This document shows positions 1 through 11,884 of a DNA stretch of 11,884 bases, in pieces. Where the stretch lies: contig BBVC01000031.1 in the NCBI GenBank assembly GCA_001192655.1, positions 1-11,884 on the forward strand, read 5' to 3'. The stretch comes from Caedimonas varicaedens (GTDB taxonomy: Bacteria > Pseudomonadota > Alphaproteobacteria > Caedimonadales > Caedimonadaceae). Every line of letters starts with the position of its first letter. Within the stretch, counting starts at the first letter, position 1. Both the position numbers and the translations under genes were made by a program. The notes beneath the pieces are model-generated. The model saw only the letters and a list, made by a program, of their open reading frames with translations, made no database searches and was not told the origin of the DNA.

Positions 1-400
1 CTCCGGCGCTAACAATATCCACATTAAAGAAATTATCTGTGTAATCTGAACAGCCATAAAGAACCTGATTGGGCATGATGAATTTTGGATTCTTTCCATA
101 AAGCCAATCAATTGTTTCGTTGGGAGCAAGCTTAAAGTCTTTTTGAATGGGATAATCCACAATATCAGGGATATCCGTTACACTTTCATTTTGAGCGATA
201 TAGAGAGAAATTTTGATATCTGATTCTGTTTGATTGCACAAAAGTAAACTATCAAGGATACAAGTATGTTCCTGAGAAAACAGAACGCAAGGCGAAAGAT
301 TCACGTTCCTTACCAGAAATGACAGAAAATTCACAAAAGGCGTTCCTATTGAAGGAGTCCCGCCTTTTGTGCGCCTATTTGAAGTATGTGTTTCCCCCAT
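1..400 (-). CDS. hypothetical protein, truncated by the left window edge; start uncertain
   Basis: The minus-strand frame is open from ATG at 400 (in-frame TGA immediately upstream) to position 1. It is absent from the supplied track because it has no stop in the window. My translation ends ...ISLYIAQNESVTDIPDIVDYPIQKDFKLAPNETIDWLYGKNPKFIMPNQVLYGCSDYTDNFFNVDIVSAG. The 332-371 terminator-like hairpin lies within the first ~25 codons, so the real start may be the in-frame GTG at 304 or TTG at 241. No family recognised. Confidence 0.45.
   Translation of the reverse strand, partial: MGETHTSNRRTKGGTPSIGTPFVNFLSFLVRNVNLSPCVLFSQEHTCILDSLLLCNQTESDIKISLYIAQNESVTDIPDIVDYPIQKDFKLAPNETIDWLYGKNPKFIMPNQVLYGCSDYTDNFFNVDIVSAG
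332..371 (-). terminator. putative rho-independent terminator closing the fibre operon
   Basis: Perfect 11-bp inverted repeat: CACAAAAGGCG (332-342) and CGCCTTTTGTG (361-371), with an 18-nt loop that can form a further 5-bp inner stem. On the minus strand it is followed by AATTTTCTGTCATTTCT. It sits 73 nt downstream of the 73-aa gene stop. Confidence 0.55.
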
Positions 401-443
401 TCAAACCCACTGTCTTTCTAAATTCTGTTGCTTGCAACAGGAA

Positions 444-665
444 TTACTTTGTTCCGAATACAGGAATTTCTTTTTTCAATGCCTGCATGTCCGCCATCAT
501 ATCATCAATAACCTCAGAAAAGGAGGCGCATATCTGTTGGTATTGGGGCGTGATTTCTCCTGAGAAATTGAAAGCTTGCGTGCCGTATTGCTGACAAAAT
601 TGAGAGTTGACATTGAAGTGAGATAGTTCTTTGAGTCCTTGACGATTAATAGCAATGCTTGCCAT
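444..665 (-). CDS. small hypothetical protein (73 aa), last gene of the fibre operon
   Basis: ATG at 665 is preceded by AAGGAG with a 6-nt spacer (AAAAGGAGACACATATG). The protein is soluble-looking and Q-rich, with no TM segment. No family recognised. Confidence 0.7.
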   Translation of the reverse strand: MASIAINRQGLKELSHFNVNSQFCQQYGTQAFNFSGEITPQYQQICASFSEVIDDMMADMQALKKEIPVFGTK

Positions 666-771
666 ATGTGTCTCCTTTTATGAAAAATTAAACAATAGGG
701 ATGAAGTCAACAAATCAATATTTTGTTTGAAATTCCCCTACACTTGAATATACAGACTGCACAACAGAAAT

Positions 772-2688
772 TCAATGAATCTGACGCACTTCTTGCTCTA
801 GAGATACAAGGCGTTGTGTCATTTCCTGAACGGCTAAAATGGTGTAACACAAAAGCGTATTGTAATTGACACCTAAAGAGGGGATATGATCGGGCAATGT
901 GTTTTGAGATGCATCCAGTGGTTTGTATTGATTGGTAGCATTGTCAAAAAGTGTCAGCACGTCTTCGGCAATCACACCCACTTGAAGCTCATTCATTTTT
1001 CTTTGCTTGCGGGCTTTCTTTTTGGGTGAATCAGATTTCAAAATGTCATACTTCAAGCCGTAAGAATAAATATTAAGACGAGTAAGTCTATCTAAATAAT
1101 CTTTATGTTTCTTTTTTCGAACGCTATGCTTGTTCTCTTTAGAACAAGGAACAAATTGTCCAGACCCATTAATGTAGGCAACGTAGCTGGTCATACTGCC
1201 ATTGTCTTCATCGGTAAAGATGAAGCCTAAAGTGTTCATGGGATTGATGAACTGCATGAAATCACCGTTCATGACCAGAGAAGATGTTTGTCCAAGGGCG
1301 TTTGATTCAAGGATCGTAGAATACGAAGAATTATAGACATTGGCTGCCCGTAAGTCCAAATAGTTGCTATAGGGACGAATATAACATTGATATCCGCCTT
1401 CATAAAAAGTTGTTTTGGCACTATTGCTCGCAATATCCATACGTTTTACTGAACCCGTTCCAAACTTTAGAGTAGCTGTATTAGCGGCCCACATATAAGC
1501 TTCGTTCGTGCTGGAATTAAACCCAAACTCTGCGCCATTTGATCCATTATATTGGATGAGAAACCCTGTAGAAATTGCACCTAGATTCGTATTATTTATA
1601 ACGATGTTATGCGAAGAACTATTTGTTGTCACGCGGATGGGGTCACCATCAACATTGGTAAAAGATAAAGGATTTTGCACATTTATTGAGACTTGGTTAT
1701 ACGCCGCCAAATTGTTGGCTTGGAGAGTTCCTGTTGTGGCACTGATCTTGCCAGAAGTTGTCAGGTCAAAGGTTTGAAGTGTCATATTGCTATCAATATT
1801 GAGATGATTGATATAAGGAACACTCCATTGACCGTCTCCGCGCAAAAAATAAGAGGAATTTGAAGGATAGCCATTCAGTCTTGAGATATTGAGCTTTCCT
1901 GTGGTTCCTGTATTGATATTTAGACTGGTGACAACACTGCCATTGCTGGCAGATGTTATACGTCCATAAGCATCCACTGTTGCATTGAGATTGGTATAGC
2001 TACCCGGCAAAACACCCGTGCCAGCTAAAGTAATCGTCCCGCTTGACGTAATTGTGCCACCTCTCAATCCTGTGCCTGCAGTAATACTGGTCACTGTGCC
2101 ACCTGTAGGATTGGACGCATTAATCGGAACCCAAGCTGATCCCGTATACATCTCAACAGTGCTTAGCGTAGAATTTGCTCGCATCATGCCAAAAACAGCC
2201 GTAGATGGTCTTTGTGCCGTTGTACCTATCGGTAAGATCATAGACGCTGTCCCAGGAAAGACAGGATTAGAAGCAAAAATTGTTTGAATGGGAGAATCTG
2301 TGAAACCAGACCCGCCAATATCTCCGCTTAAAGTGATGGGAATAGAAGACCTTGCATCAAAATCAACAGGCACATTAAAACGAAGACGAGAATTTTCTTC
2401 CGAGTAGTTGAAAATAGGCAAGTTCGAGACAGGCTCATACCCAAATCTCTCCAGCATAAAATCTCCAAAAATAGAGCTTGGTTTCGTGACCTGCTTGAAC
2501 CGATAACCGATAAAGGAATGGTTCAAAAAATCATAAGAACTAACTTCGTCCGTCAAACTCGTAGGCATAAACTGCGTCAGAGATTGAAGCGCACCATGAT
2601 TGTTCTCGGGGGAGAAAATCAACTTTTGTGTATCGCCCAATATTTTGAGATCAGGATTTATTCCACTCACGACTATCGTTGTTGCCAT
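772..2688 (-). CDS. tail-fibre protein with C-terminal intramolecular chaperone (Peptidase_S74-like) domain
   Basis: 638-aa ORF with GGAG 4 nt upstream of the ATG (ACGGAGATACATG). N-terminal ILGDTQKLIFSP and NPVFPGTASMILPIGTTAQRPSTAVFGMMR...VEMYTGSAW module shared with the two upstream genes. G/T/S-rich shaft repeats (GGTVTSITAGTGLRGGTITSSGTITLAGTGV, VDAYGRITSASNG, FLRGDGQWSVP) are typical of phage fibres. The last ~120 aa (CSKENKHSV...LNIYSYGLKYD...QVGVIAEDV...LGVNYNTLLCYTILAVQEMTQRLVSLEQEV) fit the endosialidase/tail-fibre chaperone domain pattern. Confidence 0.9.
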   Translation of the reverse strand: MATTIVVSGINPDLKILGDTQKLIFSPENNHGALQSLTQFMPTSLTDEVSSYDFLNHSFIGYRFKQVTKPSSIFGDFMLERFGYEPVSNLPIFNYSEENSRLRFNVPVDFDARSSIPITLSGDIGGSGFTDSPIQTIFASNPVFPGTASMILPIGTTAQRPSTAVFGMMRANSTLSTVEMYTGSAWVPINASNPTGGTVTSITAGTGLRGGTITSSGTITLAGTGVLPGSYTNLNATVDAYGRITSASNGSVVTSLNINTGTTGKLNISRLNGYPSNSSYFLRGDGQWSVPYINHLNIDSNMTLQTFDLTTSGKISATTGTLQANNLAAYNQVSINVQNPLSFTNVDGDPIRVTTNSSSHNIVINNTNLGAISTGFLIQYNGSNGAEFGFNSSTNEAYMWAANTATLKFGTGSVKRMDIASNSAKTTFYEGGYQCYIRPYSNYLDLRAANVYNSSYSTILESNALGQTSSLVMNGDFMQFINPMNTLGFIFTDEDNGSMTSYVAYINGSGQFVPCSKENKHSVRKKKHKDYLDRLTRLNIYSYGLKYDILKSDSPKKKARKQRKMNELQVGVIAEDVLTLFDNATNQYKPLDASQNTLPDHIPSLGVNYNTLLCYTILAVQEMTQRLVSLEQEVRQIH

Positions 2689-2831
2689 TGTATCTCCGTA
2701 TCATCGTTTAGCGCATCCCATACAATTTTAAAGACCCTTTCATCAATCAATGCCACATCAGGAGGCATGGAAAACGGCGTAATCCAACTCTCTCCGTCAA
2801 AAACTTCTAGATTTTTTACAGGATCACTCAC
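2673..2831 (-). CDS. candidate unannotated small ORF (52 aa, GTG start), or relic of a fibre module
   Basis: It fills the only sizeable gap (2689-2833) in the fibre operon. GTG at 2831 lies 2 nt after the 215-aa stop, and TAG at 2673-2675 overlaps the 638-aa start by 16 nt. Hand translation: VSDPVKNLEVFDGESWITPFSMPPDVALIDERVFKIVWDALNDDTEIQWQQR. No SD; an internal ATG at 2768 would give only 31 aa. It is too short to appear in the supplied track. Confidence 0.25.
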   Translation of the reverse strand: MSDPVKNLEVFDGESWITPFSMPPDVALIDERVFKIVWDALNDDTEIQWQQR

Positions 2832-2833
2832 TT

Positions 2834-3481
2834 TTAGACAAACTTGAAAGTGAGGTCGCAGGATATTGAACCACTCAAATCAGCAGGAGAAGCCCATCGC
2901 AAGGTGAGACCCAACTCGCTGAAATCAAGCTCAGAAACGGCAGATAAGTCCATAACATTTATTGTTTGTTCGCGACTGTAACGAGAAAGTCTTGCCTTTC
3001 CTTGGCTGTTTTCAGTAAAAGTTGACAGTGTCCATTCTGTGCCAATAAACTTTGTATAGTCAATTTGAGTATCACTTGTTCCTGTTCCAATAGGACTTAG
3101 GATACCTGGAAGCGTTGGTGTGCTGAGAATTGTATTATGATCTGGAACACTAAAGCGAATCATCCCGACTTTAGGCTCTGTTGGGCGCTGAGATTGAACA
3201 CCAACAGGAACAGTAAGGAATCCTGCACTATCAATCACCGTGTCGCCAGGGACAACTGGATTTTGAGAAATGGAAATCACAGGCTTTTGAGTAGCAGGAT
3301 CAATACTTATCACAATCTGGCGATCAGTTCCTAAAATGTCTTGGTTGAGAAGAAACCGAAGCCATTGAGTACCATCATGAAACTCAACACCCGCTGAAGA
3401 TGGATCAACGCTGTTAACCGGTGCCAACGCAGTGAATGGAACTTCATTTTTTTCATAAGTAAAATCAATATTTTTAGGCAT
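2834..3481 (-). CDS. fibre-associated protein (215 aa) carrying the short form of the shared fibre module
   Basis: ATG at 3481 has AGGA about 9 nt upstream and lies 17 nt after the 813-aa stop. Residues 51-110 (GTDRQIVISIDPATQKPVISISQNPVVPGDT...VPVGVQSQRPTEPKVGMIRF) parallel the last 60 aa of the upstream 813-aa protein. The C-terminal ~105 aa are of unknown fold. Confidence 0.8.
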   Translation of the reverse strand: MPKNIDFTYEKNEVPFTALAPVNSVDPSSAGVEFHDGTQWLRFLLNQDILGTDRQIVISIDPATQKPVISISQNPVVPGDTVIDSAGFLTVPVGVQSQRPTEPKVGMIRFSVPDHNTILSTPTLPGILSPIGTGTSDTQIDYTKFIGTEWTLSTFTENSQGKARLSRYSREQTINVMDLSAVSELDFSELGLTLRWASPADLSGSISCDLTFKFV

Positions 3482-3498
3482 TTTTGCTATCCTGAATG

Positions 3499-5940
3499 TT
3501 AGTGAGTTGTGTAACGAATCATTCCGACCTTGGGCTCTAAAATTGCGTCTCGTTCGGCTTGACTTCCTCCTGGAATCATAACATATTTTGTCCCTGGGAT
3601 CGTAGGATTTTCAGCTAAAGAAATCTTTTTTTGTGTTGAATCGTCAAAATCGTCTTCAATCACGATTTGATGGTCTGTTCCAACGCTTTTAACGCCTATT
3701 TTTTTTGACCCTAATGCGTCACTCCGAAAATAAGCGTCCTCAGATTGAGAATAGAAATACACATGCTTATCTTGGAAAGAAGGAATGCTATGTGTTTCAG
3801 CAAGAGCAATCACCGCCTTATCTCCTTGTCCTGTATTCTTGATATGAAGTGAATATTGCGGATTATTGTGACCGATAGCCACGTCAGGATAATAAACGTC
3901 ATTATCGTGATCCGCTCCACCAAGAACGATAGAATTGGAAGACTCAACCTTGGCATACGCGCCAATAGCAATGGCATTGACAAGCGTTCCTGAATCTTGC
4001 CCGCCCGTGTCCGCTTGGTATCCCAAGCCAATACAAAAATCTCCTCCCTTTCCCACCAAAGGCACATTTGATCCTGTGACCGAAGAAAGCGCACTGTCTC
4101 CAATGGCAATATTTCCTCTTCCTGTGCTATTGCTTCCCAAAGCATCAACACCGATGGCAAGATTCGGATGTTGTGTGAGCCACGAATGAGAAGTCGTAAA
4201 ATTTAAAGAAGCTCTGTCTCCTATAGCAATGTGCCTGGATTCAGCCGTCAAAGGATTGGTCGAGTCTGCATTCAGGTAAAAAAGTGTGCGATAGCCAATG
4301 GCAATATTGGAACTGCCACTTCTGGTCATTCTCGCGGCAGAATATCCAATGAAAACATTAGGCGATCCCAGTGGCTTTGCCGCAAAAGGCGCGTAATTAG
4401 CTCCAGCATAAGCACCGATGGCGACAGAGCCATCTGTAACTGTTTGAAATCTTTCAAGAGAATTCCCTTGTAAAGCGCAATAGCCAATCGCCACAGAACC
4501 GTCAATATATCCAGACAAAGGAATCCCAAGGGTATCAATGTTTGCAGGATACTGAAGGGCATTTGCGCCAATCGCAACGTTATGCTCCCCTTTGAACATG
4601 TTCTCAAGTGTACTTTGTCCAATCGCTACATGATTCCCACCAGGAGAAAGCATGGACCAAATTCCAGGACCAACACCAGATCGAGAAAGAGCATTTTGTC
4701 CTATGGCAACAGAGTTTTTGACGAAACCACAATATTGCAAAGCTTGGTGTCCCAAGCTCACATTGTAATCTCCTGACGAAAATTCTTGAGACGAAAAACC
4801 AACCGCCACATTGTAACGCGCCGCACTCACTCCCACAGCGTTACCGCAATTCTTCAAAGCGTTATAACCAACCGCCACATTCTCAATAGGATTAGCATGC
4901 GAATCAGATTCATTTGTAGGTGAGGAAAGCACGTTGAGGCCAATAGCAACATTTCGTGAGGCGCTACCTCCATCCGCAAACGTTCCACACTGTGTGCCGA
5001 TATAAAAATTGTCACGATCGCCAAATGTGTCGGTGATATAGGTCGGCTTTGCTTCTCCATACATCTTTTTCCAGCCGTCATTATATCCGCCCTCAAAGTA
5101 ATTCGTGTCGCTATTGTAGCGAAACATGCCAACGACAGGCTGTTCAGGCGTAGGATCGGGTCTTTGATCGTCTCCTCCCATAGGAATCGTGATGGAAATA
5201 TTGCCGGGGAAAACCGCATTATCCTGAAACGTGGTCTCAATCTTTTTAATCTTTTTGTCAGGATGTTCAGGATCAGGAATTACTTCAATTACCTTGCCTG
5301 AAACCGCTCCTATGATACTTTGACCAATGTTTTCAAAAATCACCACTTCCGCTATTTCCAAGTCTGCAAGCGTCAGGAAATCAATGCCAGGAATGGCAAT
5401 CTCTATCTTGCCAAAAGGCAGATTTTCAGGATGAAGAGGATCAGGTAATTGAAGAGAAAGTTTTAGAATGTTGGGCGTCAGGGCAATATTATAAAGCTCG
5501 TTCAAAGTTTGAGCATGTGGCAACTTCTTATCGCCATATTGACCTAAAGCCACGAATGGCTCACCGCCATAAGCATAATCCTCATTAGGTTGAGCATAGG
5601 CAAAGGTTGTGTAGTGTTGATCATCAGGCACGTCAGGATTGGCAACAGCAAGTTTCGTTAAAACGGGATAAGGTAATGCTGGAGGCGTTGCGGGCGTTGG
5701 AACAACAGTATTCAAATCAAAAGGCATCGGTCTTGAAAGAATGGTTTGATCTTCCTGAACCTGTGGAATGCCTAGCCAAATATGAGAACTCTGTAAATCT
5801 GGCAAATTATCTTGTAAAATAGTGGGTGAAAAAAAGGAATGGTTCTGATCGTCACCCAGAAGAACATGACTAAATGGAATAATGAGCTTCCCGCTCACAG
5901 GTGACATAAAAGGATCGGTATAGCCTGAAAGATAGTTCAT
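3499..5940 (-). CDS. large tail-fibre/adhesin-like protein with YadA-head-like beta-roll repeats
   Basis: 813-aa ORF. Long module at the N-terminus (VLLGDDQNHSFFSP at aa 26-39; NAVFPGNISITIPMGGDDQRPDPTPEQPVVGMFRYNSDTNYFEGGYNDGW at aa 241-290). About 16 irregularly spaced N-[VI]-A-[IV]-G-x-x-[AS]-L repeats over aa 329-690, resembling trimeric-autotransporter head (Hep_Hag) repeats. A second, short module forms the extreme C-terminus (GTDHQIVIEDD...NPTIPGTKYVMIPGGSQAERDAILEPKVGMIRYTTH-stop). No signal peptide or membrane anchor. Confidence 0.9.
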   Translation of the reverse strand: MNYLSGYTDPFMSPVSGKLIIPFSHVLLGDDQNHSFFSPTILQDNLPDLQSSHIWLGIPQVQEDQTILSRPMPFDLNTVVPTPATPPALPYPVLTKLAVANPDVPDDQHYTTFAYAQPNEDYAYGGEPFVALGQYGDKKLPHAQTLNELYNIALTPNILKLSLQLPDPLHPENLPFGKIEIAIPGIDFLTLADLEIAEVVIFENIGQSIIGAVSGKVIEVIPDPEHPDKKIKKIETTFQDNAVFPGNISITIPMGGDDQRPDPTPEQPVVGMFRYNSDTNYFEGGYNDGWKKMYGEAKPTYITDTFGDRDNFYIGTQCGTFADGGSASRNVAIGLNVLSSPTNESDSHANPIENVAVGYNALKNCGNAVGVSAARYNVAVGFSSQEFSSGDYNVSLGHQALQYCGFVKNSVAIGQNALSRSGVGPGIWSMLSPGGNHVAIGQSTLENMFKGEHNVAIGANALQYPANIDTLGIPLSGYIDGSVAIGYCALQGNSLERFQTVTDGSVAIGAYAGANYAPFAAKPLGSPNVFIGYSAARMTRSGSSNIAIGYRTLFYLNADSTNPLTAESRHIAIGDRASLNFTTSHSWLTQHPNLAIGVDALGSNSTGRGNIAIGDSALSSVTGSNVPLVGKGGDFCIGLGYQADTGGQDSGTLVNAIAIGAYAKVESSNSIVLGGADHDNDVYYPDVAIGHNNPQYSLHIKNTGQGDKAVIALAETHSIPSFQDKHVYFYSQSEDAYFRSDALGSKKIGVKSVGTDHQIVIEDDFDDSTQKKISLAENPTIPGTKYVMIPGGSQAERDAILEPKVGMIRYTTH

Positions 5941-5971
5941 GTATAAGCCAGTTTCTCAAAAATAATAAGCA

Positions 5972-6000
5972 ATTCTAACAGTTTTTATGAGAATTGGGAA
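5972..6000 (-). promoter_or_regulatory. candidate sigma70-type promoter for the fibre operon
   Basis: The minus strand reads TTCCCA (6000-5995), a 17-nt spacer, then TAGAAT (5977-5972), about 30 nt upstream of the 813-aa ATG. Motif match only. Confidence 0.25.
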
Positions 6001-6352
6001 TTGATTGACAGCACTTGCGATCGTAATAAGCAAGTGTTGGCTATTGCCAAATAAAATGTAGCATCAATCGCGTCATAAATGCACGGGAAATGAAAGAAAT
6101 GATTGACATGGTGGTAGAGTAGCCAAGACAAAGTTATACACTGATTCTCGCGCGATTGTGTTGCGGTGTTTGAAATATCTTGTTATAAAGGAAAAATGAA
6201 TAGGTGACATAGATTTCAACTACGTCACCCACAGAATGGTTGTTTGGGAACTTACATTCAGTTTGTATCTTCACAGTAGCAAACTTTCATATCTTTATCA
6301 AGTTCCCTTAACTCTATCAAGCGCATTTTTGCGCTCGAAGGAACTTGTCGAC

Positions 6353-6487
6353 ATGAAAAAGAAAATAGAAGAAGCGGTAAAAGAATATATTTACCGCCGA
6401 TTTATTACTCTTCGTAATGGGAAACGCCTTGATGCTCACGACTTCGGTTTGCGAGCATTTAAGTTTCCTGTAAAAATAGAACAGTAA
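6353..6487 (+). CDS. small hypothetical protein (44 aa); the track ORF 6236-6487 probably starts here
   Basis: The internal ATG at 6353 is preceded by GAAGGAAC. Product: MKKKIEEAVKEYIYRRFITLRNGKRLDAHDFGLRAFKFPVKIEQ. The upstream 39 codons of the 83-aa version look non-protein-like and span a GCGCA-TTTT-TGCGC hairpin. The gene converges on the 6497-6526 terminator. Confidence 0.35.
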   Translation: MKKKIEEAVKEYIYRRFITLRNGKRLDAHDFGLRAFKFPVKIEQ

Positions 6488-6496
6488 ATACAAATG

Positions 6497-6526
6497 ATAG
6501 AGGAGTGGCGTCATGCGCTCCTCTAT
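6497..6526. terminator. putative bidirectional terminator between convergent genes
   Basis: 9-bp perfect stem ATAGAGGAG (6497-6505) / CTCCTCTAT (6518-6526) with a 12-nt loop. It lies 10 nt after the plus-strand stop (6487) and 13 nt after the minus-strand stop (6539). T-tails are weak on both strands. Confidence 0.5.
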
Positions 6527-6538
6527 TATCCATCCAAT

Positions 6539-6745
6539 CTAAGAGCCTTGCATTGGTTCACTAATGCTCGTGATGGAGGACGTATGTAGCTTAGGAAGAT
6601 CAGCACTTACATGCACGCCTGTTATTTCACCACCTTGGATGACAGGCGTTGCAACCAATCCTAACGAAAGTAATCCATTGTAAAGCCTTTCATTTCTGTC
6701 GGCAGATGACATATGTTGTGGTTGGAATTTTTCTGCAATGTTCAT
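6539..6745 (-). CDS. hypothetical protein (68 aa)
   Basis: ATG at 6745 is preceded by AAAGGAAC about 9 nt upstream. It ends just before the terminator hairpin. No family recognised. Confidence 0.5.
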   Translation of the reverse strand: MNIAEKFQPQHMSSADRNERLYNGLLSLGLVATPVIQGGEITGVHVSADLPKLHTSSITSISEPMQGS

Positions 6746-6813
6746 TTTATTTCTGTTCCTTTGTTTGGTTGTTCTGCAACATCATACACAAAAAAAATCA
6801 CGATAAAAAACTA

Positions 6814-7017
6814 TTAATGCGCATCCTGTCCAATCCTCGCTCCACACTCACAATGCTTACCATGTTCCCGCTCATGTTCAAATTCTGTTGCAAACTCTTC
6901 AATAGCTTCTTCAGCAAGATGCTCCGCTTCTTTCACAGCAAACTTTCCAAGTTCATACGTGCAGGAGGAAAGAGCAAGAACAGATAAAATGATGAGTTTA
7001 TTCATAGATGGAGTCAT
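6814..7017 (-). CDS. small lipoprotein (67 aa) with an acidic, His/Cys-containing mature part
   Basis: The N-terminus M(TPSM)NKLIILSVLALSS-C is a textbook lipoprotein signal with lipobox LSSC. Mature part: CTYELGKFAVKEAEHLAEEAIEEFATEFEHEREHGKHCECGARIGQDAH. The start could be ATG 7017 or ATG 7005. No clear SD. Confidence 0.6.
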   Translation of the reverse strand: MTPSMNKLIILSVLALSSCTYELGKFAVKEAEHLAEEAIEEFATEFEHEREHGKHCECGARIGQDAH

Positions 7018-7093
7018 TTAGTAAATTTAAGAAATCATAGCATTTTTAGAGAATGTGGGGAATTATGATTATAATTGTCATAAGCCAATGATG

Positions 7094-7378
7094 TTATTGG
7101 TCTTTATTGTAAGCAATAATTTTATCCGTCAGCACTTCAAGGTAATCTATATGACAGATTCTCCCCATAAAAAGAAGTAATATCATTTCTATAATCAATA
7201 AAGAAAGAGAAGACCAGTCTTTTAAATGGGGAAAGATTAATAAATCAATAAAAAACAATGATAATAAAAAAAAGAAAAACAGAGTTTGGAGAAATTTAAT
7301 CCACACTCCATAGAGCAACTCCTTCAATGCGCTGCTATAATTTCTTAACGTAGACTCTTTTCTAAATTTGTTCATCAA
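7094..7378 (-). CDS. small two-TM membrane protein; candidate toxin partner (PanT-like) of the upstream Panacea gene
   Basis: Two hydrophobic helices (WIKFLQTLFFFFLLSLFFIDLLIF and LSLLIIEMILLLFMGRI) with polar, charged ends. The track start at 7378 is actually TTG; the first ATG is at 7375. It overlaps the 3' end of the 153-aa gene by 14-17 nt, suggesting translational coupling. Confidence 0.6.
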   Translation of the reverse strand: MMNKFRKESTLRNYSSALKELLYGVWIKFLQTLFFFFLLSLFFIDLLIFPHLKDWSSLSLLIIEMILLLFMGRICHIDYLEVLTDKIIAYNKDQ

Positions 7379-7823
7379 TAAAAAAATCTTTATATTCTTG
7401 AAGTATATCGCAATTGTTTATTTCAGCATGATATAAAGATCGGCGATAAGTCTTTTCCCAAGCACCATCCGCAAGATGTGTAAGAGCCACAAGATTATTT
7501 GTGCTGTAAGGGCGATATTTTCTGTAAACTTTTTCAATCAAGATAGACTCTTGCCCAGCGATAGGATCATCATTCGAAATTGTTTTAGTCCCATAAAATA
7601 CATTTAAAACAGGACGATTGGAAAAAATATTCGCCTTTTGATAAACCTCGGGATTTACAGGCCCATATTGCCAAGCTTCAAACGGCTCTTCTATTAAATA
7701 ATCATCGTTTTTACCGAGATGAAACATATGACAAAGATACATGAGTTTTTGCAAGCGTAAATTGCTTATGCTCCAATAACTTAATGAGCATAATTTCTTC
7801 GCCGCTTGAAATGCTGTAATCAT
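7362..7823 (-). CDS. Panacea (DUF4065) domain protein, PanA/SocA/GepA-type antitoxin
   Basis: SNLRLQKLMYLCHMFHLGKNDDYLIEEPFEAWQYGPVNPEVY matches the DUF4065 signature (LQKLLY...G.pL..e.FEAW.yGPV.p.vY). Its size (153 aa) and its position upstream of, and overlapping, a small gene fit the PanAT arrangement. Confidence 0.85.
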   Translation of the reverse strand: MITAFQAAKKLCSLSYWSISNLRLQKLMYLCHMFHLGKNDDYLIEEPFEAWQYGPVNPEVYQKANIFSNRPVLNVFYGTKTISNDDPIAGQESILIEKVYRKYRPYSTNNLVALTHLADGAWEKTYRRSLYHAEINNCDILQEYKDFFIDEQI

Positions 7824-8130
7824 CTTATCTACCTATCATTTACTCTTTCCCTTCCTTCCTCTATCCTTGCGCCACTTCTTCTCAAAGTCAATAGACACAG
7901 AAAGAGAATCATTTGTTCTTACCATTCTTGCCATTAATTTTATTTTTGCTTGTATCGTGATTAACCATTTGAGTTCTTACTGCTTTTATTTCTGTTTTAA
8001 CTGAATCAATCTTGCGTTCTGCGGGCAAATTCTCTGGCTCTGTCCCTGTATTTTTAATAACCATCTTGACATATGTTGGCAAATGGCGAAATAGGCGCAG
8101 ATCACAAGGCCTCTATTTTGAGCGGAATCG

Positions 8131-8237
8131 AATTTTACACAAATTTGGCACAAGCAACATCACTCTTTTTATCACAGAATCTAGGAATGCTGTACTCTTT
8201 TATGGGGTAAAATTTTACACAAATTTTACACAATTTG
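8131..8237 (+). repeat. direct repeats (TTTTACACAA core) in the integrase upstream region; possible operator or arm-type sites
   Basis: The exact 16-mer AATTTTACACAAATTT occurs at 8131-8146 and 8211-8226. A third core copy, TTTTACACAA at 8224-8233, lies in tandem 11 bp after the second. All end about 20 bp before the int SD (TAAGGAGG, 8252-8259). Confidence 0.6.
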
Positions 8238-8262
8238 CATAAAAGTCACAGTAAGGAGGAAA

Positions 8263-9438
8263 ATGATGCAACGAGTAATTTTGACACAATCTATGATCGA
8301 AAAAGCGAAGCCAAAGGCGCGTATTTTTTCTTTGAAAGATGCGAAAGTCCCAGGGCTTGAGTTTGTTACCAATCCACGAGGAACACAGTCTTGGTTTGTG
8401 AGAGCGTTTAAACAAAAAATACTTCTCGGAAGATATCCGTTTATGAGTCTAGAAGATGCCCGAAAAATGGCTCTTCAGGTATATGTTGATCTTCAAAAGG
8501 GCGTTGTTCCTCTGGTTAAGAAAAAAGAAGAAAAAAACAAAAATATTACAGTTAATCAACTGGTTGAAGAGTTTTTCCAATTTAGATCATCTGGCACTCA
8601 TGCCTTAGAAGAATCGACAATGAACGTCTATAAGAAAGCTTGGGTTGCCTTAGGTTCTGAAACCATTGGAAGCTTTCAAATCTCAGAATTAACAGACGTT
8701 ACGATTAATCAAGTTTGTCTGCCATTAATGGCAAAATATTCTCGAGTGAAGTGCTTACAGAATCTCATACATGTAGCGTTCCAATATGGCTTCAAAATGG
8801 GCTACCCTGTTGCCGTTTTGAATTCAGATAATTGGCTGAAAGGAAAGGGCGAAGGCAAAGAAAGATACTTTTATTCTGCTGACGTTCAGAAACTTGAAAC
8901 GCAAACTGATTTTGGGCTTCAAAAGGATTCCACTGATTCGTCAATTTTACATATTCTTATGTACACAGGTTGTCGAGTTACTGAGATTTTAGAGCTTCAA
9001 TGGAATGATATTTCTTTAGAAAACGGCTATTTCAAGCTTCGTAAAACAAAGACTAAAAAGCAACGAGTTGTTCCTATTTCTGGTGCGTTGCGTGAAATTT
9101 TTCTGAGATTACAAACCACTTCATCTACGGGATACGTTTTCAAATCCCTGAGAGATGCCAATGCTCCCTATAATTATTTTACGCTGATTCATTTTTGGCG
9201 TCTCATTATGAAGCAGGCTGGTTTTAATACAGATGGTGAAAAATTGACCATCCACAGCTTACGCCATACGTTTGTGACGGTTGGTAATCGGATCAAGGTT
9301 TCTCCCTTTACGTTGCAAGATTTAGTCGGTCATTCCCGTGGCCGCTCTGTCACGGCTGGATATATTCATCCCAATCTAGCGGAGCTTGCAGAAGCCCAGC
9401 AATCCATCATTTCAGCCATTCAGAGCGGGAGCTACTAA
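8263..9438 (+). CDS. int: tyrosine recombinase / phage integrase, P4-type with DUF4102 arm-binding N-terminus
   Basis: A perfect SD (TAAGGAGG) precedes ATGATG. N-terminus LKDAKVPGLEFVTNPRGTQSWFVRAF...LGRYPFMSLEDARKMA fits the DUF4102 pattern. Catalytic set present: R in YTGCRVTE, K in KLRKTKTKKQRVVPI, HSLRHT (H-x-x-R), GH in LVGHS, Y in TAGYIH. Confidence 0.95.
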   Translation: MMQRVILTQSMIEKAKPKARIFSLKDAKVPGLEFVTNPRGTQSWFVRAFKQKILLGRYPFMSLEDARKMALQVYVDLQKGVVPLVKKKEEKNKNITVNQLVEEFFQFRSSGTHALEESTMNVYKKAWVALGSETIGSFQISELTDVTINQVCLPLMAKYSRVKCLQNLIHVAFQYGFKMGYPVAVLNSDNWLKGKGEGKERYFYSADVQKLETQTDFGLQKDSTDSSILHILMYTGCRVTEILELQWNDISLENGYFKLRKTKTKKQRVVPISGALREIFLRLQTTSSTGYVFKSLRDANAPYNYFTLIHFWRLIMKQAGFNTDGEKLTIHSLRHTFVTVGNRIKVSPFTLQDLVGHSRGRSVTAGYIHPNLAELAEAQQSIISAIQSGSY

Positions 9439-11873
9439 TGATTCTGCCTGAAATCCGCTGGAGCTATTTTGAACACATTAGAGATAATAAGCCTACGCCT
9501 TATAAGACGGACTGGGCTTTGTTCTCCAGCAAATTCAGTCAGCATCAAACGGCTGTAGAAAAGCATACAGTGCCTGCTTTTTCCATGAACATCTATAAAG
9601 AGAAGACCACACGGAGCAATGAATCGGTTCATAGCATGTCAGGTGTTGTCCTTGATTTTGATGGGAAGAGCAAGGAAGCGGTGACACTTAAGAAAGCGGC
9701 TTCTGCCTTAAATGGTTATAGCTATGTGGGATACACGACTTTCTCTCATTCTGAAGAAGCTCCTCGATACCGCCTTGTGATTCCTTTTTATGAAGCTATA
9801 TCACCTGAAGATTATCGTGGTCGTTTCTTTCCTGTGTTGAAGGAATACCTGAAGCAAAAGCTTGGTTCTAACTTGGAAGAGCTGGACGAAGGATGCCCAA
9901 TTCCTTCCAAGATTTACGATATTCCTTGTGTTCGGGAAGGTATGACACCTGAATCGATTGTTAAAACAGGTGGCTTTTTACATCCTGAATTATTTATCAC
10001 GAAATACCATGTACAGCAGGCACTTCTTAACGTTTCTGCGGATTGTGGGTATCACGACTGGATTCAAGTTGGGATGGCGATTCATGCGGGATTGGGCGTT
10101 TCTGAAGGGTTCGAGCTATGGAACGAATGGTCGTCCACAGGAAGCAAATATGCAGGAGCGCGTGACCTCGCCCAATACTGGAAAAACTTCAAGGAAGACA
10201 AGGGTATTACGCTGGGAACGCTGTTCCATAAGGCAGATTATCACCCTGGGGAAACTTTAATTTCTCTTCATTCCGTAGTGACGGGCGTTGATTCCTCTCT
10301 GTCCGTTTCCGATCAAATCTTGCAGTTTTTAAAGGAAGTGGGTCAGCCTTGTCTTCCAAGAGAAATTGCTTTTGGGATTGGGAAGAAAACAGAGAAAGAG
10401 CAAAGCAACGTTCGGGTGGTTATTAAAAGGCTTTATGATCGCGGTGATCTTGCTCGTAATAGCACCCAGAACACTTATGAACTTTCTTTCACTAAGCGTT
10501 CAGAAGACCAAAAAACAGGTCAGCGTTACATCCAAGACGATCAAAAATCGGATAATGAGGGTGTAACGTTACATGAAAATAGGGGTGTAACACCTGTAAC
10601 GATACATGATTTTGACTCAAAAAATAGTCAAATGGGTGTAACGGAAGGCAAAACTGGTGTAACGGCAAAGCTCAATATGTGGTCAAATTTCCGCGAATAT
10701 GGAAAATTTAATATTTTAGATGTGTCTCATTTCCCGATTCTCGCAAGTATTTATTCTTTTTTTACTTCCAACTGCAAACCTTTCCTTCCCCACCTTGCGT
10801 TAGGTGCCACGATTAATTGTGCAGGTCATATGATGCGTCCGATTGGAATATGTCGCGGAAAGAGGACAAACTTTTACACACTTCTTATATGTCGCACAGG
10901 TGGTGGAAAAGAAACAGTCGCGCGAAACATTTTTAAATATATGGACTACCAAAAGCTGGGAGCTTACACGGCATCTAACTTTGTGAGTGTTCAGGGGTTT
11001 GAAAAGAAGATCACCCAAACCAATCCTCTTCTTATGATAACTGACGAAGCCGCGCAATGGTTCGGAGCTTTTAGCGGTCGGAACACGAGTGAACATTTTA
11101 AGAAGCTCAAGACAGCGTTGAAGCTCGTGTACTCGGGGGATCGGTATACGTGCCAGAATTCCAAGAGCGAAAATGGGGCTGTGATTGAAGAGCCTTTCTT
11201 AAATTCCTGTTTTTTAGGAACGCCTGCGATATTTCAGAATATTCGGGAAGACGATATTACGGATGGTCTCTTGGGTCGGATGCTGGTGTTCCATGATGTG
11301 AACAATAGCTGGGGTATTAGTGCGTACGATTTATCCAAAGCAGAAAGCTTTGTTCCTCCTGAACTCCTGAATATTAAAGCTCCGTCTAGTCTTTTTGAGC
11401 TTTATGAAAAGAACAATCGGTTTGACTTGCTTCACTTTTACGAAGGGCTTGTGAACAGTATGCCCCTTCCTGATACGTTGCCTGACAATTATGTGAAATT
11501 CTTGTTGGCGCGTATTCCTGAGAATTTCAACAAGCTTCTTCTTTTGACCATGAACGAGAAGGGAGAAGTGACGGACACAGGCGCACAGTGGGCGGCTTCT
11601 GTAGCGATTTATTGCTATGATACAGCTTGCGCCTTGCTGGAAGAGCATTTTGGTAAAACGTTCTTCTCGGACGCGCACCAGAAAATGTTTGATCTTATCA
11701 AATCAGCCAAAACCATTTCAAAAAGTCAGCTTCGCGCTTCTCATGCCATGAAGCGGTTAGACAAGCGTGTCTTTGAGGAAGCCTTGGACGCTCTGGCAGA
11801 AATGGGTGTCGTTGAGGTTATTCAACAGAATCCACCGAGTGGAGGTCGTCCAACAATCACCATTAATTTATAG
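9438..11873 (+). CDS. replicase: primase-like N-domain + PriCT-2 + winged-helix + DUF3987 (helicase-like) protein
   Basis: The ATG overlaps the int stop (TAATG), with GGGAG upstream. AEP-like motifs (VVLDFDG, TTFSHS, RYRLVIPF). PriCT-2-like DWIQVGMAIHAGLGVSEGFELWNEWSSTGSKY...YWKNF. Probable wHTH (ILQFLKEVGQPCLPREIAFGIGK...VIKRLYDRGDL). DUF3987-like C-half (TLLICRTGGGKETVARNIF, LLMITDEAAQWFG) and a terminal wHTH-like tail (MGVVEVIQQNPPSGGRPTITINL). Confidence 0.9.
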   Translation: MILPEIRWSYFEHIRDNKPTPYKTDWALFSSKFSQHQTAVEKHTVPAFSMNIYKEKTTRSNESVHSMSGVVLDFDGKSKEAVTLKKAASALNGYSYVGYTTFSHSEEAPRYRLVIPFYEAISPEDYRGRFFPVLKEYLKQKLGSNLEELDEGCPIPSKIYDIPCVREGMTPESIVKTGGFLHPELFITKYHVQQALLNVSADCGYHDWIQVGMAIHAGLGVSEGFELWNEWSSTGSKYAGARDLAQYWKNFKEDKGITLGTLFHKADYHPGETLISLHSVVTGVDSSLSVSDQILQFLKEVGQPCLPREIAFGIGKKTEKEQSNVRVVIKRLYDRGDLARNSTQNTYELSFTKRSEDQKTGQRYIQDDQKSDNEGVTLHENRGVTPVTIHDFDSKNSQMGVTEGKTGVTAKLNMWSNFREYGKFNILDVSHFPILASIYSFFTSNCKPFLPHLALGATINCAGHMMRPIGICRGKRTNFYTLLICRTGGGKETVARNIFKYMDYQKLGAYTASNFVSVQGFEKKITQTNPLLMITDEAAQWFGAFSGRNTSEHFKKLKTALKLVYSGDRYTCQNSKSENGAVIEEPFLNSCFLGTPAIFQNIREDDITDGLLGRMLVFHDVNNSWGISAYDLSKAESFVPPELLNIKAPSSLFELYEKNNRFDLLHFYEGLVNSMPLPDTLPDNYVKFLLARIPENFNKLLLLTMNEKGEVTDTGAQWAASVAIYCYDTACALLEEHFGKTFFSDAHQKMFDLIKSAKTISKSQLRASHAMKRLDKRVFEEALDALAEMGVVEVIQQNPPSGGRPTITINL
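10524..10665 (+). repeat. iteron cluster, putative origin of replication embedded in the replicase linker
   Basis: TGTAAC cores in direct orientation start at 10562, 10586, 10595, 10637 and 10658, mostly as GGTGTAACG. Inverted copies lie at 10524-10530 (CGTTACA) and 10568-10573, the latter making TGTAACGTTACA (10562-10573) a perfect palindrome. An AT-rich 7-bp inverted repeat TTTGACT/AGTCAAA (10611-10617 / 10626-10632) sits between the iteron groups. Confidence 0.55.
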
Positions 11874-11884
11874 CTAACAACATA

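Follow-up and report, generated by a model that had tools for sequence, protein, structure and literature searches.

Within the draft genome of Caedimonas varicaedens, one contig pairs a phage tail-fibre block with an integrase-primase module, which raises the question of what kind of element the two belong to. The window analysed here is that whole contig, 11,884 bp in length; the source organism is a Paramecium ‘killer’ symbiont. The assembly (454/Newbler, 142 contigs) contains about 100 transposase hits, and its authors discarded contigs with odd coverage. An earlier note had described an isolated fibre operon lying back to back with a satellite-type integrase-replicase module, with virion genes absent on both sides. 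Pfam and PHROG profile searches found no capsid, portal, terminase, tube or sheath genes in the window, and to that extent the description holds; since the window is the entire contig, this absence is uninformative about flanks, none of which exist in the assembly. The layout of a fibre trio, a spacer and a divergent integrase-primase pair also stands, while the proposed limits of the fibre unit, its terminators and the satellite signature do not. The features are collected in Table 1, and the large ORFs are all full length in comparison with their homologues.

Table 1. Features of the contig, in order of position.
Feature	Coordinates	Strand	Remark
133-codon gene, small phage family	2..400	-	runs off left contig end
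Left terminal direct repeat GCTAACAATAT	8..18		inside 3' end of 133-codon gene
73-aa gene	444..665	-	identity: L112 65% (portal-adjacent), L003 53%, L006 34%, L011 31%
Distal tail fibre, 638 aa	772..2688	-	Peptidase_S74, PHROG matches
Fibre-cassette protein, 215 aa	2834..3481	-	75% identity to L001 216-aa protein
Proximal fibre/spike protein, 813 aa	3499..5940	-	phrog_4636 tail spike, E 2e-24
Non-coding spacer, 412 bp	5941..6352		intrinsic-terminator hairpin 6200-6232 (-); promoter-like site 6000-5972
Predicted ORF, 44 aa	6353..6487	+	followed by strong hairpin, 6494-6529
68-aa gene	6539..6745	-	45% identity to 83/92-aa gene, same position in L003, L004, L005
Lipoprotein-like ORF, 67 aa	6814..7017	-	lipoprotein-type signal (…LALSSC)
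Hydrophobic ORF, 94 aa	7094..7378	-	overlaps end of antitoxin gene
Panacea/SocA-type antitoxin, 153 aa	7362..7823	-	PF13274 E 1.8e-17; phrog_1281 E 2e-30
Three 16-nt repeat copies, AATTTTACACAA(A)TTT	8131..8244		just upstream of integrase
Tyrosine integrase with arm-DNA-binding domain	8263..9438	+	PF00589 5.8e-25; PF13356 2.7e-10
Primase-helicase, 811 aa, PriCT_2 + P-loop domain	9438..11873	+	translationally coupled to integrase (TAATG)
VVSYK, 133-family C-terminal signature	11867..11881	-	antisense to primase stop codon
Right terminal direct repeat GCTAACAACAT	11873..11883		pairs with left copy, 10/12 bases

All three fibre genes were confirmed on the minus strand, with phrog_4636 and Peptidase_S74 in support. 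The trio is therefore real, but it does not form a unit of its own, as the unit continues beyond position 444 through the 73-aa and 133-codon genes. The 813-aa protein is conserved in its N-terminal part, has NxAxG repeats in its centre and carries the shared motif at residues 245–275 and 782–810. Over its full length it is 73% and 68% identical to P0002 and P0003, both from 43–49-kb phage contigs, and it has more than 480 relatives in IMG/VR; its first 240 residues show 52–75% identity to fibres from complete phages. An AF2 model of residues ~310–690 only has pLDDT values mostly of 60–94, with a few blocks lower. The 215-aa protein has homologues of 243–259 aa at the equivalent position in L003, L110 and L112, and its residues 50–111 resemble the C-terminus of the 813-aa protein. 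The 638-aa fibre carries the shared PG...QRP...GMxR motif at residues 145–171, a shaft rich in Gly and, at the C-terminus, an intramolecular chaperone matched by Peptidase_S74 at E 1e-4 and 22.9 bits against a cutoff of 22; it is partially homologous to the 661-, 1066-, 503- and 744-aa fibres of L003, L001, L110 and L112. The block opens with the 68-aa gene, whose first place in the fibre-containing block is conserved among relatives. On the 3' side of the cassette the 73-aa gene is a constant companion, found directly upstream of the portal in complete phages, and the 133-codon gene is 29–34% identical to post-portal genes (L006, L011, L110, L112) or post-fibre genes (L001, L003).

The non-coding region upstream of the fibre genes, given earlier as about 410 bp, measures 412 bp, and the 72-aa ORF that relatives have at this position is missing. 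Its hairpin (-18.5 kcal/mol, z -5.3, then a U-run) had been taken for a convergent terminator, but on the minus strand it points the same way as the fibre genes. Downstream of the fibres, where a strong terminator had been claimed, the sole hairpin (423–442) is weak (-6.4 kcal/mol, z -1.2). A second strong hairpin follows the 44-aa ORF (-21 kcal/mol, z -5.5). Across the window, the numbers of promoter-like and terminator-like sites show no excess over shuffled expectation. The 2.3 kb between the modules is occupied by the 68-aa gene, the lipoprotein-like ORF and the Panacea/SocA antitoxin with its overlapping hydrophobic ORF, and this cargo is AT-rich (GC 0.34 over 6751–7850). The antitoxin scores 79 bits against NF047745, under the 190-bit cutoff of that model. 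Family searches gave no match for the 67-aa or the 94-aa ORF, the latter being a putative toxin by its position.

The integrase lies 2.3 kb from the fibre block, is divergent from it and overlaps the primase-helicase at TAATG, just as the earlier note had it. Its pairing with the primase had been called the mark of a P4/PICI-type satellite, a claim which fails on comparison with relatives. The closest pair, in L006 (primase 71%, integrase 50% identity, equally tight order), is phage-borne, ~4.4 kb from the large terminase and ~6.3 kb from a P22-type portal, and because such relatives sit in complete podophages, integrase plus primase is no satellite signature here. The module also matches L134, at 70%, and early genes follow in both L006 and L134. 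In L011, whose portal is 93% identical to that of L006, different replication genes fill the slot and precede the same 72-aa gene; with the L006 pair flanked on both sides by phage genes, this argues for an exchangeable phage module rather than an insertion. The three repeats upstream of the integrase are candidate operator, arm-type or iteron sites, to which the formerly proposed candidate ori reduces at most; L006 has TTTCTACACAAATTC at the equivalent place.

These comparisons bear on whether the contig joins two separately bounded elements, a prophage end and an independent integrase-primase island, divided by an att site somewhere in 5941–8262. The cargo genes and AT-rich stretch do separate the modules, three repeats precede the integrase, and the left edge of the fibre block is a hot spot of recombination, its neighbour being a different one in each of L003, L004 and the window. 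Against it, the window contains no tRNA, partial tRNA or Rfam match, no direct repeats were found bracketing the integrase-primase module, the L006/L011 comparison marks that module as phage-derived and exchangeable, and the linkage of the contig ends described below binds both modules into one unit. We consider two elements highly improbable.

The closest relatives of both modules occur within complete ~40-kb genomes of Holosporales podophages, which encode terminase, P22-type portal, SU10-type adaptor and nozzle. The fibre block is syntenic with the 43–49-kb phage contigs L001–L005 at 68–75% identity, and its homologues are embedded in complete 40–49-kb phage genomes. The L006 portal is 93% identical to that of a 40.5-kb phage contig with an SU10-type adaptor and a 715-aa gene at the nozzle position (assigned by position), and one 40-kb IMG/VR genome combines integrase, PriCT_2 primase, portal and a fibre homologue. 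The order in 40–59-kb IMG/VR genomes is cassette, 73-aa gene, portal, 133-like gene and scaffold-position gene, then a ~400–415-aa major-capsid-position gene, a 212-aa adaptor-position gene and a nozzle-position gene; the SU10_adaptor Pfam match itself is in the syntenic L011/L014. Genes like the 73-aa and 133-codon ones are found beside the portal and also after the fibres. The best GenBank phage match to the portal of the group is Megaira phage MAnkyphage, at only 26% identity. The group is uncultured and associated with Holosporales; it comprises prophages of the Ca. Finniella inopinata and Ca. Odyssella MAGs as well as 40–45-kb IMG/VR genomes. It shares with the contig the same order of fibre cassette, 73-aa and 133-aa genes and the same integrase-primase arrangement, but carries terminase, portal, scaffold, capsid, adaptor, nozzle and lysis genes, all of which the window lacks. 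Judged by sequence, this group is the source of both modules. The suggestion that a tailocin or contractile injection system with genes at some other locus uses the fibres has nothing in its favour beyond the absence of virion genes from the window; the cassette relatives are all in podophage genomes beside portal, capsid, adaptor and nozzle genes, and sheath, tube and baseplate homologues are absent from the window and the related loci examined, which leaves this suggestion scarcely credible.

The two ends of the contig provide evidence of a different kind. At the left, the 133-codon gene matches its family up to ...D-I-V-S and no further, and it lacks the conserved FVSYRELTEL tail. At the right, VVSYK is encoded within the final 18 bases, on the same strand as that gene. 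The signature [FIVL]V[SN]Y[RK] has this single six-frame match in the window (0.3 expected per 11.9 kb), and the chance of finding it in the last 20 nt is ~5e-4, for a comparison of ends made after seeing the data. Relatives of the primase-helicase end in a conserved C-terminal ...EKGE tail that it lacks, and homology to them stops at ~11867; compared with every relative, both terminal genes are cut short no more than 20 nt from the contig ends. The exact 8-mer GCTAACAA occurs in the window only at 8 and 11873, and the longer GCTAACAA[T/C]AT is likewise confined to the ends, while random 20-mer pairs had a common exact 8-mer in 0.37% of trials. Rejoining the two parts raises the score of the 133-family protein against the family HMM by 3.5 bits. 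The ends fit a simple overlap imperfectly, leaving over seven left-end bases (CTCCGGC) and the last right-end base, with 2/12 repeat mismatches. No inverted-repeat relation between the ends indicates an IS terminus, and no arm-type repeats lie beside the junction, the best arm-site candidates being those upstream of the integrase. Probably, then, VVSYK supplies the 3' end that the gene cut at position 2 lacks, and each contig end holds one half of a single gene, although a second, paralogous 133-like gene situated right of the primase could give the signature as well. If the ends are such halves, the unit would be closed and 11,865 bp long, with no genes for head, tail body, terminase or lysis, a closure that we infer from 12–18 nt per end.

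On balance, we lean towards the contig being such a closed, phage-derived element of Caedimonas varicaedens in which two podophage modules are joined. It may exist as a circle, in tandem, or as a unit with an interruption or a flank at one junction. One module would be a late-type receptor-binding block, from the 68-aa leader gene through the 813-, 215- and 638-aa fibre proteins to the 73-aa and 133-aa genes; the other would serve integration and replication, with the tyrosine integrase coupled to the primase-helicase behind the region of three 16-nt repeats. Between them would lie the AT-rich cargo of Panacea-type antitoxin, small hydrophobic ORF and lipoprotein-like ORF, and both modules would derive from temperate podophages infecting Holosporales. 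At the closure point the truncated 3' ends of the primase and the 133-aa gene would meet in antisense at a palindromic ATTAAT, and end-to-end joining would read ...ATTAATTTATAGCTAACAAYATCCACATT.... The junction resembles a deletion scar, as if a ~40-kb ancestor had lost its early, lysis, head and tail-body genes, and a temperate phage reduced by deletion is the most likely origin of the closed unit. Persistence may depend on the integrase, primase-driven replication and the toxin-antitoxin pair. The fibre proteins could presumably enter particles only with heads and tails from a related podophage, because the N-terminal part of the 813-aa protein is conserved with complete phages.

Less probable, but the most serious competitor, is that the contig covers an arbitrary part of a temperate podophage or prophage that is full length and possibly riddled with IS, and that its ends resemble each other by chance or through a paralogous 133-like gene. 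The other ~30 kb (early, lysis, terminase, portal, capsid, adaptor and nozzle genes) would be on other contigs or filtered out. The closest relatives of every module in complete 40–49-kb phage genomes agree with this, as do the fragmented, transposase-rich assembly with its discarded contigs, the phage-like particles long known from kappa symbionts, the 73/133-like genes held by related phages both by the portal and after the fibres, and the imperfect terminal overlap. A fragment explains poorly why both terminal genes are truncated so near the ends, why the missing signature of the left-end gene sits exactly at the right end on the correct strand, and why an exact 8-nt repeat is exclusive to the two ends. 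Nor is a Caedimonas-labelled portal found among the best 120 of 204 portal homologues or in a genome scan with two peptide patterns; this is weak evidence, the presence of the Caedimonas assembly in the collection being unconfirmed and contigs of odd coverage having been discarded.

A sub-case of the closed element is a functional satellite, in which the integrase-primase replicon would be induced and packaged by a helper podophage and would retarget helper virions with its own fibres. The earlier note had proposed a satellite or island with its own fibres; the small integrase-replicase element without virion-body genes is borne out in part, and the satellite function is conjecture. P4 is ~11.6 kb in size, comparable to the probable closed size of 11.9 kb. 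Like P4-like and PICI satellites, the contig has a tyrosine integrase and a primase-helicase and no head or tail-body genes; in addition the toxin-antitoxin pair is present, every fibre ORF is intact, the fibre block comes with a spacer of its own that a terminator insulates, and the 73- and 133-aa genes are related to portal-flanking genes. Docking on the tail of a complete phage is conceivable, given the identity of the first 240 residues of the 813-aa protein to fibres of such phages. In contrast to these satellites, genes for capsid-size redirection, small terminase subunit, interference and AlpA-type regulation were not found in the window, nor was a cos/pac site identified, and the nearest integrase-primase relatives are phage-borne. 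Moreover, the junction cuts two conserved genes in antisense without a terminator and looks accidental rather than evolved, the portal searches detected no helper in the assembly, and no related small element was seen among the metagenomic relatives. A working satellite is accordingly unlikely, and we know of no P4-like or PICI satellite that carries a three-gene fibre cassette.

The favoured closed element may also be set beside other systems. As in lambda-dv-type mini-replicons and defective prophages, a replication/integration module is kept, morphogenesis genes are lost and the closing junction cuts two genes at short microhomology; here, unlike there, an intact fibre block and toxin-antitoxin pair are retained, and autonomous replication and deletion origin are presumed. 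The capsid-forming PICIs (cf-PICIs) produce capsids and connectors themselves and use borrowed tails (bioRxiv 10.1101/2025.02.11.637232). The element would likewise supply one virion part and borrow the rest, and in both the tails or fibres ending up on the particle set host range, but it would be their mirror image, with receptor-binding genes only, known here from genes alone. Phage-like particles of kappa symbionts (Preer et al. 1974, as cited in PMC3583457 and PMC11909080) come from the same host species complex as the contig. Within the contig, no connection was found with R bodies, with reb genes or with the capsids seen in kappa. The contig is sequence-level evidence of tailed-phage genes in an R-body-producing symbiont.

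The 813-residue protein encoded in the window has the same sequence (100% identity) as Cva_00851, a "hypothetical protein" of Caedimonas varicaedens, and the primase is Cva_00858; the window is one complete contig, 11,884 bp long, of the draft genome of this kappa "killer" endosymbiont of Paramecium biaurelia. The genome was assembled from 454 reads with Newbler into 142 contigs, contains about 100 transposase-family hits, and had contigs of unusual GC or coverage discarded (PMC4645214). Because the window is an entire contig of a fragmented, filtered assembly, the missing virion genes "on either side" of the fibre genes, on which the earlier note had built, cannot be read from the contig alone. 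Inside the window no terminase, portal, capsid, adaptor, nozzle or lysis gene was found (see the table of features). By megablast, the full window had no match in GenBank phages, in PLSDB plasmids or in E. coli genomes. IMG/VR single-protein scans with window proteins, an Rfam search at E ≤ 1 and PADLOC for defence systems were negative as well; exact-protein look-ups with four window proteins and P0001 found none on record. A tRNA/tmRNA search of the window was likewise negative, with no partial tRNA marking an att site.

Features of the window, with coordinates on the contig
Feature	Coordinates	Strand
133-codon ORF, running off the left contig end	2-400	-
73-aa gene	444-665	-
638-aa fibre gene	772-2688	-
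215-aa gene	2834-3481	-
813-aa gene	3499-5940	-
412-bp spacer	5941-6352	
44-aa ORF	6353-6487	+
68-aa leader gene	6539-6745	-
67-aa lipoprotein-like ORF	6814-7017	-
94-aa hydrophobic ORF	7094-7378	-
Panacea/SocA antitoxin	7362-7823	-
Integrase	8263-9438	+
Primase-helicase	9438-11873	+

The integrase (PF00589, PF13356) and the primase (PriCT_2 and a P-loop domain) do overlap by TAATG, as had been described. P4-like and PICI-like satellites are small discrete elements of about 7–18 kb with defined ends, an integrase and their own primase/replicase. The window likewise has an integrase and a primase, and its ends hint at a closed unit of 11,865 bp. In contrast to those satellites, however, its closest integrase-replicase relatives are phage-borne, and none of its ORFs matches genes for capsid-size redirection, a small terminase, Ppi/Sid/Psu-like or AlpA-type proteins in Pfam, PHROGs, NCBIfam or PADLOC. 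The closest primase (71% identity) lies on the related phage locus L006, preceded in equally tight order by a 50%-identical integrase; the genes after it are early genes with AAA_24, DUF669 and GapR-type products. Beyond that integrase, away from the primase, come a resolvase, the large terminase gene and a portal of P22 type, the last 93% identical to the portal of a 40.5-kb contig, L011. Further along, L011 has a gene of SU10_adaptor type and one of 715 aa in the nozzle position; different replication genes fill its int-primase slot, with the same 72-aa gene after them. A second close primase (L134, 70% identity) is followed by small same-strand genes, a 29% relative is located in 40–43-kb phage genomes, and one 40-kb IMG/VR genome (L015 plus L104) carries integrase, PriCT_2 primase, portal and fibre homologue together. 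Since the close relatives, at 70–71% identity, adjoin terminase, portal and early genes, the integrase and primase are, by sequence comparison, an ordinary swappable early module of a Holosporales podophage group and not the satellite signature proposed earlier. That they and the fibre genes belong to two separately bounded elements is considered very unlikely.

Prophages of this group occur in MAGs of Ca. Finniella inopinata and Ca. Odyssella, and the nearest portal among GenBank phages, from a Megaira phage, shares only 26% identity. In one Ca. Odyssella MAG prophage (L097, 563-1822, minus strand) the integrase, beside terminase and portal, appears split into two ORFs of 282 and 129 aa, and this may be a frameshifted, decaying prophage. 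Two viral contigs each yielded two portal loci, L108/L110 (IMGVR_UViG_3300042333_000684, 44.8 kb) and L109/L130 (IMGVR_UViG_3300034050_001176, 59.4 kb), which suggests that the assembly is concatemeric or that a single contig combines two related phages.

The fibre genes lead to the same group. The 813-aa protein has its nearest homologues (73% and 68% identity over the full length) on 43–49-kb metagenomic contigs, which also encode phage lysozyme, YqaJ exonuclease, Cro-like, P63C, SU10-type adaptor and large virion proteins. Window positions 2-6781 are syntenic with these contigs, in the order 68-aa leader, three-gene cassette, 73-aa gene and then 133-aa gene. Scanning IMG/VR with a portal profile retrieved viral genomes of 40–59 kb (L110, L111, L112, L130, L104), in which the homologous cassette leads straight into the 73-aa gene, then a P22-type portal, a 133-like gene, a scaffold-position gene and genes in the positions of the major capsid protein (~400–415 aa), adaptor (212 aa) and nozzle (~715 aa), these virion roles being assigned by synteny with L011 and L014, site of the SU10_adaptor Pfam match. 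Many complete phages among the relatives have the portal between the 73-aa and 133-like genes, as in L006, L011, L110 and L112; none stands there in the window, where the two genes are adjacent, as they are in the related loci L001 and L003; in the window 43 bp (400-444) with a weak hairpin separate them. The portal-flanked spans compared were L006 700-2791, L110 9772-12252 and L112 7635-10068. At its upstream edge the fibre block has three differing neighbours in L003, L004 and the window and therefore behaves as an exchangeable unit, which bears out the earlier view of the fibre genes as a unit of their own. In the relatives a 72–73-aa ORF overlaps the start of the large fibre gene (L001 9783-10004, L003 9786-10004), of which 5941-6235 of the window retains no trace, containing non-coding DNA and a strong terminator hairpin instead.

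Among the fibre proteins, the 813-aa product matches the tail spike family phrog_4636 (E 2e-24), and the C-terminal end of the 638-aa protein is a Peptidase_S74 intramolecular chaperone domain at E 1e-4, barely over the Pfam cutoff. IMG/VR contains more than 480 relatives of the NxAxG repeats at the centre of the 813-aa protein, and this region is about 28% identical to proteins annotated as tail fibres in Pelagibacter, Roseobacter and Prochlorococcus phages. A motif of about 30 aa, NPxxPG...P.G...QRP...GMxR, is common to all three proteins in four copies (residues 245-275 and 782-810 of the 813-aa protein, the latter at its very C-terminus, 78-110 of the 215-aa and 145-171 of the 638-aa protein) and recurs in fibre proteins of related phages, the PHROGs that bear it being annotated "unknown function"; it may represent sites where modules join, or an attachment element common to these proteins. 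There is also a resemblance between the C-terminus of the 813-aa protein and the 215-aa protein's first half. Neither the fibres nor the primase gave a reliable match when their sequences were searched against the PDB. An AlphaFold model of the 813-aa protein (mean pLDDT 58.6) was confident for the central repeat region only and Foldseek matched it to nothing in the PDB under E 4. A role in a tailocin or contractile injection system, which had been raised as an alternative, is regarded as negligible: neither the window nor any related locus examined has sheath, tube or baseplate genes, and the relatives of the cassette are podophages.

With respect to control signals, a hairpin on the fibre strand within the spacer (6200-6232, -18.5 kcal/mol, z -5.3) is followed by a U-run, and a second strong one lies at 6494-6529. 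Downstream of the fibre genes, where a strong terminator had been claimed, there is only a weak hairpin after the 73-aa gene (-6.4 kcal/mol, z -1.2) and no hairpin after the 638-aa gene. Counts of promoter and terminator sites in the window did not exceed shuffled expectation. Directly upstream of the integrase are three 16-nt repeats, AATTTTACACAAATTT, whose copies at 8131-8244 read AATTTTACACAA(A)TTT; two of the three form a tandem that covers the likely promoter. At the same place L006 (about 8700-8810) has the related TACACAAATT, also given as TTTCTACACAAATTC. They could be operator, arm-type or iteron sites. The antitoxin gene (PF13274, E 1.8e-17; 79 bits against a 190-bit cutoff for the NCBIfam SocA equivalog) is overlapped by 14–17 nt by the strongly hydrophobic 94-aa ORF, which has no family match in NCBIfam or PADLOC. 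Positions 7094-7823 (minus strand) likely encode a toxin-antitoxin pair with a putative toxin, in an AT-rich stretch (GC 0.34) beside the lipoprotein-like ORF. In relatives, cargo in a similar position, between virion and fibre blocks or beside the integrase, includes outer-membrane beta-barrel, TraT-like and DUF5334 proteins and an MFS transporter (L001 4284-7447, L003 6026-8193, L007 7737-9077). A tRNA-Asn (GTT) is present in the leftward early/lysis region of L003 (20963-21037) and L004 (18194-18268).

At the right end of the contig, the primase ends early (...TITINL*) relative to L006 and L134, lacking the conserved ...EKGE... tail; nucleotide homology of this region to the relatives stops at ~11867 and the early genes found downstream in them are missing. 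On the left, the 133-codon gene follows its family to ...D-I-V-S and then diverges, while in 14 of 14 family members examined a conserved tail continues (consensus FVSYRELTEL, with [FIVQKL]-[VI]-[SN]-[YC] as the minimum core kept). The signature [FIVL]V[SN]Y[RK] has a single match in the six-frame translation of the window, VVSYK at 11867-11881 on the minus strand; 0.3 matches are expected per 11.9 kb, and the chance of one falling in the last 20 nt is ~5e-4, the end comparison having been made post hoc. An imperfect direct repeat, GCTAACAA[T/C]AT, lies at 8-18 and 11873-11883, 7 nt from the left and 1 nt from the right end, with 10 of 12 positions matching and two mismatches; the 8-mer GCTAACAA is absent elsewhere in the contig, and an exact 8-mer is common to random pairs of 20-mers in 0.37% of trials. 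When the ends are joined at the repeat, the product reads ...NVDIVSYKLMV...* and its family HMM score gains 3.5 bits; in nucleotides, TAT AAA TTA A matches TAT (CGG) AAA TTA A of L003. The joined gene would lack ELTEL and run antisense into the primase. A simple circle with overlapping ends fits poorly, as the 7 left-end nucleotides mismatch and the last right-end base does not fit either; IS ends are also disfavoured, the 1–7 nt outside the repeat having no inverted-repeat relation. A search near the contig ends found no arm-type repeats, and this makes it less likely that the terminal repeat is an att site.

The simplest reading of these sequences is that the two contig ends are halves of one gene, in which case the 11,865 bp would form a closed unit, whether circular, in tandem or interrupted at the junction by a short insertion; a direct circle or tandem junction would read ...ACCATTAATTTATAGCTAACAA[Y]ATCCACATTAAAG... 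Against closure, one can conceive of a paralogous 133-like gene lying to the right of the primase, since members of the family are found beside the portal as well as after fibres. If the ends are joined, two truncated genes meet there in antisense at a palindromic ATTAAT without a terminator, which resembles the scar of a deletion more than a gene boundary shaped by evolution. A deletion-derived phage mini-replicon keeps its replication module and has a junction truncating once-separated genes, and the joined window would do the same. On balance we lean, at somewhat better than even odds, towards a closed phage-derived mini-element, most likely a deletion derivative of a temperate phage, that would keep integration and replication, the putative toxin-antitoxin pair and the receptor-binding block and would have lost head, tail-body, terminase and lysis genes. 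The complete Holosporales podophages, with P22-type portal and SU10-type adaptor, carry the homologous, syntenic fibre cassette and int-primase module; unlike the window, they also carry terminase, portal, capsid, adaptor, nozzle and lysis genes. That the contig is a mere fragment of such a full prophage is the less probable reading, and still a serious one. No Caedimonas portal was detected by a genome scan for the portal, narrow in scope, or among the 120 best of 204 portal homologues in a protein search; as the assembly had been filtered, this is only weakly consistent with an element without morphogenesis genes.

As a sub-case of the closed element, the window could be a functional satellite that donates fibres: an 11.9-kb int-primase replicon, itself devoid of capsid, portal, terminase and tail-body genes, would supply its own three-protein receptor-binding set to helper podophage virions, and these fibres would redirect which cells the virions and the packaged element enter, a mirror image of the capsid-forming PICIs. 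With an N-terminal part 52–75% identical to that of complete-phage fibres, the 813-aa protein could conceivably dock on a related podophage; no genes for hijacking or packaging, no helper and no related small elements were found, however, and we hold this role to be improbable. Much of what the earlier note observed holds and a small virion-less element may be correct, whereas its argument from a satellite signature does not stand.

If closed, the window would be a small integrative replicon whose sole structural genes encode receptor-binding proteins, a gene set that is not known from any described satellite. It would then illustrate how temperate phages can be reduced to helper-dependent elements. 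If it is only a prophage fragment, it is an ordinary new member of the Holosporales podophage group. Since the 1970s, phage-like particles in this host have been associated with R bodies and with the killer trait, but no genome accompanied them; the window offers a first view, at sequence level, of the tailed-phage genes of Caedimonas varicaedens. Independently of closure, the comparison reveals that symbionts of the Holosporales (Finniella, Odyssella and relatives) have an uncultured group of podophages of ~40 kb, with no close cultured relative, whose fibre and replication modules are exchangeable.

Follow-up and report, generated by a model that had tools for sequence, protein, structure and literature searches.

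We found that two overlapping minus-strand genes, panA and panT, in the 11,884-nt stretch of DNA analyzed here (hereafter, the window) are probably a PanAT module, a toxin-antitoxin system of type II, that a temperate phage carries as AT-rich accessory cargo. This phage-borne pair is a divergent representative of a family that was already catalogued in 2022 as a predicted PanA-linked toxin cluster. The pairing of PanA with PanT is conserved across many phyla, phages and chromosomes, and the two proteins have diverged together.

Organization of the panA-panT locus and the Panacea protein

The genes and their immediate surroundings are arranged as follows:

7362..7823 (start 7823, stop 7362), minus strand: panA, 153 aa, with an ATG start and a TAG stop at 7364-7362.
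7458..7754, minus strand: Panacea domain proper, PanA residues 24-122 (Pfam envelope).
7362..7375, minus strand: stretch shared by the 3' end of panA and the beginning of panT, 14 nt, or 17 nt with the TTG start.
7094..7375, minus strand: panT, encoding the predicted toxin, 93 aa from the ATG at 7375 or 94 aa from an alternative TTG at 7378.
7824..8262: intergenic region between the divergent panA and int genes, presumably holding the panAT promoter, with three copies of the repeat AATTTTACACAAATTT near int.

A Pfam scan of the 153-aa PanA revealed a match to PF13274 (SocA_Panacea) with an E-value of 1.8e-17 and a score of 64.7 bits, well above the cut-off of 25.7. The match extended over PanA residues 24-122 and model positions 1-112 of 113, which is nearly the whole model, and confirmed the first-pass annotation, which had assigned this protein to the Panacea (DUF4065) family. 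The scan found no second domain, so that PanA is a stand-alone Panacea, and the protein also matched phrog_1281 in the PHROG collection (E=2.4e-30). PanA shared 36-51% sequence identity with the PanAs of nine other family pairs, and the 10-sequence clade alignment revealed W51, G54-P55-V56, H116 and G120-A121-W122 to be invariant, with a tyrosine at position 53 in eight of the ten sequences; the invariant residues fall within the Panacea domain or immediately beyond it. The core Panacea motifs were both present in the window PanA, namely W-x-Y-G-P-V before β2 and T-H-x-x-x-G-A-W at the end of α5. A stand-alone Panacea protein has been reported to neutralize the Bartonella choladocola toxin PanT_D11 directly, and this activity was lost in the Y56A and H120E mutants (PMC10440598). 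Y53 and H116 of the window PanA would correspond to Y56 and H120 of the B. choladocola protein, a correspondence taken from the description in that paper rather than from an alignment. When the PanA profile was searched against PDB sequences, the only matches were spurious ones to TRPV3, and an AlphaFold2 (AF2) model of PanA calculated from a 4-sequence alignment was set aside (pLDDT 54). On the strength of its domain, the 153-aa PanA is the predicted antitoxin.

The two genes are adjacent, lie on the same strand and overlap, as in the two-gene PanAT layout (adjacent, same strand, and overlapping or less than 100 nt apart). Both the overlap of 14 nt (from the ATG at 7375) or 17 nt (from the TTG at 7378) and the order of antitoxin first and toxin second, with panA running from 7823 to 7362 ahead of panT, could be read directly from the sequence, as had been stated previously. 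The overlap suggests that translation of the two genes may be coupled. Across the nine metagenomic and phage relatives, the junction ranged from a 14-nt overlap to a 2-nt gap, and across all lineages with readable upstream DNA it ranged from a 2-nt gap to an overlap of at most 50 nt. We found no strong Shine-Dalgarno sequence ahead of panT, either here or in most relatives. The AATTTTACACAAATTT direct repeats are located at 8131-8153, 8211-8233 and 8222-8244, adjoining int. A search upstream of panA found no sigma-70 consensus, and no promoter or operator was identified; a conserved third gene upstream of panA was also not found.

Architecture and predicted topology of PanT

The downstream product had previously been described as a small protein with two strongly hydrophobic helices, including an FFFF run, and our analysis agreed well with this description. 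In 19-residue windows, the Kyte-Doolittle profile of PanT contained two peaks above 1.6, with maxima of 2.36 and 2.10; the former spans approximately residues 27-50 and holds the FFFF run, and the latter spans approximately residues 56-75. The AF2 model of PanT, calculated from a 10-sequence alignment, contained helices at residues 3-50, 53-73 and 77-92 with a mean pLDDT of 72.6. Hydropathy and the AF2 model together showed PanT as a predicted helical hairpin, built from two hydrophobic helices and extended at the C-terminus by an amphipathic helix, with the following components:

7226..7291, minus strand: predicted TM helix 1 (TM1, approximately aa 29-50) with the conserved Asp44 (Kyte-Doolittle 2.36, AF2 helix 3-50).
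7154..7210, minus strand: predicted TM helix 2 (TM2, approximately aa 56-74) with the conserved Glu63 (Kyte-Doolittle 2.10, AF2 helix 53-73).
7100..7147, minus strand: C-terminal amphipathic helix, predicted to be cytoplasmic (aa 77-92; AF2; hydrophobic moment 0.9).

Comparison of 58 family members revealed that position 44 in TM1 was D in 44 and N in 11 of them, and that position 63 in TM2 was E in 36 and Q in 19. F33 was kept in 55/58 members, F48 in 49/58 and the loop residue W54 in 36/58. Position 71 was A or G in 56/58 members, and the adjacent positions 72 and 73 were mostly basic (R/K in 39/58 and 43/58, respectively). The C-terminal helix carries the motif I-D-Y-L-E-V-L-T-D-K-I-I, which is the best-conserved block within the low-GC subgroup. 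Over the same 58 members, the K+R counts were 3.9 in the N-terminal flank, 0.14 in the loop and 2.5 in the C-terminal flank, a distribution that implies an N-in/C-in topology with cytoplasmic termini; both termini would therefore be reachable by PanA. The N-terminus of the window PanT is short and basic, whereas the N-terminus typical of the family is acidic and coiled-coil-like, and the PanA-binding determinant of the window PanT may therefore differ from that of the family.

No match above threshold was found for PanT in Pfam, PADLOC, PHROG or NCBIfam. Eight of the 25 family members compared with Pfam DUF5345 gave sub-threshold scores (best 25.0 bits versus 27), and the window PanT gave none. 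A Foldseek comparison of the PanT model with the PDB likewise returned nothing meaningful.

PanT belongs to a family found downstream of PanA

A word-index protein search with the 93-aa PanT returned only PanT itself. This null result was a sensitivity artefact, because full HMMER searches found relatives: phmmer against 1.84 billion representatives identified nine proteins of 75-116 aa with E-values from 9e-11 to 7e-4, and a profile search added five more. Neither the nine nor the five carried a name or an above-threshold Pfam domain. Against an HMM built from 46 named-genome family members, which included the Pelagibacterium montanilacus CCL18 locus L041 and from which the window PanT was left out, the window PanT scored 32.6 bits, compared with 10.0 bits for the best of 200 shuffled sequences. 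The possibility that panT is a chance ORF was rejected on the basis of this score and the phmmer relatives. Degenerate-pattern scans based on the toxin alignment gave no matches in GTDB genomes and, in metagenomes, duplicates only, and tblastn searches gave no match for the window PanT among phages or for the Pelagibacterium PanT among plasmids.

As evident from the neighborhoods of these relatives, a Panacea gene was located directly upstream of the PanT homologue, on the same strand, in all 12 independent metagenomic or phage lineages with readable DNA (among them L001/L002 with the 55-kb IMG/VR contig L011, L003/L005, L009, L010, L014-L016, L019/L020, L021/L022, L023/L024, L108 and L109); P0014 was left out of this count because its contig ends 31 nt upstream. 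The sequence identities of the PanAs and PanTs co-varied, with a Pearson coefficient of 0.83 over 45 pairs drawn from ten PanA-PanT loci, which are phylogenetically non-independent. We also scanned the GTDB species representatives with the PanA-clade alignment and examined the best 80 of 507 confirmed loci. In 64 of these 80 named-genome loci, the ORF that immediately follows panA matched the family HMM, and it usually overlaps panA. These 64 loci, among the best 80 of 507, were mostly from Alphaproteobacteria, with some from Gammaproteobacteria, Nitrospinales, Phycisphaerae, Pirellulaceae and Binatia. The conservation of the gene neighborhood, which the first-pass annotation had proposed as a check, was thus borne out at both levels.

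Sixteen of the best 80 of 507 loci lacked a family match. Two of them, L094 and L098, contained truncated family copies adjoining an apparently intact PanA, and most of the others encoded different partners composed of a coiled-coil region and TM helices. The presence of other partners within the PanA clade therefore points to partner swapping, as expected for PanA. The window PanT itself was diverged, with 16-35% identity to the other members in a 25-sequence alignment. The closest PanA from cultured phages (37% identity) was found in the Bordetella avium phages vB_BaM-IFTN2, 4, 5, 6 and 7, in which the gene of a 'SocA family protein' overlaps the next gene, annotated as encoding a 'hypothetical protein' of 122 aa that clearly belongs to the family.

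Likely correspondence with the published cluster T32

Kurata et al. (2022, PNAS, PMC8832971) defined Panacea (PanA) and predicted 88 toxin clusters, and nine pairs were validated in that study. Three of the validated PanTs disrupt membranes, namely those of E. coli (T3), Bartonella apis (T12) and Helicobacter (T4) (PMC8832971), and the earlier statement that Panacea domains neutralize small membrane-active toxins accordingly describes a validated class. Seven TM-bearing PanTs were assayed in that work, all of which were treated as toxins; PanA neutralized four, three of which were shown to depolarize the membrane, and three were not neutralized by their own PanA (PMC8832971). The PanAs were reported to bind their PanTs stably, as expected if neutralization is direct and of type II (PMC8832971).

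Dataset S1 of the same paper lists the P. montanilacus CCL18 pair WP_127144916.1 (PanA) and WP_127144915.1 (PanT) as T32 (pT38), in the order A|T with a distance of -20 (PMC8832971). At locus L041, a contig of this strain, the PanA stop at 3438 and the ATG of the family ORF at 3419 give a 20-nt overlap, and the ORF matched the family HMM with 73 bits (E=8e-21). We equated the family with T32 because the strain, the orientation and the 20-nt overlap agree with the Dataset S1 row, and the window PanT family is thus likely to be T32 of Kurata et al., the identity of the accessions being taken from these three features. T32 occupies six rows in Dataset S1, every one of which is marked 'notest', and its PanA is marked 'noNTD' (PMC8832971). 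We found no published experimental test of any member of the T32-type family in the literature. The suggestion that the small gene belongs to no assignable family and that the pair is a candidate new one therefore did not hold, since the partner belongs to a large family of which one member was catalogued as T32.

Genomic context of the cassette

The Pfam and PHROG scans of the window covered its ten largest ORFs and revealed the following genes around the cassette:

8263..9438, plus strand: tyrosine integrase (PF00589, E=5.8e-25; Arm-DNA-bind_3; phrog_1).
772-2688, 2834-3481 and 3499-5940, minus strand: three tail-fibre/tail-spike-like genes (Peptidase_S74; phrog_4636 tail spike).

The gene order in the window was tail genes, small accessory genes and the PanAT cassette, followed by the integrase gene on the opposite strand. 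The integrase gene is divergent from panA and separated from its start by 439 nt, and it is followed by a PriCT_2 primase gene whose start overlaps the integrase stop. By tblastn, the tail genes at 772..5940 matched tail fibre and tail spike genes of Prochlorococcus and Pelagibacter phages. The GC content was 0.31-0.33 over the cassette versus 0.41 for the window, a drop that is consistent with acquired cargo. No Rfam family or tRNA was found in the window, and the integrase and primase had no close relatives in IMG/VR.

The first-pass annotation had placed the pair next to an integrase in a setting of P4-like satellite type. The integrase neighbor stood, but the satellite setting was not supported. 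A P4-like satellite would combine an integrase and a P4 alpha-type primase-helicase with psu/delta/sid/cos-type hijacking genes and would lack virion structural genes. The window encodes an integrase and a PriCT_2 primase, but its three tail-fibre/tail-spike-like genes point to a phage rather than a satellite. Among its ten largest ORFs, neither Pfam nor PHROG revealed a P4 or satellite marker gene, a negative of limited weight in a window of only 11.9 kb. The element resembles a temperate phage whose accessory ('moron') region, between the tail fibres and int, contains the cassette. A tyrosine recombinase was located within 3 kb in only one of the best 80 of 507 family genome loci, so that an integrase close by is not a feature of the system. 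In relatives, the pair was found beside RecT, YqaJ or Erf recombination genes, beside a lysis cassette, and on a chromosome near kdtA and mutS.

Proposed function and alternative explanations

By likeness to the validated PanATs, PanT would insert into the inner membrane, its two termini facing the cytoplasm, and free PanT would oligomerize and dissipate the membrane potential or permeabilize the membrane. The conserved polar residues of TM1 (Asp/Asn) and TM2 (Glu/Gln) may line a conducting path. PanA would bind the cytoplasmic part of PanT, by analogy the N-terminal region and the pre-TM helix, and keep PanT inactive. Loss or inactivation of PanA upon phage infection or loss of the element could then release the toxin, with abortive infection, superinfection exclusion or element addiction as the outcome.

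Some observations counted against a PanAT reading: three of the seven TM PanTs of Kurata et al. were not neutralized, PADLOC gave no match, no promoter or operator was identified, and the PanT N-terminus is basic. Small membrane proteins are also often non-specifically toxic when overexpressed, which counts against this reading as well.

An unlikely alternative is that the two genes form a conserved module that is not a toxin-antitoxin system, in which the hairpin is a non-toxic membrane anchor or effector that tethers PanA or is regulated by it, for example a superinfection-exclusion factor or a signaling partner with Panacea as the sensor. Such a module would suit the proposal of the NetFlax authors that Panacea is primarily a sensor domain (PMC10440598), the ten NetFlax candidates that were non-toxic in E. 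coli, the 'notest' mark on all six T32 rows (PMC8832971) and the position of the cassette among small accessory genes that include a predicted lipoprotein (6814-7017). However, PanT agrees in architecture with the validated membrane PanTs, in that its charged N-terminus is combined with two TM helices and its gene both follows and overlaps that of a stand-alone PanA. The two truncated copies beside an apparently intact PanA among the best 80 of 507 loci also argue against it, as such toxin decay occurs at toxin-antitoxin loci, and the swapping of partners within the PanA clade is what a PanAT system predicts. A role of PanA as a proteolytic adaptor that delivers PanT to ClpXP or FtsH, with PanT accumulating once proteolysis stops, appears more doubtful still. 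This idea draws on the Caulobacter crescentus SocAB system, which has the same antitoxin-first order and after whose antitoxin the Pfam family is named. SocA is a ClpXP adaptor antitoxin and does not sequester its toxin, SocB, which inhibits replication. SocB is soluble, not a membrane protein, and is placed in another cluster (T10), and the stable PanA-PanT complexes (PMC8832971) and the direct neutralization of the membrane toxin PanT_D11 by a stand-alone Panacea (PMC10440598) both speak against an adaptor role.

It is highly improbable that the genes are a phage lysis-timing pair with a holin-like PanT and PanA as its inhibitor, and the holin reading was rejected on genomic context. The small hairpin topology does resemble that of class II holins, and the pair of the Bordetella avium phages adjoins holin and lysozyme genes. 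Nevertheless, a holin is already annotated in these phages, encoded on the opposite strand, and most family members are chromosomal with no phage genes in view (64 named genomes among the best 80 of 507 loci), one of them adjoining kdtA, a ferredoxin gene and mutS. Other phages carry the pair in the recombination or early region, and no endolysin was found when the ten largest ORFs of the window were compared with Pfam and PHROG.

For the type II PanAT module, a more specific proposal can be put forward only tentatively and with considerable doubt. The T32-type hairpin might represent a mechanistically distinct class of PanT that forms an oligomeric ion channel around the Asp/Asn-Glu/Gln pair, deployed by temperate phages as a PanA-gated effector of abortive infection or superinfection exclusion, sometimes in tandem with other PanATs, in which PanA would sense an invading phage.

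Taken together, the analysis turns T32 from a six-member entry into a well-defined family with more than 70 paired loci, a predicted topology and two polar positions conserved within the membrane helices. A tractable natural system is offered by the cultured Bordetella avium phages vB_BaM-IFTN2, 4, 5, 6 and 7, in which the gene is annotated only as hypothetical. If validated, the family would be a fourth sequence-unrelated membrane toxin class neutralized by a stand-alone Panacea and would help to probe how one antitoxin fold recognizes unrelated hairpin toxins. The practical value is modest, and the kind of biology is not new.

Comparison with known systems

Neither PanA nor PanT matched the PADLOC-DB 2.0 defence models at E<=0.1, and we compared the pair with the published Panacea systems and SocAB. 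SocAB is similar in that its antitoxin contains PF13274 and is encoded first, and it differs in its toxin, as noted above. The Helicobacter T4 system likewise combines a stand-alone PanA with a membrane-depolarizing PanT, which has a coiled-coil N-terminus and C-terminal TM helices. The T4 PanT differs in its length of approximately 240-290 aa and its three predicted TM segments, and it does not match the family HMM; T4-like partners follow same-clade PanAs at L006 and L106.

The E. coli T3 system was compared by way of Escherichia phage PhiR47_1, whose PanT probably belongs to T3 judging by its annotation and by the panA-panT gap of 22 nt, the same distance as is tabulated for the E. coli STEC O31 pair. 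In this phage, PanA is followed by a toxin with a charged N-terminus and two C-terminal TM helices, and the pair is phage or prophage cargo near the genome end. In contrast to the 93-aa window PanT, the PhiR47_1 PanT has 182 aa with a long N-terminus and lacks the C-terminal amphipathic helix after TM2; it gave no HMM match to the family at E<=10 and an hhalign probability of 1.1%. In Bartonella choladocola (B. apis; T12, NetFlax node D11), a stand-alone Panacea is also encoded upstream of a small toxin, which is laid out as a charged N-terminal region and C-terminal TM helices. Induction of this PanT resulted in depolarization and SYTOX permeability, and Panacea neutralizes it directly (PMC8832971, PMC10440598). 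The T12 representative from Aggregatibacter phage S1249 (YP_003344835.1), on which the comparison rests in place of the B. choladocola protein itself, gave no HMM match at E<=10 and 0.6% in hhalign. The T12 and T3-like representatives have only their architecture in common with the window family and show no detectable homology to it.

The closest system is T32 of P. montanilacus CCL18, which has a PanT of the same sequence family, a stand-alone PanA and the same A-then-T order. In particular, the window PanT differs from it in being divergent, phage-borne and from a low-GC lineage, with a short basic N-terminus in place of an acidic, coiled-coil-like one.

Relatives of the PanT family and their genomic settings

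The family of the two-helix membrane protein PanT, the predicted toxin, may be remotely related to DUF5345, a 77-position Pfam family of unknown function of which no mention was found in the literature searched. When the 25 aligned sequences of the PanT family were compared with this family, eight matched it below threshold, the best at 25.0 bits, where the cut-off is 27. At two loci of the clade of PanA, the predicted Panacea antitoxin, the hairpin gene was found in truncated form:

L094:3443-3688, truncated hairpin gene copy
L098:3447-3719, truncated hairpin gene copy

Both copies kept the EERF/ERF-TM1 start and lost the second helix, and the adjoining PanA gene was seemingly intact at both loci.

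The nearest relatives of the window (L014-L018, from GCA_013558295.1 and its sister assemblies, L023/L024 and L108) were located on low-GC contigs (28-33% GC) that also encode ankyrin-repeat proteins, PLD-like proteins and outer-membrane β-barrels, and part of these contigs came from very fragmented assemblies with contig numbers of about 700,000. Taken together, the low GC content, the gene complement and the fragmentation suggest that these relatives are phages of host-associated or intracellular bacteria inside eukaryote assemblies. The family was also found in cultured phages, as at the following locus:

OM293955.1, 21305-22125, toxin-family locus of Bordetella phage vB_BaM-IFTN6 (L026)

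Five cultured phages of Bordetella avium carry the toxin-family gene under the bare label 'hypothetical protein', beside a 'SocA family protein' that is itself labelled 'hypothetical protein' in vB_BaM-IFTN2. The gene lay between the tail-fibre/holin/lysozyme block and a Lar-like gene, and its annotation could become PanAT candidate.

Genes flanking the cassette in the window

Two small genes were observed downstream of panT:

6814-7017, minus strand, 67-aa ORF, 76 nt downstream of panT
6539-6745, minus strand, 68-aa ORF, two genes downstream of panT

The 67-aa product, which has a signal peptide with a lipobox (LALSS-C) and, after it, a mature part that is acidic and rich in His, is predicted to be a phage lipoprotein; its only database match was a weak one to DUF7854. 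This gene is possibly co-transcribed or served by a promoter-like site at 7097-7068. The 68-aa ORF was homologous to a 99-aa ORF at L014:8563-8862, to which it is 38% identical over 52 aa (phmmer E=7e-5) and which occupies the same place relative to panT in the prophage region of GCA_013558295.1. Homology at the same position hints at a larger accessory block common to the window and this region.

All three tail-fibre-like proteins (772-5940, minus strand) shared a short module, P-G-x(n)-P-x-G-x(n)-R-P-x(n)-G-M-(I/F/M)-R, the position of which was matched by several PHROGs of unknown function:

638-aa protein, aa 145-170
215-aa protein, aa 78-109
813-aa protein, two copies, aa 245-274 and 782-809

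Just upstream of the integrase gene, three copies of a direct repeat were present:

8131-8153, 8211-8233 and 8222-8244, AATTTTACACAAATTT(G/T)(G/T)CACAA

The integrase carries an arm-DNA-binding domain, and the repeats could be arm-type, attP or operator sites; should attP be located in this stretch, the contig would correspond to the excised form of the phage. The integrase stop (TAA) and the start (ATG) of the following gene, which encodes an 811-aa PriCT_2 primase-helicase-like protein, share one base (TAATG, 9436-9440), and the two genes therefore appear, from this overlap, to form a single translationally coupled operon.

Paired PanAT modules

PanAT modules were also found in twos (L108:2214-4324 and L109:3549-5206), each double module adjoining a large gene, with a product of about 710 aa, on a contig that also encodes ankyrin-repeat proteins, or an outer-membrane β-barrel and Sel1-repeat proteins. 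L108 contained two divergently oriented pairs of PanA and a T32-family partner, the second partner being a 106-aa protein that matched the family HMM (E=9e-17). In L109, a T32-type pair stood back-to-back with another PanA, whose 127-aa partner looks similar, on visual inspection of the sequences, to the T12 protein of phage S1249.

What the first reader, a model, noticed from the sequence alone, without database searches (positions are those of the whole stretch)
10524..10715. Origin-like iteron array written into the coding sequence of the replicase linker
Within about 140 bp of the 811-aa primase-helicase gene there are five direct copies of (G)GTGTAAC(G) and two inverted copies. One pair forms the perfect 12-bp palindrome TGTAACGTTACA. 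The arrays flank an AT-rich 7-bp inverted repeat (TTTGACT-8 nt-AGTCAAA) and are followed by another AT-rich stretch (about 10690-10715). Core starts at 10562, 10595, 10637 and 10658 are spaced 33, 42 and 21 bp apart, close to integral helical turns. In the protein this region is a low-complexity linker between the PriCT-2/wHTH half and the DUF3987 half. Each iteron is read as Gly-Val-Thr with the same codons every time: GGT in 4 of 4, GTA in 5 of 5 and ACG in 4 of 5. That argues for a DNA-level rather than a protein-level constraint. The layout parallels lambda ori inside gene O, and the iteron origins bound by P4 alpha and SaPI Rep proteins. I do not recognise this iteron or an intragenic placement of this kind in a DUF3987-type replicase.
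Basis: partly seen in the sequence, partly recalled or inferred. Interest (0 to 1): 0.72.

Follow-up and report, generated by a model that had tools for sequence, protein, structure and literature searches.

The report
Replication origin inside its replicase gene
A cluster of short repeated DNA words inside a prophage primase-helicase gene is very probably the element's replication origin: related genes keep the words in both orientations and in different reading frames, and change every copy together with the DNA-reading helix encoded just upstream.

Summary
Seven of the window's 13 TGTAAC copies lie in 10525-10663: five direct and two inverted, including the palindrome TGTAACGTTACA. The window is a Caedimonas varicaedens prophage contig.

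Eight related replicase genes from metagenomes carry the same array at the same place, with five different core words: TGTAACG, TGCCACG, TGATACG, TGTCGCA and TGTCACA. Each locus uses only its own word, in direct and inverted copies alike.

Between two near-identical replicases, the 31 constant core positions are all identical and the 14 variable ones all differ. In two loci the word is read in three reading frames, so it is not a peptide repeat. Spacings of 21, 22, 33, 42 and 54 bp keep the sites on one helical face.

The array follows a confidently predicted winged-helix domain. That domain's recognition helix is the protein's hot spot of type-specific substitutions. Helix, wing and sites form a ~270-bp mosaic cassette (10392-10664).

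The ~100 bp downstream (10680-10785) hold the gene's most AT-rich stretch and its peak of synonymous-site conservation.

Best reading: an iteron origin written into the initiator's linker, as in lambda O and pSK41 Rep, but in an AEP-PriCT_2-DUF3987-type primase-helicase. Binding and initiation were not tested.

The parts
9438..11873 (+). Replicase gene (811 aa). Domain order: N-terminal primase-like region, PriCT_2, internal winged helix, iteron-encoding linker, DUF3987-like helicase half, C-terminal winged-helix-like end.
   Evidence: ORF. PriCT_2 5.9e-20 at residues 194-266. PHROG DNA-primase families. DUF3987 25.2 bits, below the cut-off. Named Cva_00858 of Caedimonas varicaedens.
10305..10484 (+). 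Internal winged-helix domain (residues about 290-349). It is the proposed origin-binding domain.
   Evidence: AlphaFold2 pLDDT 92.3 with H1-H2-H3 plus a beta-hairpin wing. Foldseek matches to winged-helix DNA binders at TM about 0.73. Sub-threshold BlaI/Penicillinase_R similarity.
10401..10427 (+). N-terminal half of recognition helix H3 (residues 322-330, QSNVRVVIK). These are the proposed specificity residues.
   Evidence: Five of 9 positions are fixed differences between TGTAACG-type and TGCCACG-type proteins, against 17 of 737 outside this helix and the linker (P = 1.6e-6). It is the top 10-residue window of the whole protein.
10392..10664 (+). Specificity cassette: recognition helix, wing and the whole iteron array.
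   Evidence: L010 and L011 are 91-98% identical in DNA along most of the gene but 60-73% in this block.
10524..10530 (-). Upstream inverted iteron (CGTTACA).
   Evidence: The aligned position reads CGTTACA in L010 and L001, CGTGGCA in L011 and CGCGGCA in L002.
10562..10573 (.). Palindromic iteron pair TGTAACGTTACA.
   Evidence: L011 has TGCCACGTGGCA at the same position.
10586..10591 (+). Extra, off-phase copy (TGTAACA). It is specific to this window.
   Evidence: Absent at this position in L010, L002 and L011.
10595..10606 (.). Second pair. The left half TGTAACG is intact; the right half is decayed (CGATACA against CGTTACA).
   Evidence: L010 keeps the perfect palindrome here.
10611..10632 (.). 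Spacer with a T-tract, an A-tract and the 7-bp inverted repeat TTTGACT/AGTCAAA.
   Evidence: Only the T-tract/A-tract pattern is kept in orthologues.
10637..10643 (+). Direct iteron (GGTGTAACGGAAG).
10658..10664 (+). Direct iteron (GGTGTAACGGCAA), 21 bp after the previous one.
10680..10785 (.). AT-rich stretch under synonymous-site constraint. It is the proposed DNA-unwinding and helicase-entry region.
   Evidence: AT-richest 40-nt windows of the gene (75% AT). Codon identity at amino-acid-conserved columns is 0.86 against 0.60 elsewhere (0 of 20000 permutations). With four independent lineages it is 0.74 against 0.49 (11 of 20000).

Best explanation
The array is the replication origin of a temperate-phage-like element, written into the linker-coding part of its own replicase gene.

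**Shown by comparison of sequences**
- The 7-11-bp words (consensus GGTG-NN-R-C-R-GA; here GGTGTAACGGA) are under selection as DNA, in both orientations.
- They sit on one helical face.
- They are followed by the gene's most AT-rich and most synonymously constrained ~100 bp.

**Inferred**
- The winged-helix domain encoded immediately upstream binds the words through the N-terminal half of its recognition helix (residues 322-330), which reads the variable central bases.
- Several replicase subunits are thereby gathered on the five to seven sites. The palindromic pairs could orient subunits head to head.
- The AT-rich flank melts, the DUF3987-type helicase half loads itself, and the N-terminal primase domain primes.
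- Because the helix and its sites lie within ~270 bp, they are inherited and exchanged as one specificity cassette.
For: 1. **Clustering far beyond chance**.
2. **Nine loci, five core words.** Each linker holds 5-7 copies of its own word, except L002, whose cores are degenerate (TGCC-N-CG) so that only 2 match the exact 6-mer. None holds another type's word apart from two single chance hits.
3. **Concerted switch.** Between L010 and L011 the constant core positions are 31/31 identical and the variable dinucleotide positions 0/14. Eleven of the 13 type-diagnostic linker positions fall in those 14 positions (P = 6.7e-14). Palindrome halves change in a complementary way: TGTAACGTTACA becomes TGCCACGTGGCA, which is V/L to A/W in the protein.
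4. **Frame independence.** The word is read in three reading frames in L017 and L018.
5. **Beyond the peptide.** Recoding the same peptide with the gene's own codon usage gives at most about 2.5 copies of any 6-mer, against 5-7 observed (P <= 2/2000 in six of seven loci).
6. **Spacing.** The values are 21, 22, 33, 42 and 54 bp, all within 1.5 bp of whole helical turns. Where the frame is not kept the spacing is 21-22 bp.
7. **AT-rich, synonymously constrained flank**.
8. **Winged-helix fold** at pLDDT 92, matching DNA-binding winged helices.
9. **Recognition helix as hot spot** of type-specific substitutions in the whole protein.
10. **Mosaic block** 10392-10664 between otherwise 91-98% identical genes.
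11. **Co-occurrence.** Remote homologues at 36% identity or less lack both the winged helix and the repeats.
12. **Precedents for the layout:** lambda O (PMC7466680) and pSK41 Rep (PMC5703833). DUF3987 proteins are replicative-type helicases often fused to AEP primases (PMC4889955; PMC11724360).
Against: - No experiment was done. Binding, unwinding and initiation at this site are all inferred.
- The link between helix and iteron rests mainly on one contrast (TGTAACG type against TGCCACG type). For the more diverged types, substitutions are spread over the whole domain and give no enrichment.
- Genes flanking the replicase also differ between L010 and L011/L002, so another binder is not excluded.
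- The AT-rich flank also encodes a highly conserved peptide, and a second, weaker synonymous peak lies at 11118-11262.
- The whole family comprises only nine loci, all but one from metagenomes. Two of them are truncated, and L012 repeats the linker sequence of L001.
- The full-length structure model was poor (pLDDT 44.6).
Confidence: 0.7

Rival explanations
1. The sites are bound by the replicase's winged helix but are not the origin itself. They would serve autoregulation (a roadblock to transcription of the gene's own helicase half), copy-number control by handcuffing, or incompatibility, with the origin lying elsewhere.
For: Mixed palindromic and direct copies recall plasmid initiators that use inverted repeats as operators and direct repeats as iterons (my own knowledge of the RepA/pi/RepE systems). 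The selection shown proves binding sites, not initiation.
Against: The array lies 1.1 kb inside the ORF with no promoter-like site nearby. It adjoins the AT-richest, synonymously constrained stretch of the gene, which an operator would not need. No second array of the word exists elsewhere in the window or in the 16.6-kb locus L001.
Confidence: 0.12
2. The words are sites for a different protein: integrase arm-type sites, a repressor, or a terminase (pac-like site).
For: In this window an integrase with an arm-binding domain is encoded directly upstream. Flanking genes also diverge between loci of different iteron type.
Against: In L003, L010 and L011 the gene upstream of the replicase is not an integrase, yet the array is present. 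The array always sits at the same place in the replicase. The type-specific substitutions of the replicase concentrate in the adjoining recognition helix.
Confidence: 0.08
3. It is a neutral or protein-level tandem repeat in a disordered linker (a GVT-type peptide), homogenised by unequal crossing-over or gene conversion.
For: Units in L001 show a recent 42-bp duplication. Identical codons within one locus can come from shared descent.
Against: Inverted copies covary with direct copies. The word is kept across three reading frames. Only the 7-11-bp core is homogeneous, while the spacers differ in sequence and length. The base before the core is conserved although the amino acid varies.
Confidence: 0.03
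4. It is an mRNA-level element: hairpins formed by the palindromes regulate translation or stability.
For: Palindromes and inverted repeats are present.
Against: There is no Rfam match. Direct copies, which form no stems, are conserved as strictly as inverted ones. What is conserved is the word and its helical spacing, not pairing partners.
Confidence: 0.03

Closest known systems
Lambdoid phage ori inside gene O (lambda, Stx phages)
   Same: Iterons plus an AT-rich tract lie in the middle of the initiator gene. They encode a linker after the DNA-binding domain, and extra iterons add residues to the protein (PMC7466680).
   Different: O is not a helicase or primase and recruits host DnaB through P. 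Its iterons are longer. There is no Pfam or sequence relation to this protein.
RepA_N plasmid initiators (pSK41 Rep)
   Same: [quoted passage not shown] The DNA of the origin encodes a dispensable linker (PMC5703833).
   Different: It is a small initiator without enzymatic domains, on a plasmid of Firmicutes, with an unrelated fold family.
PY54 / N15 RepA
   Same: It is a multidomain primase-helicase whose gene alone suffices for circular plasmid replication (PMC10612081).
   Different: It has a DnaG-type primase fused to an SF2 helicase (PMC4889955). That its origin lies in the 3' part of repA is from my memory, not checked here.
SaPI Rep and SCCmec Cch2 self-loading helicases; P4 alpha
   Same: A helicase (with or without a primase) carries its own origin-binding domain and recognises short iterons (PMC7581432). 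That P4 alpha binds iterons through a C-terminal winged helix is my own knowledge.
   Different: Their origins lie downstream of or away from the gene, in non-coding DNA. The binding domain is C-terminal there and internal here.
PriCT-DUF3987 helicase AgaPH and AEP-DUF3987 fusions
   Same: The same enzyme class: DUF3987 is assigned to SF6 helicases, carries a C-terminal wHTH and is often fused to AEP primases (PMC4889955). AgaPH unwinds 5' to 3' (PMC11724360).
   Different: No origin or internal winged helix is described for them. Remote homologues of this protein lack both.

Membership tests
Iteron-type replication origin | Three or more clustered copies of a short word | tested here: met
   Seven copies in 139 bp, with 0 of 200 shuffles reaching the window total. 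Five to seven copies in the orthologues apart from L002, whose cores are degenerate.
Iteron-type replication origin | Spacing that places the sites on one helical face | tested here: met
   Spacings of 21, 22, 33, 42 and 54 bp in nine loci. One window-specific extra copy is off-phase.
Iteron-type replication origin | Adjacent AT-rich region | tested here: met
   The AT-richest 40-nt windows of the gene start at 10682-10696. The region is also the synonymous-constraint peak.
Iteron-type replication origin | Cognate initiator with a sequence-specific DNA-binding domain that covaries with the sites | tested here: met
   Winged helix at pLDDT 92. Type-specific substitutions concentrate in its recognition helix (P = 1.6e-6). 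Mosaic cassette. Physical binding was not tested.
Iteron-type replication origin | Replication initiates at the site and depends on the initiator | not testable with these tools
   Needs a replication assay or marker-frequency mapping.
Lambda O / Phage_rep_O initiators | Protein homology to O | tested here: not met
   No such Pfam or PHROG hit. Only the layout is shared.
PriCT_2 (PF08707) | Score above the Pfam gathering threshold | tested here: met
   71.9 bits against a cut-off of 22, residues 194-266.
DUF3987 (PF13148) helicases | Score above the Pfam gathering threshold | tested here: inconclusive
   25.2 bits against a cut-off of 27 for the C-terminal half. Relatives P0004, P0005 and P0162 carry precomputed PF13148 hits.
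Archaeo-eukaryotic primase (AEP) domain | Homology to primase families and the catalytic DxD motif | tested here: inconclusive
   PHROG 'DNA primase' families at residues 8-190 (down to 1e-15). VLDFDG at residues 70-75. No Pfam AEP model hit, and the structure model is poor there.
BlaI/MecI (Penicillinase_R) winged helix | Score above the Pfam gathering threshold | tested here: not met
   20.3 bits against a cut-off of 22.6. PDB 1sd4 at E = 0.007. The fold search returns generic winged helices.

The most novel reading that the evidence does not exclude
A single ORF is a complete replicon: primase, helicase, origin-binding domain and the origin itself. Inside it, a ~270-bp cassette (recognition helix, wing and cognate iterons) is swapped between otherwise near-identical replicases to create new replication specificities. 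The five to seven half-sites would template assembly of the hexameric helicase. This would be the first origin defined for a DUF3987-type replicase. It would also be a candidate vector backbone for Holosporales endosymbionts, which I believe lack genetic tools.
Probability: 0.45. Interest if true: 0.7.

Novelty: new variant of a known kind. Interest (0 to 1): 0.6.

Why it matters
- **A first candidate origin for this enzyme class.** DUF3987-type primase-helicases are common in phages and integrative elements, but I found no origin described for them in the searchable literature.
- **A specific, testable case.** The candidate comes with five natural specificity variants. It also predicts which residues (322-330) read which bases.
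- **Why origins sit inside initiator genes.** Tight linkage lets the recognition helix and its sites recombine as one unit.
- **A practical lead.** The host lineage is made of obligate endosymbionts of protists. A one-gene replicon would be a useful starting point for building tools.

Tried and rejected
- **Searches for more relatives.** The genome contigs protein scan and the DNA-pattern scan found nothing. The viral-contig scans gave only remote relatives or nothing. Cultured phages gave no close match by megablast or tblastn. A profile search with the winged-helix alignment returned one new protein.
- **Full-length structure prediction.** It was too poor to use (pLDDT 44.6).
- **Remote homologues.** L004 (29% identity) and L016 have no comparable array in or near the gene, so the feature is clade-specific and not general to DUF3987 replicases.
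- **Other element types.** No Rfam family and no promoter-like or terminator-like site in 10300-10950.
- **Excluding other binders.** Comparing the genes flanking L010, L011 and L002 was inconclusive, because the flanks also diverge.
- **Extra copy in L011 and L002.** An extra TGCCACG-type copy 196 bp downstream is ordinary coding sequence; L010 and the window differ there without any pattern.
- **The 7-bp inverted repeat.**
- **Copies outside the array.** Four further TGTAACG copies in the window are not significantly more than the ~1.5 expected.
- **C-terminal winged-helix-like end.** It shows only 3 of 67 type-specific differences, so I rejected it as the specificity determinant.
Full report
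**Context**

The window is an 11.9-kb contig of Caedimonas varicaedens, a Holosporales endosymbiont of Paramecium. The 811-aa ORF at 9438-11873 is the protein Cva_00858. It follows an integrase whose stop codon overlaps its start by one base (TAATG). Tailspike-like and fibre-like genes lie on the other strand. A 71%-identical relative sits in a 16.9-kb metagenome contig with portal and terminase genes. The element is therefore a temperate-phage-like prophage.

The protein has PHROG 'DNA primase' matches at residues 8-190 and PriCT_2 at 194-266. Its C-terminal half scores just below the DUF3987 threshold (25.2 bits against 27), while relatives carry that Pfam hit.

**The observation**

- TGTAAC occurs 13 times in the window against 4.5 expected, and seven copies lie in 10525-10663. 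GTGTAAC occurs 7 times against 0.66 expected, four of them in the array.
- Five copies are direct (10562, 10586, 10595, 10637, 10658) and two are inverted (10525-10530, 10568-10573).
- The palindrome TGTAACGTTACA lies at 10562-10573.
- The codon counts are right. GTA, used 5/5 in the repeats, is the rarest Val codon elsewhere in the gene at 10%.
- Codon identity within one locus could still reflect recent duplication, so the real test is comparison with orthologues.

**Orthologues**

Protein and contig searches gave eight further loci, all from metagenomes: L001 (with the same linker sequence in L012), L010, L002, L011, L003, L013, L017 and L018. All carry an array at the same place, between a conserved 'NTY/GSY' motif and 'WSNF'.

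The core word differs between loci:

| Type | Core word | Loci |
|---|---|---|
| A | TGTAACG | window, L001, L010 |
| B | TGCCACG | L011; degenerate TGCC-N-CG in L002 |
| C | TGATACG | L003, L013 |
| D | TGTCGCA | L017 |
| E | TGTCACA | L018 |

Aligned, the site reads GGTG-NN-R-C-R-GA. A cross-count shows that each linker holds 5-7 copies of its own 6-mer, direct plus inverted; L002, with its degenerate cores, has only 2 exact matches. No linker holds another type's word, apart from two single chance hits.

**DNA-level rather than peptide-level constraint**

1. *Inverted copies track direct copies.* The aligned upstream site reads CGTTACA in A-type loci, CGTGGCA in L011 and CGCGGCA in L002. 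C-type, D-type and E-type loci each carry inverted copies of their own word.
2. *A clean switch between L010 (A) and L011 (B).* They share the layout inverted-37-palindrome-33-palindrome-42-direct-21-direct. The 31 constant core positions are all identical and the 14 variable-dinucleotide positions all differ. Eleven of the 13 type-diagnostic positions of the 201-bp linker fall in those 14 positions (Fisher P = 6.7e-14). In the palindromes TGTAACGTTACA becomes TGCCACGTGGCA. This is complementary on the DNA but an unrelated V/L to A/W change in the protein.
3. *Conservation within a type.* Window and L010 are 96% identical in the cores against 61% in the rest of the linker (P = 1.3e-6).
4. *The base before the core.* It is always a third-position T, while that codon encodes G, H, S, R, D, T, A or P.
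5. *Three reading frames.* In L017 and L018 the copies are spaced 22, 22, 21 and 21 bp, so the same word is read in three frames (C-R, M-S-H and V-A in L017). A peptide repeat cannot explain this.
6. *Recoding null.* Recoding each peptide with the gene's own codon usage gives a maximum of about 2.5 copies of any 6-mer, against 5-7 observed (P <= 2/2000 in six of seven loci).
7. *Only the core is homogeneous.* Spacers differ in sequence and length, which argues against simple homogenisation of whole repeat units.

**Origin-like features**

- *Spacing.* The values are 33/42/21 (window, L010, L002, L011), 21/21/21 (L001), 21/42/21 (L003), 21/54/21 (L013) and 22/22/21/21 (L017, L018). All lie within 1.5 bp of whole helical turns. 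The extra copy at 10586 is off-phase and specific to this window.
- *AT-rich flank.* Just after the last iteron lie the AT-richest 40-nt windows of the gene (starts 10682-10696; 75% AT against 56%).
- *Synonymous constraint.* This region is also the gene's peak of synonymous conservation. Codon identity at amino-acid-conserved columns is 0.86 in 10680-10785 against 0.60 elsewhere (0 of 20000 permutations), and the best contiguous blocks all overlap it. With four independent lineages the peak remains, at 0.74-0.80 against 0.49 (11 of 20000). A weaker second peak appears at 11118-11262.
- *Other element types.* No promoter-like or terminator-like site and no Rfam family lie here.

**The likely binder**

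- *Fold.* Residues about 290-349, directly upstream of the array, fold as a winged helix (H1, H2, H3 and a beta-hairpin) at pLDDT 92.3. The model matches DNA-binding winged helices (Zalpha/ZBP1, IclR and MarR types; TM about 0.73). Similarity to BlaI is below threshold.
- *Type-specific substitutions.* Over 788 aligned columns only 33 positions are fixed differences between A-type and B-type proteins. Five of them fall in the nine residues 322-330, the N-terminal half of H3. This is the top 10-residue window of the protein (5/9 against 17/737 outside helix and linker; P = 1.6e-6). The helicase half has 2 of 329 and the C-terminal winged-helix-like end 3 of 67.
- *Limit of this evidence.* For the more diverged C and D types, substitutions are spread over the whole domain, so those comparisons are uninformative.
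- *Co-occurrence.* Remote homologues at 36% identity or less have an acidic linker with neither the winged helix nor repeats.

**A mosaic cassette**

L010 (A) and L011/L002 (B) are 94% identical in the primase-PriCT_2 part, 90-98% in the helicase part and 92-95% in the C-terminal end. They are only 71-72% identical in the winged helix and 45-47% in the linker.

At the DNA level, L010 and L011 are 91-98% identical along most of the gene, dropping to 60-73% in the block equivalent to window 10392-10664. That block runs from the start of H3 to the last iteron. The recognition helix and its presumed sites therefore behave as one exchangeable unit.

**Mechanism**

- *Shown:* the words are DNA elements under selection in both orientations, phased, next to a constrained AT-rich stretch, and linked to a variable recognition helix.
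- *Inferred:* the winged helix binds them, several replicase subunits assemble on the array, the AT-rich flank opens, the helicase half loads and the primase domain primes.

I put 0.7 on this reading. The main rival, at 0.12, keeps the binding but assigns it to autoregulation or copy control. Sites for another protein (0.08), a neutral or peptide repeat (0.03) and an mRNA element (0.03) fit the data poorly.

**Comparison with known systems**

- *Same layout, known.* Lambda and Stx phages have iterons and an AT-rich tract in the middle of gene O, and extra iterons lengthen the protein (PMC7466680). pSK41 Rep binds four Rep boxes in the centre of its own gene, and that DNA encodes a dispensable linker (PMC5703833). 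The repA gene of PY54/N15, a DnaG-primase/SF2-helicase fusion, suffices for circular replication (PMC10612081; PMC4889955).
- *Origins outside the gene.* SaPI Rep and SCCmec Cch2 bind iterons just downstream of their genes (PMC7581432).
- *The enzyme class.* DUF3987 proteins are regarded as SF6 replicative helicases, often fused to AEP primases (PMC4889955), and one is a 5'-3' helicase (PMC11724360). I found no origin described for them.
- *Verdict.* This is a new variant of a known kind, not a new principle.

**Limits**

The family is small: nine loci and five site types. Two loci are truncated and none is from a cultured phage. No binding or replication experiment exists. The comparison of flanking genes could not exclude another binder.

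Noticed in passing
window 10392-10664; L010 2639-2911 against L011: L010 and L011 are 91-98% identical in DNA along most of the replicase gene but only 60-73% in this ~270-bp block, which covers the recognition helix, the wing and the iterons. The block looks like a swapped specificity cassette.
   Followed up: yes
window ~11337-11470 (L010 3584-3720): A second divergent block between L010 and L011 lies inside the helicase half. It is not linked to iteron type, because L010 and L002 are 98% identical across the helicase. Its meaning is unknown.
   Followed up: partly
proteins P0012 and P0163 (metagenome relatives): These relatives keep the winged helix but have an internal deletion. It removes the whole iteron linker, the AT-rich stretch and roughly the first 45 residues of the helicase half. 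Both end out of frame and look like decayed copies that lost the putative origin.
   Followed up: partly
L017 348-469 and L018 3-95: These two loci have the same array layout and differ by one base in every copy (TGTCGCA against TGTCACA, with the inverted copies changing accordingly). The L017 ORF stops right after WSNFRQFGNFK, so that copy may be a remnant.
   Followed up: partly
window 9436-9440: The integrase stop and the replicase start overlap by one base (TAATG), which suggests translational coupling. In L003, L010 and L011 the upstream gene is not an integrase, so the replicase moves between different element backbones.
   Followed up: partly
window 7362-7823 (-): This ORF has a SocA/Panacea antitoxin domain (Pfam 1.8e-17), and a 94-aa ORF of unknown function lies just downstream (7094-7378). 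They may form a toxin-antitoxin pair on the prophage.
   Followed up: no
window 772-2688 (-) and 3499-5940 (-): Two large ORFs are fibre-like and tailspike-like. One has a Peptidase_S74 intramolecular-chaperone end; the other matches PHROG tail-spike families. They are virion genes of the prophage.
   Followed up: no
window 176, 2977, 3510, 4812: Four further TGTAACG copies lie outside the array, against about 1.5 expected. The excess is not significant. The copy at 176 has the extended form GTGTAACGGA.
   Followed up: partly
window 11118-11262: A second, weaker peak of synonymous-site conservation lies in the helicase half (0.73-0.74 against a mean of 0.49). It is unexplained.
   Followed up: no
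window 10683-10715; L001, L003, L013 equivalents: TGGTCAAATTTCCG is identical in seven of the loci, down to 45% protein identity (L017 and L018 differ at two synonymous positions). TCAAATTT-N13-AAATTTGA forms an inverted repeat in L001, L003 and L013, with 7 of 8 bases matching in the window. It may belong to the unwinding region or may just reflect the SNF...KFD peptide.
   Followed up: partly
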